DNA of 64,000 nucleotides, taken from assembly GCA_965227295.1 (NCBI GenBank), contig OZ245742.1:352001-416000 (forward strand), read 5' to 3'. The notes beneath the pieces were generated by a model. That model saw only the letters and a program-made list of their open reading frames with translations, made no database searches and was not told the DNA's origin. A program made the translations under genes and the position numbers. Below are positions 1 to 64,000 of this stretch, piece by piece (position 1 is the stretch's first letter; each line of letters starts with the position of its first letter). The DNA comes from Leptonemataceae bacterium (lineage in GTDB: Bacteria > Spirochaetota > Leptospiria > Leptospirales > Leptonemataceae).

Positions 1-714
1 GGAGCCGAGGGGAGCAGCCGCACACCGCACGGGGTGCTCAGCTACGAACTGCAATTTCACCATCGCTTTGATCCGCACTATCACGGCCCGCCGCGCCTCG
101 CTCGCTCCGGCCTGGCCGGCGTTTCGTCGGCGGTGGTTTCGCCGTTCTGCGGCGTATCCGGTCGCATCAAGACCGGGCGCAATCGCAGCCTGCGGCTGGA
201 TGCGAAGCGTTGCCGGGGAACCTTCGTGCACATCTCCGGCAAAGAGCGCACGCCGGAACTGTACTGGACCTTCGCCCCGTTTTTACAGGAAGGCCGGAGC
301 AACGGCACGGAAACCGGCATCGAGGCCGTTTACGTTAAACCGCCCGGCTTTGCACCGGCGGCGTGTTTCGGAAGCCTGCTCTACGAAGGCCGGGTGATCC
401 ACGACCGCGCCCTGACCCGCGGCCTGTTCGGACGCAATCGTTTCGCGTACCCGGAGCAACGCTTCCGGCTGAACTTCGAAGGCATGCGGGCCGAACTGCG
501 TTCACAACTCCGACGCGAGCAGAGCACGGGCTACATCTACCGCGGGCCGTCGGGCAATCCGTTTTTCATTGTCCAGAGCGACGTAAGTTCGTGCGATCTG
601 AAGTTACGTGCCTACGACGGCCGCGAACGCCGCTACCATTCCGACCTGGCCGCCGTGGAGTTCCACGGCGCGAAGGCCTGGCCGGGGGTGATGTATATGG
701 ATCCGTACGAGTGA
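1..714 (+). CDS. hypothetical protein (5'-truncated by window edge)
   Basis: Frame is open from position 1 to TGA at 712-714 with GC-rich codon usage; no recognisable motif. Confidence 0.6.
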   Translation, partial: GAEGSSRTPHGVLSYELQFHHRFDPHYHGPPRLARSGLAGVSSAVVSPFCGVSGRIKTGRNRSLRLDAKRCRGTFVHISGKERTPELYWTFAPFLQEGRSNGTETGIEAVYVKPPGFAPAACFGSLLYEGRVIHDRALTRGLFGRNRFAYPEQRFRLNFEGMRAELRSQLRREQSTGYIYRGPSGNPFFIVQSDVSSCDLKLRAYDGRERRYHSDLAAVEFHGAKAWPGVMYMDPYE

Positions 715-721
715 GCCTTGC

Positions 722-970
722 TCAGCGAGCGATGGCGCGATAGATGATGAGGATCAACAGGGCCCCGCCCACGGCGATGACCAGGCTGTAGAGAGTAAAA
801 CCGTTGATGCTACCGAAGCCCAGGTGCGAAGCGATATAACCGCCCAGGAGCGCGCCGCCGATACCTAACAGAATCGTCACAATCCAGCCGCCGGGATCAC
901 GGCCGGGGAGAATGATCTTGGCCAGCACGCCGGCAATGAGTCCTAATACAATCCACGCTAAAATTCCCAT
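722..970 (-). CDS. GlsB/YeaQ/YmgE family (transglycosylase-associated) membrane protein
   Basis: 82 aa hydrophobic protein, MGILAWIVLGLIAGVLAKIILPGRDPGG...AVGGALLILIIYR, the typical family signature. Confidence 0.92.
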   Translation of the reverse strand: MGILAWIVLGLIAGVLAKIILPGRDPGGWIVTILLGIGGALLGGYIASHLGFGSINGFTLYSLVIAVGGALLILIIYRAIAR

Positions 971-1010
971 GAGCGGTATTTAGCAGACGCGTAAATAATT
1001 ACAAGCGAAT

Positions 1011-1958
1011 TCACGCACCTTTCCGCCGCATGCGTTCCGCCGCAAACGCGATCCCCATGGCGTTGATGCCGATGTCGAGTTTCAGGAGTTTCCAGGCCCG
1101 GTCGTCGAAACCACCGCCCGGCATCGCCTCGACCTTCTTGCGAAAGTACGTGCGCACGCCGTCCTCGCAGAATCTCTGCAGGGCGTCCCCGGACTGACCG
1201 CAATCCACCGCCCGTTGCAGCAGCGCTTCAAAGGCGTCGAGGCCCTCCAGCATTTGACGTTCGCCCGCGTCCAGGTCCGTGAACTCGCCGAAGTGTGTAA
1301 GATAAGCGCGCCCCGCCCCGCTCTCGCGAATCTTGCGAACGCTGCGCCGGGCCTCTTCCGGATGAAACTGCGTCGGCGTTGTCGAAGGATACAGAAACGG
1401 GCCGGCCTGTTGAATGTCGGCGTAACCAATGCCGAAGCTGTCGCCGGTAAAGATGCCGTTGGAACGATCGTCATGAATGCAGAAGTGATGGTCGGCGTGG
1501 CCGCGGGTAAACAAAAACGTTAACTTGCGATCACCGAAACTCAGGACCTCGCCGTCCTCCATAACGCGCACGCGTTCTTCGGGGACGGGATGGATCTCCC
1601 CGTACAATTTCGCGAAGGCTTCGTCGCCGTAAACCTGCTTCGAGCTTTCCACCAGGCGTTCCGGCTGAATCACGTGACGCGCCGCCTTCGGATGGGCCAG
1701 CACCGTCGCGTTAGGGCAATGCTTCAGCAGTTCCGAAGTACCGCCGGCATGATCCAGGTGCACGTGGGTGATGATCGCGTAGTCCACGTGCTCCGGCCCG
1801 AGGCCGTGATCGTGTAATGCCTGGAGCAGACGCGGAACCGCGTGAGTGGTATTGTTTTCGACGAAGGCGGCCCGCTCCCCCTCGATCACGAGGAAGGCCG
1901 CCGCCGCGCGAGGATAAACGTAATCGCAGTCAATGGTAACGACGCCGGATTCGGACAT
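1011..1958 (-). CDS. MBL fold metallo-hydrolase
   Basis: THVHLDHAGG (HxHxDH), GHADHH, FTGD and THFG motifs. Confidence 0.92.
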   Translation of the reverse strand: MSESGVVTIDCDYVYPRAAAAFLVIEGERAAFVENNTTHAVPRLLQALHDHGLGPEHVDYAIITHVHLDHAGGTSELLKHCPNATVLAHPKAARHVIQPERLVESSKQVYGDEAFAKLYGEIHPVPEERVRVMEDGEVLSFGDRKLTFLFTRGHADHHFCIHDDRSNGIFTGDSFGIGYADIQQAGPFLYPSTTPTQFHPEEARRSVRKIRESGAGRAYLTHFGEFTDLDAGERQMLEGLDAFEALLQRAVDCGQSGDALQRFCEDGVRTYFRKKVEAMPGGGFDDRAWKLLKLDIGINAMGIAFAAERMRRKGA

Positions 1959-1964
1959 AGCGCC

Positions 1965-3161
1965 TTAGAATTCGAAGCGCGCGCCGACGGTGGCGCCGTA
2001 CGTGCGCCCCGTGGTCATGCCCTCGATGCCGAGCTTCAGGATCCAGAGATTGAATTCCAGCCCGCCCTTCCAGTAATAGATGTCCTTCGGAACTTCGGAT
2101 TGATCGTACAGGCTGATGCCCAGCGACGCCACCTCCGAGTTGCCCTGAAAGCTGCTGAGCAGATCCGCGGGAATGTAGTCGAGGTATTCCTCCGGAATCT
2201 GCGGAAGTTCCGCGGAGGAACGAATGGTAACCGGGCCGTTCCGCGTGAGAATGAAACGGGTATCGCCGTCGCTATGGACGTAGCCGGCGCCCACGGTAAT
2301 GTTAAAGAGATAGAGCAACTGGATGCCCGTGGTGATTTCCACCGGGAAGCTGCGAATGTTGTTCTCCCAGAAGATGTTATCGCGCCCCGCCCATTCCAGG
2401 GTTACGCCTTCTTGCAGAGCCACTTCCAGGGTATTCGTCTCCGCGCCGAAGGTCACGCGCTGGGATGTCGTGGCCACGCCCACACCCAGGGAGACCCCGC
2501 GAAAGCGCAGCAAGGGACCGGCGGCGATGTTGCTACCCTCCACGAGATGATAGCGCAACTCGACCTTCTGCGACTGCACGTGGCCGTCGATGCTGCCGTC
2601 GATCTCATCGCCGATGCTGTCCATGCTCTCGGAATGATCGATGAAGCTGAAGTAGATGTCGAAGCGATACGGCGAAAGCCAGCCCGGTTTCACGGCGCCG
2701 TCGGCATACGGGTCGTGGGCCTTGCCCATGAGATAACCCAGGTTGATCCCCGCGAAGAAGCGGCCGTTCACCGAGGCCCCCGCGCTCGGCGCGTCCTCGA
2801 TGATACCAACATTCGGAATGTAGATGTCCTTATCCTCCACCGGGCGAAAGCCGGCGGAGGCGTAGCCACCCGCGGTAAAAGTATTCAGATTTACCGTTCC
2901 AATGTATGGTCCGGCGGCATTCGCCAGGATGAGGCTTTCGGCGATTTTGTCGAAGACCTCGCTGGTGTACTGGTTCTGGAATTCGTAGAAAATGGCGTTG
3001 TACTCGTCCGGAGTCAGCGGAATGAGCGCACAGTTCGGCCCCGAGCAGGAGATCTGGGCTTCCACGGCGGACGGCGCTAGAGCGCACAGGAACAGCGCCA
3101 AACCGCCGCAAAAGGCGTGGAATCGGGATCGGAGCGAAAGGAAAGTGTGATGATCAGACAT
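1965..3161 (-). CDS. Lsa36-like outer-membrane/surface protein
   Basis: Signal peptide (..AVEA/QISC), amphipathic beta strands, C-terminal RFEF beta-signal; resembles the leptospiral Lsa36 family from memory. Confidence 0.65.
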   Translation of the reverse strand: MSDHHTFLSLRSRFHAFCGGLALFLCALAPSAVEAQISCSGPNCALIPLTPDEYNAIFYEFQNQYTSEVFDKIAESLILANAAGPYIGTVNLNTFTAGGYASAGFRPVEDKDIYIPNVGIIEDAPSAGASVNGRFFAGINLGYLMGKAHDPYADGAVKPGWLSPYRFDIYFSFIDHSESMDSIGDEIDGSIDGHVQSQKVELRYHLVEGSNIAAGPLLRFRGVSLGVGVATTSQRVTFGAETNTLEVALQEGVTLEWAGRDNIFWENNIRSFPVEITTGIQLLYLFNITVGAGYVHSDGDTRFILTRNGPVTIRSSAELPQIPEEYLDYIPADLLSSFQGNSEVASLGISLYDQSEVPKDIYYWKGGLEFNLWILKLGIEGMTTGRTYGATVGARFEF

Positions 3162-3267
3162 GGGCTTCTCGGTTCTTCCTAATAGACGGCCCGCGGTGCA
3201 CGGATATCAAGTACAACAGGCGCGCCGCGGTTTTTTTTCACGGCTTTTTTCGCCCAATGCGACAGAA

Positions 3268-3870
3268 TCAGGGCTGCTTCTTTCGGGAATGCAGCGCTCT
3301 CTGGAGGTCCTGCACGGCGGAACCGAGGTCCAGGCCGTCCTCCAGCACGCGCTGCATGAGGTCCTCGAGGATGCCCTGGCGCAGCGATTTCGGCATGGCG
3401 GCGAAATCCCGCAGGGCGGCGCGATCCTGAAGCAGGAGCTCCAGAAAGTCCGATACCGCGGGAAGGTCCGCGCCCGGGAATAGATGGCGGCTCAAAGCGA
3501 GGAAGCGCGCCGCGTCCTCCGGCGGCAGCCAGCGAAAGCGATTGTGCAGGCGATTTTCGTCCGGATCAAAGGCGTGGGCCGGTTCCATGAGGGAATCCAG
3601 GCGCCGCACGTTGTCGCCGGACTCCGGGACATCGGCCCCGCGATCGTTCCCCAGGCGCAGTTCCTCCAGGCGCAGGCAAATGCGGCTGATCCGTCCGGCG
3701 TCGCCCTCCTCCGCGATCAGCGGGTAAAGCGCCCGGGCGGTCTGCCGGTCGCAGCCGTTCAGGTACATTTGCAGCTCATAGTAGAACGAGCGGTCTTCCG
3801 CCGACAACGAACGGAACCGTTCCTGGAACTCGCCGTCCCGATCCAGAGGATGATTCAATGGTCTGCCCAT
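3268..3870 (-). CDS. hypothetical protein with internal two-fold repeat
   Basis: 200 aa ORF; FQERFRSLSAEDRSFYYELQMYL resembles LHNRFRWLPPEDAARFLALSRHL. Confidence 0.65.
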   Translation of the reverse strand: MGRPLNHPLDRDGEFQERFRSLSAEDRSFYYELQMYLNGCDRQTARALYPLIAEEGDAGRISRICLRLEELRLGNDRGADVPESGDNVRRLDSLMEPAHAFDPDENRLHNRFRWLPPEDAARFLALSRHLFPGADLPAVSDFLELLLQDRAALRDFAAMPKSLRQGILEDLMQRVLEDGLDLGSAVQDLQRALHSRKKQP

Positions 3871-4103
3871 GTTGCGTACTTCGAATGAGGGGGCCGCAAA
3901 TGCAGCGCACCTCGTTTAACCTGTTAATTTAGCGATGAAGACGGCCCCGTGCAAATCTTCCAAATAGTTTTGTTTGAGATTGTTCAATTTTCTTACAATT
4001 TGCGCTCGGATAGTCCGTGAAAATACGTACACCGCGAGCCAATGTCGCCGGGCTGCTCTTACCGCACTGCCGGATGAGCAACCTCGCCGCACGGCCGAAG
4101 CGG

Positions 4104-5189
4104 TCAACCGGAATGCCGGGGGAGTTCCATGGTCAGACAGTGAATCCCACCGCCCTCTAACATTATCTCACGTGCATCTACGCCGACAATGCGGTGCTCC
4201 GGAAACAACGTCGCGAGGATCGCTTCGGCTTCACGATCGCTCGCCCCGGCAAACGTGGGCACAAGCACCGCCGTGTTCGTTACGTAGAAATTCGCGTGGG
4301 TGTAGGGCGGTCCGTCCGTCGTCCACTGCGGCATGGGTAATTCCAGGAGCTCCCAGGCGGAGCCGTCGTCTCGGCTCCGAATCCATTCGCTTAACTTACG
4401 ATAATTGGCGGACAGAATCTCCCGGGCCGGATGCCCGGGCCCGGCCGTCGCACTGAGAATTCGTCGGCTACCGGTGAAACGCGTGATCATATCCACGTGA
4501 CCGTCGGTATCGTCCCGGGGCAGGCCGGCCTCCAACCACAGTACGTCGCCGACACCGAAGCGACGGCGCAAGAGCGCGTCGACATCCGCGAAGGTGAGCC
4601 GGGGATTGCGGTTCTCGTGCAGCAAACACTGGCGCGTGGTGATCATCACGCCGGACTCTCCGCTCCCGCCGTTGCATTCCAGGGCCCCGCCCTCGATAAA
4701 GATCTCCTCTCGTAAGATCCGTTCGCGCGAGTTGTTTCGTAAGTTTAGTTTATCGATGATTAAGGCGGCGGCGGCATCGTCCCGGACGTGGGGCTCGTAC
4801 TTCCCGCCCCAGCCGTTGAAACGGAAGTCCAGGGACAGCGCATCGTTGCGGCCGTCCAGCGGCAGCATGCGCAGCGGTCCGTAGTCGCGGATCCAGACGT
4901 CGTCCGTGGGAATATGCAAAAACTCAACGGCGTGCCGGGAGTCGTAGTGCGGACTCTGCTCGAGAACGGCGCGCGCCGCGTCCTCGGCTCGTGCGTCGTT
5001 GACGAGGATCAGCACCGTTTCGCCCGGAGCGACGGCGTGAGCGATGTCGGCGAAACGCGCGGTGACAATTTCGTAACGACCGCTCCAGAGTTCCGGCCGC
5101 TGCGGCCAGGCAAGGAGCGTGGCGGCGTGGGGCTCCCACTCGGCCGGACGGCGGTACGCGGGCTGCGTGGTCTGGGTCACAGGCGACAC
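4104..5189 (-). CDS. agmatine deiminase / peptidyl-arginine deiminase family protein
   Basis: PAEWEPH, WIRDYGP, EGG, DDTDGHVD and GGGIHCLT motifs; start (GTG ~5180-5189) uncertain. Confidence 0.9.
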   Translation of the reverse strand: MSPVTQTTQPAYRRPAEWEPHAATLLAWPQRPELWSGRYEIVTARFADIAHAVAPGETVLILVNDARAEDAARAVLEQSPHYDSRHAVEFLHIPTDDVWIRDYGPLRMLPLDGRNDALSLDFRFNGWGGKYEPHVRDDAAAALIIDKLNLRNNSRERILREEIFIEGGALECNGGSGESGVMITTRQCLLHENRNPRLTFADVDALLRRRFGVGDVLWLEAGLPRDDTDGHVDMITRFTGSRRILSATAGPGHPAREILSANYRKLSEWIRSRDDGSAWELLELPMPQWTTDGPPYTHANFYVTNTAVLVPTFAGASDREAEAILATLFPEHRIVGVDAREIMLEGGGIHCLTMELPRHSG

Positions 5190-5260
5190 AAACAGGGCGC
5201 GGAACTGGCAGGCAATTAAGAAACGCTTGTCCTTCCCGGGGCCGGGAGTTACGCCGGGGT

Positions 5261-6433
5261 ATGAGCGCGCAGGACTCCGAACGCGAACCAGAAAAAACCG
5301 AAACGCCGGACAAAGAGCCGCAGCCGGGCGTGCGACCACCGACGCCCACCGAGGCCATGCAGCAGCGCTTCGCCGGCCGGCTGGAGAACATCTGGTTCAG
5401 CGTCCTGTTTTTAGGCATCGGCGCCCTGATCGTTCTGATGGCCTGGCCCTTTCTCACGGCCATCATCTTCGCGTTGATCATTGCCGGTTCGTTCTACCCG
5501 CTCATGCGGTACCTCGTCGACAAACGCGGTCTGGGGCGCACGCTCAGCGCGTCGCTCGTGACGACGCTCATCATCCTCTCGGTCTTTCTGCCGATGGTCT
5601 ACGTGATCGTGCGGCTCTCCCAGGAAGCCGTCTTCGCGTACGAGGAATTCACGAAGACCACCCGCGAGGGCGCGCTGATGGAACTGTTCTTCGGCCAGGA
5701 GTCCTGGCTCGCCGGCCTGGGTCGCCAGCTCTTCGGCTTCCTGAACATCGACTACAATCCGGAGCAGGTCCGCAACATGCTGATCGACTTCGCCGGCACC
5801 CTCACGCAATGGATCTACGATCGCGCCACGAGTTTCATTTCGAACATCATGTATCTGCTGCTGCAGATTTTCATTATGCTGCTCGTGATCTTCGGCGTAC
5901 TGCAACGCGCACCGGACCTGCGCGACTTCTTCTTTAAGCTGTCCCCGCTGCCCGAAGAAGACGAACGGCTGATCATCAATCGCTTTAATCAAATGAACTA
6001 CGTCACCATGGTCTGCAACGGCCTCGGCGGCATTCTCCAGGGCGTGCTGGCGGGCCTCGCGCTGTGGGCTCTGGGTTTCAAGGCGGTGATCCTGTGGACG
6101 GTGATCATGTCCATCCTGGCCTTTATTCCGCTGGTGGGTATTTCGTTCATCTACGTTCCGGCGTCGTTGTATCTGGCGATCACCGGCAACTACGGATCGG
6201 CGGCGTTTTTGTTTATCTATTGTTCGCTGGTATCCCTGGCCACGGAGAACTGGTTCAAGCCCGTGTTCATGGGTTCATCGGTGCAGTTGAATTCGTTGCT
6301 CGTGTTTCTGAGCATCATCGGCGGCATGGCGGTCTTCGGCACGGCCGGCATCTTCTACGGCCCGCTGATCATCATCATCTTCCTGACGTTCGTGGAGTTG
6401 TACCACAGGAAGTACGAGACGCGATTGAATTAA
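5261..6433 (+). CDS. AI-2E family transporter
   Basis: Multi-TM 390 aa; FIPLVG, ENWFKP and SIIGGMAVFGTAGIFYGP motifs. Confidence 0.9.
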   Translation: MSAQDSEREPEKTETPDKEPQPGVRPPTPTEAMQQRFAGRLENIWFSVLFLGIGALIVLMAWPFLTAIIFALIIAGSFYPLMRYLVDKRGLGRTLSASLVTTLIILSVFLPMVYVIVRLSQEAVFAYEEFTKTTREGALMELFFGQESWLAGLGRQLFGFLNIDYNPEQVRNMLIDFAGTLTQWIYDRATSFISNIMYLLLQIFIMLLVIFGVLQRAPDLRDFFFKLSPLPEEDERLIINRFNQMNYVTMVCNGLGGILQGVLAGLALWALGFKAVILWTVIMSILAFIPLVGISFIYVPASLYLAITGNYGSAAFLFIYCSLVSLATENWFKPVFMGSSVQLNSLLVFLSIIGGMAVFGTAGIFYGPLIIIIFLTFVELYHRKYETRLN

Positions 6434-6440
6434 GAAGTGC

Positions 6441-6469
6441 CACCACCGAGGCGCGAAGGACGCGGAGAG
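6441..6469 (+). repeat. degenerate CACCGCAGAGACGCAGAG-type intergenic repeat
   Basis: caccaccgaggcgcgaaggacgcggagag between convergent genes; resembles the arms at 38318-38427. Confidence 0.4.
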
Positions 6470-6505
6470 GCGATGTGGAGGAAAGCCGTGCCCGGATAGA
6501 CACGG

Positions 6506-7276
6506 TTAACGATTCTTCCCGGCGATCATGTTGACGGCCTTTTCAAACTCCGGCGTTTTCACGAGTTCCATGGCCGCGCGTACGGCCTCGGGTTCGTCGC
6601 GGTCGATGTCTTTGAGGATGGCCGCACGGTACGCGTTGCGGGTCATCATGTAAGAGACCTTTTCCAGACGAAAGATGGCGTCCATGCGCTTGAGGCACAT
6701 CTTGCGCAGCTCCTCTTTCGATTCGGCGACTCCGTCGATGAGGCCGATGCGTTCGGCTTCGTCCGGTTTGAACGCCGTGCCTTCCATGACGGAACGTACG
6801 CTCGCCGGAACCACGAGGCGGCTGATCATATGCAGATACACCACCGGCAATGACAGACCCACGGCCAGTTCGGAAAATCCGTAGCGCGCGCCGGTGTTGA
6901 TCATGTAACGATAGTCCGCGCAGGAAGAGATGACGGCACCGCCGGCCATGGCGTGCCCGGCAATCTCCGTGATCCACGGCTTCGGAAAACGAAGGAGCGT
7001 GCCGTAGACCTTAATCATGGCGGCGATGGTGTTCGCGCGGGTGGCCTCGTCGCTTTCGAGCAGGGTTTTGCCGTCGAGGCCGTTGGAGAAAAACTTCTCG
7101 TTCGCCGAGTTTACGAGGACGCCGTCGGCATTTTCGCCGGCCTGGTTGAGCGCGGCCACGAACGCGTCGAGCAAAGGGGCGCTGAGCGTGTTGTTGGGCG
7201 GGATTGCGTTGATAGTGAGAATCGCGAGCTTGCCGTTTTTGCGGTCTTCGTACGAGATCGGGAAGTTTTCGGACAT
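6506..7276 (-). CDS. enoyl-CoA hydratase/isomerase family protein
   Basis: FFSNGLD, GHAMAGG, ADYRYM, FSELAVG and EAERIGLID crotonase motifs. Confidence 0.9.
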   Translation of the reverse strand: MSENFPISYEDRKNGKLAILTINAIPPNNTLSAPLLDAFVAALNQAGENADGVLVNSANEKFFSNGLDGKTLLESDEATRANTIAAMIKVYGTLLRFPKPWITEIAGHAMAGGAVISSCADYRYMINTGARYGFSELAVGLSLPVVYLHMISRLVVPASVRSVMEGTAFKPDEAERIGLIDGVAESKEELRKMCLKRMDAIFRLEKVSYMMTRNAYRAAILKDIDRDEPEAVRAAMELVKTPEFEKAVNMIAGKNR

Positions 7277-7316
7277 GGTCCGAGGATGGGACGGCGATCA
7301 AGGCAGGCAAGCCTTT

Positions 7317-7619
7317 TCAATCTGCTGCGCGATGTTTCCAATAATCGGGGCGACGTTTTTGGTGAGCCACGGCGATGATATAGACTTTTTGATCGTCGAA
7401 GCGATAGATGATGCCGAAAGGAACGCGGACCAGAGATCGGCATCGATACGGCGGATCAATCACCGGCGCGGATTCGGGATACATGCAGAGACGCCTGACG
7501 GTCGCCTCGAATTGTCAAATGAATCGCTTCGCGGCCGGCGCACCAAATTCGGCAACGGTGTAATCAATGGCAGCGAGATACTCCTGCTCTGCATCCGGAG
7601 CAAAACTAGAACTGCGCAT
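7317..7619 (-). pseudogene. RelE/ParE family toxin with in-frame TGA
   Basis: MRSSSFAPDAEQEYLAAIDY...KRFI*QFEATVRRLCMYPESAP...PFGIIYRFDDQKVYIIAVAHQKRRPDYWKHR; single stop at 7515-7517; start overlaps antitoxin stop. Confidence 0.82.
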
Positions 7620-7854
7620 CCAGATGCGCCCGTGCGGAGGCCAGGACCTGCTCCCCGGAAACGAACTTCGAGTTGCCGGATTGCAGAGCGGCCCAGCGCC
7701 GCTTTGCTTCATCCACCCAGGCCTGCTCCACTTCCGGATCCGATCCGACAGAGTTTTCCGACAGACTCTCCGACAGACTCTCCAGCAATTGCAATCGTTC
7801 TGACTCAGGGAGGGCCAGAGCGGCTTCTTTGATTTCTTCGAGACTCTGCGCCAT
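7606..7854 (-). CDS. addiction module antitoxin (TIGR02574-like)
   Basis: ALALPESERLQLLESLSESL...VEQAWVDEAKRRW signature, directly upstream of the ParE-like gene. Confidence 0.88.
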   Translation of the reverse strand: MAQSLEEIKEAALALPESERLQLLESLSESLSENSVGSDPEVEQAWVDEAKRRWAALQSGNSKFVSGEQVLASARAHLDAQF

Positions 7855-7971
7855 GGCCCCATACTACTTCGAGGATACCCGCTCGGTCCACAACTTTTGT
7901 GTCACGAATCATCAACTCCCGGTCACCGTCGATCATTGCGAGGCGGGCCGTATCATGCTACATCTACCGGC

Positions 7972-8841
7972 ATGAACTACGTAATCATTGGTGCAAAAAG
8001 TATTGCCGGGCTTGCCGCAGTGGACGCTGTGCGCGCATTCAACGCGGAGGCGAACGTCATCGGAACGACCTCCGGCGACGGCGCCCTCGATCACTGCGAC
8101 GAAACCATCGGCGGAATCGATCTGTGGCAGGACGGGGCCGTGGAGAAAATTCTGGGCGCACTGAAAGGCCGCAACATCGCGACGATCTTTTACACGCCGT
8201 CCATGGGCATGGTGGGCCATCCGGCCTGGGACGCGAAGGCCGAAGACATTGAACAGGCCCTGGCGTTCAGTTATCGGCCTTTACGTCGACTCGGCACCGA
8301 GCTCGATACCGTGGTCGTCGGTTATTCTTCGTTCTTCTGGCTGCCGCACATCTCCGTGGCCTACGGCGCCATGGCCGCTGCGAAATTCTGCATCGAAAGC
8401 CTGGCCGTCCATGAACCGGAGCGCTTTCGTGTGATTCGCTCCGGCGTCTTCGAAAGCAAGTCGTTGCGCGGCATCAGTCTCATGGTTCGCCGCGAACTCA
8501 AGACCACCGACGATCCGCACCTGCGCGCCCTCGAAGCGGACTGGAAGGATCGCGGCTGCAATTTCACGGAGTACTTCTTCGATTTCGCCCACGGCACGGA
8601 ACGCGATACGTTCCAGCACGACCCGCGTTTTCAAAACATCCCGCATCGCAAAACGTCGCACGAGGATCTGAAAACCGCGGCGCTCGCCGTTTTAAAAAAC
8701 GAAACCGGCCCGATTCACAACATCATCGGCGACTGGCGCTGGGATGAGGATGCCCTGCCGGAAATCAACGCGGACATTCTGAAGCCGTTGCAGGCCTTCG
8801 CCTCGGAAACCCCGGCGACGTTGGGCGTGAACGCGAAGTAA
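7972..8841 (+). CDS. divergent SDR / enoyl-ACP reductase-like oxidoreductase
   Basis: N-terminal Rossmann-like YVIIGAKSIAG; YGAMAAAK (YxxMxxAK) catalytic-type motif. Confidence 0.6.
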   Translation: MNYVIIGAKSIAGLAAVDAVRAFNAEANVIGTTSGDGALDHCDETIGGIDLWQDGAVEKILGALKGRNIATIFYTPSMGMVGHPAWDAKAEDIEQALAFSYRPLRRLGTELDTVVVGYSSFFWLPHISVAYGAMAAAKFCIESLAVHEPERFRVIRSGVFESKSLRGISLMVRRELKTTDDPHLRALEADWKDRGCNFTEYFFDFAHGTERDTFQHDPRFQNIPHRKTSHEDLKTAALAVLKNETGPIHNIIGDWRWDEDALPEINADILKPLQAFASETPATLGVNAK

Positions 8842-9002
8842 GCCTTCGCATTTCGCACACGCCCCGAATCGTGGTGTAAGTAGCGGCGAGTGTACATTAA
8901 GACTTTTATGGTCACGGCTGGTTCCAGGCGACCACGGAGGTTGTGCCGGGGATATGTGGGGCGCGCACTGGAACGGCGTCTTCATCTCGGAAAATCCTTG
9001 AA

Positions 9003-9060
9003 GCGAAGCCGCACCCCGGAGCCCCGCTCTATCCGCGGGGCGGAGCGGGTGCGGCTTCGC
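9003..9060. repeat. nested GC-rich palindrome (REP-like hairpin)
   Basis: gcgaagccgcaccc (9003-9016) pairs with gggtgcggcttcgc (9047-9060); inner gccccgc/gcggggc stem. Confidence 0.7.
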
Positions 9061-9100
9061 GGTTTACCTGGTTGACTGCGCACTGCCTGTCAAACAGCGT

Positions 9101-10144
9101 ATGCCCGTTATGTCCGGCAAACGGATTGTTACATCCACACGGGCGACGGTGGTACTGACGCGCATCTTACTCGATCGCGGCTATACCATCGAAGGCGTAC
9201 GCGAGGCCGCGGAGCTGCCCGACCTCGATCCGAACCTCACGGACCAGGCCGTGGACCTGGCCGGGCACGTGCGGCTCTGGCACCTGGCATGCCGCGCCAC
9301 GAACGATCCGGCCCTGGGGCTGCGCCTCTTCGATTACTACAACCCCGAAGAAATGCACTTCATCGGCCAGGTGCTGAAGTTCGCGCCGGATGTGCGCACG
9401 TCCATCGTCCTGTGGACGCGCTACGTAAAACTCATTTGCCCCACCGATCGTGTGGAACTACGACGCGAGGGCTCGTTCTATGTTGCGACGTATACGAATC
9501 TGTCGGCCGCACATCAGAATCGCTTTATGCCGGAGCACTACGCGTCCATCGGCCTCATGCGCGGGCGTCTGCGCACCGGCCGGCAATTGCGTCCCGTGGA
9601 AGTGCGGATGAGCTTCCCGGATCCCGGCTATCGTGAGGTCTATGCCGAAATCTTCCAGGCCCCGGCGCACTTCGGCTGCGAAGAGAACGCCATGGTCTTT
9701 CGCCTGGATGATCTCGAAGTGCCGCACCGTACCGCCGACGCGAATCTGCACAAACACCTGGCGGAGTACGCGGACATGCTGCTGGCGAAGTCTGCCGCAC
9801 CGGAGAGCACCAGCGACCGCGCCCGGGAGGCGTTGATCCGCCTGTTGCCGCGCGGCATCGCCGCGAAAGAAGAGGTGGCCGGGCAATTGGACATGGGCTC
9901 GCGCACTTTGCTGCGCAAGCTGAAAGATGAGGGCCTGACCTACCGCGAACTCTTAGATGACACGCGCAAATCATTAGCGCTGGCATACTTAAAAGAAGGC
10001 GTGGGCATCACCGAGATCGCGTATATGCTGGGCTTTTCCGAACCCAGCGCACTCACGAACGCGTTCAAGGCCTGGTTCGGCCGGAGTCCGGGCAAACTGC
10101 GCCGGGAACTTCGGGATCGCCCGGGCGCCCGGTCACACCCGTAA
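9101..10144 (+). CDS. AraC family transcriptional regulator (N-terminal ligand-binding domain)
   Basis: DPALGL, and C-terminal SRTLLRKLKDEG...ITEIAYMLGFSEPSALTNAFKAWFGRSP helix-turn-helix. Confidence 0.93.
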   Translation: MPVMSGKRIVTSTRATVVLTRILLDRGYTIEGVREAAELPDLDPNLTDQAVDLAGHVRLWHLACRATNDPALGLRLFDYYNPEEMHFIGQVLKFAPDVRTSIVLWTRYVKLICPTDRVELRREGSFYVATYTNLSAAHQNRFMPEHYASIGLMRGRLRTGRQLRPVEVRMSFPDPGYREVYAEIFQAPAHFGCEENAMVFRLDDLEVPHRTADANLHKHLAEYADMLLAKSAAPESTSDRAREALIRLLPRGIAAKEEVAGQLDMGSRTLLRKLKDEGLTYRELLDDTRKSLALAYLKEGVGITEIAYMLGFSEPSALTNAFKAWFGRSPGKLRRELRDRPGARSHP

Positions 10145-10191
10145 CTCAAAAAACCGCAAGCCCATCGGCGGACGCGGATTAACTCAGCTTT

Positions 10192-10478
10192 ATGCATCGT
10201 TACTCGGTTTTCGGCAACTTCTCTCGCGTCGCAGTACTGGCCTGCTGTGCCGCACTCATCACGGCCTGCGCCCCGCGACCGGAATTCGATCGCACCGTGG
10301 AGCTGAGCATCCTCGCCGCGGCGGGCGTCGCCGAAAGTTCGGAGAGCAGCGGGACTTCCAGCCCGGCAGCGAAGCCTCCGACTCGTTGCAGCCCGGCGTC
10401 GTCTGCCCGAGCGGTTCCACGCACATCCTCACTGCAAACTTCAACTTAACGACAATTAGCTCGCTCCAGTGCTTGTAG
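10192..10478 (+). pseudogene. possible truncated/frameshifted lipoprotein remnant
   Basis: Lipobox-like ALITAC at the N-terminus; protein-like text continues in another frame from ~10353 to TAG 10478. Confidence 0.3.
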
Positions 10479-10808
10479 GGTTCCGCGTCAGCGCTTGTGG
10501 CTGTTCGGCGGCCAGGCCAGGGGCTCCGCCGGCTCTACCGCGTCCCGCGTATGACAGTCGTTTTCCCGCGCCCGCAGCATACGCGGACGATTGCTGTCTT
10601 CTTCCTGGTAGCCCCCGGCAACACTGCGCGTCTCTTCCGGCCCGCCGCAGGCCACGGCGCGATCCGTACCGGTGGACGGCGCGGTGCTGCTCGCGCAACC
10701 CACAGGGCTGAGAATCATGCAAAGAAACAGGGCACGAACGATCATGATTCTTAATATAGAAGCGCAGGCCGCGCCGTGTGTCAAGTCCGAGGCGACCTGG
10801 AGAATGGT

Positions 10809-11180
10809 TTACGGCACAGGTCCCGGCTCCCAGAGTTCGATGGGGTTGCCTTCCGGATCGTGCAGACGCGCAAAGCGGCCGTTGGGATAACTCTCCGGAT
10901 CCGGCGTGACTGCAATGCCGGCCGCGTTCAGTTGCGCGATCATGGCGTCCAGATCACGCACGCGGAAGTTGATCATCCACTGCTGTTCGGTGCGGCCGAA
11001 GTACTGCGTGTCCTCGGTGAACGGGGCGAAGACCGTGTCGCCCGCGTCCTGGGACCAGGGCGGCGTGTCGTAGTCCTGCGGCACGCGCGTTACGCCCAGG
11101 TGCTGTTCGTACCAATGTGCCAGGGCCTGCGGATCCTTCGCGCGAAAGAACAAACCGCCGATTCCCAGTACTCGCTCCAT
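10809..11180 (-). CDS. VOC / glyoxalase family protein
   Basis: VLGIGGLFFRAKDP, MINFRVRDLD, DPEGNPIELWEP. Confidence 0.93.
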   Translation of the reverse strand: MERVLGIGGLFFRAKDPQALAHWYEQHLGVTRVPQDYDTPPWSQDAGDTVFAPFTEDTQYFGRTEQQWMINFRVRDLDAMIAQLNAAGIAVTPDPESYPNGRFARLHDPEGNPIELWEPGPVP

Positions 11181-11698
11181 TATGCGTCTCCCTGTAGCGC
11201 CGTGTCCAGCACCGCTTTTGCTCGATCGTCGAAGGCCGTAAGAATGACTCGCTGAATGTTAGCGCCGGCCGCACTGTTCGTAAATTCCAGCACCGTACGC
11301 ACGGCAATGTCGGCGGCACGGTCCGCGGGAAAACCGTAGATGCCCGTCGAAATGGCGGGGAACGCAATCGATTGCAGATCGTTTTCGGCGGCCAGCTTGA
11401 GTGAGTTGCGATAGCAGCTTTCCAGCAGTTCGTCCTCGTTAGCGTTGCCGCCGCGCCACACGGGCCCCACCGTATGAATGACGTGTTTTGCCGGAAGATT
11501 GTACCCGCCCGTGATCTTCGCCTCGCCCGTGGGACAACCGCCCAGGCCGCGGCATTCTTCGAGCAATTGCGGTCCCGCCGCGCGATGGATGGCGCCGTCC
11601 ACGCCGCCGCCGCCGAGCAACGACGTATTCGCCGCGTTGACGATGGCGTCCACCTGGAGTTTCGTGATGTCACCCTGTTCCACAAGTAGTTCGGCCAT
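11180..11698 (-). CDS. macro domain O-acetyl-ADP-ribose deacetylase (YmdB-like)
   Basis: [51 protein letters not shown]. Confidence 0.95.
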
Positions 11699-11717
11699 AA
11701 CTTATACTCATTCGATT

Positions 11718-12407
11718 CTAACGCGGCACCACCTTGAAGTCACTCTCTTCCGGAGCTTTCATCAACAGGAACGGCGCCGGGTTGATCGCCCCGCCGCCGA
11801 GGGCCATGTGCCCCATGCCGAGATAGAGGTCGTCGTTGACCTTGCGAAGTTCGTCGCGCATACTGTCGACCGTGCCGCCGTTGTACGCTTCGTAGTTGAG
11901 ATGATACGCCGGCCCGCCTTCCGGATCGATCTGCGACGGCCCGAGGTACGTATCGAACTCCCGGGCCGGCACCGATTCCGGCCGCCCATCCGCGTCGCGT
12001 TGCAGGAAGAGATTGTAGCCTTTGCCGCGGAGTGCCGCGCCGTACGTCGCCGCGGGAAGCGCGATGCCCTTGCCGAGCCAGCGCCCGGGACCGAAGACGT
12101 GATTGGTGTAGTACGACGTGGCCGGCGCGAGAATGCCTGCATCGACTAACTTGCCGTAATATTCACCTTGCATTTCGGCGAAAGACGGAGCGGGCAGCGC
12201 GTAGAAAAGTTGAAAGACATCCGCCTTCTCCAGGGCGAGGACGTGTTTGAACATGGCCTCGTCGACGTGCGCCACGCCCAGGATTTCCGCCGGAGTGCGA
12301 CCGTCCCGTTCCCGCGGGCCGTTCTGGTAGATGTTAATGATCGTCGGCGTGAGCGTGAGAAAGACGAGGACGAGCAGTGCGAGGATGATCCAACGGGTTC
12401 GGGACAC
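11718..12407 (-). CDS. membrane-anchored hypothetical protein (GXWXG/DUF4334-like)
   Basis: N-terminal TM; QLFYALPAP..MQGEYYG, WLGKG and MRDELRKVNDDLYLG motifs. Confidence 0.6.
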   Translation of the reverse strand: MSRTRWIILALLVLVFLTLTPTIINIYQNGPRERDGRTPAEILGVAHVDEAMFKHVLALEKADVFQLFYALPAPSFAEMQGEYYGKLVDAGILAPATSYYTNHVFGPGRWLGKGIALPAATYGAALRGKGYNLFLQRDADGRPESVPAREFDTYLGPSQIDPEGGPAYHLNYEAYNGGTVDSMRDELRKVNDDLYLGMGHMALGGGAINPAPFLLMKAPEESDFKVVPR

Positions 12408-12603
12408 GGCAGGATTCTCGCAACACCCCGGCGTATGTCAACGCGATTGTGCTCTGTCCTCCGGCAAGGGGACAGCCGGCCTCACGGCTTTTTTTGAGTG
12501 TACAAAAAATCCGGCAAAAAAACGCGCAACGAATGAAACTTTTGCGACGTGTATAAGCCCGATCTGCTTGACCGGAAGCGAAGCAAAGCCTATGATTCCT
12601 TCG

Positions 12604-13185
12604 ATGACCCTTGCGACTCCACTGCGTAACGGCCGACAGCCGCAGTATCATGGCCGACGTGTCACGCTGGAGGAGTACTTAGACCTTCCCGACGACGGCT
12701 TCCGGTACGATATGATCGACGGAGTGCTGTACGTGGCAACGAGTCATACCCCCAAACACGGCCGGGCCGAACCACGGTTCGCGCACATCGTTCTCAACTA
12801 TCTGGACGAACATCCCGTCGCGGATGTCTTTCTCGAAACCGACGTCCTGCTCCCCGACGGTAACGACATCGTCCGTCCCGACGTGTGCGTCATTCGCAAT
12901 GAACGACTGCACATGGCCGGAGAACGCATCATCCGGGGCGCGCCGGACCTGGTAGCGGAGTTGCTTTCGGACAGCACGGCACAGCGCGATCTCGGAGTGA
13001 AGTCGGAACGCTATCTGGCGAGCGGTGTGCACGAGTACTGGCTTCCCGATCCCCGCGATCAAAGCCTGCGCGTGCGCCATCGCGTCGAAAAACGGGGCTT
13101 TCCGAAGTGGGAAGAAGTCCGCGGCGCGTCTCTGGAAAGCCGGCTGTTCCCGGGCCTCGTCATCGAAGCAGGGCGTTTGTTCTAA
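12604..13185 (+). CDS. Uma2 (DUF820) family endonuclease
   Basis: TLEEYLDLPDDGFRYDMIDG, VRPDV, GAPDLVAELLS, YLASGVHEYW. Confidence 0.92.
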   Translation: MTLATPLRNGRQPQYHGRRVTLEEYLDLPDDGFRYDMIDGVLYVATSHTPKHGRAEPRFAHIVLNYLDEHPVADVFLETDVLLPDGNDIVRPDVCVIRNERLHMAGERIIRGAPDLVAELLSDSTAQRDLGVKSERYLASGVHEYWLPDPRDQSLRVRHRVEKRGFPKWEEVRGASLESRLFPGLVIEAGRLF

Positions 13186-13826
13186 TGTTCATCGACAAAA
13201 TCTTACGCATCTTCGGCACCAGCGTGCCCGCCCAACTCGAAAAACCGGAGGGCCTCGTCGGGCGTTTTCTGATTTCGGGCTGGCTCGAAAAAGGCAATGC
13301 ACGATTGAACGAGTTCTGCATCTCCGCCATGGAACTTCAGGGCACGGACCGCGTGCTGGAGATCGGCTTCGGCCCCGGCGGCACCCTGGGAACCATGGCG
13401 CAAACAGCGGAGTTTGTGGCCGGCGTTGACTTTGCGCCGGACATGTGTCGCTCGGCAGAACGCAAGAACCGTGCGTTCATCGCAGCGGGGCGCGTCGAGG
13501 TCCGCTGCGCCGGCGTCGACGAACTGCCGTATCCGGACGCCTCCTTCGACAAAATCTACACGGCCAATACCATCTACTTCTGGCCCCATCCGGAACGGAA
13601 CGCGCGGGAAATTCTGCGCGTGCTGAAGCCCGGCGGCGGCCTCTACATCGGCTACCGACCGCGGAGCGCCATGCAAAAGATTCCGGTGATCGATCAGCGA
13701 TTCACGATGTACGAACACCAGGACATCGCACAGTTGTTCATGGACGCCGGTGCCGGGGAAGTCCGCACCATCTCACGCGAAGAGGACGGCCTGTTCGATT
13801 CCCACTGCGCCGTGGTTCGTAAGTAG
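13185..13826 (+). CDS. class I SAM-dependent methyltransferase
   Basis: VLEIGFGPG motif I, LPYPDASFD, RVLKPGG; TAATG overlap with upstream gene. Confidence 0.92.
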   Translation: MFIDKILRIFGTSVPAQLEKPEGLVGRFLISGWLEKGNARLNEFCISAMELQGTDRVLEIGFGPGGTLGTMAQTAEFVAGVDFAPDMCRSAERKNRAFIAAGRVEVRCAGVDELPYPDASFDKIYTANTIYFWPHPERNAREILRVLKPGGGLYIGYRPRSAMQKIPVIDQRFTMYEHQDIAQLFMDAGAGEVRTISREEDGLFDSHCAVVRK

Positions 13827-13881
13827 AGAGCCCGTTAGTACTGGACGCCCAGGCGCGCGGTGGATATCATCGCCGCCACCC

Positions 13882-15165
13882 ATGAGCAACACGAGCTTTA
13901 TCCCGCCCGACTTTCAACTCCCCATGGCCTGGCTGGCCGACGCCGTCACCCCGGGTCTGTTGAAGGTCGCCTTTAACATCGATAAAGTCCACATTTCGCA
14001 GGAAGATCGAGTCATGCTGCGCACGCTCCGCAAAGAACGACTCATGTACTTCAGCAATCATCCCACCCAGGCGGAACCGCCGGTGGCCTGGGTCGTGGCG
14101 AACGCCATGGGCGCCCGCTTCAATTCCATGGCGGCCCGGCGCGCCTTCGACTTCGGCTTCGGTCTCGTGGGCCGGGTGTTTCAGTCCACCGGGGCCTTCT
14201 CGGTCATTCCCGGCATCGCCGATCGGGACAGCATGGCCATGGCGCGCAAGGTCCTCGCCGCGCCGCAGGGCAAACTCATCCTCTATCCCGAGGGCGAACC
14301 CATGTCCAGCGAGAACGACAACCTCATGCCGTTCCAACCGGGCATCGTAAAGATCGGCCTGTCCGCCATGGACGATGCGCGCAAGAAGTACCCGGACGCG
14401 GACATCATCATCCTGCCGGCTTTCATTAAGTACGTCATCACTTCACCGCGTTCGGAAATCGTCGCCGACCTGGAAAAATCCATCGAAGTCATCGCCGACA
14501 AAATGGGCGTGGACCTCGGTGCGCGAAACCTGCTGCGCCGCTTTTTGATGATTGCCCGCATCCTCATGGAACGCGTGGAGAGCGAGTACAAACTCGAAGT
14601 AACGCCGGACATGGACTGGGACTTTCGCACGGGACGCCTGCGTCACGCCATGCTCGACGGCGTCGCCGATCGCCTGAACATGACCCGCTTCGATAAATCC
14701 GCCGACGCCATTCACAAGTTGCGCGTGCTGACTTCGATTCTGGAACTGGAAGAACTCAAACATCCGCAGTCACCGATCAAGGACGCGAGTCCCGAGGACA
14801 TCGCCATCGCCAACGACGACATCATCCGCGCCTACGACTTCATTGTCATGCGCCGGGAGTACCTCGTGGAGTATCCTTCGGCGGAACGCTTTTATGAATG
14901 GCTCGCCCGTTTCGAATCTCTGGTCCTCGGCAAACGGCCGCGCATGCTCGGCGGCGAACCTTCGCATCTACCCCGGGACGCCTACGTTACGTTCGCGAAA
15001 CCCTTCGGCCTCGGCGAGTACTACCAGCGCTACCGCGAAAATCGCAAAGAAACCCTGGCCCTGATCCTGGAACGGCTGCGCAACGATATGAACCAACAGC
15101 TCGAAGAAAACATGAAACGCAGCGAACCGATCGTCGAGCCCTACGATGTGGGGGACGGCACGTAA
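13882..15165 (+). CDS. phospholipid/glycerol acyltransferase (PlsC-like)
   Basis: SNHPTQAE (HxxxxD/E) and LYPEGE motifs. Confidence 0.85.
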   Translation: MSNTSFIPPDFQLPMAWLADAVTPGLLKVAFNIDKVHISQEDRVMLRTLRKERLMYFSNHPTQAEPPVAWVVANAMGARFNSMAARRAFDFGFGLVGRVFQSTGAFSVIPGIADRDSMAMARKVLAAPQGKLILYPEGEPMSSENDNLMPFQPGIVKIGLSAMDDARKKYPDADIIILPAFIKYVITSPRSEIVADLEKSIEVIADKMGVDLGARNLLRRFLMIARILMERVESEYKLEVTPDMDWDFRTGRLRHAMLDGVADRLNMTRFDKSADAIHKLRVLTSILELEELKHPQSPIKDASPEDIAIANDDIIRAYDFIVMRREYLVEYPSAERFYEWLARFESLVLGKRPRMLGGEPSHLPRDAYVTFAKPFGLGEYYQRYRENRKETLALILERLRNDMNQQLEENMKRSEPIVEPYDVGDGT

Positions 15166-15180
15166 TGATGTGAGCGCGCT

Positions 15181-15672
15181 TCACTCCGCGTGCGTCCCCG
15201 TCGGCGCCGGCAATCGCGTCCAGCGCTCCAGCAGAAACACTACAACCATGATCATCGGCACAAGAATCGCGCCGAGAAAGATGGCCCCGACGGTTCCCAG
15301 ATACAACACGCCGTAGAAAATTCCGTCGGGAACGCCGCCGGGTTCCAGGTACTCGGTCAGCAGGATCAACGCGAAGGCCGAAACGTAAGCCGCGCAGAGG
15401 TACAGCGCGAGGGCGATTCCCAGTAACTTTACATAACGATACGTTTGGATCCGCGCCGCAAAATATCCCAGAACGGCGCCCGCGGCAATGCCCGCCACGA
15501 ACGGCGCAAAGAAAAACACGAGCGCCACCGCCTGATACTCCGGATCCTGCGGCCCCATGCCCGCCAGCTGTCCGCCGACCCACGGCAAGAAAAACAGCAA
15601 CGCCAGGCCGCCGCCCAGGAGGGCGCCGCGGATGAGACAACGGTTTCGATGTTCGTTTTCAGGAATGCCCAT
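15181..15672 (-). CDS. hypothetical membrane protein (4 TM)
   Basis: Four hydrophobic segments; start uncertain. Confidence 0.65.
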   Translation of the reverse strand: MGIPENEHRNRCLIRGALLGGGLALLFFLPWVGGQLAGMGPQDPEYQAVALVFFFAPFVAGIAAGAVLGYFAARIQTYRYVKLLGIALALYLCAAYVSAFALILLTEYLEPGGVPDGIFYGVLYLGTVGAIFLGAILVPMIMVVVFLLERWTRLPAPTGTHAE

Positions 15673-15763
15673 ACCCCACTCGTCTGCAATGCTCCGACAT
15701 TCGCGAGCGAAAAAAGATCGCGCGGGCTTGACACGTTTCCCGGACGACGACGAAAATCTCCGT

Positions 15764-17266
15764 GTGTCCCTCGTCCGCATCGGCACTGTCCTCGCGCCGA
15801 TCCTGCTGCTTCTGGCGATCACGTCGTCCCGGAGCGAGTCATCTTCCGTTCACGAACCGTTGATCGGCGCGCGCTTGCTCCTGGACGCGCCGCGGGAAAA
15901 CCCCGCCGCAGTCGAACAACGCGCTTACGAAAACGCGCGAGGCTTGTTGTCCCCGCTCGGGCAGTTTCACTTTCGCGGCCTCCATCATCCGGCGCACCGC
16001 TGCATCTGTAAGTCCGCGCCCACGCTGACACCGAACGGCCGGGCCTTCGTCGGTCCCGGCCCGCCCGCGGATGCTTCGTTGTGTGCGCGAACACCGCCGG
16101 GCGAGCAAAAAGATGAGCATGATGCGCCGAATTGTCTTTCGAACGCCGGCCGCTTTCACTTTAACGAAGAAGGCGACGCTTCCATGCACACGGGGGCGCT
16201 GCTCGCGGCCCTCGCCTGGCGCTACAAAAATCATCCCGACCCCGCGCAACGGCGGGACACGCTAAGTACGATTGGCCGCATATTAAGATACTACGAACTC
16301 TTGCAACGGCACAACGACGGCTGCATCGGCCGGAACTTCGTCGCCGCCGACGCCTACGAACGTTTCGCGCCGCAAAACCGCCACGGCACCGAAAACAGCG
16401 CGAGCAGCGTCCTGGATGATCTTTTCGGCAAGGGCAAGGCCGCAAAGTTCGCAAAACGCTATCGCCGCGTCGAACTGGACGACGCACGGCTTCCGTCGCA
16501 GGATCGCGGAGTGTATTACCTGCGCTACGACGTATCCCTGGACGCCGTCGTGCATTCCGTGGCAGGCCTGCACTGGATCACGCGTTTCACGCCGGCACCG
16601 GAACGCGAACGCGCGCGCAAGGTCCTGGCCGCGCAACTGGAGTACTACGAGCGCCGTGCCTGGCGCATCGCCGAGAACGGAAAGATGTTGCTGCACGGCG
16701 ACCACCGCCCGGATCACATTAATCCCATCGCCACCGCCATTGAGCTGATCCTCAAACATAACGTGCGCGGGGAAACGCCGCAAGCTCGCGATGCGCAACT
16801 GTTACTGATCCGCAACTATCGTACGTACGAGCCGGGCATTCACGGAAAGAAAACCGAACGCCGGCAGTTCAACAACTACATGGCCCTGACGGCCTTCGCG
16901 GCCCTGGCCGATCATCCCGACGCCTCGGTACGCGGACATGCCCGGGCCGGTCTGCTCACCGCCGTGCAGGAAAACGAGGCCGAGCTGAATTACTTCGCAC
17001 TCGCCGTGCGCGCGCAGGTCTTCGGTGAAAACACGCCGCAGTTGCGCCACGATCCCTTTGTCCGGCTGAACGATTATCACAGTTTCTGCGGAATGCTGCG
17101 CTCCCCCGCGCCCGCGTTCTTCGAGCAACGCTTCGGTTATAACTGGTGGGAGAACGATGCGTACGAAGTCGCCCTGCCGTGCACGCAGGTGCCGGGGCTG
17201 CAGGATTTGCATCCGGCCGGTCTCACGGGCAACGAGGCCTATCTCCAGGCCTACTGGTGGTACTGA
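15764..17266 (+). CDS. secreted hypothetical protein, possibly helical-toroid enzyme
   Basis: Signal-like LAPILLLLAI; GDASMHTGALLAALAWRY and RYDVSLDAVVH motifs; start GTG estimated. Confidence 0.6.
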   Translation: MSLVRIGTVLAPILLLLAITSSRSESSSVHEPLIGARLLLDAPRENPAAVEQRAYENARGLLSPLGQFHFRGLHHPAHRCICKSAPTLTPNGRAFVGPGPPADASLCARTPPGEQKDEHDAPNCLSNAGRFHFNEEGDASMHTGALLAALAWRYKNHPDPAQRRDTLSTIGRILRYYELLQRHNDGCIGRNFVAADAYERFAPQNRHGTENSASSVLDDLFGKGKAAKFAKRYRRVELDDARLPSQDRGVYYLRYDVSLDAVVHSVAGLHWITRFTPAPERERARKVLAAQLEYYERRAWRIAENGKMLLHGDHRPDHINPIATAIELILKHNVRGETPQARDAQLLLIRNYRTYEPGIHGKKTERRQFNNYMALTAFAALADHPDASVRGHARAGLLTAVQENEAELNYFALAVRAQVFGENTPQLRHDPFVRLNDYHSFCGMLRSPAPAFFEQRFGYNWWENDAYEVALPCTQVPGLQDLHPAGLTGNEAYLQAYWWY

Positions 17267-17283
17267 ACCGTGCCCGCATTGAT

Positions 17284-17311
17284 TTGACAGATTCCGCGAG
17301 ATTTCTAAATT
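17284..17311 (+). promoter_or_regulatory. sigma70-like promoter
   Basis: TTGACA (17284-17289), 16-nt spacer, TAAATT (17306-17311). Confidence 0.6.
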
Positions 17312-17317
17312 ACGGTC

Positions 17318-17527
17318 ACGCAAAAGGAGGTGGTCCAATGATAAGTGAAAGTTCGATGACCAGCGAGGTGGCTGGGCGGTAAGTCCGGCAACTTTGCAAT
17401 GCATTGAGTGCGCGACGTTGTCGCGGCTTGCTGCAATCCAACCAGACCACCGCCTTCCGTAGTTCTCGGACATTGGTCCCCCGAGGCGCATCGCGCAGTC
17501 GCTACGGAAGGTTCTTCAGTTTTCTTC
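17318..17527 (+). ncRNA. candidate structured RNA containing a 14-codon ORF (17338-17382)
   Basis: Promoter upstream, extended SD AAAGGAGGTGGTCC, several stems, terminal 10-bp stem followed by a T-rich tail. Confidence 0.5.
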
Positions 17528-17546
17528 TATAATAAATTATCACAGC

Positions 17547-17795
17547 ATGCTTGAGCTTCGCCCCACCTGCGAGAACTGTAACACGGCGCTGCCGCCGGAC
17601 TCCGCCGACGCTCGCATCTGTAGCTTCGAATGCACGTTTTGCGCAAAGTGCGTCGACGAAATCTTAAACGGCATCTGCCCGAACTGCGGCGGCAACTTCG
17701 CCCCGCGACCCATCCGCCCCCCGGCGGCGCTGCGTCGGCATCCGGCCATCACAAAAGTCACGCACAATCCGTTGAGCGAACGATCACGTCCGTAA
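17547..17795 (+). CDS. DUF1272 domain-containing protein
   Basis: MLELRPTCENC...ICSFECTFCAKC...CPNCGG...RPIRP; TATAAT at 17528. Confidence 0.93.
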   Translation: MLELRPTCENCNTALPPDSADARICSFECTFCAKCVDEILNGICPNCGGNFAPRPIRPPAALRRHPAITKVTHNPLSERSRP

Positions 17796-17810
17796 CATCG
17801 TCAGACATCC

Positions 17811-18989
17811 ATGCCGTTTCGCATTCTCCTTACCTTCCTGCTCTGCTCCAGTTTGATTCTCGCGTGCAACTACGGCGCGGCCCGCCGCGCGACGGTCGGC
17901 ACGTCCGTGGCACCGCTGGTCTTCGTGCCCGGCCTCATGGGGTCCACGCTCTATGACACCGACGGCGAGCAGCTCTGGCTCACGCCGTCCCACGGCCTCG
18001 GCTGGAGCACGCCGGACCTCGGCCTGCCGCTTACCTGGATGAACGGCGTGCAAAGCGGCCCGCGCCTCGTCTCTCGCGGTTCGGTGCAGGCGGTGCAGAT
18101 CCTGTTCGGCCTCCTCGGCCAGGAAATCTACGCACCGTGGGAACGTGCCGCGGCAGAGTTTCCGAATCGCGAACTGCACGTCTTCGGCTACGACTGGCGC
18201 CGGGACAACAACGAGAACGCCGCCGCCCTGGAAGCTTTCCTGGTAAAACTGCGCGAACGCTACGGCGAACGGAAGATCGGCATCGTCGGCCACAGCATGG
18301 GCGGCATGCTTACCCTGGCCGTATTGAACAAACATCCGGACTGGTTTGATCGAGTGGTGTTCGCCGGCGTTCCGTTTCGCGGCGGCATCGGCCACCTGGA
18401 CAATCTGCGAGACGGCACGCCCATCGGCGCGAATGGGGAGCTGCTGACGCCGCCGGTGCTGTTCAGTCACCCGAGCGTGTTTTCGTTTTACCCGTCCGGC
18501 CAGGCCTGGGAAAACCAGGACACCGTGCTCGACGCAAGCCGCAAACCCATTCCGATAAACTTTTATTCAGGCAAAGTCTGGGAAAAATACGGCTTCGGTC
18601 CGTACGCCCCGGAGAACGCCGACTGGTTCAACGAAACCGCGGAGCAACTCGCGCACTTCGAACAACTCCTGGAACGCGGGCGACTCTTCCGTCGATCCAT
18701 GACACCGCGGCGGAACGTCGACTATCCGCCGGCCCTGGTACTCATGAGCAAGGACCATCCGACCATCGCCCGCATCCAGGTCGAAGAAGGCGCCGGCGCA
18801 AACACCGCCCATTGGCGGCACGATCCGGATCGCGAGCCCGGCGACTCCACCGTGCTGTACGCGGACGCCCTGCCGCCGGAACCGATTCGCTACGCGGTCC
18901 ATCTGACGAAGTACGAGCACTCGTATTTGTTGAACGATCCCGCGGCGCAAGAACGCATCGCGGAGTTTCTGGGCGATGCGCTACAATGA
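17811..18989 (+). CDS. LCAT/lipase-like alpha/beta hydrolase lipoprotein
   Basis: Lipobox LILAC; FVPGLMGS, YDWR, GHSMGG, GDSTV and a C-terminal His. Confidence 0.88.
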   Translation: MPFRILLTFLLCSSLILACNYGAARRATVGTSVAPLVFVPGLMGSTLYDTDGEQLWLTPSHGLGWSTPDLGLPLTWMNGVQSGPRLVSRGSVQAVQILFGLLGQEIYAPWERAAAEFPNRELHVFGYDWRRDNNENAAALEAFLVKLRERYGERKIGIVGHSMGGMLTLAVLNKHPDWFDRVVFAGVPFRGGIGHLDNLRDGTPIGANGELLTPPVLFSHPSVFSFYPSGQAWENQDTVLDASRKPIPINFYSGKVWEKYGFGPYAPENADWFNETAEQLAHFEQLLERGRLFRRSMTPRRNVDYPPALVLMSKDHPTIARIQVEEGAGANTAHWRHDPDREPGDSTVLYADALPPEPIRYAVHLTKYEHSYLLNDPAAQERIAEFLGDALQ

Positions 18990-19343
18990 AGCGACGGCGT
19001 CATCGACGGTGTCGAAGATGCCGACGGGTTGATGGGTGCCGCCGACGGTAAGCAACTTGCGGATGTAGGCGTTGTCGGTGACGACGCAGAGTTTGCCGCC
19101 GCGTTCTTCGCACTCGCTACCGACGGCGAAGATGGAGCTGATGAACGACGAATCGATGCGCTTGACCTGGCTGCAATCGAGGACGAGGTTCGCGGCGCGA
19201 CCCTTAATCATCCCCGTAACCTTAAAGCGGAAGTCCACGGTCATGTCCATGCGCAACGTGGAATCGGCGAACTTCAGAACGCAGTGGTCGTCGGCGTAGC
19301 TAACGCTGGTCTGCACGGCATTAGAAACCGGCGCCCGCCTCAC
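18981..19343 (-). CDS. STAS domain anti-sigma factor antagonist
   Basis: LVLDCSQVKRIDSSF, GGKLCVV, IFDTVDDAVASL. Confidence 0.82.
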   Translation of the reverse strand: MRRAPVSNAVQTSVSYADDHCVLKFADSTLRMDMTVDFRFKVTGMIKGRAANLVLDCSQVKRIDSSFISSIFAVGSECEERGGKLCVVTDNAYIRKLLTVGGTHQPVGIFDTVDDAVASL

Positions 19344-19390
19344 ACTGCAAGTAGAAAATCAAAGACAGTTAGTAAACGTTCACTGCCTAC

Positions 19391-20548
19391 TCAAGAGCCC
19401 ACGGTATTGCGACCGGCGTTCTTCGCCTGGTAGAGCGCGCGGTCCGCCTTCTCAATGAGCTTCGAGGGCCGCGACAGCAAACCCGGAACAGCGGTGGCCA
19501 GGCCCAGACTGATCGTAACACGTTCGTGGGGAGACTCCGAGTGCGTCTCGGCAAGTTTGTAAACGGCCTCACGCAGACTCTCGGCGATGGTCCGCGCCTG
19601 CTCGCTGTCCACGTCCGGCAGGATCGCCGCAAACTCCTCGCCGCCGTACCGCGCGAGGATGCAACCGTTGTCCGCCACCGTGGCTTCCAGGGCGCCGGCC
19701 ACGGCCCGCAAACAACGGTCCCCGGCCTGGTGTCCGTACGTATCGTTGTACTTCTTGAAGTAGTCCACGTCGATCATCAAGAGCGAGAGCGGCGCATGAC
19801 CGCGCATGGCCTGGCGCCAGGAGATGTCCAGGTAACGATCGAAGAAGCGGCGATTGGGAACGCCGGTGAGTTCGTCGTGAATTGAGATGCTGCGAAAGAT
19901 GATGTTCGCGGTCTTCAGGTCCTCGGTCATGCGACGCAGATCGCCGGCGGTGCTCTTGAGTCGCGCAATCTCCTCGCTGCGGGCCACCGCGGCGTGCATG
20001 CGCGCGGGCAACTCCACGTCGAAGCTCGGTCCGCGGCAAATGAAGTCCGCCGCCCCCGCTTCGAAGGCCCGGATCATTGCCTCGGGATGATTCGGATTGC
20101 CGACGAGAATGACGGGCACGTGGCCGTACTCTTCGCTGCCGGAAATGCGTTCGAGCAATTCCAGCGAGGCCTGAAAGCCGCCGTCTTCTTCGAGATCGAT
20201 CAAAAACAAGACCACGTCTTCCGGCGTCGTCGAATCTTCGGCGTCACTCGTGTAGAAGACCAGTTGCTCGTTTGCTTCGGTGGCGGAAGCGTACTCGACC
20301 CAGGCGATGCGCGCCTGCATGCGCCCGGCATATTCGGATAGCTGCGGAACAAGGCCGCGCTGGCGCGATGAATCCGTGATCAGTAAAACTCTTTTTTGTG
20401 TGCCGGTCTGCACAAGCATGCAATATGAGACGAAAAAGTTTGGATCGCTCTTCAGGGAACGTATGTCCGACAGCGTTTCAGGCGTCATCTCGTTTCTCCT
20501 TTTTGATAAGACGCTTGCGAAGGAGATTCTCCGGTCCATTCTCGTCAC
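19391..20548 (-). CDS. diguanylate cyclase with receiver-like domain
   Basis: DELTGVPNRR, IDVDYFKKYNDTYGH, RYGGEEF; REC-like AFEAGAADF segment. Confidence 0.93.
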   Translation of the reverse strand: MTRMDRRISFASVLSKRRNEMTPETLSDIRSLKSDPNFFVSYCMLVQTGTQKRVLLITDSSRQRGLVPQLSEYAGRMQARIAWVEYASATEANEQLVFYTSDAEDSTTPEDVVLFLIDLEEDGGFQASLELLERISGSEEYGHVPVILVGNPNHPEAMIRAFEAGAADFICRGPSFDVELPARMHAAVARSEEIARLKSTAGDLRRMTEDLKTANIIFRSISIHDELTGVPNRRFFDRYLDISWRQAMRGHAPLSLLMIDVDYFKKYNDTYGHQAGDRCLRAVAGALEATVADNGCILARYGGEEFAAILPDVDSEQARTIAESLREAVYKLAETHSESPHERVTISLGLATAVPGLLSRPSKLIEKADRALYQAKNAGRNTVGS

Positions 20549-20575
20549 ATCTAACTGAATTCTAATGTTACGACT

Positions 20576-21232
20576 ATGAGCCCTTCATCGCCCACCGCGA
20601 GCCGTGCATCGCTCTGGATCTTTCGCGTCTTTCTTACGTATACGATCCTGCTGCCCGGCCTTGCCACGATTTCCGTCTACGCGTACTTTTTAGCGCCGCC
20701 GCCGGAATGGGCGCGTTTTCTGCTGTGGATCGGCGGCATCGCCCTTGTGGGCGTCTATCTGGCCACGCTGAATTATTTTACGGTTCCTGCTTCTCCCGCA
20801 ACGGCGTTGTTGCTCCTGCTGGACACGCCGCTCATCCTATTGCCTCAGTTTTACGATGCGGGCGGCATGAACGGCGCGTCGATAGCCGCGTTTCTCGTCA
20901 CGGACTTCTGGGCCGAGGCCGCCGGCACGGGCCTGGCAATCACGATCCTCGCGCTCCGCGAAGGCCAATCCCCGGTGGTTCCGCTGATCATCTTCGCGGC
21001 GGCCAACGCTCTTTTCGGTCCGGCCGTTTTTGAAATCTTCGCGGAACGTTCGATCTTCGCCTGGGCCGGCCTGGCTTTCGCGTTCGCACTCAGCACCGTA
21101 AACGACTACCGCGTCATGCACGCGAGCCTGCGCGGCGGTCATCGGCCGAACGAAGAGTTCATGCACATCGTCGGCGGCATCCTCTTCTGGACGACGGCGT
21201 TGTTTCTATCGTTCGGCGGAGTGTTTCAGTAA
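20576..21232 (+). CDS. hypothetical multi-pass membrane protein
   Basis: 218 aa, about 7 hydrophobic segments. Confidence 0.7.
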   Translation: MSPSSPTASRASLWIFRVFLTYTILLPGLATISVYAYFLAPPPEWARFLLWIGGIALVGVYLATLNYFTVPASPATALLLLLDTPLILLPQFYDAGGMNGASIAAFLVTDFWAEAAGTGLAITILALREGQSPVVPLIIFAAANALFGPAVFEIFAERSIFAWAGLAFAFALSTVNDYRVMHASLRGGHRPNEEFMHIVGGILFWTTALFLSFGGVFQ

Positions 21233-21248
21233 GGGCCGAGCTCTTCAA

Positions 21249-21746
21249 CTACGGCGCGTCTCCGGATTTCTGAAACCGTTCCAGTAGCTGAACAGTGCGT
21301 TCCGGGAGGGCGCCGTCGTGAACATCCTGCAGCGCTTTCACAATGCGATCGGGGCGGTCGTGGTACTCCGCGTACTTAGCGTTCGTGGATTCGAGGAGTA
21401 TCGTGAGAAAGATGTTCAGCGACTTGAGGTAGCGATCCCGGGCATCGCCGCGAACACCGTCGGTGCGAGCGTGGCGCGCGAAGATTTCTCCTTCCAGGCG
21501 CAACAGCTCGGCCAGGACAATGCACTTGTCGTGATAGAGACTGCGATCGGCGGACTGCATCATCATGAGCGTTTCGTAGGCCAGAGACCCGATGAGATCG
21601 CTGTTCACGCCGAGATATTGACGATAGACTTGCTCGATCTCATAGCTGGCGTCGTCGAACTGCTCGTCTTTGAGGAACTTCGCCAGGCGCTGTAGCAGCC
21701 GTCCGAATTGCTCGATCATGAAAAGGATGTAGTCTTTCTGGTACAT
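21249..21746 (-). CDS. DUF6483-like protein
   Basis: MYQKDYILFMIEQFGRLL N-terminus, LAELLRLEGE, KSLNIF. Confidence 0.7.
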   Translation of the reverse strand: MYQKDYILFMIEQFGRLLQRLAKFLKDEQFDDASYEIEQVYRQYLGVNSDLIGSLAYETLMMMQSADRSLYHDKCIVLAELLRLEGEIFARHARTDGVRGDARDRYLKSLNIFLTILLESTNAKYAEYHDRPDRIVKALQDVHDGALPERTVQLLERFQKSGDAP

Positions 21747-21835
21747 GCTGCGCGGACCGCGAACGGCTTGAAACATAGCATGAGTTTGATTACACTGAAG
21801 GCAAGCAATTCCCGAAACCATATGGAGGTATTTCC

Positions 21836-23002
21836 GTGTCTACCGACGACATCCGGTTAAATCCCGGCGACCCCGAAGAACAGACCAATCCCGACAAACT
21901 CCGCGCCTTTCGCGAGGTTTCCACCGAGGCCTCCGTCTCCCGCGAGGCGGGCATCAAAGAAGAAAGCGCCGCGCCGAAGCTCAAATGGCTTCTGCTGCTC
22001 GCCGCCCTGGGCGGCCTCGCTTACTTCGTACTAACATCTACCGATTTTGAGTTAAACTCAGCTCCGCCGCCGGAGGAACACGTCGGCGAAGACAACGCCC
22101 GTGCGCCCGCACGCCCCGAACCGCTGTTCATCCTGGGCGGCGACGGCGAGGGCCACGTCGATCACATCGCCGAACTGGAGTACGCCCTCACCGGCGACAC
22201 CGAGTTTCTTTCGTCCGGCAACCGCGTACAGAAGCTGGCCTTTCGACCGGACGGCGCCGTGCTCGCGTCGGCCGCGGAACACGACCTCATCCTGTGGAAT
22301 GCCGAAACCGGCGCCATCGTCGCGCGCACGACTTACGCCGAGCACGTCGACGCGGCGGATCTCTGGATTCACTGGATCACCTTTGATCGCACCGGGGAGC
22401 GACTGCTGCTTTTACCGGAACACGGCGAGCTGCTCGTCTTCGACGCGCATGACCTGGAATTCCTGGAAGCCGTCGATCGCCCTCCCGGCATAGTATACGA
22501 TTATCGCCGGGGCAAGGATGGGCGGGTGTGGGTTGTCTTCGGCATGGACGAAATCGCCGTACAAAGATGGAAGGATGAGGCCGAAGGCGGCGGCGCAGAA
22601 ATCGTTTATCGCCGCAAACTCGATGCGCAGCGCGAACTCTACGAACTGCAGTTCGATCCGGATCAACAACGCCTGAAGATCGTATACACCACCCTGGAAC
22701 GTCTTGTCGATACCGCAACCGACACGGTCCTCGCCGAGAGCGAACTCGACGAAGCTCCGCAGTACGACGGCGGCTTCAGCGGCGAAAAGGTCCTGGCCGA
22801 GAACGAACAGTTGCGCATCGTCTCGGATATCCTCGACGATTTCGCGTACGCCAACGCCGTGGAAGACGGCCGTACCGTCAGCGAACTCCGTCACAATCGC
22901 GCGGTGAGCTGCGCCGCGTTCGCGCCGGACGGCCGAACCCTGGCCACCGCCGGTTACGATATGTACGTACGCATCTGGAAGACGCCGCAGTTACAGCAAT
23001 AG
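21836..23002 (+). CDS. membrane-anchored WD40 repeat protein
   Basis: GGAGG RBS; TM segment; LAFRPDGAVLASA..LILWN and AFAPDGRTLATAGYDMYVRIW repeats. Confidence 0.82.
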   Translation: MSTDDIRLNPGDPEEQTNPDKLRAFREVSTEASVSREAGIKEESAAPKLKWLLLLAALGGLAYFVLTSTDFELNSAPPPEEHVGEDNARAPARPEPLFILGGDGEGHVDHIAELEYALTGDTEFLSSGNRVQKLAFRPDGAVLASAAEHDLILWNAETGAIVARTTYAEHVDAADLWIHWITFDRTGERLLLLPEHGELLVFDAHDLEFLEAVDRPPGIVYDYRRGKDGRVWVVFGMDEIAVQRWKDEAEGGGAEIVYRRKLDAQRELYELQFDPDQQRLKIVYTTLERLVDTATDTVLAESELDEAPQYDGGFSGEKVLAENEQLRIVSDILDDFAYANAVEDGRTVSELRHNRAVSCAAFAPDGRTLATAGYDMYVRIWKTPQLQQ

Positions 23003-23056
23003 CATGTCTGTGATATTTGACTTGCGCGTCCGTGTTATCGCAACACTTTGCCGGAA

Positions 23057-24301
23057 ATGGCCCTGATCGTTCAAAAATACGGCGGCACTTCCCTCGGCGA
23101 TACGGATCGCATTCATAACGTCGCCAATCGCATCAAGACCTACTACGATAAAGGGCACAACCTGGTGGTCGTACTTTCCGCGATGGGCAAGACCACCGAT
23201 CATCTCGTCAGCCTCGCCGCGGCCCTGCACTCGAATCCCAGCAAACGCGAAATGGACATGCTGCTCTCCACCGGCGAGCAGGTATCGATCGCCCTCATGG
23301 CCATGGCCCTGGACGCCCTGGGTATTCCCGCCATCTCTTTGACCGGCGCGCAGGTCGGCGTAAAAACGACGAACCGTTTCAGTGAAGCGCGCATCGAGTC
23401 CATCGACACCGAACGCGTGCAGTCTCATCTGAACGAACGCCGCGTGTGTTTGATCGCCGGCTTTCAGGGCGTGGACCATGAATTCAACATCACCACGTTG
23501 GGCCGCGGCGGCAGCGATACCTCGGCAGTGGCCATGGCGGTGGCCCTGGGCGCGAGTGAATGTGAAATCTTCACCGACGTGGACGGCGTGTACACCACGG
23601 ACCCGAACAAAGTTCCCGCCGCGCGTAAAGTCGAGCGCATCAGCTACGAAGAGATGCTCGAACTCGCTCGCCTGGGCGCGGGCGTGCTGCACAGCCGCAG
23701 CGTGGAGATGGCCTCGAAGTACAAGGTCGTCCTGCACGTGCGGTCGAGCTTTAACAACGCAAAGGGCACGCTGGTCGTGCCGGAGGATCAGATCATGGAA
23801 AAAGTTCTCGTACGCGGCGTCACGCTGAAGACCGACGAAGCCCGCATCTCCGCCGTGGACATTCCGGACCGCCCCGGCCTCGCCGCCGATCTCTTCGGTC
23901 GCCTGGCCGACTCCGACATCAACGTCGACATGATCGTACAGACCGTCGGTTACGACGGCGAAAATACGATCTCATTCACCGTACCGCAAAAGGATTTGCT
24001 CCAGGCGCGGCAGGTCGTCACCGACTGGGAGCAATCCGTCGGCGCCGGCCGCGTGGAAGTGGACGAGAAGATCGCCATCGTCTCCGCCGTGGGCATCGGC
24101 ATGAAGTCGCACTCCGGCGTCGCCGCCACCATGTTTAGAGCCCTCGCGGAAATCGGCGCAAACATTGAAATGATCAGCACGAGCGAAATCAAAATCTCCG
24201 TCGTCCTGCAACCGGAGCAGGGCCGCCCCGCTCTGGAAGCCTTGCATAAGGCCTTCGCCCTGGACGGCGACGCGGGCGAAGTTTCCGAACTCAAAGGCTG
24301 A
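23057..24301 (+). CDS. lysC: aspartate kinase
   Basis: [35 protein letters not shown], two ACT domains, STSEIKIS. Confidence 0.97.
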
Positions 24302-24304
24302 GCC

Positions 24305-25108
24305 GTGAGTGATGCGCGTCCCATCGGCGTCTTCGACTCCGGCCTGGGCGGCCTGACCGTTCTCGCCGAACTCGTCAAGGCCCTGCCCGGCGAATCCTTT
24401 CTCTACTTCGGCGATACCGCGCGCGTTCCGTACGGCGCGAAGTCCCGGCGCATCGTGCAGCGCTACTCAGAGGAAGTCAGCGACTACCTGGTCGGCCGGA
24501 ACATCAAGTTTCTCATCGTCGCCTGCAATACCGCCACCGCCCACGCGGAAGATATTTTACGCGCGCGCCTGGCGCCGAAGAACATTCCGGTACTCGGTGT
24601 GATTCAGCCGGGCGTGGAGAGTCTGCTCGCGCGAACGAAGAACCGACGCGTGGGTGTCCTGGCCACACGCTCTACTACGAAGTCCGGCGAGTACGTGCGC
24701 CGCATCCTGGAACGCAGTCCGGGCACGCAGGTCTTTACGAAGGCGTGCCCGTTATTCGTGCCGCTCGTAGAAGAGGGCTGGACCGAAAAACGCATTACGC
24801 GGCTCGTTATCCAGGAGTACCTTTCCGAACTTGACCGCGAAGAAGTGGACACCGTTGTTCTCGGCTGCACGCACTATCCGCTGCTCAAACCCGCCATCCG
24901 CGAAGAGTTTCCGAATCTTCATCTCGTGGATTCGAGCGAAGAGACCGCGCGCTTCGCCGTCCGTGTCCTGGATGAAGGTAGCCTGCGTAGTGACGCGGCC
25001 ACCGGCAGTGTGCGCATTGAACTATCGGACCTTACCGATCAAATGAACGAACTGGAGAAACTTCTGGCCGGCCTCGCAATTGAAAGCGTGGTGGAAGTAA
25101 ATCTTTGA
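24305..25108 (+). CDS. murI: glutamate racemase
   Basis: PIGVFDSGLGGLTV, VACNTATA, LGCTHYP. Confidence 0.97.
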   Translation: MSDARPIGVFDSGLGGLTVLAELVKALPGESFLYFGDTARVPYGAKSRRIVQRYSEEVSDYLVGRNIKFLIVACNTATAHAEDILRARLAPKNIPVLGVIQPGVESLLARTKNRRVGVLATRSTTKSGEYVRRILERSPGTQVFTKACPLFVPLVEEGWTEKRITRLVIQEYLSELDREEVDTVVLGCTHYPLLKPAIREEFPNLHLVDSSEETARFAVRVLDEGSLRSDAATGSVRIELSDLTDQMNELEKLLAGLAIESVVEVNL

Positions 25109-25221
25109 ACGCGCGTAAAACTTTCCCCGGCGGTTAAACTTTCTCCTGCAAATTTTTAGCGAATGATGGTTGCCCCTCTGCCGCCGTTGTCATATGTTCG
25201 CCGCGACGTCAGGTCGAACTT

Positions 25222-25590
25222 ATGCCCGGTGGAGAATCCATACTGAGCGCGCGCACGGAAGCTGTGGTCGACGGTGTCGGCGGCATCGGCGTTCTGGCGA
25301 CCTGCGATGCAAACGGCAACATAGCCGTGAGCCTCGACGGCACTCCGCTCATCTCCACCCAGGACGACATCCTCGATAATCTGTACAATCTACGCGTTGC
25401 CCGCAATTCCGTACTGGAAAAACTGCCGACCCTGCTTCATGAACTCGAACAGCACGTCCTCGCGGACGCCGGGCACGCCCCCGCGGACGAGAGCGGGGAC
25501 TGGCGCCGCGAACGCTGTGATCGCGGACGCAAGGGCTGCGCGGAACTCACAGAAATGGTCTACGGCGTCTACGGACACCGGGACGATTAA
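25222..25590 (+). CDS. hypothetical protein (paralog of 25730-26041)
   Basis: Shares VDGVGG..GNI..DNLY.LR.ARNSVL with the neighbouring ORF. Confidence 0.75.
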   Translation: MPGGESILSARTEAVVDGVGGIGVLATCDANGNIAVSLDGTPLISTQDDILDNLYNLRVARNSVLEKLPTLLHELEQHVLADAGHAPADESGDWRRERCDRGRKGCAELTEMVYGVYGHRDD

Positions 25591-25631
25591 CTATGCGAAA
25601 CATAAAAAAGTTAAACCTTTCGCATAGTTAA
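25587..25631. repeat. perfect 14-bp inverted repeat, 17-nt spacer
   Basis: TTAACTATGCGAAA (25587-25600) / TTTCGCATAGTTAA (25618-25631). Confidence 0.85.
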
Positions 25632-25729
25632 CGGCTGCCGCAGGGCGAAATAAATCGAAAAAATATCTTGCCGCAAATAGGCCTTAAGGATTAGTTTTCA
25701 AAGCTAACTCGCGGGGCGCGGAGGTTCCG

Positions 25730-26041
25730 ATGGCGGCGGAAAAGAAAGGCGGCATGCTGGTAGCGCAGACCGAGGTGACGGTGGACGGTGTCGGCGGCCA
25801 TTCGGTCCTCGTAGTAGCGGACAGCTCCGGCAACATCAGCCTGAGCTACGAAGGACAACCCGTCGCCTCGTCCGAGGACAGCGAAGACGACAACCTCTAC
25901 CGCCTGCGTACGGCGCGGAATTCCGTGCTCGCCGCCTTCCAGGATCTTTTGGGCGAACTCGAAGCACTGGCCGGGTCCGAGGGAAACAGTACCGCCGCGA
26001 GCAACGTCACCAACCTGCGCGCCATCCTCGCAAAAGTCTGA
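25730..26041 (+). CDS. hypothetical protein (paralog of 25222-25590)
   Basis: GGAGGT RBS; same conserved motifs as the upstream ORF. Confidence 0.82.
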   Translation: MAAEKKGGMLVAQTEVTVDGVGGHSVLVVADSSGNISLSYEGQPVASSEDSEDDNLYRLRTARNSVLAAFQDLLGELEALAGSEGNSTAASNVTNLRAILAKV

Positions 26042-26086
26042 GCTTTTTCCGATTTACGGCGCGTCCCCGGGCGGCTCTGTGACAGC

Positions 26087-27949
26087 GTGCAGGCTCCCAC
26101 CGATCCCGCCTTCCTGCTACGGGAAGTTTTCGGTTACGAATCGTTCCGTGGCCCGCAGGCCGACATCATCCAGCACGTCCTCCAGGGCAACGACTCCCTC
26201 GTTCTCATGCCTACCGGCGGCGGCAAGTCGCTGTGCTATCAAATCCCGGCCATCATTCGTCCGGGCACGGGCATCGTCATCTCCCCGCTCATCGCGCTCA
26301 TGCAGGACCAGGTCGAGGCGCTCAAGCAGGCCGGTGTGCGCGCCGCCTTTCTGAACTCGTCACTCGAATTCCATGAGGCCCGGGAAGTTGAGGAGCGTCT
26401 GCTCGCCGGGCAGCTCGATCTGCTCTACGTCGCACCGGAACGTGCGGTGACGCCGAACTTCCTGGCGCTTTTGCAGAGAATTCCCGAGCCGGCCCTGGTC
26501 GCCATCGACGAAGCCCACTGCGTCTCCCAGTGGGGCCACGACTTTCGGCCGGAGTACCTGCGCCTGAACGAACTGGCCGATCGTTTTCGAAACACCCCGC
26601 GCATCGCCCTCACCGCCACCGCGGACAACGTCACGCGCAAAGAAATCGCGGAGAAGCTCGGACTAACGGAGGCGCGACAGTTCGTCTCCAGCTTCGACCG
26701 GCCGAACATTCGTTATCACGTCGAACTCAAGAACAGCCCGCGGCGACAATTGCTGGGCATCCTGAGCAGCCGCCACCGGCGCGATGCGGGCATTGTTTAC
26801 TGCCTCTCCCGCCGTAAGACCGAAGACACCGCGGAATTTCTCCGGCGCGAGGGCTTCGATGCGATTCCCTATCACGCGGGCCTCGCACCGGAAGTCCGCG
26901 CGGAGCACCAACGGCGTTTTGTTCGGGAAGAGGGCGTGGTCGTCGTGGCCACCGTCGCCTTCGGCATGGGCATCGACAAACCGGACGTGCGTTTCGTCGC
27001 GCACCTGGATATGCCGAAGAGCATTGAAGCCTACTACCAGGAAACCGGACGCGCCGGTCGGGACGGCCTGCCCTCGAACGCGTTTTTATTCTACAGCCTG
27101 GCGGACGTCGTCGCGCTGCGCCAGATGATCGGACGATCGGAGCCGCAGCGGGAGCCGGCCAACCCGGAGGAGTACGAGCAGTTTCGCCTCGTAACACAGC
27201 GCCGCCTGGACACCATGCTCGGCTACGCCGAGAGCGCGCGGTGCCGGCGCCAGGTTCTCTTAGAGTACTTTGGTGAGAAGTTAGAGAAAAAATGCGGGAA
27301 CTGCGACGTCTGCCTGGGCCCGGAGGGTTCTTTTGAGACCTTCGACGGCACCATTTTGGCGCAGAAGGCGCTCTCGTGCGTCTACCGCACGGGGCAACGC
27401 TTCGGCGCCGGTTATTTGATCGACGTACTGTTGGGTCGAGAGAACGAGCGCATGGTTCGTTTCGGCCACGAGCGCGTCTCCACATTCGGCATCGGCACGG
27501 AACTGTCCGAGGCTGAATGGAAGTCCGTCTTTCGGCAGTTGGTGGCCGGCGGTTACCTGGACGTCGACCTCGACGAGTACGCCGGTTTTCGACTTTCGGA
27601 GCGCTCGAAGCCCGTACTCAAAGGCGAAGAAAACGTAACCTTACGTAAGGATCCCCTGCCCCGCAAGGGCAAGAGCAGCCGCCGCGCCGCCGAGGACGTG
27701 CCGGACCTGGATTCGGAAGCACAAGATCTCTTCGAAGCGCTGCGCGCGGTTCGTCTGGAGCTGGCCCGGGAAAACAACCTGGCCCCGTACATGATCTTTC
27801 ACGACAGCACGCTGCGGGAAATCGCCGTGCGACGACCGCAGTCCGCGTCGGAATTCGAGAGTATTTCCGGCGTGGGCCAGAAGAAACTCGCAAATTACGG
27901 CGAGGCCTTTCTCAGTGCCGTGCGGGACCATGGAAACACGCAACCGTAA
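26087..27949 (+). CDS. recQ: ATP-dependent DNA helicase RecQ
   Basis: [37 protein letters not shown], Zn-binding RQC and HRDC domains. Confidence 0.98.
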
Positions 27950-29021
27950 CAATGTACGCGCCGAAGACGCGGCCGGCCTGCGACTTGCGCTGAGTTTCGA
28001 TGCGCAAAAGTTAAGGGCGGACCTGGCTCGCATCCAGTCGGGCGAATGGTTTCCGCATTACAGCAACGACGCTCCCGGCGGCGGCTGGACCGTGGCGGCC
28101 CTGTTGAACGGGAGCGGACAGACCGGAGAGATCTACGCGGGCTCACCGTCCCGGCCGGTACCGACGCCGGCATTGCAGCGCTGCAGGTACCTCCCGCACG
28201 TATTTGCCGCCCTGCCCGGCCGGTTGCTTTCGGCGCGACTCATGCAACTGCAACCCGGGGCGCGGATCCTGCCTCACACGGATTCGGGACTGGGCCTGGC
28301 CTTCGGTCTGGCACGTCTGCACATTCCCATCACCACGGAACCGGCGCTTCAATTCCTGGTCGGCGGCCGGCGCTTGCGCATGCGACCCGGCGAACTCTGG
28401 TACGCCGACTTTTCCCTGGAACACACGATTGATCATCAGGGAACACAACCGCGCACGCATCTCGTGATGGACCTTGAGATCAACGCGGAGTTACAGCAGC
28501 TCCTGGACACGGCAAACGTTCACATCATCGCCGCCGACCGTCATCCCGCGCGCCGGCGCCTGCCGCGTATCCTCCCCGTTGCCGGGGACGAGCAAAACAA
28601 CGAGCCGTTGCGAAGAATCATATCTTTTCTCCGGGAGATCGGCATCCCGGTGCGTTCGGGGCGAAGCACCGGAGCCCGACTGGCCCCGGGCCTGACTTTG
28701 CGCGATGGATCGCTAATTGTAGATGCACAGAACTTAAGCGATGTCGCCGATCTGCTCGGCTATGCCGGTCATCTGGCGATCATTCCGGAAACCGAACGCG
28801 TACGCTTGTCGATCTTCGAAGTGGACCGGCGCAAGACGAACCCGCTCGCCCGGGGCTGGGCCTGGGCCGCGGCCCGGCACCTGAAGTTGCCGCTGCCGGA
28901 GGTTCACCCGGCCGCGGCCGATCTCCTGGAGTGGGCCGGACTGCCGGAACTTGCTGAAAGCGTACGCACCGGCGCGGCGCCTGCCAGGCGAAGGCGCTGG
29001 ACAGTGCAGTCTCTGCAGTGA
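27930..29021 (+). CDS. aspartyl/asparaginyl beta-hydroxylase-like 2OG-Fe(II) domain fused to an extra C-terminal domain
   Basis: [42 protein letters not shown]. Confidence 0.8.
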
Positions 29022-29064
29022 TTCTGGCCGCATTGCGCCGGGGACGCCCCGCGAACAAAGTGCC

Positions 29065-30786
29065 ATGAAACTGAGACAGAACAACATCGAAAAACTCGAC
29101 GATCGCATCTTCGACGTGCTGATCATCGGCGGAGGGATCAACGGCGCCGTCAGCGCGTCGGCGCTCACTTCCCGCGGAGCCTCGGTGGCTTTGATCGACC
29201 GCGGAGACTTCGCGAACTATACCTCCCAGGAGTCTTCGAACCTGGTCTGGGGCGGCATCAAGTACCTGGAGACCTTCGAGTTCGGCCTGGTGCGTAAGCT
29301 CTGCGTGTCACGCAATCATCTCCTTAAGAACTATCCATCGAACATTAAAGAAATTCGCTTTTTCACCACCATCGCGAAAGGGTTTCGCTTTCATCCAGTG
29401 TTCATCTTCCTGGGCACCATGTTGTACTGGCTCATCGGCAATTTTTTTACGAAACCGCCGCGCTACCTCACCGCCGGACGCATCCACCGCGAGCAGCCAG
29501 TGGTCAAGACCGAGGGCACTGCCGGCGGCTTCGAGTACAGTGACGCGTTCTTGATCGATAACGACGCCCGTTTCGTTTTTAAGTTCGTGCGCGCGGCCCT
29601 GGACCACGGCGCCATCTGCGCAAACTACATCGAATCCCTGGGTTCGACCCGGGCCGTGGAAAACGGCGAAGAGATCTGGATCACCCGCGCCGTGGATCTC
29701 ATGTCCGGCCGTCGTTTCGATGTGCGTTCGAAGATCGTCGTCAACGCCTGCGGACCCTTCGTAGATCGGCAGAACGAACTCAGCGACGAGTCCACCGAAC
29801 ACCGGCATCTCTTTTCCAAGGGCGTCCACTTGATCGTGGACCGGGTTACGCCGGTGCGCACCGTACTCACGTTCTTCGCGGACGACGGACGACTCTTCTT
29901 CGTAATTCCCATGGGCGCCCGTTCGTGCATCGGCACCACGGACACACGCGTCGAGGAGTTGCCCGCCGTCGTAACCGACGAGGACCGTAACTTTATTCTA
30001 GAGAATGTCAACAAGCGCCTGAATCTCGCCACCCCGCTGAGCATCGACGACGTCATCGCCGAGCGTTGCGGCGTCCGCCCGCTGGTGATCAAGCAGCAGG
30101 CCGGCGGCGCCGGGGACACCGGAGACTGGACGGCCCTTTCACGCAAGCACGAGGTGGAAATCGATTCCGCGCGCAAACACATCAGCATTTTCGGCGGCAA
30201 ACTGACGGACTGCATCAACGTCGGCGACGAAATCGCCGAGGCGGTGCGGGACTTCGGCGTTACGATGCCTTACTACGACGTGAAGTGGTACGGCGAACCG
30301 GTGGGCGAACTGCGCGACGAGTACTTCCACCAGGCGAAGCTCATGGACGTGGACGCGCTCACGCATCCGAACTCGTCGGAAAAAATCAGCAAACGGCTGT
30401 GGCGGCGCTACGGCGGACGGGCCCTGGGCCTGCTCGAGGACATTCGCCGGGACCCGGGCATGGCGGAGGTCCTCATCGAAGGCACGGAGTATCTCCGTTG
30501 CGAACTGCATCATGCCGCGAAACACGAGATGGTTACGAAACTCGAAGACTTCCTGCGCCGACGTTCGAAGATCGTTCTGGTCGCACGCAAGCATAAGATT
30601 CGAACGGCGCCGGGACTAAAAGAGGCGTGTGAGATTCTCTTCGGCGCAAAAGAGGCGAGGAAGAAATTCGACGAGTACTTTCGCGAGACCTCGGAGAAAG
30701 GCAGGGCAGCAAGAAAATCCGCGGCGCGCAAAAAGCCGTTGTCTAAGACGCAGGGCCGGCGCCGAACCGCGCGTAAGTCTCAGTAA
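29065..30786 (+). CDS. glpD: FAD-dependent glycerol-3-phosphate dehydrogenase/oxidase
   Basis: DVLIIGGGING, TSQESSNLVWGGIKYL, KGVHL, IGTTD, GVRPL, GGKLT. Confidence 0.88.
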   Translation: MKLRQNNIEKLDDRIFDVLIIGGGINGAVSASALTSRGASVALIDRGDFANYTSQESSNLVWGGIKYLETFEFGLVRKLCVSRNHLLKNYPSNIKEIRFFTTIAKGFRFHPVFIFLGTMLYWLIGNFFTKPPRYLTAGRIHREQPVVKTEGTAGGFEYSDAFLIDNDARFVFKFVRAALDHGAICANYIESLGSTRAVENGEEIWITRAVDLMSGRRFDVRSKIVVNACGPFVDRQNELSDESTEHRHLFSKGVHLIVDRVTPVRTVLTFFADDGRLFFVIPMGARSCIGTTDTRVEELPAVVTDEDRNFILENVNKRLNLATPLSIDDVIAERCGVRPLVIKQQAGGAGDTGDWTALSRKHEVEIDSARKHISIFGGKLTDCINVGDEIAEAVRDFGVTMPYYDVKWYGEPVGELRDEYFHQAKLMDVDALTHPNSSEKISKRLWRRYGGRALGLLEDIRRDPGMAEVLIEGTEYLRCELHHAAKHEMVTKLEDFLRRRSKIVLVARKHKIRTAPGLKEACEILFGAKEARKKFDEYFRETSEKGRAARKSAARKKPLSKTQGRRRTARKSQ

Positions 30787-30845
30787 GACGCCCGGCACCT
30801 CAAAAAAGATGTAACAAATCTCCGGCGCCTGGATCATACTGACGT

Positions 30846-31535
30846 ATGATCGACCTCTACACCGCCGCCACCCCGAACGGACACAAAGTCAGCATCGTGC
30901 TCGAAGAACTGGGCCTGCCGTACACCGTGCACGCCCTGGACCTCATGAAGCGCGAACAAAAGGAAGACTGGTACCTCAAGATCAATCCCAACGGACGCAT
31001 CCCGTCCATTGTGGACCGGGACAACGGGGACTTCGCGGTTTTCGAGTCCGGCGCAATCCTCATGTATCTCGCCGAAAAAACCGGTAAACTCTTGCCCGGT
31101 GATGTTAAGCGGCGCAGCGAGGTGATTCAGTGGCTCATGTTTCAGATGGGCGGCGTCGGGCCGATGCAGGGCCAGGCGAACGTATTCTTTCGTTACGCAC
31201 CGGAGAAAATTAGTTACGCCATTGAACGTTATCAAAAAGAAACCCTGCGGCTCTACGGGGTGCTCGAAGCACGACTGGAATCTCAACAGGAACACGGTGA
31301 GGACGTGTATCTTTGCGGCGATTACAGCATCGCCGACATCGCCACGTTTCCCTGGGTCCGTTCTTATGCCTGGGCCGGCCTGCGAATCAAAACGCTGCCC
31401 TTGCTGCGGGCCTGGCTCACACGCATTGCCGCGCGGCCGGCGGTACAACGCGGCCTGGCCGTACCGGCCCGCCCGGGTACGGACGATGAAGACGGCACCG
31501 AGCAGATAAAGAAAGTCGGCCGCAGCATCATTTAA
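30846..31535 (+). CDS. glutathione S-transferase family protein (YfcG-like)
   Basis: [29 protein letters not shown]. Confidence 0.95.
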
Positions 31536-31553
31536 CGGAGGGTGTCGCGCAAA

Positions 31554-33680
31554 TCACAGGAGCGGCGCATCCACGACAATGCGCGGCCCGGGCATTCCCG
31601 GAGAACCCGGCTCTATGCGCAACTCACCGCCGATCAAGCCCGCACGATACCGCATCGTGCGCATGCCCATACCCGCCCGATCGTCGTAACGTTCCGACGC
31701 CGGGTTCAACGGCATCCCATCGTTTTCGATGCGCAGATACAGCATGTGATCACCGTCCGTAAGTTCGATGCGAATCTTTTTCGCCTGACCGTGACGACGA
31801 GCGTTGGTCACTGCTTCCGTGGCAATGTAATAGAGGTTCGTGGCTATCTCCTGATCCACGCGCTCCGGTGAATCCCCGGCATCGAGCACGCACTCGATTC
31901 CGAACAAGATCTGCACGGATTCACAGAGAGACATGAGCGCCGTCTCCAGGCCCCCGCTATCCATCGCCACGGGCGACAGTCCCCGCGCAAGACTGCGGGT
32001 GGTTTCCAGAGAATCACCGAGTAAACGACGGATCTTCTCCGCACGCTTTGCTTCGTCGGGCAGGTCGAGCCGGCTCAGACGATCGTGCAGGACGTCGACA
32101 AGATAAGATATGCCGGTGATTTGCTGACCCAGGCTGTCGTGTAAATCTCGGCCGATGCGCCGACGCTCGGTGTCACCAGCGCGAATGAGGTCGTGCTGGA
32201 GTTCTCCGAGATCCTGTTCCGCCTGACTGCGCGCGGTCATGTCGAGCAGCAGCCCGTCCCAAATGATGGCACCGGTTTCTTGCGGATCCGTTCCGGGGGT
32301 CGACTGTCCCTGGAGATAACGAATGCTGCCGTCACTCAGAACCACCCGCCCCTCCCAGACCCACGGCTGCATCGTGCGCGCGGATTCGATGAGGCTCTGT
32401 TCGAACGCAGACCGGTCGTCCGGATGTACAACGTCCGTGATGAGCGCGGCGTTTTCCATGATGTCTTCGGGAGCGAGGCCGCAGATGCGTCGGCAACCTT
32501 CGCTCACGAAGGGAAAAGACATGCTGCCGTCGGCGCTCAACCGAAACTGGAAGATCATGCCGGGGACGTTGTTCGTGAGCGCCTGGAACTGAAGCTCCGC
32601 CCGTTTGCGCCAGTCGATATCCTGGAGAGAACCGAAGGCTTTGATGGCGCGGTCGCCGTCGAACTCCACTTCTCCCTGGCCTCGTACCCAGATGCGCCGC
32701 CCTTGTTTGGTGATGAGCTGCAATTCCAGGTCCCAGGACTCACCGAACTTCCGCGCCCGATCCAGTATGTTCGCAATGATATCAAGATACTCCGCTGCAT
32801 AGAATCTAAGCCCCGATTCCACGTCCGGTGTATACTCTTCGGGAGTGGTCTCGTGAATGCGATACATCTCCGCCGTCCAGTAGACCTCCCCCGTGATGAA
32901 GTCCAACTCCCAGCCGCCGATGCGTGCGACGCGACTGGTTTCTTCCATGAGCGTCGTGATCCGGCGCAATCCGGTAATGTCCCGCGCGATGGCGTAGATC
33001 GCCTCCCCGGGACCGGCGGCCCGCGCCCGCCACTGTAAGGTGCGATACGTACCGTCCGCCGTGCGATAGCGGTTTTCGAAATCAAAGGTGCTGCTGCCTT
33101 GCGCCAGGTTCGCAAATTCGGCGTGGGTGGCCGTGCGATCGGCGGGGTGTACGAACTCCATGAACGGACGCGCAAGCAGGTCCTTGCTGCTATAACCGAG
33201 CGTTTTTTCGAACGCCGTGCTCACCACACGCAAGTAACCCGACGGGTCGGCGATGCACATGATGTCGCTGGATAGCTCGAAGAACTTTTGCAGATTGTGA
33301 GAAAGGACGTCCGGCTGATGCGGCGAGGGAATGACTTTCAACGAAAGCAGCACACCGCCCGGTAAACGAATCGCTTCCAGAGACTGCCACTGCATGCCCT
33401 CGGGCGCGGGAACCGGATGTTCCACCGTACCAACTTCCCGGGCACCGGCCAGGACTTCCTGGAGACCCTGCGCGTACTCCTGGTATATGCCGTTCACCGC
33501 GCGCAGGTCGTGCCAGAATTCCAGAATACTCTGCCCGGGCTTCGCCCCGGCGACGACCTCTTCGTTTTCCCACGCGGCGTTCACCCGAAGGATACGCCCT
33601 TCCGAATCGAGAAGGGCTCTGGAAACACTCGACTTAAGAAAAGAGGTCTCGAATAAATGTTCCTGGGATGCGAGTTCCAT
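31554..33680 (-). CDS. multi-PAS sensor histidine kinase (NarX/HisKA_3 type)
   Basis: Several PAS/PAC domains (VHPADR, VHPDDR); ERRRIGRDLHDSLGQ; EAVTNARRHG; GMGMRTM. Confidence 0.93.
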   Translation of the reverse strand: MELASQEHLFETSFLKSSVSRALLDSEGRILRVNAAWENEEVVAGAKPGQSILEFWHDLRAVNGIYQEYAQGLQEVLAGAREVGTVEHPVPAPEGMQWQSLEAIRLPGGVLLSLKVIPSPHQPDVLSHNLQKFFELSSDIMCIADPSGYLRVVSTAFEKTLGYSSKDLLARPFMEFVHPADRTATHAEFANLAQGSSTFDFENRYRTADGTYRTLQWRARAAGPGEAIYAIARDITGLRRITTLMEETSRVARIGGWELDFITGEVYWTAEMYRIHETTPEEYTPDVESGLRFYAAEYLDIIANILDRARKFGESWDLELQLITKQGRRIWVRGQGEVEFDGDRAIKAFGSLQDIDWRKRAELQFQALTNNVPGMIFQFRLSADGSMSFPFVSEGCRRICGLAPEDIMENAALITDVVHPDDRSAFEQSLIESARTMQPWVWEGRVVLSDGSIRYLQGQSTPGTDPQETGAIIWDGLLLDMTARSQAEQDLGELQHDLIRAGDTERRRIGRDLHDSLGQQITGISYLVDVLHDRLSRLDLPDEAKRAEKIRRLLGDSLETTRSLARGLSPVAMDSGGLETALMSLCESVQILFGIECVLDAGDSPERVDQEIATNLYYIATEAVTNARRHGQAKKIRIELTDGDHMLYLRIENDGMPLNPASERYDDRAGMGMRTMRYRAGLIGGELRIEPGSPGMPGPRIVVDAPLL

Positions 33681-33777
33681 GCCGGAGTCAAATCTTGCAC
33701 CGGTCGTCGTGAAAATGCAAGGAAACTTCCACGGATATTACCGTTCCATGACAACTCTAACAGAATTCCAGTAATTA

Positions 33778-35214
33778 ATGAAATCCAACTACTTTGTACT
33801 TTTGCGCGCCTTCCTTCCTCGCCGCCTGCTCGGCCCGGGTCTGATATTTCTGGGAGTTTGGGCATTGCTTTTCGGCGTCGCCTGGCTTTTGCCCCGCGCG
33901 GAGTACCAGGGTCGTGAAGTCCAATTCCCGATCCCGTACGATATCGCGATGCAGGGTGCCGATGCGGTCCGTGCCTACACCGACGACCCGGTATTATACT
34001 TCCACACGGCCCGGGCCCTGGAACCGTTCGAAGAATGGGAAGCGGCGCTGCAACTCTACGACGCGGCAATATTCCTGGTGGAGGAAGGTACAACGAATGC
34101 GTCGCAGTCCACGGAAGGACTGAGCCGCACCGAAACTATATTTCAGGCACGTCGCGGTGCTCTACGGTGTCTGCTCGCACTGGAGTGGCACGGCGATTTT
34201 TTGGAACGCATGTCCGGCAACGAACACTGGCGCACGGCGGCGAACCACGAAGCCCGGGCCCTGTTCTATCTTAAGACCGGGCGCTACGCACAAATGATTC
34301 CGGCGTTCCTGCGTTCACAGTTTGCGGATCGATATGCGTTCGTACCTGTGAGCGCCGCGCTCATGACCGGACTGTGCTGGCTCATCTTCGTCGTGCATCT
34401 CGGACGACTGCGGTTCAGCGCGGGCAACCTTGCCTTGAGCGCGGCGGCGGTGCTGCTGGGCATGCTCAGCGTCGCGGGCACCCTGGTGGTGCTCTTCGTT
34501 TCCGAGGAGTGGATCGGCTTCGAAAAATTACCGCCAACGATCATCGGAAACATGCTCCACATGGTTCTCGGCGTGGCGTTACGCGAGGAACTCCTGAAGC
34601 TGTTGTTTTTTCTCCCGCTCGTACCGCTCTTGCTGCGCCAGGATGATCTCAGCGTACTCGTTCTCGCCGCGCTGGTAGGGCTGGGCTTTGCCGTCGAAGA
34701 GAACGTGGGATACTTTACGGCCGGCGGCGGCTTCACCGTCATCGCGCGTTTTCTCACGGCGAACTTCTTTCACATGACGCTCACCGGTTTCGCCGGCCTC
34801 TATCTCGTGCGGGCCGTGCGCACGCTACCCGCCGCGCTACGGGGCCGCAGTCGTGCCATGGCCGCCGAGGCCTGGGGGGAATTCGGAGCACAGTTCGGCC
34901 TGGTGATCCTCCTGCACGGAGCGTACAACTTTTTACTCACGGATCACAACATCGGCGATCCGATGATCGCGATGATCGTGCATGCCTGGCTGGCGTATCG
35001 ATTTCTGGGTCTCGCGAAGGAACTCGGTGCCGGCGGGCGCCGCCGCATTCCCTTATTGAACGTGTTCTTCGGCGTCTGCGCGCTGAGCAGCGGCACTGCC
35101 TATCTCATGCTGGTACCGCTGCTCGGTCCCGTGCAGGCCCTGTTGTCCGTTTTCGAGGGCATGCTGGGCCTTGCCTTCGTGGCGATCGTGTTCGTGGTGC
35201 AAACCCAGGAATGA
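33778..35214 (+). CDS. PrsW family glutamic-type intramembrane protease
   Basis: REELLK, GLGFAVEEN, HMTLTG and HGAYNF motifs. Confidence 0.9.
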   Translation: MKSNYFVLLRAFLPRRLLGPGLIFLGVWALLFGVAWLLPRAEYQGREVQFPIPYDIAMQGADAVRAYTDDPVLYFHTARALEPFEEWEAALQLYDAAIFLVEEGTTNASQSTEGLSRTETIFQARRGALRCLLALEWHGDFLERMSGNEHWRTAANHEARALFYLKTGRYAQMIPAFLRSQFADRYAFVPVSAALMTGLCWLIFVVHLGRLRFSAGNLALSAAAVLLGMLSVAGTLVVLFVSEEWIGFEKLPPTIIGNMLHMVLGVALREELLKLLFFLPLVPLLLRQDDLSVLVLAALVGLGFAVEENVGYFTAGGGFTVIARFLTANFFHMTLTGFAGLYLVRAVRTLPAALRGRSRAMAAEAWGEFGAQFGLVILLHGAYNFLLTDHNIGDPMIAMIVHAWLAYRFLGLAKELGAGGRRRIPLLNVFFGVCALSSGTAYLMLVPLLGPVQALLSVFEGMLGLAFVAIVFVVQTQE

Positions 35215-35458
35215 GACTTCCACCGGAACCGCGCAGGTGTAGATCGAAAGCAAGAACAGCACGGCAACAAAAACGAGGCCGCCCACGGCCGTGGTGTAAC
35301 GCATAAGCCACCAATAACGAGTGGGCCGGCCGTCGTCCGGAAGCTCGGCCGGCTCGCGATTCTTTGCAGCCTGGCGGCTATCCCGTAGAGGCAGCCAGCG
35401 CAACAGGCCGCCGTCGTGTTCGTCGTCCCGTCGGCGCATTGTTGCTGCGATCTGAAAA

Positions 35459-35845
35459 TTAATTCGCCGGTAGTTGCTGCTTGATTTGAGCCTGAACGAA
35501 GTCCATGATTTCGTTCGCGGGAAAGTTTTGATCGGTGAAGGTTATTCCGGCCTGCACAACGATCTGCTTCGTACCGCCTACTTCCAGGCCCGTGGACTTG
35601 ATGTACAGCGTATCCAACTGCTTCTCGTCAACACCGGGGAATTCGTTGAGAATGTTCGCACGCAACAGAACGGGGTCGATGCCTTCGACGACCTTCGCGG
35701 CCAGGGCAGTGTTTTCTTCCGTGTTGTCGTACTGGTCGACGGTGACGTTGCGTTGGGACTTGTAGGTGACCGGTGAACAGGCGATGGCAAAGAACAGGGT
35801 CGCCGTCAGTAAGGCCAGGGTAATACGAAAAGGGTAAGGCTTCAT
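35459..35845 (-). CDS. hypothetical lipoprotein
   Basis: Lipobox FAIAC after a hydrophobic stretch. Confidence 0.72.
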   Translation of the reverse strand: MKPYPFRITLALLTATLFFAIACSPVTYKSQRNVTVDQYDNTEENTALAAKVVEGIDPVLLRANILNEFPGVDEKQLDTLYIKSTGLEVGGTKQIVVQAGITFTDQNFPANEIMDFVQAQIKQQLPAN

Positions 35846-35885
35846 AGCCGCAGTCTTGAGCGCGGCATGCTCCGGGCAACCGATT

Positions 35886-36998
35886 TTAGCGCCCCGTGCT
35901 CGATCCCGCCGTCTTCAACGCCAGCATGCCGCAGGCCCCGTCGATGTCTTTGCCCGGCGAACCGCGGTTGAACACGGTGAGCCCGGCGTCCAGCAGACGC
36001 GAACGGAACTCCACCACCTCGTTCTCCGAGGGGCGACGCCAGCCCATGAGCGTGGTGTTCAGCGGGATCAGATTGATCTTACAACGCACGGAGCGGCCGA
36101 TCTTGATCAGCTTCGCCAGATGATCGTCGCTCATGTTAACGCCGGGAATCATGACGTATTCGAAGGTGATGCGCCGATCCAGGGATTTCGTAAACTTACG
36201 CGCAACGGATATTAGCTTCTCCAGCGGGTGCTTTTTGTCGACGTCCATGATCTCCGCGCGCTGCTTCGGGTCCGGATGATTCAGGGAGATGGCCAGATTA
36301 AACGGCTCGCGATCCTGAATGAAACGTTCGATGGACGGGACGACCCCCGCCGTGGAGATCGTAATGTGTCGCGCGCCGATGTTCAGCCCCTCGGGATGGT
36401 GGAGCAAACGCGCCGCCTTAATGACGTTGTCGTAATTATGAAAAGGCTCGCCCATGCCCATGAAAACGACGTTCGTGTTCATCTCCCCGCGCCGGCGAAT
36501 GAGTTCGTAGACCTGCTCGACGATCATCCAGGGCGGCAGGTTTCCCAGGAAGGGCAACGTGCCCGTGGCGCAGAACGAACAGTTGAGCGTACAACCGGAC
36601 TGCGACGAGATGCAGACGGTTTTGCGTGCTTTCTTTTCGGAATCCGGCGCGCCGGCCTTGCCCGGCGGCGGGATGATCCACACCGCCTCCACCAGGCGGG
36701 CGTCGTTTTCTTCGGCGTCCCGGCGGCGGTCCCTGCCCGTATCGAAAACGATCTTCTCGGTGCCGTACTCGTCCCGCGACGAATGACGCACCGGCAGCTC
36801 CGGTAGCGCGTTCAGCTCCGTAAGTTTTACGCGCAGGTCCTTTGAGAACTCGGTGAAATCGTCGAGACTGGTCGCCAGGTGTTTGTTCACCCGGCGAAAG
36901 GCCTGCTTCGCGCGGAACTTCGGCTCGCCGAGTTCACCGAACAACGTTTCGAGTTCGGAAAGAGACTTGCCTTTTAGATTGTAAACGTCGCCGGCCAT
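35886..36998 (-). CDS. rlmN: 23S rRNA (adenine(2503)-C2)-methyltransferase RlmN
   Basis: CISSQSGCTLNCSFC radical-SAM motif, MGMGEP, DIDGACG. Confidence 0.96.
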   Translation of the reverse strand: MAGDVYNLKGKSLSELETLFGELGEPKFRAKQAFRRVNKHLATSLDDFTEFSKDLRVKLTELNALPELPVRHSSRDEYGTEKIVFDTGRDRRRDAEENDARLVEAVWIIPPPGKAGAPDSEKKARKTVCISSQSGCTLNCSFCATGTLPFLGNLPPWMIVEQVYELIRRRGEMNTNVVFMGMGEPFHNYDNVIKAARLLHHPEGLNIGARHITISTAGVVPSIERFIQDREPFNLAISLNHPDPKQRAEIMDVDKKHPLEKLISVARKFTKSLDRRITFEYVMIPGVNMSDDHLAKLIKIGRSVRCKINLIPLNTTLMGWRRPSENEVVEFRSRLLDAGLTVFNRGSPGKDIDGACGMLALKTAGSSTGR

Positions 36999-37060
36999 TG
37001 TTAATATTCAAAGAATTTCAGTTAAACAAAAACGCCCCGGATCATGAGGCAGTATTTTTT

Positions 37061-37170
37061 TGGGCGTTCCCCTCGCTGCGCTCGGGTCGCGCTCCTCCGG
37101 GCTCCGCTTCGCTGCGGTCTCGCCTATCGGCGAGACTGGCGCTGCGCGCCACCCTGCGGATCGCTAACGC
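37061..37170 (+). repeat. structured intergenic element, copy 1
   Basis: TGGGCGTT...GGGCTCCGC...ATCGCTAACGC with multiple hairpins. Confidence 0.75.
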
Positions 37171-37180
37171 ATAAGAATTG

Positions 37181-38296
37181 CTAAATCACGACCTGCGCCG
37201 GATCATCATTTGCTACCACTTCGCCGATCACCATCGGTTCACCGACGGCGTTGTCCGTGAAACACGGCGCCAGTTCCGGGACCGCGCGCAGCGTCGCAAA
37301 TCCCGCGCGTACTTTTGCGAGAATCGCATCCGCCTGTTCTCTCGCGACCGCCATTACCAGGCCGATGCCCATATTATACACGGAAAACATTTCACGATCA
37401 TCGATTTTTCCGCGGTCCTGAATGGTTGCGAACACCGGCGGCGGGGTCCATGCTTTGCGATCGATGCGCGCCAGTAAGCCGTCCGGCAGAATGCGCGGCA
37501 GGTTTTCGAAGAAACCTCCGCCGGTCACGTGAGCCAGGGCGCGCAGCCCGTGTTCCGCGGCGGCGCCGGAAAACGCATCGAGCACGTCCCGTATGCCGCG
37601 TTCATAAATAATCGTCGGCCGCAGTAGAATCTCATGCAACAGAAAGTCCCGGTCACGCGCGGCTTCCGGCAGGTGCAGACCATCTTTTAAGAACAACCGT
37701 CGCACAAGAGACATGCCGTTCGAATGCACCCCCGAGGACGGAACGCCGATCAACACGTCGCCGGCCTGTACGCGCTCCGGATCCAGCAAGCGCGCACGCT
37801 CCACAACGCCGGTGGTGAAACCGCCGAGATCGTAATCGTCCGGCGCCATGGTATCGGGATGCTCGGCAGTCTCACCGCCGGTCAATGCGCAACCCGCCGC
37901 GCGGCAACCGGCCGCGATGCCCTCGACGATGGCAGCCATGCGCGCCTGATCCAGCTTGCCGCAGGCAATGTAGTCCATGAAGAAGAGCGGTCGTGCGCCG
38001 GTGGCCAGGAGATCGTTCACACACATGGCCGTGAGATCGATGCCCACCGTCTCGTGACGATCGTAAAGTTTTGCCAGGTGCAACTTAGTGCCGACGCCGT
38101 CGGTGGACGAGACCAGCACCGGCTGCTCATAGTCTTTCAGCGCGGACGCGTCGAACAAACCGCCGAAGCCCGCGCGGTCCAACAACACCTCCGGACCATG
38201 CGTGCTTTTCACGGCCCCGGCGATGCGTTTGACGAAGTCACGACCGGCGTGCGTATCCACCCCGGCGTCACGGTAGGTCGTTGGTTTATCGGGCAT
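37181..38296 (-). CDS. purM: phosphoribosylformylglycinamidine cyclo-ligase
   Basis: YRDAGVD, STDGVGTK, GGETAEHP, SSGVHSNG, HVTGGG, NMGIG. Confidence 0.97.
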   Translation of the reverse strand: MPDKPTTYRDAGVDTHAGRDFVKRIAGAVKSTHGPEVLLDRAGFGGLFDASALKDYEQPVLVSSTDGVGTKLHLAKLYDRHETVGIDLTAMCVNDLLATGARPLFFMDYIACGKLDQARMAAIVEGIAAGCRAAGCALTGGETAEHPDTMAPDDYDLGGFTTGVVERARLLDPERVQAGDVLIGVPSSGVHSNGMSLVRRLFLKDGLHLPEAARDRDFLLHEILLRPTIIYERGIRDVLDAFSGAAAEHGLRALAHVTGGGFFENLPRILPDGLLARIDRKAWTPPPVFATIQDRGKIDDREMFSVYNMGIGLVMAVAREQADAILAKVRAGFATLRAVPELAPCFTDNAVGEPMVIGEVVANDDPAQVVI

Positions 38297-38317
38297 GACT
38301 GGAAACAATCGCGAAGC

Positions 38318-38427
38318 TTTCACCGCGGAGACGCAGAGCACGCGGAAGCTTGTTTAAAGACTTCGCACCACGAACGCTTACCGTCAACCGCACACCCTCG
38401 CAGCCCCTCAGCGTCTCTGCGGTGAAA
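38318..38427. repeat. inverted pair of CACCGC(A/G)GAGACGC repeats
   Basis: tttcaccgcggagacgcagag (38318-38338) matches the reverse complement of 38407-38427 at 19/21 positions. Confidence 0.75.
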
Positions 38428-38462
38428 AACGCTTCGATCGCCTCGGGGCAGCACTGTGCGCC

Positions 38463-39506
38463 TTATTCTTCCGCGCGGATGGTCGAGGTCGGAGCCGTCA
38501 CATCGACTTTGATGAGATACGTCTTCACTGTTTCGTTGCCCAGCGGATCGACGATGCGGAACGTGAGATTGTGCTCGCCGTCCTGGGGGAGCTTGACCGT
38601 GTCGCCCGGCTTCAGCTCGGCGTAGTTACCGTCGTCGATTTTGTAGTAGAGGCGGTCCTCTTCGTTGAAGCGGGGCACGCGCATGCCGTCGCGGTTCAGT
38701 AAGATGGGCTCGCCTTCTTTCGCGTGGGCGGAATCCAGCTCACGAATGACCGGGAGGGCCGGCGGCGTGGTATCTACATAATAACTGAACAGCAGCTTGC
38801 GCGTTTCGTTGCCGATGCGGTCGACTGCCTTGTACTCGATGACGCCGCGCCCGCCGTTATCGCCGGTCTGTTGCGCGAGACCGATGCTGCTATTGTACGT
38901 CTGCCACTCCCCGTCGCGACCCGGACGCCAGAGGATTTCTTTGACCCCGACGCCGATGGAGCCGTCGTTGCCGGTCAGCGCCAGGCGCGCTTTCGGGGCG
39001 ACGCCGCCGTCTTTGGTCATGGGCGTGCCGGAAAGCGTGGCCGTTACTTTGGGCGGAGTGCTATCGATAAGGATTTGCCGCGTGGTAACGCTGCTCTTGT
39101 TGCCGGCGCGGTCCACGGTGTAGTACTGAATTTTGTAAAAGCCGTCGCTTTGCAGGCGAACCACCTGATCGGGGATGCGGCGATACTCAGCGTCGTTGAT
39201 GCTCACAAAGAGGTCCTCGAAACCGGAGAGATCGTCCGTCGAGGTGAAACGCAGCACGAGAGACTTGCCGCCCGGCACGGAGTAGACCTCGACGCCGCCG
39301 ATGTTCTTGCCCTGAACGACGTCGCCGCCGCTGCCACCTCCGGAATCGTTGCCGCCGATGCGCAGCGGCTGGAGCGGCTGGTCGGCCTCGGTGTCTTTGA
39401 CCTTGCTCTGGCCGTCCTGAGCCAACAGGCCGCCGGCGAAAATGGCCGCGGCCAGCAGCACGAAGAGTACGGTGCGGTGGTCTTGAATTCGGAAAGATAA
39501 TGACAT
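38463..39506 (-). CDS. secreted protein with OmpL47-type Ig-like repeats
   Basis: Signal peptide; repeats YYTVDRAGN..IDSTPP, YKAVDRIGN..VDTTPP and FRIVDPLGN..VDVTAP. Confidence 0.75.
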   Translation of the reverse strand: MSLSFRIQDHRTVLFVLLAAAIFAGGLLAQDGQSKVKDTEADQPLQPLRIGGNDSGGGSGGDVVQGKNIGGVEVYSVPGGKSLVLRFTSTDDLSGFEDLFVSINDAEYRRIPDQVVRLQSDGFYKIQYYTVDRAGNKSSVTTRQILIDSTPPKVTATLSGTPMTKDGGVAPKARLALTGNDGSIGVGVKEILWRPGRDGEWQTYNSSIGLAQQTGDNGGRGVIEYKAVDRIGNETRKLLFSYYVDTTPPALPVIRELDSAHAKEGEPILLNRDGMRVPRFNEEDRLYYKIDDGNYAELKPGDTVKLPQDGEHNLTFRIVDPLGNETVKTYLIKVDVTAPTSTIRAEE

Positions 39507-39579
39507 AGATATCCTCAAAACTTGCGGGAAATCGCGTGTGAGAACACATTCACGCACGCTCAGCGGGTACGCAAGCAAT

Positions 39580-39795
39580 TCAGGAAATCTCCCGAGTTTC
39601 TGTGCGGGGGGCCCCGATTTGGAATCCGTAGGAGGCCTGGTCTTGCATTTCGAGGCCCTCGGCCAGTACGGTGTCTTCGAGGCGGGCGAGTTTCTTCCGG
39701 CATTTCTTGCAGCGGGCGATGTGCGTGCGATCGTCCCGGGACACTTCTCGCCCCAGGCTGTAGTTCATGATCACTGCTGGGTCCGGACAGGCCAT
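39580..39795 (-). CDS. small zinc-binding ZAS/zf-HC2-like protein
   Basis: MACPD...THIARCKKC (HxxxCxxC). Confidence 0.55.
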   Translation of the reverse strand: MACPDPAVIMNYSLGREVSRDDRTHIARCKKCRKKLARLEDTVLAEGLEMQDQASYGFQIGAPRTETREIS

Positions 39796-39893
39796 GTATG
39801 CTCAGTATCGGCGGGACATAAGAACCGCCAGGGGCTTTTTTTGACGCGGATGCGGGCGGTGGGGTTCGCGGGAAGTTGAGGATTGGACTCTTC

Positions 39894-40014
39894 GCGCCAG
39901 GGATGTGCAGGGTCGCGCGCAGCGCGAGTCCGGAGCGAAGCGGAGGACCGAAGCGAAAGCGGAGCCCGTAGCAGCCCGGTCGCCGCCGCTTCCGACGCGG
40001 CGGCGAGGCGCCCA
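39894..40014 (-). repeat. structured intergenic element, copy 2
   Basis: Reverse strand reads TGGGCGCC...GGGCTCCGC...ATCCCTGGCGC. Confidence 0.75.
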
Positions 40015-40039
40015 AAAGACAATTGCATGATCTTTTCTT

Positions 40040-40165
40040 TGGGCGTCTCCTGGCGGCCAGGCCCAGGCGGCCAGGACCGCGCATTCCGCGACTCCGCCTT
40101 CGGCTTCGGTCCTCCGGCTTCGCCTCCGGACTGCCGCTACGCGGCATCGCTCCAATCGCTGACGC
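40040..40165 (+). repeat. structured intergenic element, copy 3
   Basis: TGGGCGTC...GACTCCGC...ATCGCTGACGC; back-to-back with copy 2. Confidence 0.75.
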
Positions 40166-40183
40166 GAAGAATTGGAATTTCCC

Positions 40184-40450
40184 TCACCCGAACCGCTTCG
40201 CCGCGCGTGCCTTTGCCTTTGCGGCTTCTTCCTCGCGATTCTTCGGCGCGGCCTGGGTAACGAGGCCGGCCAGAAGTTTCCGCGCGGCCTCCGTGACTTC
40301 GTCCACGGCCTGCTCGAAGACGGCCTCATTCGCCTGTGATGGCGTGTTGAATCCGCTCAACTTGCGTACGAACTGCAACGCCGACGCGCGGATCTCTTCG
40401 TCCGTGGCGGGCGGTTCGAAGTTAAAGAGCAGTTTGATGTTCCGGCACAT
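40184..40450 (-). CDS. DUF2277 domain-containing protein
   Basis: MCRNIKLLFNFEPPATDEEIRASALQFVRKLSG. Confidence 0.93.
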   Translation of the reverse strand: MCRNIKLLFNFEPPATDEEIRASALQFVRKLSGFNTPSQANEAVFEQAVDEVTEAARKLLAGLVTQAAPKNREEEAAKAKARAAKRFG

Positions 40451-40451
40451 G

Positions 40452-40808
40452 CTACTTCTCCGACCACACCGCGAACTCGTTGCCGCCGGGTTCCGCAAAA
40501 TGAAAGCGGCGCCCGCCCGGAAACGAAAAGATCGCCTTCACGATCTTCGCCCCGGCGCCTTCGACTTTCGTGAGCGTGGCCTCCAGATCGTTACTATAGA
40601 AGACAACCAACGCGCTGCCTTTCCGCGTGTCCGCGGCCAGCTCGGCTTTAAAAAAACCGCCGTCCAGCCCGGACTCCGCGGCAAAGAACGCCGTGTACTC
40701 CGGGCCGTAGTCCGTGAACTTCCAGCCGAAAACGTTTTCGAAAAACGCCTTCGTCGCGGCGAGGTCCCGGGCGGGGAACTCTACGTAGTTGATGGCCTCG
40801 TGTTTCAT
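40452..40808 (-). CDS. VOC family protein
   Basis: INYVEFPARDL, DYGPEY, FPGGRRFHFAEPGGNEFAVWS. Confidence 0.93.
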   Translation of the reverse strand: MKHEAINYVEFPARDLAATKAFFENVFGWKFTDYGPEYTAFFAAESGLDGGFFKAELAADTRKGSALVVFYSNDLEATLTKVEGAGAKIVKAIFSFPGGRRFHFAEPGGNEFAVWSEK

Positions 40809-40809
40809 C

Positions 40810-42445
40810 TTAATCTACACTCTCCGGAAGTTTGCCGCTGCGCGCGATCTCCGAGTACAACCGCGCCGAATCCCGCACCCGGCGTGCCTGGGTCACGAAA
40901 TCCACCTCCACGAGACCGAAGCGCGCCGTGTAACCTTCGGCCCATTCGAAGTTATCCAGAAACGACCAGTGATAATAACCTTCCACGTTGACGCCCTCGT
41001 TCATGGCCCGGCGGACGGCGTTCAGGTGATCGACGATGTACCGGCCGCGAAAGGTGTCCGCCGCGTCCGCCGTGCCGTTTTCCGTAATGCGAATCGGCAG
41101 ACCGTAGCGGCTGTGCAGATCTTTCAGAATGCGATACAGGCCCTCCGGATAAATTTCCCAGCCGAGATCGTTCTTCGGCCCGCGCGGATTCGTTTCCACT
41201 TCGATGAACAGAGTCTGCGGTTTCCAGAGCTTGAACGACACCAGATCGCGCGTATAGTAGTTGAGTCCGAAGAAATCCCAGGCTCGGCCTTCGTGCAGTT
41301 GTTCGCCGGAACCGAGGGGCGGCAGCAGACGCCCGCTGTGAATGCAATCCGACACCAGGCGGTTCATGCGATAGTCCGCGGAGTTCGCACGGTCCACGTC
41401 CAGTCGGCGCGCGGCGTTTTTCGGATCGCTGATGCGCATATGCTTGGCGATGCTGACTTTCGGCGACTTCCAGTTACGGCGCGCGTGGGTTTCGTGGATC
41501 AGATCATACAAATAAAAATGCGCCATCACGAGCGATCGTTGCACGCGTATGGACGCCGCGTAGCCGGAAAGACCCGACTTCGCCGGCGGCCACTCGCCGT
41601 ACAGATAACTCAGGAACGCGTAGACGTTCGGCTCGTTGATGGTGATGTACTCGTCTACGATGTCGCCAAGCCCTTCGACAATGAAGCGCGCGTAGGCGTA
41701 GAACTCCGCCAGGTTCTCTTCGCGCTCGAAGCCGCCCTTTGCGAGCCACCACTGCGGCAACGTAAAGTGATGCAGCGTGAGCAGCGGGCGAATGCCCTTG
41801 CGCCGTAGCGACGCGATCATCTCTCGCACGTGATCCAGCGCCGCCGTGTCGAAGGGGGCGCCCTCTTCCGGCTGGAAACGCGACCAATCCACGCCGAAAC
41901 GATACGCGTTCAAACCCAGTTCGCGCATGATGCGATAGTCGTCTTCGTAACGATTCCAGTGGTCGCAGGCCGGATCGCAGGAGGAACCGTCGAGGATGCG
42001 GCCAGGCTGCGTGCAGAAGTGATACCAGTCCGACGCGCGATCGCCGCCGTCGATCTGCGTGGCCGAGGTGGCCGTGCCCCATAGAAAATCGATGGGGAAA
42101 CGCTTCGTCGTCGACGGGGCAGGCGAAGTTCGCGGCGCCGGACGGACGGGGACTCGCGCCGCGGGGGGAGCGCGGCGCCGGACGGACGGGGACTCGCGCC
42201 GCGGGGGGAGCGGTGCCGGCCGGTGATTCGGGTGCCGCGGGCGCCGCACTTTTTTTCGAACGTTTCGCCGGCGTTTTCTTCGAAGAAGTAGACGCGCGCT
42301 TTTTGGACGCCGTCTTTTTTGCGCTTTTCTTCGCGGTTTTCACTGACTTTGCCGCGCCGGTCTTTTTCGCTGTTTTCGCCGCGGACTTTTTCGCGGATTT
42401 CGTGGAAGATTTTTTGGCTGATTTTTTGGCCGCTTTCTTTGCCAT
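40810..42445 (-). pseudogene. glycoside hydrolase family 1 with Lys/Ala-rich N-terminal tail, frameshifted by a 40-bp tandem duplication
   Basis: FLWGTATSATQIDG, TINEP, ITENG and DNFEWAEG are intact; the MAKKAAKK N-terminus joins in frame if one copy of 42131-42210 is removed. Confidence 0.8.
42131..42210. repeat. exact 40-bp tandem duplication
   Basis: cgcggcgccggacggacggggactcgcgccgcggggggag at 42131-42170 and 42171-42210. Confidence 0.95.
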
Positions 42446-42476
42446 GGAGTACTGCTTTTTTCGAGCACCGCCAGAA

Positions 42477-43205
42477 ATGCAATCGCTTCGACATTTTGTA
42501 TCGCGTCTTCCCGCTCCCGCCCTCGCCGCCGGCCTGGCATTCTTCCTCGGCCTGAGCGGATTCGCCTCCCTGCCGGGCGAACCCTACGTGGTTCGCAAGA
42601 TTCCGCCGGACCGCGCCGCGTGCGAGAGACTCTACGAGCACCAGCTCAAACTCCTCCGCGAGGATCCGGACAATCCGTTCTACGCCTCGGTGAACCTGAA
42701 CATCGAAGCCCTGCAAAACGAGGCCAGCCGCGAGGCGGAAGTCAAGCATTGCATCGAACGCACGAGCATCGACAGCTATAACTGTCAGTTCAACGCGAAG
42801 TCCTTCGCGGAGTTGGTCCAGTGTCGCGGCAAGTTTCCGGACCGGCAAAACAACGAGGAGTCGAAACAGCCGGAAACGGACCAACCCACGGGCGTCGAGG
42901 TGGATCGCACGCCCGAAAAACAGAACGGCGGTGCTGAGACCATGCCCACGGGACGCTTCACTGTCAACGCAACGAACTGCGACCGCGCCTACGATCACAT
43001 GTACCGCGTCATCACGGCCAGCGCGAAGTTCAACGAACGCAAAGACCGCGAACGATTGCTGAAGTACTGGGAATCCGGCGAAGCGAAAAACAGCTTCCGG
43101 CAACGCTGCCTTTCCGACTTTCAGCCTTCCGATCTCGGCTGCCTCATCGCCACGAAAGATCCGGATGTATTGCAGGGATGCCTGCTGGTAATTCCACCCC
43201 GCTAA
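42477..43205 (+). CDS. secreted Cys-rich protein with two 4-Cys repeats
   Basis: Signal-like N-terminus; CERLYEH..C..C..C and CDRAYDH..C..C..C units. Confidence 0.75.
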   Translation: MQSLRHFVSRLPAPALAAGLAFFLGLSGFASLPGEPYVVRKIPPDRAACERLYEHQLKLLREDPDNPFYASVNLNIEALQNEASREAEVKHCIERTSIDSYNCQFNAKSFAELVQCRGKFPDRQNNEESKQPETDQPTGVEVDRTPEKQNGGAETMPTGRFTVNATNCDRAYDHMYRVITASAKFNERKDRERLLKYWESGEAKNSFRQRCLSDFQPSDLGCLIATKDPDVLQGCLLVIPPR

Positions 43206-43346
43206 AATTACATTTCGTAACACTTGTATTGTCGCCGGAGATGTTTCGTCTTCGGTGGCGCTGCGTCGCGCTCTTCTTTCAGAAAAAACGTCGCCGGTTC
43301 TGCGGAGGCCTCAGACCCTCGCACTGTTTTAGTCCCGGAGAGACGC

Positions 43347-44690
43347 ATGGAAAAACGCACACTCAACACAGCCCGGATGATTGCCTACGCCGCCGGCGGC
43401 GTCGCGATGAATCTTACCGATCTAATCATCTCTCAGTGGTTGCTGTTTCGTTATCTTCCCGAAAAGAGCGGGGACCCGTTGATTCAGGGCCTCGTATTCG
43501 GCGGCGTTACGTTAACCGCATCCGTGACGTTCAGTCTCTTCTTTTCTCTGGGACGCATCACCGACGCCATCACGGACCCCCTTGTCGGTTACTGGAGCGA
43601 TCACCTCGTTTCGAAACGCGGCCGGCGCATCCCGTTCATTCTCTACGGCGTCGGCCCGTTCGCCCTGGTGTTCTTCTTGATGTGGACGCCCCCCACCGAC
43701 GGCCCGAGCACCATCAACGCCATTTTCGTCTTTGTGCTGATCCAGGCCTACTTCGTTCTATATACGATTGTGATTGCTCCGTATCTCGCGTTGATTCCGG
43801 AGATTGTCTCCGAACCGAAACAACGCGTGAACCTCACGACGCTCCAGGCGGTCTTCGTTCTCGTAAGCACGCTCATGTTCGGCGCGAGCGGTTTGATCAT
43901 CAGCGTTTTCGGCTGGACCGTCATGGCCGCTTCGGTGGCCATTCTGGCGGCCGTGGCCCTGGTTCCGACTTTGCTGTTCATTCGCGAACCGGAGGCCCAC
44001 CGCCCCGTGGAACGCGAGCCGCTGCAGATCTTTCGCTGGATCGGCATGACCCTCAAGAATCCGGCGTTTTTGCCGGTGGCGCTGTCGACGTCGTCGTACT
44101 GGTTCGCCCTGAATACGCTGATCATGCTCGTGCCGTTCTGGGTGAAGGGTTATCTCGGCCTGGAAGAAGATGCGGCGACGATCGTGATGCTTCCGTTCCT
44201 CGGGACGAACCTGATCTTCTTCTTCGTTTTCAACTACGCCGCGAAACGTTTCGGCAAGTATCCCGCGTTCCTGGCCGTGTTTCTGGGCACGGCCGCGCTG
44301 GCCCCGCTCTTCTGGGTGGTCGGCGAGGGCATTCTGCCGGGCTCACCGCTCATGCAGACAGCAGTGGTCATGGGCCTGATCGGCATCCCCGCCGCCGGTT
44401 ACATGATGTTGCCCTTCGCCATCCTGGCCGACGTCATCGACTTCGACGAAACCCTCACCGGCAAGCGGCGCGAGGCGATCTTCTTCGGCACTCAGGCCAT
44501 CTTTCAAAAATCGGCCATTGCCCTGTCTATTGCGGTCTTCGGCGTTGTCGCCTACCTCGGCGGAGACGGGACTTCCGTAACCGCGTACGGACTAAAGTTA
44601 GAGGCGGGCATCGCCGGCGCCATGTGTCTGCTCGGGGCGGTACTGTTCTTGAGGTATCCGCTGCGGGAGAACGGCGCCGGGGAGGCCTAA
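43347..44690 (+). CDS. GPH (MelB-like) MFS transporter
   Basis: DAITDPLVGYWSD..RGRRIPF, PYLALIPE, ADVIDFDE..GKRREAIFFG. Confidence 0.93.
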   Translation: MEKRTLNTARMIAYAAGGVAMNLTDLIISQWLLFRYLPEKSGDPLIQGLVFGGVTLTASVTFSLFFSLGRITDAITDPLVGYWSDHLVSKRGRRIPFILYGVGPFALVFFLMWTPPTDGPSTINAIFVFVLIQAYFVLYTIVIAPYLALIPEIVSEPKQRVNLTTLQAVFVLVSTLMFGASGLIISVFGWTVMAASVAILAAVALVPTLLFIREPEAHRPVEREPLQIFRWIGMTLKNPAFLPVALSTSSYWFALNTLIMLVPFWVKGYLGLEEDAATIVMLPFLGTNLIFFFVFNYAAKRFGKYPAFLAVFLGTAALAPLFWVVGEGILPGSPLMQTAVVMGLIGIPAAGYMMLPFAILADVIDFDETLTGKRREAIFFGTQAIFQKSAIALSIAVFGVVAYLGGDGTSVTAYGLKLEAGIAGAMCLLGAVLFLRYPLRENGAGEA

Positions 44691-44775
44691 AAAAACCGGA
44701 ACGCCGTCTTAAAAATGATCGCACATTCACCGGAGGAAACGGAGGCTCGCTGAAAAAGTATTTCAGAGTGTCTCC

Positions 44776-46140
44776 ATGTCATCGCAGCTCACCTTCCCCC
44801 GCATGATCGCCTACGCCTCGGGCGGCGTGGCCATGAATCTCACGAACCTGGTCATTTCCCAGTGGCTGCTCATACGCTACGTCCCGGAGAAAGGCGGCGA
44901 TCCGCTCATCTCCGGCTTAGTATTCGGGGGGATGATCTTAACGGCGGCGGTGACGTTCGGCCTCTTCTTCGCGCTCGGTCGCATTACCGATGCCATCACC
45001 GATCCTCTGGTCGCTTACTGGAGCGATCATCTCGTTTCGAAACGGGGCCGGCGCATCCCCTTCGTGCTCTGGGGCACGCCGCCCTTTGCCATCGTCTTTT
45101 TCCTGATGTGGACGCCGCCCACGGCAGAGCCGTCGCTCACGAACGCGCTCTTCGTCTTTGTCCTCATCCAGGCATACTTCATTCTGTATACCATCGTCGT
45201 CGCGCCGTACCTGGCGCTCATTCCGGAGATCGTTGCCGACCCGAAGCGCCGCGTGAACCTGACGACGCTGCAGGCGATCTTTGTGATGATCGGCACGCTG
45301 CTCTTCGGTGCGAGCGGCGCCGTCATCGAAAACTTCGGCTGGACCGCCATGGCCGCGGGGGTGGCGATACTGAGCACGCTGACGTTGCTGCCCACGGTTC
45401 TGTTCATTCGCGAGCCGGAGTACACGCCGCCGCCGGAGGATCAACGGGAGCCGCTGCAAGTATGGCGCTGGATCAAACTTACGCTTGAGAACCCGGCCTT
45501 TCTTCCGGTGGCGCTGTCCACGTCGTGCTACTGGTTCGCTCTGAACACGATCATCGTTCTGATTCCGTACTGGGTCGAAGGCCATCTCGGCCTGGGCAAA
45601 GACTCGGCCACGGTGGTGATGCTTCCGTTCCTGGGCATCAACCTGGTATTCTTTTTCGTTTTCAACGTTCTCGCAAAACGACTCGGCAAGTACGCGGCGT
45701 TCATGGTCGTATTGATCGGCACGGGAGTGTGCGCGCCGCTGTTCTGGCTGGTGGGCGCGGGAGTGTTGCCGGGCTCTCCGCTCGTGCAAACGGCGCTGGC
45801 CATGGGCCTGATCGGCATTCCGTCGGCGGGTTTTATGATGCTCCCCTTCGCGATTCTTTCGGACGTGGCGGACTACGACGAAACCTTGACCGGCCGACGC
45901 CGCGAGGCGATCTTCTTCGGCACCCAGGCCATCTTTCAAAAATCGGCGATTGCGCTGAGCATTCCGGTGTTCGGCGCCCTGGCTTATTACGGCGGCGACG
46001 GAAGCGCCGTAACCGAAGGCGGCCTGAAGTTAGCGGCAAGCCTGGCCGGCGCGGCAAGTCTTTTGGGCGCGGTTACGTTCCGGAGGTATCCGTTGCGGGA
46101 GAGCGACGGCGGTGTGGTGGTGCGGGATTACGATAAATAG
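44776..46140 (+). CDS. GPH (MelB-like) MFS transporter, tandem paralog
   Basis: Same motifs; collinear and highly similar to 43347-44690. Confidence 0.93.
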   Translation: MSSQLTFPRMIAYASGGVAMNLTNLVISQWLLIRYVPEKGGDPLISGLVFGGMILTAAVTFGLFFALGRITDAITDPLVAYWSDHLVSKRGRRIPFVLWGTPPFAIVFFLMWTPPTAEPSLTNALFVFVLIQAYFILYTIVVAPYLALIPEIVADPKRRVNLTTLQAIFVMIGTLLFGASGAVIENFGWTAMAAGVAILSTLTLLPTVLFIREPEYTPPPEDQREPLQVWRWIKLTLENPAFLPVALSTSCYWFALNTIIVLIPYWVEGHLGLGKDSATVVMLPFLGINLVFFFVFNVLAKRLGKYAAFMVVLIGTGVCAPLFWLVGAGVLPGSPLVQTALAMGLIGIPSAGFMMLPFAILSDVADYDETLTGRRREAIFFGTQAIFQKSAIALSIPVFGALAYYGGDGSAVTEGGLKLAASLAGAASLLGAVTFRRYPLRESDGGVVVRDYDK

Positions 46141-46142
46141 CA

Positions 46143-46682
46143 TCAGTTAGCGAGGGCCGCGACCGTGCTGAATTCACAACACAAGAACGCCCTCGTACTG
46201 TTGCAGAGAAAAGACGTCGGTCCGGTCGTGGTATTGAAAGCCGAGCCCGCGAGCACTGCACTGACGCTGGTCCAGCCGTTGCACTCCACCAGGCCGTTCG
46301 TCTGAGCTCCGACGTTGCCGGAAGAACCAAATCCTCCGATCCAGTACTCCCCGGAAGGGATCTTACCGAACTGCGCGTTCAGAACAACCTCGTTTGCCGT
46401 ACAAAGATGGGCCGTACTGCTGCCGGCACAGGCCGTCTGGCAAAGGCTGCGAACCGTCTCATAGCCGCCGGCACCACCGGAGAAACTGGCCGTCGATCCG
46501 CAAACGACTCCCGCCGTCAGGGACTGGGTGGCGGTCGATGTCGTGCTCTGAGCGACATAGCTCAGGAGACTCAAAGATGTCGCCAGAGGAACGGCCGGGT
46601 CCCGGTCAGTCTCCAGGTTGCAGCCGACGTTCAGCGTCAGGGCCACGGCGATTAAAAATGTCCAGCGGATGCTTGCTCTCAT
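46143..46682 (-). CDS. Cys-rich lipoprotein (DUF1554/endostatin-like or lectin-like domain)
   Basis: Lipobox LNVGC; CQTAC..AHLC..E, YWIG, CNGWTS, CNSTRAFLCC; GAGGT RBS. Confidence 0.7.
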   Translation of the reverse strand: MRASIRWTFLIAVALTLNVGCNLETDRDPAVPLATSLSLLSYVAQSTTSTATQSLTAGVVCGSTASFSGGAGGYETVRSLCQTACAGSSTAHLCTANEVVLNAQFGKIPSGEYWIGGFGSSGNVGAQTNGLVECNGWTSVSAVLAGSAFNTTTGPTSFLCNSTRAFLCCEFSTVAALAN

Positions 46683-46690
46683 AAAACCTC

Positions 46691-47590
46691 TTAGAAACCG
46701 AATCTAAATTCCAATAGATGCCTGCTCTCACTGACGAAAGGGTCGAAATCCGTCCGGAGTGTGGTACGCCAGGCATCGTCCCCGTCCCCCGCGGCAGTGT
46801 CGCTCATCGATCCCCCACCCACCAATCCGGCATCAATGATGTTCCAGACGTAGATGATACCCAGCAGGTACGATACGTTCTGCCTGTTTCGGCTGGCATT
46901 CAACCGGCGTACAAATTGATCTTCCTGTTCGACGAAAGCGAAGGCAGTCAGCGCGGGGGAAACTGCGAATGGTGCAAGAAGGCTCAATCGATGGACTGCC
47001 TCACGATAATCCCGGTCGGCCGAACGCACCTGCCGATCCGTGACGTAGAGGAGAGCAACGCTCAACAAAAAGCCGCCGCCGAATACGCCGGCGCGGGTGC
47101 CCGATTCTTTGTAGTACTGGCCCCAGCCCGGCACAAGCGCACTACGCCATGCCGGACCGAACTGAAACGATCCCGGGTCGTAGACCCATTCCGTTCTGTT
47201 GGCTTCCGTCTCTCTGCCGGCCTGACGGGCTGAATCCCGGGCGACCCTTCGCTCGCGCAATTCTTGCTGCTCGGCGAGGGTCATAATGCGCGCCAGGGTT
47301 TCGTCGATACGATCGGCCGACGCGGTCAACGTCTTCACGGCTTCCAGGCGCTCTTCATTCGTCGCGTACTCGTAAAGGACTTCACGAACGCCGGATCGGG
47401 GCAGCTTGCGAACACCGGATCGTGTACGGATGCTGATGGAAAGCCCGTCTTCGCTGATGATCTGTCCGTCGTAGACAACATCATCCTTCATCAGGATGAC
47501 GTCTGCCCTCAGGCCTGTCCTCGGCGACACTGCGGCCAGGACCATCGCCGTCACCACGAGAGTCGCGGGCCCCGTGAATCCGACCTTCAT
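46691..47590 (-). CDS. envelope protein with LA_0442-like N-terminal domain and DUF5683-like region
   Basis: Signal peptide; DVILMKDDVVYDGQII..ISIRT; coiled coil; AWRSALVPGWGQYY; ends FRFGF. Confidence 0.7.
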   Translation of the reverse strand: MKVGFTGPATLVVTAMVLAAVSPRTGLRADVILMKDDVVYDGQIISEDGLSISIRTRSGVRKLPRSGVREVLYEYATNEERLEAVKTLTASADRIDETLARIMTLAEQQELRERRVARDSARQAGRETEANRTEWVYDPGSFQFGPAWRSALVPGWGQYYKESGTRAGVFGGGFLLSVALLYVTDRQVRSADRDYREAVHRLSLLAPFAVSPALTAFAFVEQEDQFVRRLNASRNRQNVSYLLGIIYVWNIIDAGLVGGGSMSDTAAGDGDDAWRTTLRTDFDPFVSESRHLLEFRFGF

Positions 47591-48564
47591 TCTTCCAGTA
47601 CCTTTGTTCTGAGAATGTCTCGCTTATCGAGAGTGATTCGCCGACCGCTTCTCGTCTCAATCGTCAACGTCGCCCCGTCCCCCTGAATGACACGGCCGAC
47701 TTCCCGGCTCCCGTCCCGGAGTTCGAAGCTCTGCCAGATCATCAGCGTCGCGCTGTCCGACAATCGCCGGGCTTCCGGGCTGCCGGCCGGAACCAGTTTC
47801 CGTCCCCGCAGAGCAGCGGCGTCGAAGGCGACCTGAGCCGGCGCGGAAAAAGAAGCACGCCTCGTTCGACCGTCCGGCAATCGATGCAGAAAATCGACGG
47901 AGCCTTCATGCAGGGTGAAGCTGCCGTAGCCGGGCCGGTAGTCCACGCTGAAGTTCGTCCCCGTGACACGCAGGTCCCCCAGGGTATGGATAAGTCGAAT
48001 ATCCACGGGAGCATGGAAGTGCAGATCCGCCAGGAAATACGGAGTCACAATGTCTACGGCCCCCGGCGATCGGTCGGACCCAACAATCACGCCGATACCG
48101 CGATGCATTTGAATCGAGCCGGCCGCCCCTTCCATAAGGGTCGGCCCGAAGATCGTCTCGTAGCCCCGGACCGGGCGGAGAGGCAGCACCGGACTCACGG
48201 TGGTCAGCACACGATCGTCCTGGATGAGTGCCGGAAGCCCCAGCCAGAGCGTGACGCTGACGAGAGCGGCAGCCGCAAGGCCCAGCAAAGGGCCACGAAG
48301 AAAAACACGCGAAGCCGGCAAACCCGTCGCGCTCCGTTCCCGGCGCCCGGCCAGGACACTCAAGGCCTCACCTGGAGGAAAGATCCCCAGGCGTTGATGA
48401 AAGCGAAACTCACGCCAGGCGACCTCCATGAGGCGCTCGACTTCGTCGTCGCTGTTCGCGCGCCCGGCACCGGCGGGAGAAACCTCCAGGTGCTGCAGAA
48501 GTCGAATGCGCTCCCGGCGGGACAGGTTCCGCAGCCTGCGTATATCCTCCGATTCGATTTTCAT
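47587..48564 (-). CDS. FecR domain-containing anti-sigma factor
   Basis: Single TM followed by LRVTGTNFSV..FTLHEGSVDF FecR core; ATGA overlap with the sigma gene. Confidence 0.8.
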   Translation of the reverse strand: MKIESEDIRRLRNLSRRERIRLLQHLEVSPAGAGRANSDDEVERLMEVAWREFRFHQRLGIFPPGEALSVLAGRRERSATGLPASRVFLRGPLLGLAAAALVSVTLWLGLPALIQDDRVLTTVSPVLPLRPVRGYETIFGPTLMEGAAGSIQMHRGIGVIVGSDRSPGAVDIVTPYFLADLHFHAPVDIRLIHTLGDLRVTGTNFSVDYRPGYGSFTLHEGSVDFLHRLPDGRTRRASFSAPAQVAFDAAALRGRKLVPAGSPEARRLSDSATLMIWQSFELRDGSREVGRVIQGDGATLTIETRSGRRITLDKRDILRTKVLEE

Positions 48565-49106
48565 TCACCGAAATCCTCGAGATAATTCGAAAACACTTCT
48601 TCGATTTTCGTCAGGGCGCGCTTCATGCGGGTATGCGCATTCGTAACCGATATATCGAGCATTTCGGAGATCGTTTTGTAGTCGTATCCTTGAATGCGTA
48701 GCTTCACGACGATCGCGTAATGTTCGGGGAGTTTTTGCAGCAGGCGATAGAATTCCGCGCGCCGCTCCTCAACCAGGAGCAGCGTCTCGGGATCGGGACG
48801 CGCGTCGCGTGGATCCACCGCGTCTACGTCGGCCTGTCGAAAGATTCCCTGTTGCGCATAGCGGCGCTTCTCATAGCCGCTCTTGTTTCTGAGTATGTCG
48901 TAAAGCCACGAGCGAGGACGACCTCGATCAATGTACTCGTCGAATCGCTCCCACGCGATTTCGAAGCATCGGTCCAGAATGTCTCGCAGATGATCGAAGG
49001 GAAAGCGCAGAGATCTCAGGAAGTTGTACGCGGAATCGTAAGAGTCCTCGTAAAAGCGAGAGAACTCATGCAACCGCTCTTTGTTTGAATGTGATCCCTC
49101 CTTCAT
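48561..49106 (-). CDS. ECF RNA polymerase sigma factor
   Basis: RSWLYDILRN (region 2); LQKLPEHY..GYDYKTISEMLDISVTNAHTRMKRA (region 4). Confidence 0.88.
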   Translation of the reverse strand: MKEGSHSNKERLHEFSRFYEDSYDSAYNFLRSLRFPFDHLRDILDRCFEIAWERFDEYIDRGRPRSWLYDILRNKSGYEKRRYAQQGIFRQADVDAVDPRDARPDPETLLLVEERRAEFYRLLQKLPEHYAIVVKLRIQGYDYKTISEMLDISVTNAHTRMKRALTKIEEVFSNYLEDFGE

Positions 49107-49285
49107 TCAAACTGAGCTTTATTCGTCCGAATCATTTCGGGTCAAGAACTTTCGCAAGCCGGTATCCCCGGGCATTTTTTCCGGGCCGGATTTTTTTTCT
49201 GCGAAGCGCCAGATTTCTCCTCACCCGACCATATATGTCTACCAGAGGCCGCTGCGTGCGGCAACTAAGATTTCAGGAGAATCAT

Positions 49286-49663
49286 ATGAAAACTAAACTA
49301 TTCGCCGTTTTGGTCGTAGTCGCCGGACTTACCGGAGCACTGCATGCCGGCAACACCGACGTGTCTTTCTGGCAGGCGGGAAAGACCGGCATTGCTCTCA
49401 CACACCTGGGCTCCGGCAGTCAAACGTGTTCCATTTTCTATTACGACACGCTCGGATCCCTCGTCGGTACGGACTCGGTTACCCTGAGCGCACCGCGGGC
49501 GTCTCTCTGGCGTACCCCGGCGAACGCTTCGCCTTCGGTAACCTCCGGCTGGGGCAGCGCACGCATCGAGTGTCCCTCCGCCGCGATTGCCCACAGCTAC
49601 TACTACGACGGCAGCGGGCAACACGGAGAGGCTATCGTCATCAACGGCGGGAATCCGTTCTGA
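49286..49663 (+). CDS. small secreted beta-rich protein
   Basis: AGGAG RBS; signal peptide ending ALHA; two Cys. Confidence 0.75.
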   Translation: MKTKLFAVLVVVAGLTGALHAGNTDVSFWQAGKTGIALTHLGSGSQTCSIFYYDTLGSLVGTDSVTLSAPRASLWRTPANASPSVTSGWGSARIECPSAAIAHSYYYDGSGQHGEAIVINGGNPF

Positions 49664-49685
49664 TTCCGCACGGCAAGGTGTCCGT

Positions 49686-49886
49686 ATGAATGCTTGCAAA
49701 CAAATCGTGCTCATCCTTGCCCTGGCGGCAGCCGCGACAATGGCGTGCGCCAATCACGGCCAGGGTGACCGGGCGCCGACGGCTCCGACTTCGGAGACTT
49801 TTGATTCGCCGATTGCCGAAGGGTTGGCCCGCCATCTGTCGATCACTCCGGCATCGCAGTGCCGGCCAAACGAGAGCTGTTTATAA
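49686..49886 (+). CDS. small putative lipoprotein
   Basis: Hydrophobic stretch followed by ATMAC lipobox-like motif; 66 aa. Confidence 0.45.
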   Translation: MNACKQIVLILALAAAATMACANHGQGDRAPTAPTSETFDSPIAEGLARHLSITPASQCRPNESCL

Positions 49887-49905
49887 GCGATAGACACACC
49901 TGCGG

Positions 49906-49935
49906 CGCCCCGGGGCACGAAAGTGTTCCTGGGCG
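49906..49935. terminator. hairpin between convergent genes
   Basis: cgccccggggcac-GAAA-gtgttcctgggcg imperfect stem. Confidence 0.5.
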
Positions 49936-49985
49936 TTTATCGTTCCTGGACGGCGCGGCAGTCGGACGCATACGCGAGTCCATCT

Positions 49986-51920
<1,935 letters not shown>

Positions 51921-51971
51921 TTAAGTTACGGGAAGCGGAAGCAGTACATCGCGGACACAATGCAGCAGACT

Positions 51972-52086
51972 CGCTTCCCTTCACCGGTAGTACCGGCCAG
52001 GTTCGAGGGCTCCTCCGTGCGTCCGCGCTGCAAGATGATGCGCATGATAACGAAGTCTCAGGCCGTTGCCGCGGCCACACCCAGCG
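51972..52086 (-). ncRNA. TPP riboswitch
   Basis: Reverse strand: GGGTG..CTGAGA..CCC..GAACCTG..CCGG..CCGG..AAGGGAA, directly upstream of thiC. Confidence 0.85.
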
Positions 52087-52133
52087 ATGCGATCATTCTG
52101 CGCACGCCAGGCGCAAACGTAAACACAAAAATC

Positions 52134-53102
52134 TTACTGTTCCACGCAGAGCACCGAGCGCGTGTTGCTGCAATTCGGTGAACCGCCGCCGCCGCTGAGG
52201 GCGTTCGCATCCACGGCCGTGGCATCCCCCCGTTCACCCTGGTTCGCCGCGCCGCCGGTGCCGGTGCTGGTCCAGGAGGAACAGTGCAACGTGCTGATGG
52301 TCCAGTCGGCGTTCAGGCCGGTCCAGTAGGTTCCAGTGGTGCCGAAGGAATTGCTTAACGTGCCGAAAACAAAGATGCCGTTCGCATCCGTGGTCAGAAT
52401 CGCCGTCGACGTCCCCGCGCGCACGTAGCTGGTGTTCGCCGCGAAAGCCCAATCGTTCGCGCCGCCGGACGGCGAGCAGTTGGCGTTCGTGCACGCGATG
52501 CGCAAACCGCTCTGAACCAGCATGGCCTTGTAAGTTCCGGAGCCGGGCCAGTTCGCATCGCCGGCATTGTTGCAGGCCGTGTCCGCCGCGGTCAGCCCGC
52601 CGCCGCCGATATTGCCCTGGAAGGTGGAGTTTGTAATCCAGATGCGCTTTGCCGCGGAACAGGTCACGGTTACGCTAACATTGGAGCCGGCAATTGTACC
52701 GCTGCCGCTCGCTACGGCGCAGGTACGATCTCCCGGCTGCGTCGACACGGTGACGTTGTACGTGTCTCCGTCCACGATGGCCGTGGCAAAGGCGGTCGTC
52801 CCGTCCGCCGTGAGATTCAGATCGTCGCCGCCGTTGTTTTGTAGAGTGAGCGTACCGGCGGTGCCGGTGAGCCCGGTGACCGTGACGCTGACGACAAACG
52901 ATTGCGTGGCCGGCGTATCCGTATCACCGTCCTCCGCCGGAATGTCCGGCAGCGACGGACCCGGCTGTAGCAGGAGCGGCAATAGATAGCCGGCATAGCC
53001 CTGGGTCGCGTCGTAGTTCGCGCACTGCAGCAGCAAAGCGGCGGCCCACAGCAGGACGGCCGGGGAAGATGTCAAACGCCACCGGGACATCGGCAGCCGC
53101 AT
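52134..53102 (-). CDS. DUF1554 (Len/endostatin-like) lipoprotein with Ig-like linker
   Basis: Lipobox-like LLLQC; GLTAADTACN, GTYKAMLV, YWTGLNADWT, CSSWTS, VLCVEQ. Confidence 0.87.
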   Translation of the reverse strand: MRLPMSRWRLTSSPAVLLWAAALLLQCANYDATQGYAGYLLPLLLQPGPSLPDIPAEDGDTDTPATQSFVVSVTVTGLTGTAGTLTLQNNGGDDLNLTADGTTAFATAIVDGDTYNVTVSTQPGDRTCAVASGSGTIAGSNVSVTVTCSAAKRIWITNSTFQGNIGGGGLTAADTACNNAGDANWPGSGTYKAMLVQSGLRIACTNANCSPSGGANDWAFAANTSYVRAGTSTAILTTDANGIFVFGTLSNSFGTTGTYWTGLNADWTISTLHCSSWTSTGTGGAANQGERGDATAVDANALSGGGGSPNCSNTRSVLCVEQ

Positions 53103-53177
53103 AGACTACCATTCACTGGAAGGTTGTCCAGTGGAATTCGCAGGCCCTGGCGCCACAACGTAATCTAACAAGAACCA

Positions 53178-55394
53178 TCAACCGACGGAAATCGTAATCC
53201 GGGCACGACTGGAGCGGCCCGGGACGCTGTCGAACGAAAGAGAGCCGCCGGCCACGGCCAACAGCGCTCCGTGGAGCGAGAGCCCCTGCCCGGCCCCGCC
53301 GTTCCGCGCATCCGCGCCCGCGCCCGTTTCCCGGCCGTCGCCTTTGTCCGCCGCAAGGCCCGGGCCGTTGTCTTCGATGATCAGCTCCAGGGCCGGCGCG
53401 CGGTCCGTGTGCTCGATCAACGACATGGTAAAACGCAGTTCCGGTTCGCGGTTTCCGCGCCGGCCGTGGCGCGCCGCATTGCGAATCATCTCGCGCGCCG
53501 CGTAAAAGACCGTCTCCAATGCGAGGGCCGGCAGACGTTGCGCCGCACGATCCGCTTCCGTATTGCTCTTCCACAGCAAACGATCGAAACCGCCCTCCCG
53601 TTCGGCAGCATGACGCAGCGCGTGCGATAACCCCAGGCGCTCCAGATCGGGATGCACCGCGGCCGGGATCTCGCGTAACAATTGCGAAAGCCGCGCGTGA
53701 ATTTCCGTGAGACCGGCGAGTACGTTTTCCCCGCCGCTGATGTGCGAAAGTTCCAGGATGGACGCATGGATGGCCGGCAGAATGTCATCGTGTACAACTC
53801 GACGCGCGCGATCGTCACCCAGTTTGCCTTCGAGGATGCGACTGCGCTGGAGCGATACCACGATGCGCGACAATCGCGCCGCGGCCAGGGTATCCACCAG
53901 GCGCTCGGCGGCCGCCTGCGCAATCTCCACTTCTTCCTGGGTATAGAGGCCGCCGCCGTGTTGTTCGCCCAGCAGCAGGACGCCGGCCGCGCTCGCCGGC
54001 TGCGCCGACCACAGCGGCACGGCCAGGATCGCGCCGCCGTAACGCGCGGGGTCCACGGACAACAGCCGCGGGTTCGCGAACGACCGGCTGTTCAGCAGTT
54101 CCCCGGAACCACCGACCTCCCCGGCGATGCGGGCAAAGCGTAACTCCAGTTCATGCAAACTTTCGGCCGCAGGAAGTTTACGATCGGCCGCCGCCGGCGG
54201 ATATACGAGCGGCGCGTCGATAAACAGGCGCGCCTCGCCCAGGGGAAAAAGATAAGCCAGCTTGCAATGCAGAATGTCCCGACAGAGTTCCGGAAAGGGA
54301 TGCGGCAACGCCTCGTCACTCTGGCCGGTGCCGCGGCGTCCTTCTTGAATCACGCTACCGTAGAGATTCTGCGAACTGAGAAACGGCCGGAGGATTTCTA
54401 AGTGCCGGTTACGTTCGCGGTTCTGGGAGCGTCCCATCAGCACGAAGACGAGGACCGCGAGGCAGGCCGTACTCATGATTGTGAATCCGCCGGTGCCCAT
54501 CCACCAACGAACGCACGCAAAGAACAAACCCGCGGCCAGCGCGAAAAAGATGACCAGGTGCCACTGGCGAAAGAGGCCGCGCCGCGGCAGCGCGCCGGAG
54601 AAGAGTTCGTAGTAGATCGTGGCGCGACCGGTAAAGAGAATCGCCACGGTCACGAGCAAGGCGACCGGCGTGTCCAGATCCATCAGGAAACGAACCTCAC
54701 CTACGAAATCGTTGTGGCCGTTGTAACGATTGTACAGAAACCAGCTCAAAAAGCCGGCCACCACCAGGCTCACCAGGAACAGGGCCGTCCCGGCTCCCAG
54801 AATGGACGAGCGAGCCCGCTCCCGGGCCGTATCTTTCAGGTTGCCGCTGCGCCGACGCCGACCGAGGAGGATCCCTAAGGCACAACCGGTGGAAGTTAGC
54901 AGGTAGAGCCCGAAGAAAATCAGAAAGATCGTGTAGGCGAACGGGGCGCCGTAAAACGGGACGTTGCCGCCCACTATGGTTGCGAGATCCGGGATGGACC
55001 CCGCGAACCACAGTACGCCGGGGGTGGACAAAAACAACAACACGACAACATAAACCGACGGGCTGCGTTTCAGAAGGCCTTTGTGCTCGTCGAAGTATCC
55101 CGCGAAGTAAAGGACCACGGCGAACCAGCACAGCGGCAGAACGTAGAGTGTGGCGAGAGTCGGGTACCAGAGATACACCAGGACGAAGACCACCACGCGA
55201 CCGCCGCCGAGCTGAATGGTATAGGCGCCGTGAAAGGCCGCGGCGGCGAGCAGACTGAGCGACGCGAAGTAAACACTGGCCCGCCGGCGCTCGGGTTGCA
55301 GGAGGACCGTGGCTCCCAGCCAGAGCAGGAGCAACGTGTTCACCAGCGTCACCATGGGACGCAGGAAGAGGGTTACGGCATCGAACTCCGGCAT
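53178..55394 (-). CDS. multi-TM sensor histidine kinase-like protein
   Basis: About 9 TM segments, GAF-like region, VHDDILP, EMIRNAARHG, EDNGPG, GQGLSLH. Confidence 0.85.
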   Translation of the reverse strand: MPEFDAVTLFLRPMVTLVNTLLLLWLGATVLLQPERRRASVYFASLSLLAAAAFHGAYTIQLGGGRVVVFVLVYLWYPTLATLYVLPLCWFAVVLYFAGYFDEHKGLLKRSPSVYVVVLLFLSTPGVLWFAGSIPDLATIVGGNVPFYGAPFAYTIFLIFFGLYLLTSTGCALGILLGRRRRSGNLKDTARERARSSILGAGTALFLVSLVVAGFLSWFLYNRYNGHNDFVGEVRFLMDLDTPVALLVTVAILFTGRATIYYELFSGALPRRGLFRQWHLVIFFALAAGLFFACVRWWMGTGGFTIMSTACLAVLVFVLMGRSQNRERNRHLEILRPFLSSQNLYGSVIQEGRRGTGQSDEALPHPFPELCRDILHCKLAYLFPLGEARLFIDAPLVYPPAAADRKLPAAESLHELELRFARIAGEVGGSGELLNSRSFANPRLLSVDPARYGGAILAVPLWSAQPASAAGVLLLGEQHGGGLYTQEEVEIAQAAAERLVDTLAAARLSRIVVSLQRSRILEGKLGDDRARRVVHDDILPAIHASILELSHISGGENVLAGLTEIHARLSQLLREIPAAVHPDLERLGLSHALRHAAEREGGFDRLLWKSNTEADRAAQRLPALALETVFYAAREMIRNAARHGRRGNREPELRFTMSLIEHTDRAPALELIIEDNGPGLAADKGDGRETGAGADARNGGAGQGLSLHGALLAVAGGSLSFDSVPGRSSRARITISVG

Positions 55395-55428
55395 CAGCCC
55401 CTAACTGCGTCTGTAGTGAAATTAAGGC

Positions 55429-56253
55429 TTACTTCCACTCGACCCATTCTCCGTTCGCGTCTTCGACGTGGGCCTGGCCGTCGTCGTCCCACTGAATCAT
55501 GCGGCCTTCGCGAACGATCAAAACGGCGCGTACGCGGGCGACCTTTTCGTCGTCGGCGTTTTCGTTGAGGCCCCAGGTGGCGTAGATCTGCCCGTTGATG
55601 CGTGCGACGCTGCGTTTGTCGCGAAAGCCCAGGCGGTCGGCGATTTGCCGGTTGCTGAGCCCCGCGGCAAGCATGATTGCCGTGCGCCGTTCGTTGGGTT
55701 CCAGCAGGTCCAGGGGCGAGCGCGCGTCGCGATCACCGACTTCCATGACGCGACTCTCAATGTCCGGATCGATGAAGGACTTGCCGGCCGCCGCATCTTT
55801 CAGGAGCGGGGCGATCATGGACGGCAACAGATAGTTCGACTTCCGCACGTAGGCGTAATGACTGAGGATGCCCGAGTTCCGAAACTGCCGGTAATACTCA
55901 TCGTCGTCCTGAATCGAATAAAAGACCACGGGCATGCGCGGGAACTCCCGACGAATGGCCACCGCCGCTTCGATGCCGTTCTGCTCGCCGGCCAATTGTA
56001 CATCCATGAGGATCGCCGCCGGCGGCGTTTCGCTGGCAATGCAGAAGTCCAGCGCCTCTTCGCCGCTTTCGCTTTCGTGCAGGACTTTGAGTTCGCCGGT
56101 TTCTTCCAGGCCCTGGATCAGAGCGGGGCGCAACCGAACGTTGTCTTCGACGACGAGGATGGACAGGGGCGGCGTGCTCACGGTGCGTTGGGTCTCGCTC
56201 TTTGCGCTGGAAGATTTAGAGGATGATTTGCGTTTGGCTTCGGCGACGGGCAT
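55429..56253 (-). CDS. NarL/LuxR-type response regulator
   Basis: ILVVEDN, ILMDVQL, and LAAGLSNRQIADRLG helix-turn-helix. Confidence 0.9.
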   Translation of the reverse strand: MPVAEAKRKSSSKSSSAKSETQRTVSTPPLSILVVEDNVRLRPALIQGLEETGELKVLHESESGEEALDFCIASETPPAAILMDVQLAGEQNGIEAAVAIRREFPRMPVVFYSIQDDDEYYRQFRNSGILSHYAYVRKSNYLLPSMIAPLLKDAAAGKSFIDPDIESRVMEVGDRDARSPLDLLEPNERRTAIMLAAGLSNRQIADRLGFRDKRSVARINGQIYATWGLNENADDEKVARVRAVLIVREGRMIQWDDDGQAHVEDANGEWVEWK

Positions 56254-56378
56254 CTTTGGTTCTCCGGGGGAACGCGGTCAAGTGCGTTCGTTTTGCATGA
56301 TCTTACGCGATGCGAGGCGGTCGATGCGACGTCTTGATGCACGACCGGGAAGCACCCGGGTGCGCGAACATTTTCACA

Positions 56379-56783
56379 TCATGCGCCGTCGCGCAGCACG
56401 AACGCCAGCGCAACAACGTGCACATGCCGTACCGGCTGCGCATCGGTTGCGGTTTGCACGGCCACGTACGCCGCAGCGATGAGCGCGAACGTGCCGAGCT
56501 GCAACAACTCCCCGGCACTCCGCGCACGCAGGTAGGCCATCGTCGAACGCAGCATCTCGGCAGTCGTTACGGGTTCCTGCAACGACGCCGCGCCGCCGCT
56601 CACGTAGGCCCGCGCGTAGTGCGTCCATAACATCTGCGCGTTCGGCGCGTGCAAAAAGAATCCGAGCGGCCAGCGGAGCGAGCGTTCGTGCAATCGATAG
56701 ATGCGCTCGGCCCGGCGAATCGTGCGGCTTTCGCGGTCCAGACCGGCCAGCGAGCGACGCAGTGTGCGGTAACTGATCTTCAT
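56379..56783 (-). CDS. hypothetical protein
   Basis: 134 aa ORF filling the gap, with a C-terminal hydrophobic segment; no motif. Confidence 0.4.
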   Translation of the reverse strand: MKISYRTLRRSLAGLDRESRTIRRAERIYRLHERSLRWPLGFFLHAPNAQMLWTHYARAYVSGGAASLQEPVTTAEMLRSTMAYLRARSAGELLQLGTFALIAAAYVAVQTATDAQPVRHVHVVALAFVLRDGA

Positions 56784-56853
56784 AGAATGTTAGTCGCACG
56801 AAACGGTGGAAATGTCCACGATGCGGGGAGCCGGCGGCGAGCACACGGGTGGT

Positions 56854-57152
56854 TCAGGGAGGCATAAGTGTATCCGGTGGAAACTTGCGTTTTCCGTGAA
56901 TCACACCGAGAACGGAAAGACGCGCGTCCTCGCGTTGGTAGACGACACGGTACGAATACAGAATGATCTCCCGAACATCACCACGGCCCACTCCGGGACG
57001 ACTCGTCCAATCTCGGGGAACCGGACGAGGGCATCGACGCGATCTTTAATCTCCTGAACAACACGCCGGGCATAGTATCGGGAATCCCGGGCAATAAAGG
57101 CACGAATTTCAGAAAGATCTTTTCGAGCCTGGCCGGACCAGATTACTTCCAC
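56854..57152 (-). pseudogene. RelE/ParE family toxin with 1-nt deletion
   Basis: MEVIWSGQARKDLSEI...GRVVPE, then in a shifted frame GRGDVREIILYSYRVVYQ...VLGVIHGKR; total length 299 nt. Confidence 0.85.
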
Positions 57153-57322
57153 GCATCCAGCTCTTTCTGAAGGTCGTCCGAAGAAATGTAATCCCCATTT
57201 TGTATATCCCGCATTCCCGCTTCGATTTTATCGAGGACATACAATCGGTACATCATATCCTCGACGGAGGCGTCCTCCGGCAGATTTGCCAGGGCTTCGA
57301 GGGCTTTTGCCTTCATGGACAT
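57143..57322 (-). CDS. putative antitoxin (59 aa)
   Basis: MSMKAKALEALANLPEDASVEDMMYRLYVLDKIEAGMRDIQNG...W; overlaps toxin start; below the ORF-track length cutoff. Confidence 0.82.
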   Translation of the reverse strand: MSMKAKALEALANLPEDASVEDMMYRLYVLDKIEAGMRDIQNGDYISSDDLQKELDAWK

Positions 57323-57388
57323 GTCGGGAATCTATCAGCTCGCATGATGGATGGCAACGAAAATCCTGGATGTATCTCAGCTCTTTGC

Positions 57389-57486
57389 TGGGCGCCTCGC
57401 CGCCTGCGGCGGCGACCGGGCTTTCCAGGGCTCCGCCTTCGGCTCCGGACTTGCGGCTGCGCCGCAACCCTTCCAATCCCTGGCGC
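57389..57486 (+). repeat. structured intergenic element, copy 4
   Basis: TGGGCGCC...GGGCTCCGC...ATCCCTGGCGC. Confidence 0.75.
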
Positions 57487-57510
57487 AAGAAGTAAGATGC
57501 AGCCGCCGGC

Positions 57511-59640
57511 CTAAGACTTCTCTTCCAAATACTTCAACACGGCGCCGTAGAGCACATGATTCCGCCGCGCGGCCGACTTCTGGGTTTCGTTGATCTTCGA
57601 ACTTGTAAGCACCGGAATGAGTTCGTCGATCTTCGCGTTGAGTTCCTTCTTAAGCCGTGCGCCGTGTTGCTGAATGTAATTGCGGCTGCCGTACACGGCG
57701 CCGTCGCTAACGGGAATGCGCACAATGTCCGCGTAGCCGGCTCCGCCGCCGTCGGCCCCGTCCAGGATCTTGCCGATGTAAAAAGAACTGCCCAGGTTCT
57801 CGCTCTTTTCCAGAACGCCGCGGCCCGGAAAAGCGAAGCGCCCCCAGGACTCTTCGAGAAAACTCACCATGTTGGCCATGGTCTTTTTTTCGTCGACACC
57901 GCCCTTGATGTTCTCCTGAGCCCGGGCCTTGATTTCCTGCTTCGCATCCCGGCGACGATCTTCCATGCCGGCATCCCGACGGCGGCGCAGGGCTTCGGCT
58001 TGCTTTTCCCGGCGGTGCTGTTTGATGGCCGCAACCTCGTCGACGCCCACCTCGCTGCCGGTAAGAAACATTAACATACGCCGCCACCATGTTAAGTGCT
58101 GCGAGTAGGCCTTACGCAGAGTTTCTTTTAGTTCAAAGAGCGGCTTCGGGCCGATGAACTCACGCAACTTATCCTCGGGCGTACGATCCAGGCCCAGGAT
58201 ATCTTCCAGAAGTTCCAGCAGGTATTTGTCGCCGGACTTTTCGAACAGGTCCACCGCGGAATCGATGGCGTTTTGCACGGCGACCTCGTTTCGCGGCAGG
58301 GCGTAGACCACATCGAATTCCGTGAGCGGGGTATTGCGGCCCGGCTCCACCACATCCATGGAAGGCACCGAACCGATCAGCAGTCCCGAGACCTTCCTGC
58401 CGGCCATGATCTCGCGGATGTACTGTTCTTTAAAACGTTGCTTGCCGCCGCGTTTGTAGATCTCAACCAGGTTCGCCGTATTCTTGATGCCGTCGACGAT
58501 CGTCTTCAGTGCTTCGTGTTCTTTCTTTTGCTGCGCGGCTTCCCGGGCGGCGCGCACCATCTCCGAAAGCTTCACCGCCTCGATGATGAACTCGGGCATG
58601 GGCGCCGGCATCTCTTTGCCGCTCTGGAGTTTTTTCAAAAGATCTTTCGCCAGCGGCTCGCATTCCTCGAGGAACTTATCGACTTCTTTGCGCGTGTAGT
58701 AGGCGTTCTGAAAGAGATCGAGATCGTTGACTTTCTTGAACGCGTCGCTGATCAAAAACAAACACAGGTTCAGGTAGCGCGCGCGCAGACGATCCCCGTC
58801 GTTGAAGTAGACGAGATCCGGAAAACTGCGCAACGCCGCCGTGCTGGAATTGCGGATGTCCTGGCAGGAGATGACACGCAGGGCTCCTCCCGCCTGCAAC
58901 TCCTTGATCAACGGCAGGTACAGCCAGCGCCGCAACTGGCGGTTCGCGGCGTGCACGTGTTCAATGCGACGCTCGTCACCACCGGAGGGCGGTCGCAGAA
59001 AAATGCTGCGCGCCAGAAGATCGGCGCGTTCCTGGCGAATGGCGGCGGCCACGGAATCCAGGGACTTCGTTTCTTTGAACGTTTCCTGCACATCGGCCCA
59101 GTTCGTGAACACGAGCTTTTGTTGCATGGCGTTCTTCAGGCCCAGACTGGATTTCATGAGCGCCGTCTTGTAGCCGCGCATCACCGTGTTTTCTTTCGGT
59201 GACGAGGGCACCACGTACCGCGTGCGCACTTTGATCTCCGGGCCGCCGCCCTGCTTCGCTTCGAATACGAGTTCCCGCGTGAGATGAATAAAGGGCGACG
59301 GCTGGCCGACCAGGATCAAGAGCAAGTCCCGAAAGGAATCCTGGTCGGGCATGGGTTTGCGGTTCGCGGCCCGACGCCGGTTCTCGGTCATGGCGCGGTA
59401 AATGTCCGTGGCGGTGGGAAATTCCAGCGTGCCCTTGTCGTACGCCAGTTGGACGAGTTCGTGGATGACGTCGTAGATCGCGCCGAGATCGTCTTTGTGT
59501 TCGACGAAGTCTTCCGTCTGCCCCTCGGTGGCCTGCACGCCGAAGATGCGTTCGGCGAGATCCTTGCTGACGTAGTCCGGCTCGCCGGCGCGATCGGCGG
59601 CTTCGGTTCCGGATTCTGATTCGCGCGTATCCGGCGGCAT
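57511..59640 (-). CDS. large hypothetical protein
   Basis: 709 aa ORF with native codon usage; helical/coiled-coil character; no assignable motif. Confidence 0.75.
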   Translation of the reverse strand: MPPDTRESESGTEAADRAGEPDYVSKDLAERIFGVQATEGQTEDFVEHKDDLGAIYDVIHELVQLAYDKGTLEFPTATDIYRAMTENRRRAANRKPMPDQDSFRDLLLILVGQPSPFIHLTRELVFEAKQGGGPEIKVRTRYVVPSSPKENTVMRGYKTALMKSSLGLKNAMQQKLVFTNWADVQETFKETKSLDSVAAAIRQERADLLARSIFLRPPSGGDERRIEHVHAANRQLRRWLYLPLIKELQAGGALRVISCQDIRNSSTAALRSFPDLVYFNDGDRLRARYLNLCLFLISDAFKKVNDLDLFQNAYYTRKEVDKFLEECEPLAKDLLKKLQSGKEMPAPMPEFIIEAVKLSEMVRAAREAAQQKKEHEALKTIVDGIKNTANLVEIYKRGGKQRFKEQYIREIMAGRKVSGLLIGSVPSMDVVEPGRNTPLTEFDVVYALPRNEVAVQNAIDSAVDLFEKSGDKYLLELLEDILGLDRTPEDKLREFIGPKPLFELKETLRKAYSQHLTWWRRMLMFLTGSEVGVDEVAAIKQHRREKQAEALRRRRDAGMEDRRRDAKQEIKARAQENIKGGVDEKKTMANMVSFLEESWGRFAFPGRGVLEKSENLGSSFYIGKILDGADGGGAGYADIVRIPVSDGAVYGSRNYIQQHGARLKKELNAKIDELIPVLTSSKINETQKSAARRNHVLYGAVLKYLEEKS

Positions 59641-59730
59641 TACGGGGAAATTATTTTTGCGCTCGTCCAGGCGTAAACGAGGAACTTTCCAGTTGATGTC
59701 GCGTATGCGTTAGAATATCGTTAGGCTGTC

Positions 59731-60990
59731 TCAGGTTTCTCGGACCTTGAGCACAACCGCGGTGAGATCGTCTTTCAGCGGCTCACCCTCGGCCCAATCA
59801 TCGCCGATGCGCAGAATGTCCGAGAGCAGCATGGAACACGGACGCGACGGATCCAGCATGGTGAGGCGTTCTTCCAGGCGATCGTAGTCCAGCATGCGTT
59901 TGTCGGGACTCATGATTTCGGGCAGGCCGTCGCTCATGAGGATGATGTTGTCGCCGGGCAACGCGGAGAACTGTGTTTCGTCGTAGGTGATGTCGTCGAA
60001 ATCGATCAGGCCCAGGGGCGGCCCGCAGAGCTGAAACTGATCCAGCCGGCCGTCGGCGCGGAGCACGTAGACCGGCGGCATGGAACCGCCGGAAACCCGC
60101 ACCCGCACCCCGCTATCCTCGGGGCGAATGGCCAGGAGATTCAAGGCCATGTTGCTTTCTTCTTTGAGCCCGGTCTCGACCATGATGCGATTGAGCCGGC
60201 CGCAGAGCCCGGCGAGGTTTTTGTAATCGAACCAGGCCAGCAGCAACGCTTTGGTCATGGCCACCATGCTGCCGGCGCCCACGCCGTGACCGGTGGCGTC
60301 GCCGATGGCGGCGACCAGGGCGCCGTCCGGACGATGAAAGAAATCGTAGTAGTCCCCGCCGACTTCGCTGGCCGTCCACTGCGCCGCGTCAATCTCAAGG
60401 AAGTTGCACGCCGGCGACTCGGACGGCAGGAGCATGCTCTGAATCTGCCGCGCGCGTTCGATCTCGCCGGTCTTGCGATCGTTGTCCCGGGCGACCCGAT
60501 CGTGATAGGCCTGCTCCAGGGAGCGCAGCCGACTCTTCTCGATGCAGGCATCGATGCGCGCACGCAAAAGGATCGGATCGAAGGGTTTCAGCAGATAGTC
60601 TTCGGCGCCCTGCTGGATGCACTGCGCGGCGGACTGCATGTCCTCGGTTCCGGTGATCATGATGACCGGCAAATCGCGGGTGTCCGGACTCTGCTTCACC
60701 CGCGCAAGTAACACCAGTCCGTCCATCTCCGGCAGGACGAGGTCGAGCAACAACAGATCAAAGCGACGTTCTCCCAGCAGACGCAACGCGTCGACGGCGC
60801 TCTCCGTCGCGACGACGTGATGCCCGGCTTCACGCAGTAGATCGGAAAGCACCCGACGATTCAAACGGCTGTCGTCTACAACGAGGACAGTCGCCGACTT
60901 CTTCTCCGCCGGACGCTCCAGGACGGAACGGCGCTGCGTATACGCCGCGAGCGAGGAACGCGGAATGGGTCCTGGAAGCTGGATTTCCAT
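59731..60990 (-). CDS. response regulator-PP2C (SpoIIE/RsbU-type) phosphatase
   Basis: VLVVDDS..DLVLPEMDG receiver; EVGGDYYD, GDATGHG, SDGLPE, DDLT. Confidence 0.93.
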   Translation of the reverse strand: MEIQLPGPIPRSSLAAYTQRRSVLERPAEKKSATVLVVDDSRLNRRVLSDLLREAGHHVVATESAVDALRLLGERRFDLLLLDLVLPEMDGLVLLARVKQSPDTRDLPVIMITGTEDMQSAAQCIQQGAEDYLLKPFDPILLRARIDACIEKSRLRSLEQAYHDRVARDNDRKTGEIERARQIQSMLLPSESPACNFLEIDAAQWTASEVGGDYYDFFHRPDGALVAAIGDATGHGVGAGSMVAMTKALLLAWFDYKNLAGLCGRLNRIMVETGLKEESNMALNLLAIRPEDSGVRVRVSGGSMPPVYVLRADGRLDQFQLCGPPLGLIDFDDITYDETQFSALPGDNIILMSDGLPEIMSPDKRMLDYDRLEERLTMLDPSRPCSMLLSDILRIGDDWAEGEPLKDDLTAVVLKVRET

Positions 60991-61247
60991 GATCGGGTTC
61001 GAGTATACCGGTAACTACAGACTCACGAACGTAAATCTACATACAGATAGACGACGAAATATTCAGAAAGATCGACAAAAGATCAAGGAAAGAATTGTGA
61101 AATCGGGTCCGGAAAGGATTAGAATTTCGCGAGCAAAAGGTCTAGTTTTTGTTAAAGAATTCCTACTTTTTTCGCCCCGACCCGCGACAATTTCAGGCGA
61201 AAGTTTGGTTGCGGGATACGTCGACCCGACAGTATGTTGAGTTCAGT

Positions 61248-61745
61248 ATGGCACGACCAACTCCGGAACTCATCACGGCCCTGCGCACCACGGCGGATCG
61301 TCTGGAACACGGCGATCGTTATCAATGGTCGCACATGGGAAGCTGCAACTGCGGCCACCTGGCCCAAACCATCACACCGTACTCCGGCGCGGAGATCCAT
61401 GCATCGGCGCTGCAACGTTCCGGAGACTGGAGTGAGCAGTCCATGTTCGAATACTGTCCGGGCAGCGGCCTCACCATCGACCGGGTCATCGACGCCATGG
61501 TGGAAATCGGCCTGAACACCGGGGACATTCCGTATCTGGAAAAGCTGGAGGATCCGCGCGTGCTGCGGCGCCTACCGCCGGGCGAACGTCATCTCCGACG
61601 CAATCGCCGCGAGGACGTTGTCCGGTACATGCGCGCCTGGGCCGATCTGCTCGCTGAAGAAATACGCGAACGCAATCCTCAGGCGCCGCTTGTCCGTCGG
61701 GTGGAACCCTTGACGACCGCGGCCGTTCCTGCCGGTCTCGCGTAA
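61248..61745 (+). CDS. conserved-looking hypothetical protein with Cys/His motif
   Basis: YQWSHMGSCNCGHLAQT, DWSEQ..YCPGSG, VVRYMRAWADLL. Confidence 0.75.
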   Translation: MARPTPELITALRTTADRLEHGDRYQWSHMGSCNCGHLAQTITPYSGAEIHASALQRSGDWSEQSMFEYCPGSGLTIDRVIDAMVEIGLNTGDIPYLEKLEDPRVLRRLPPGERHLRRNRREDVVRYMRAWADLLAEEIRERNPQAPLVRRVEPLTTAAVPAGLA

Positions 61746-61746
61746 C

Positions 61747-62562
61747 GTGCGCACCACATTGCATCTCATCTTCCGGTCGGCCATTCTCGCGTTGCTCTTC
61801 GCCCTGACGACGACGTGTGAACCGTCGGCCACCAACGCCGCCGGCTCCGTCGTCGCCTACGAGTACGAAGTCGTCGCAACATACCCCCACGATACGCAGG
61901 CCTTCACGCAGGGTTTCGTCTACACCCGGAACGGCGATCGGGACGCGTACTACGAAAGCACGGGCCTGCGCGGTCGCTCGTCGCTGCGCCTGGTCGACCT
62001 GAAGTCCGGCCGCGTGCTGCGGAGCCGGCAACTCGATGCGCGCTACTTCGGCGAAGGCCTGGCGTTGCATGACGGCCGGCTCATTCAGTTAACCTGGCAG
62101 TTAAAGACCGGTTTCATCTACGACGCCGCCACGTTTGAGAAGCTCAGCGAGTTCCGGTACACCACCGAGGGCTGGGGCCTCACGTACGATGCGGATCGCG
62201 AGCGTCTGATCCTGAGCGACGGCAGTGATCGGCTCTACTTCTACGATCCGAAGACTCTGCGCCCCACGGACTGGGTGGCCGTACGCGACGAGGGCCGGCC
62301 GGTGGAGCGACTCAACGAACTGGAGTACATCGACGGCAAGGTCTACGCGAACGTATGGCAGACGGATCGCATTGTCATCATCGATCCCGCGGACGGGAAC
62401 GTGACCGGCCGTGTCGATCTACACGGCCTGCTGGACGCCAAAGACCTGGTGAACGGGCCGGACGTCCTGAACGGCATTGCCCATGACGCGAAAACGGGAC
62501 GCCTCTTCGTTACGGGCAAGCTGTGGCCGAAGGTCTTTGAGATTCGCCTGCGCAAAAAATAA
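61747..62562 (+). CDS. glutaminyl-peptide cyclotransferase (beta-propeller type)
   Basis: YPHDTQAFTQG, YESTG, FGEGL, EGWGLT, LNELEY, NGIA, TGKLWP. Confidence 0.95.
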   Translation: MRTTLHLIFRSAILALLFALTTTCEPSATNAAGSVVAYEYEVVATYPHDTQAFTQGFVYTRNGDRDAYYESTGLRGRSSLRLVDLKSGRVLRSRQLDARYFGEGLALHDGRLIQLTWQLKTGFIYDAATFEKLSEFRYTTEGWGLTYDADRERLILSDGSDRLYFYDPKTLRPTDWVAVRDEGRPVERLNELEYIDGKVYANVWQTDRIVIIDPADGNVTGRVDLHGLLDAKDLVNGPDVLNGIAHDAKTGRLFVTGKLWPKVFEIRLRKK

Positions 62563-62570
62563 TCCCACTC

Positions 62571-63143
62571 ATGGAATTCGATATCGAAGCACTGGTCCGG
62601 GAGCATTCGGATGCCCTGTACCGTTTCGCTCTCTCCCGCCTGCGCGACGAAGAAGCGGCCGAGGACCTCGTTCAGGAAACCTTTCTCGCGGCCATGAAGA
62701 GCCTCGCGAATTTCCGCGGTGAATCTCAGGTTCGAACGTATCTTACCGGCATCTTAAAAAACAAGATCCTCGATCATTACAAAAAACGAAAACGCGAAGA
62801 GTCGTACGCCGCCGTCGAAGACTTCGAGGACGGTGAGCGCCGCGGCCGGATGATGTTTCAGGCCGACGGCCACTGGCATGGCGACGCAATCCCCCGGGAC
62901 TGGTCCGGACGCGATCCCGCGGCGGCGGCGGAGCGCGCGGCCTTTCTCGAAATCCTGGAACAATGCCTCGAACGACTGAGCCCGCGCATGGCCCGGATCT
63001 TCGCGTTACGGGAACTGGACCATCTCAGCAATCAGGAAATCTGTAAGCTCCTGGACTTAACGGAGACCAACGTCGGTGTGATCCTGCATCGCGCGCGACT
63101 ACAGTTGCAGCACTGCATCGGCCGGTCCTGGATCCAGGAGTAA
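62571..63143 (+). CDS. ECF RNA polymerase sigma factor
   Basis: AEDLVQETFLAA, YLTGILKNKILD, EICKLLDLTETNVGVILHRARLQL. Confidence 0.94.
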   Translation: MEFDIEALVREHSDALYRFALSRLRDEEAAEDLVQETFLAAMKSLANFRGESQVRTYLTGILKNKILDHYKKRKREESYAAVEDFEDGERRGRMMFQADGHWHGDAIPRDWSGRDPAAAAERAAFLEILEQCLERLSPRMARIFALRELDHLSNQEICKLLDLTETNVGVILHRARLQLQHCIGRSWIQE

Positions 63144-63217
63144 CCAGGTTCGCATCGGAGTTTCTTCTGCGTTCGTTTTTACAAAAGATCAAACTGCGCT
63201 TCTTCGGCATAATCATC

Positions 63218-63505
63218 GTGCTGACCGGCCCCATGTGCGACCGCGTAGCGAAGAACGCGTCCGAGGAAATGGACGGCAAGCACCTGCCGTACTTCCAGGG
63301 CCTGGGTCAGCGCATGCATCTGGCCTGTTGCGATTGGTGCGCCGACTACGTCGCGAACCTGCACGCGATGCGGCGCGGCATACAGGGCCACGACGCCCAC
63401 GTGCAGGAAAACGACGCACGGAAAATTCTGGGCGGCCTCTCCGAGGAATCGAAGCAGCGCATCATTGCACGGCTGCGGGATGAGGAGCGACCGGGGCAAT
63501 CGTAA
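63218..63505 (+). CDS. zf-HC2 (ZAS) anti-sigma factor
   Basis: MC...HLACCDWC (HxxxCxxC) directly after the ECF sigma; start uncertain. Confidence 0.72.
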   Translation: MLTGPMCDRVAKNASEEMDGKHLPYFQGLGQRMHLACCDWCADYVANLHAMRRGIQGHDAHVQENDARKILGGLSEESKQRIIARLRDEERPGQS

Positions 63506-63743
63506 GCGCCGGTGTCTTCGCCGCCGGCGACGCCGTTCACTGCAACAACGCCACGACCTTTTTCGCCACGGCCTTCGTTGAGTACGGATTCTGCCCGGTA
63601 ACCAGACGTTCCAAGACCACGGCATACGGAACGAACGGAAACGTCTTGCGGTAGTTCGCCCCGCGTTTTTTGAGTTCGTCTTCCAGCAGAAACGGTACCA
63701 CCTTTGTAAGACCGACGGTATATTAACTTTACCTCCATGAATG

Positions 63744-64000
63744 TTACGAACGCTCCCCGCGTAGTGCGAAGAGCGTCCAGAGTCCGGCGGCGGTTTCGGT
63801 TCCGGCAAAGAGCAGGATCATCGGCGGGAAGTGGCCCAGTCCTACAAGGACCGCAAAGAAAAAGAACTGCCCGATGCGCACCGGTACGGTCCACTCGAAG
63901 AACGGCCGAAAGCCGGCGAAGCCCAGACGCGTATAGTAGTAGCCCAGGACCAGCACGGCCAGGCCGACGACGCGCACCCAGACCTCGCTGTACTCCGGGA
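63744..64000 (-). CDS. membrane protein (5'-truncated by window edge)
   Basis: EVWVRVVGLAVLVLGYYY...WTVPVR... hydrophobic helices. Confidence 0.7.
   Translation of the reverse strand, partial: PEYSEVWVRVVGLAVLVLGYYYTRLGFAGFRPFFEWTVPVRIGQFFFFAVLVGLGHFPPMILLFAGTETAAGLWTLFALRGERS

Follow-up and report, generated by a model that had tools for sequence, protein, structure and literature searches.

What is encoded at positions 17316-17527 (+) of the window (the whole 64-kb stretch of DNA analysed), where a strong promoter, a very short open reading frame (ORF) and a series of partly competing helices lie together? An initial sequence-only reading had described a stand-alone RNA of about 200 nt that belonged to no family it could name; all the strings and complementarities it listed are present where it placed them. 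Comparison with Rfam supplies the name, as positions 17316-17519 (+) match RF02471 (Ms_IGR-5, "Actinobacteria sRNA") along the full length of the model (positions 1-184 of 184), with E 5.1e-07 over the 64 kb searched and 45.4 bits against a gathering score of 45, a margin of only 0.4 bits above the cut-off. The RNA is thus explained by a family already described, rather than being new. Under a cross-phyla covariance model built in this analysis it scores 75.5 bits, and it occurs as a single copy in the 5.94-Mb genome.

Actinobacterial members reach 124-176 bits with RF02471, and every anatomical element is common to them and the RNA in the window: an extended Shine-Dalgarno sequence (SD), a short ORF ending ..EVAxR before its stop, the motif GAGGTGGCTG, helix P3, an AAUCC junction, a loop that repeats the last bases of the SD, a pseudoknot between that loop and the ORF, and a terminator. 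The window's copy departs from them in having 14 codons rather than 12, a P1/P2 register shifted by 1-2 nt, a P3 with a bulged A, a strong anti-SD in the 3′ strand of P3, and the sequence GCAGTCGCT, which is almost unchanged across Leptospirales. When 20 loci were searched at E ≤ 0.01, RF02471 was the only Rfam family found on the RNA itself, the remaining matches being two tRNAs downstream at one locus (L044). A tRNA-like RNA or tmRNA was also considered and rejected: ARAGORN reported 0 genes in 17200-17650 and no Rfam tmRNA match was obtained. We are highly confident that the RNA belongs to the Ms_IGR-5 family. The bacterium that carries it is an uncultured member of Leptospirales and not of the actinobacteria; "Actinobacteria" in the family name is a label and no structural criterion, and the window therefore extends the range of RF02471 rather than falling outside it.

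The locus has the appearance of a complete, independently transcribed sRNA gene of about 205 nt, with transcript ends predicted from the sequence. A sigma-70-type promoter (17284-17311, +) comprises a -35 box TTGACA (17284-17289), a 16-nt spacer and a -10 box TAAATT (17306-17311); it has 10 of 12 matches and is the sole promoter-like site in the 1.2 kb between 16800 and 18000, where shuffled sequences lead one to expect 0.3. The arrangement TTGAC[AG]/GTGACG-16-TNNNNT, ending 13-14 nt before AGGAGG, recurs at 8 of 10 Leptospirales loci, and transcription probably begins at about 17318. At the other end, fold prediction and covariation define a 3′ domain (17453-17511, +), the outer stem of which pairs 17453-17464 with 17500-17511 and contains a perfect complement, CCTTCCGTAG (17453-17462) being the reverse complement of CTACGGAAGG (17502-17511). 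Two hairpins lie inside this stem, H1 (17465-17485, loop ACATTGGTCCC) and another small one, and the stem covaries among eight Leptospirales sequences (e.g. GC 3, AU 2, UA 2; UA 3, CG 2, GC 2, AU 1). In all eight, GCAGTCGCT (17495-17503 in the window) is present, with one substitution in L003. A T-rich tail, TTCTTCAGTTTTCTTC (17512-17527, +), follows directly 3′ of the stem, and the compound hairpin and tail together would act as a terminator, of a kind that a simple terminator scan does not score.

Neighbouring genes differ at all loci examined, and no neighbour family was common to the 147 flanking ORFs scanned; those downstream at other loci are unrelated and often lie on the opposite strand. 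These comparisons bear out the earlier view of a stand-alone RNA, which has a promoter and terminator to itself and is not accounted for by its flanks. In the window, a DUF1272 gene (17547-17795) lies on the same strand 20 nt past the T-rich tail and is without an SD of its own; a TATAAT box at 17528-17533 could serve it independently.

The 212-nt stretch has a predicted folding energy of -85.1 kcal/mol (z -3.33) and folds better than 200 of 200 dinucleotide shuffles. Helix P1 joins CGC (17319-17321, +), at the very 5′ end of the predicted transcript, to GCG (17363-17365, +), in codons 9-10 of the ORF just before the second SD-like motif, and forms when the fold is predicted with an open SD. 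All four of its pairs covary over 100 homologues (e.g. GC 43, CG 14, AU 13, UA 11), and in Leptospirales CGC/GCG alternates with CAC/GUG. Immediately upstream of the 3′ strand of P1, the GACCA within the ORF (17358-17362, +) has two possible partners: TGGTC at 17331-17335, with which it forms the P2 hairpin of the minimum-energy fold, and TGGTC at 17474-17478 (+) in the H1 loop, a copy of the bases that end the extended SD, with which it would form a pseudoknot.

Counted on a MAFFT alignment that was not fitted to any structure, the pseudoknot positions are paired in 90.6% of cases, compared with 80.3% after shuffling, and have a covariation score of 0.263, compared with 0.091 (0 of 500 shuffles as high). 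Its variants are GGAC-GUCC in the majority, GGAU-AUCC in six of seven cases, GUGAC-GUCAC in L021 and L079, and GACCRG-YUGGUC in Leptospirales. Duplex energies do not discriminate (median z -0.47, with 17 of 108 homologues at or below 5% of shuffles), and the argument for the pseudoknot is therefore one of position and covariation. A simpler form of the RNA, found in Acidobacteria and several candidate phyla, is without the pseudoknot loop.

In helix P3, of 9 bp, GGTGGCTGG (17367-17375, +) pairs with CCAGACCACC (17442-17451, +), leaving A17446 bulged; CACC in the 3′ strand is invariant in the family. Compensatory variants of P3 include GGTGGCAG/CTGCCACC, GGTGCACGG/CCGATGCACC and GGTGTCCGG/CCGCGACACC, its basal pair occurs as CG 29, UG 19, UA 11, GC 10 and AU 8, and GAGGTG stays fixed while the bases after it covary with the 3′ strand. 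The long and variable hairpin P4 (17376-17434, +) is predicted to consist of a stem pairing 17376-17392 with 17417-17434 and an apical part at 17393-17416, with the stop codon TAA (17380-17382) inside its 5′ strand; it covaries in Leptospirales (e.g. AU 4/GC 3), and all three basal pairs have double changes. Taken together, P1 and the bases of P3 and P4 are paired in 88.9% of cases (76.5% when shuffled), with a covariation score of 0.327 (0.113 when shuffled; 0 of 500 shuffles as high), on an alignment that was fitted to the proposed structure and consists largely of sequences picked by pattern.

Between P4 and P3 lies an unpaired junction, AATCCAA (17435-17441, +); AAUCC or a close variant precedes the 3′ strand of P3 in most homologues, and mutual information revealed no covarying partner for it within the RNA. 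Among the further stems noted at the outset, CTCGG/CCGAG (17465-17469 with 17481-17485) proved to be a conserved hairpin whose loop matters as a partner in the pseudoknot, whereas CGCGAC/GTCGCG and TTGCA/TGCAA are present in the window but fall within the portion of the RNA that varies between relatives and are not conserved.

The extended SD, AAAAGGAGGTGGTCC (17322-17336, +), is a complement of the whole free 3′ tail of 16S rRNA: the genome's own 16S rRNA ends ...GGATCACCTCCTTTTT, which allows 15 pairs with 17322-17336, one of them G-U. The string AGGAGGTG[GA]TC occurs in 11 of the 12 relatives' loci that were found by the Rfam model without a sequence pattern, the exception being L011 (24.9 bits). 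Ten genomes were queried for co-variation with the 16S tail, of which five gave no 16S match and four were readable for both elements; in three of these four, the bases 5′ of GGAGG are consistent with the last bases of the tail, and in G007 there is a mismatch at one position. Ribosome binding, one of the roles suggested at the outset, holds good as a theme: everything conserved concerns it.

The ORF itself (MISESSMTSEVAGR; 17338-17382, +) runs for 14 codons from ATG 17338, 5 nt after AGGAGGTG, to TAA 17380-17382. An equivalent short ORF is found in 131 of 131 loci, whereas 23% of controls have one after loop shuffling; 19 of 19 real members recovered by covariance model without a pattern have it too. 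Within it lies a second SD-like motif, GAGGTGGCTG (17365-17374, +), with an invariant GAGGTG; counted from the first base of the motif, the stop codon follows at 15 nt here and in 111 of 117 distinct ORFs (14 nt in three, 16 in two and 18 in one), and GAGGTG stands 6 nt from the last sense codon, a spacing like that of initiation. The invariance of the two SD-like motifs is partly circular, as most sequences in the alignment were picked by a pattern that fixes them and 19 were pattern-free. The start of the ORF tracks the stop codon into other reading frames: in five frame variants, three at +14 (..GGGC[SR] and stop) and two at +16 (..RWLL[QG] and stop), start and stop stay in one frame.

A helix that could close the SD had also been suggested. 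The anti-SD GACCACCGCCTT (17445-17456, +) resembles the 16S tail and is complementary to the SD (17324-17335) at 11 of 12 positions; pairing with the SD would replace its role in P3 and at the base of the terminator. The SD/anti-SD helix (-19.0 kcal/mol, z -2.6) is kept in six of seven relatives from the same family, and the two strands also come together when folding is predicted with the stop codon covered by a ribosome footprint. Forcing the helix gives a fold that thermodynamic prediction places 4.9 kcal/mol above the minimum, with the terminator stem shortened. The suggested switch is therefore supported in part, by close relatives but not by the family as a whole, where 108 homologues give a median z of +0.26 and a strong anti-SD is missing from many actinobacterial members. 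Analogous mimics of the 16S tail recur elsewhere in some other lineages.

Homologues and covariation, the search for which had been proposed with the original reading, were both found in other genomes. Our covariance model detects one copy per genome, in 78 of 79 genomes of the Leptospira family, a sister family to that of the window (including Leptospira jelokensis), and in 8 of 41 from the window's own family. Of 151 genomes each, 75 Actinomycetota and 25 Acidobacteriota have it, 15 of the Acidobacteriota matches being provisional at <32 bits. These low-scoring matches need checking because one match, G126 at 24 bits, proved false on inspection and is not a member; G497, at 31.1 bits, is real. 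With the RF02471 model, 11 of 40 relatives yield a copy, each scoring below the threshold. Outside Actinomycetota most copies score below the Rfam cut-off and are therefore missed by standard annotation.

In our best reading the sRNA stands alone and recruits a ribosome, which then unzips its fold. The extended SD would capture a 30S subunit with a free anti-SD tail, and the translating ribosome would open the pseudoknot, then P1, then P3, before terminating 15 nt after the invariant internal GAGGTG, which lies 6 nt from the last sense codon. What is selected would then be the capture and passage of ribosomes and not the peptide. In this view translation would toggle the RNA between a closed and an open fold, and the open fold would free the strand ...AAUCC..CAGACCACC..., which in the window's lineage could close the SD so that one ribosome is admitted at a time. 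By this route the RNA may signal or react to the availability of ribosomes competent for initiation, a sensor role that we infer from its anatomy. We judge this explanation as a whole, gene and ribosome-driven mechanism together, to have about an even chance of being right, and hold its mechanistic part more tentatively, at rather less than even.

Features that bear on ribosomes might also be expected of an RNA that simply occupies 30S subunits or the 3′ tail of 16S rRNA, as protection or titration in some growth state, with the ORF serving only to clear ribosomes. The 15-nt complementarity to the genome's own 16S tail, the second invariant SD-like GAGGTG, the strong consensus-like promoter and the presence of one copy in nearly every Leptospira-family genome would all suit such a decoy or sponge. 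However, a decoy needs no start codon, open frame or fixed stop, and all three are kept, even across frame changes; it would also require ribosome-like abundance from a single-copy sRNA gene, and we consider it unlikely. Somewhat less probable again is a trans-acting sRNA in which the AAUCC junction and hairpin loops pair with mRNAs while ORF and SD mainly stabilise the RNA. A stand-alone gene with promoter and terminator, and the conservation of an unpaired AAUCC, would fit base-pairing of this kind. Against it, a seed kept over at least three phyla implies a target conserved to the same degree, of which none is known; conservation is strongest on the ribosome-related elements, not on the seed; and no covarying partner for AAUCC was found within the RNA.

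Two readings put forward from the sequence alone fare worse. That the RNA is the mRNA of a functional micropeptide is favoured by the presence of the ORF in every member, by a C-terminus T-x-E-V-A-x-R common to most of them, and by ribosome footprints on Ms_IGR-5 homologues in Mycobacterium abscessus and M. smegmatis, as given in the accessible part of the source (PMC4974804). Of 70 twelve-codon ORFs, 39 have Ser at codon 3, drawn from two codon families (UCN and AGY), which may point the same way, although this enrichment could come either from a degree of selection for the peptide or simply from a loop rich in A/U. Yet the codons of E-V-A, GAG GUG GCU, never vary at the wobble base, which suggests that it is the RNA that is constrained; members found by covariance model read EVH, EVS, EVP or EVT where P3 covaries; codon 5 (NGG: R/W/G) and codon 7 (NGU: R/C/G/S) undergo radical residue changes that follow base pairing, not chemistry; and the five frame-shifted loci read the same nucleotides as other peptides. 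At 11-19 residues the peptides are too short for protein search tools. In our reading of these patterns the ORF is kept, and the sequence of the peptide is apparently not, beyond what the RNA imposes; frame variants and codon patterns rule against a micropeptide gene, to which we assign very little probability. Transcription attenuation of DUF1272, in which the SD/anti-SD helix would compete with the terminator and allow read-through, gains from the overlap of the anti-SD with the 5′ strand of the terminator, from the small energy gap and shortened terminator stem of the alternative fold, and from the nearness, shared strand and missing SD of the DUF1272 gene. DUF1272, however, adjoins the RNA in this genome only, being absent from the 1.5-kb flanks of the loci in two genomes of the same genus and from all other loci examined, where unrelated genes follow, often on the other strand, and here the TATAAT box could drive it alone. 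On gene context we therefore reject attenuation of DUF1272 and regard it as scarcely credible.

The ribosome-unzipped sRNA that we favour shares parts with several known systems. Leader-peptide attenuators (of the trp/his/pheL and ermCL types) likewise have a short ORF with a dispensable peptide, translation of which remodels helices, including the terminator-proximal strand; the RNA described here differs in having no conserved downstream gene and no run of regulatory codons, and in every lineage transcription would stop at a terminator belonging to the RNA itself. Dual-function sRNAs such as SgrS/SgrT, RNAIII/hld and SR1/SR1P are also stand-alone sRNAs with a translated short ORF, but their peptides are conserved and active, whereas here the peptide changes with frame and base-pair covariation. 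With tmRNA it shares a single-copy gene, a structured fold with a pseudoknot, and a short internal ORF through which ribosomes are engaged, but it has no tRNA-like domain according to ARAGORN, would be entered through an SD and start codon rather than by trans-translation, and belongs to another Rfam family. The programmed-frameshift site of prfB also has an SD-like element inside the frame, a short and constant distance ahead of a stop codon, a resemblance that may serve as a lead; the differences are the initiation-like 6 nt to the last sense codon and the lack of a slippery codon or second frame.

Beyond the single locus, Ms_IGR-5 might be an old or widely exchanged, single-copy sensor of ribosome supply, spread over at least Actinomycetota, Acidobacteriota and Leptospirales, and by label also Latescibacterota, Eisenbacteria, Zixibacteria and Sumerlaeota. 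Initiation-competent 30S subunits would be lured by the full complement of the 16S tail, their passage through a core of pseudoknot, P1 and P3 would flip active and inactive folds, GAGGUG would hold the terminating ribosome, and a 16S-tail mimic would close the SD in some lineages. We think this broader proposal improbable as it stands, while worth stating.

Published accounts place the transcript in several hosts. In the portions of the sources available, Ms_IGR-5 has RNA-seq support in Streptomyces lividans (PMC8079986) and is detected in M. smegmatis (PMC10454040), and no Rfam match of the Ms_IGR-5 kind is reported in a transcriptome study of L. interrogans (PMC5243855). None of three motifs was found in the supplements of a Leptospira sRNA paper. 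In the literature retrieved by a search for Ms_IGR-5, as far as its available text goes, the family appears as a list entry only, with no stated function, a search for anti-SD or small-ORF RNAs in Actinobacteria gave no papers, and a broader one gave nothing on Ms_IGR-5 among the matches listed.

The family was therefore already catalogued, in Rfam as an "Actinobacteria sRNA"; what is new is its occurrence far outside Actinobacteria, in a spirochaete order. Its hosts include the tractable M. smegmatis, Streptomyces and saprophytic Leptospira. If the sensor reading is true, Ms_IGR-5 would represent a new class of riboregulator, read by the ribosome itself and not by a metabolite or protein. An RNA so widespread, in which every conserved feature concerns the ribosome, is well placed as a candidate for some general and so far undescribed connection between the capacity for translation and regulation by RNA.

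The whole window was scanned against Rfam 15 and gave a single match, RF02471 (Ms_IGR-5, 'Actinobacteria sRNA'), at 17316–17519 (+), spanning model positions 1–184 of 184 and scoring 45.4 bits where the gathering score is 45 (E 5.1e-07). The sequence-only reading had been unable to name a family and had held that a match to an already described Rfam family would explain the RNA; the scan supplies both the name and that explanation. Re-reading the window confirmed its sequence strings, coordinates and complementarities, all on the forward strand: an extended Shine-Dalgarno (SD) AAAAGGAGGTGGTCC (17322–17336), a 14-codon open reading frame (ORF) from ATG 17338 to TAA 17380–17382, an anti-SD GACCACCGCCTT (17445–17456) complementary to 17324–17335 at 11/12 positions, and CCTTCCGTAG (17453–17462), the exact complement of CTACGGAAGG (17502–17511). 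A −35 box, TTGACA (17284–17289, +), and a −10 box, TAAATT (17306–17311, +), separated by a 16-nt spacer, together make the only promoter-like site in 16800–18000 (0.3 expected from shuffles). Only one 16S rRNA gene was located in the genome; it ends ...GGATCACCTCCTTTTT, so that 17322–17336 can pair with its last 15 bases, with one G-U. The fold of the RNA was more stable than 200/200 dinucleotide shuffles (z −3.33).

Because the margin over the gathering score was thin, the match was tested further by comparison with relatives. The RF02471 model gave a single sub-threshold match each (23–41 bits) in 11 of 40 relatives; ten of these loci passed a two-motif pattern check and one (L011, 24.9 bits) failed. 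All ten contain ...AAGGAGGTG[GA]TC..., GAGGTGGCTG and ..AATCC..CAGACC[AG]C[CT], a short ORF ending ..T-x-E-V-A-x-[RQ]-stop and, by reading, a TTGAC-type promoter-like box upstream; a full −35/−10 pair at a fixed distance was present in 8/10 Leptospirales loci checked. A long terminal hairpin occurs in the pattern-passing loci, except the same-genus L005 and L008. Actinobacterial loci scoring 124–176 bits with RF02471 have the same parts as the window's relatives. We regard membership of RF02471 as close to certain and, within the limits of the searches here, the window RNA is the first member that could be documented outside Actinomycetota.

A covariance model, R1, built from 50 sequences across phyla with its own structure, matched 87/121 genomes of the order, the window's own included and always in one copy: 78/79 in the Leptospira family and 8/41 in the window's family. 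Matches were found in 18/151 genomes across the phylum, only two of them outside the order, of which one (G126, 24 bits) proved false on inspection; in 75/151 genomes of Actinomycetota (69/145 without six unpublished genomes); and in 25/151 of Acidobacteriota, ten at ≥35 bits and the others weak. Scanning one genome per species with a sequence pattern yielded at least 120 loci; among the matches listed, record titles also name Latescibacterota, Eisenbacteria, Zixibacteria, Sumerlaeota and, in two weak cases, Planctomycetota, together with one metagenome-assembled genome (MAG) titled Syntrophobacter and one titled Heliobacteriaceae, labels that for MAGs can be wrong. The RNA of the Heliobacteriaceae-titled MAG (L040) is closely like that of L130, a Blastocatellia MAG, and the contig or bin behind L040 may be mislabelled. 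Rfam searches of 20 pattern-scan loci found no family for the RNA besides RF02471, which fell below cut-off in 7/8 matched non-actinobacterial loci, eight more having no match at E ≤ 0.01. The accessible text of an L. interrogans transcriptome study names only the cobalamin riboswitch, tRNAs, tmRNA, RNase P and 5S as Rfam matches (PMC5243855).

A short reading frame accompanied the RNA throughout: in 131/131 loci a start codon lies 5–14 nt after AGGAGGTG and the frame ends 13–19 nt past the first base of GAGGTGGCTG, an arrangement equalled in 23% of trials with loop-shuffled controls. Starts are ATG, GTG or TTG, with CTG in six Acidimicrobiia. In these six (L028, L037, L042, L062, L110, L111) the CTG is followed in its own frame by an open stretch up to the usual stop, and a CUG start is possibly lineage-wide in that class. 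Among 117 distinct ORFs the stop offset was 15 in 111, 14 in three, 16 in two and 18 in one; in the +14 and +16 variants the start codon is shifted into the new frame, and the peptides end ..GGGC[SR]-stop or ..RWLL[QG]-stop, as against the usual ..EVAxR-stop. The 70 twelve-codon ORFs have NGG as codon 5 (R 53, W 10, G 5), NGU or NGC as codon 7 (R, C, S, G) and GAG GUG GCU, with invariant third bases, as codons 8–10. Twenty R1 matches were also fetched as a pattern-free sample, of which 19 were real members; the frame is retained in every one of them (17 by script, two by eye), their peptides reading ..EVH.., ..EVS.., ..EVP.. or ..EVT.. where the RNA pairing has changed. Judged from these sequences, translation of the short ORF is selected and the peptide is not evidently so. 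Serine at codon 3 (39/70 distinct twelve-codon ORFs; UCU, AGC, AGU, UCC) is the one sign that the peptide may be under selection, or it may just reflect the A/U-rich loop. Stops are mostly UAG (94, with UAA 16 and UGA 7) though most hosts are high-GC, and 110/117 are readable by RF1; structure (GCUAGC in helix P4) or a link to RF1 could explain this bias.

In an alignment of 100 homologues to R1, which is biased towards that model, 88.9% of cells were paired versus 76.5% in shuffles and 27–47% with partners slid as a control, with a covariation score of 0.327 versus 0.113 (0/500 shuffles as high). Helix P1 pairs the bases immediately ahead of the SD with those immediately ahead of GAGGTG—in the window 17319–17321 with 17363–17365 (+), at the inferred 5′ end—and has double changes in 4/4 pairs (for example AU 65, GC 15, CG 11; GC 43, CG 14, AU 13, UA 11). 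P3 pairs GGUGGCUGN with NCAG(N)CACC (17367–17375 with 17442–17451, +, A17446 bulged). Its 5′ strand was fixed by the search pattern, and covariation was judged in the pattern-free members, where the 3′ half covaries (GGUGGCAG/CUGCCACC, GGUGCACGG/CCGAUGCACC, GGUGUCCGG/CCGCGACACC, GGUGGCG/CGCCACC) and GAGGUG and CACC are unchanged. P4 is variable and covarying, with the stop codon in its 5′ strand.

Within the ORF, the strand GACCA (17358–17362, +) can pair with either of two partners: the last SD bases, 17331–17335, giving the P2 hairpin, or the first hairpin loop in the 3′ domain, 17474–17478, giving a pseudoknot. The latter was counted on a MAFFT alignment of 70 complex-form sequences, made after 26 simple-form loci, seven with a mis-located P3 motif, two duplicates, sequences >175 nt and exact repeats had been dropped. 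Its five pairs were 90.6% paired versus 80.3% in shuffles (slid controls 25–45%), with covariation of 0.263 versus 0.091 (0/500 shuffles as high); one pair reads GC 18, UA 16, CG 9, AU 5, with 20 unpaired. Changes in the ORF strand are matched more closely by the hairpin loop than by the SD-side strand, as in L056, L015 and L086. In Acidobacteria and several candidate phyla the RNA is simpler, with a plain terminator and without the pseudoknot loop.

The switchable helix over the SD that the sequence-only reading had described holds as a prediction in the window and in most of its family, but is not general. Thermodynamically, the free fold is predicted at −85.1 kcal/mol and forcing the SD/anti-SD helix at −80.2, with a shorter terminator stem; a ribosome footprint placed on the start codon is predicted to leave P1, P3, P4 and the terminator intact, and with one on the stop codon 17329–17335 is predicted to pair with 17445–17451. 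When the best SD duplex lying downstream of the ORF was taken for each of 108 homologues, the medians were −13.2 kcal/mol and, for z, +0.26, so the family has no general anti-SD. Strong look-alikes of the 16S tail occur as AGACCACCGCCUUC in 6/7 members of the window's family, UGACCACCUCUUGGUCA in Terriglobia (SD duplex −20 to −21.6), ..CCUCCUUUCC in Pyrinomonadaceae, UGGACCACCUG in Acidimicrobiia and UGACCACCUCCG in locus L093; with such a near-copy inside it (Terriglobia, L093), the RNA carries both partners of the helix. Since look-alikes recur in separate places without a general anti-SD, the switch is an option that recurs and that this RNA has, rather than a feature that defines the family. 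In L029, L052, L055, L061 and L083, UGACCACCUCUUGGUCA lies inside a variable hairpin, ~23 nt before the P3 3′ strand. Separately, GCAGTCGCT (17495–17503), kept in 8/8 aligned Leptospirales sequences (L003 has one substitution), shows complementarity, three G-U pairs included, to a second SD-like motif, GGTGGCTG; it is a possible third partner of that motif and would compete with the terminator 3′ strand.

An attenuator of the downstream gene had also been suggested. The ORF after the RNA in the window does encode DUF1272 (Pfam, 101 bits), but tblastn with that protein found it absent from all other loci compared, including two same-genus genomes with 1.5-kb flanks, and the suggestion falls. 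Pfam searches of 147 flanking open frames at 74 loci returned unrelated families (Cas6, flavin monooxygenase, TetR, MFS, patatin, FUR, ribosomal protein L13 and others); no family was returned for many of the high-GC frames, because taking the longest frame is a crude choice for them. As the sequence-only reading had proposed in finding it unexplained by its neighbours, the RNA is a stand-alone gene. A perfect TATAAT (17528–17533) lies 13 nt before the DUF1272 ATG (17547), that gene has no Shine-Dalgarno, and DUF1272 may be made from its own very short-leader or leaderless mRNA. Residues translated from 16100–17263 of the upstream long ORF (15557–17266, +) matched no Pfam family. Two tRNA genes directly downstream of the RNA in L044 (116–291, −; an Acidobacteria MAG) were the only non-RF02471 matches among the 20 loci.

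Comparison across homologues establishes, at the level of sequence, a conserved stand-alone gene that has a full 16S-tail complement, keeps its reading frame while the peptide is free to change, and contains P1, P3, P4 and the pseudoknot. In published work, homologues from two mycobacteria bear ribosome footprints (PMC4974804), and transcripts are reported from Streptomyces and M. smegmatis (PMC8079986, PMC10454040). A leader-peptide attenuator would work somewhat alike, but this RNA has no gene to attenuate; dual-function sRNAs differ from it in that their peptides are conserved. We tentatively propose, as a possibility somewhat short of probable, that this is an sRNA remodelled by translation and responding to the supply of initiation-competent ribosomes. 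The RNA would capture a 30S subunit whose tail is free, and the ribosome would unzip the pseudoknot, P1 and P3, all consecutive along the ORF strand, and stop in P4. The invariant GAGGUG, 6 nt ahead of the last sense codon, is spaced much as for initiation and could hold the terminating ribosome; the freed 3′ strand would then refold or, in the window's lineage, close the SD. RF02471 ranges much more widely than its 'Actinobacteria' name, RNA of this type is near-universal in the Leptospira family, and every conserved part of it points at the ribosome.
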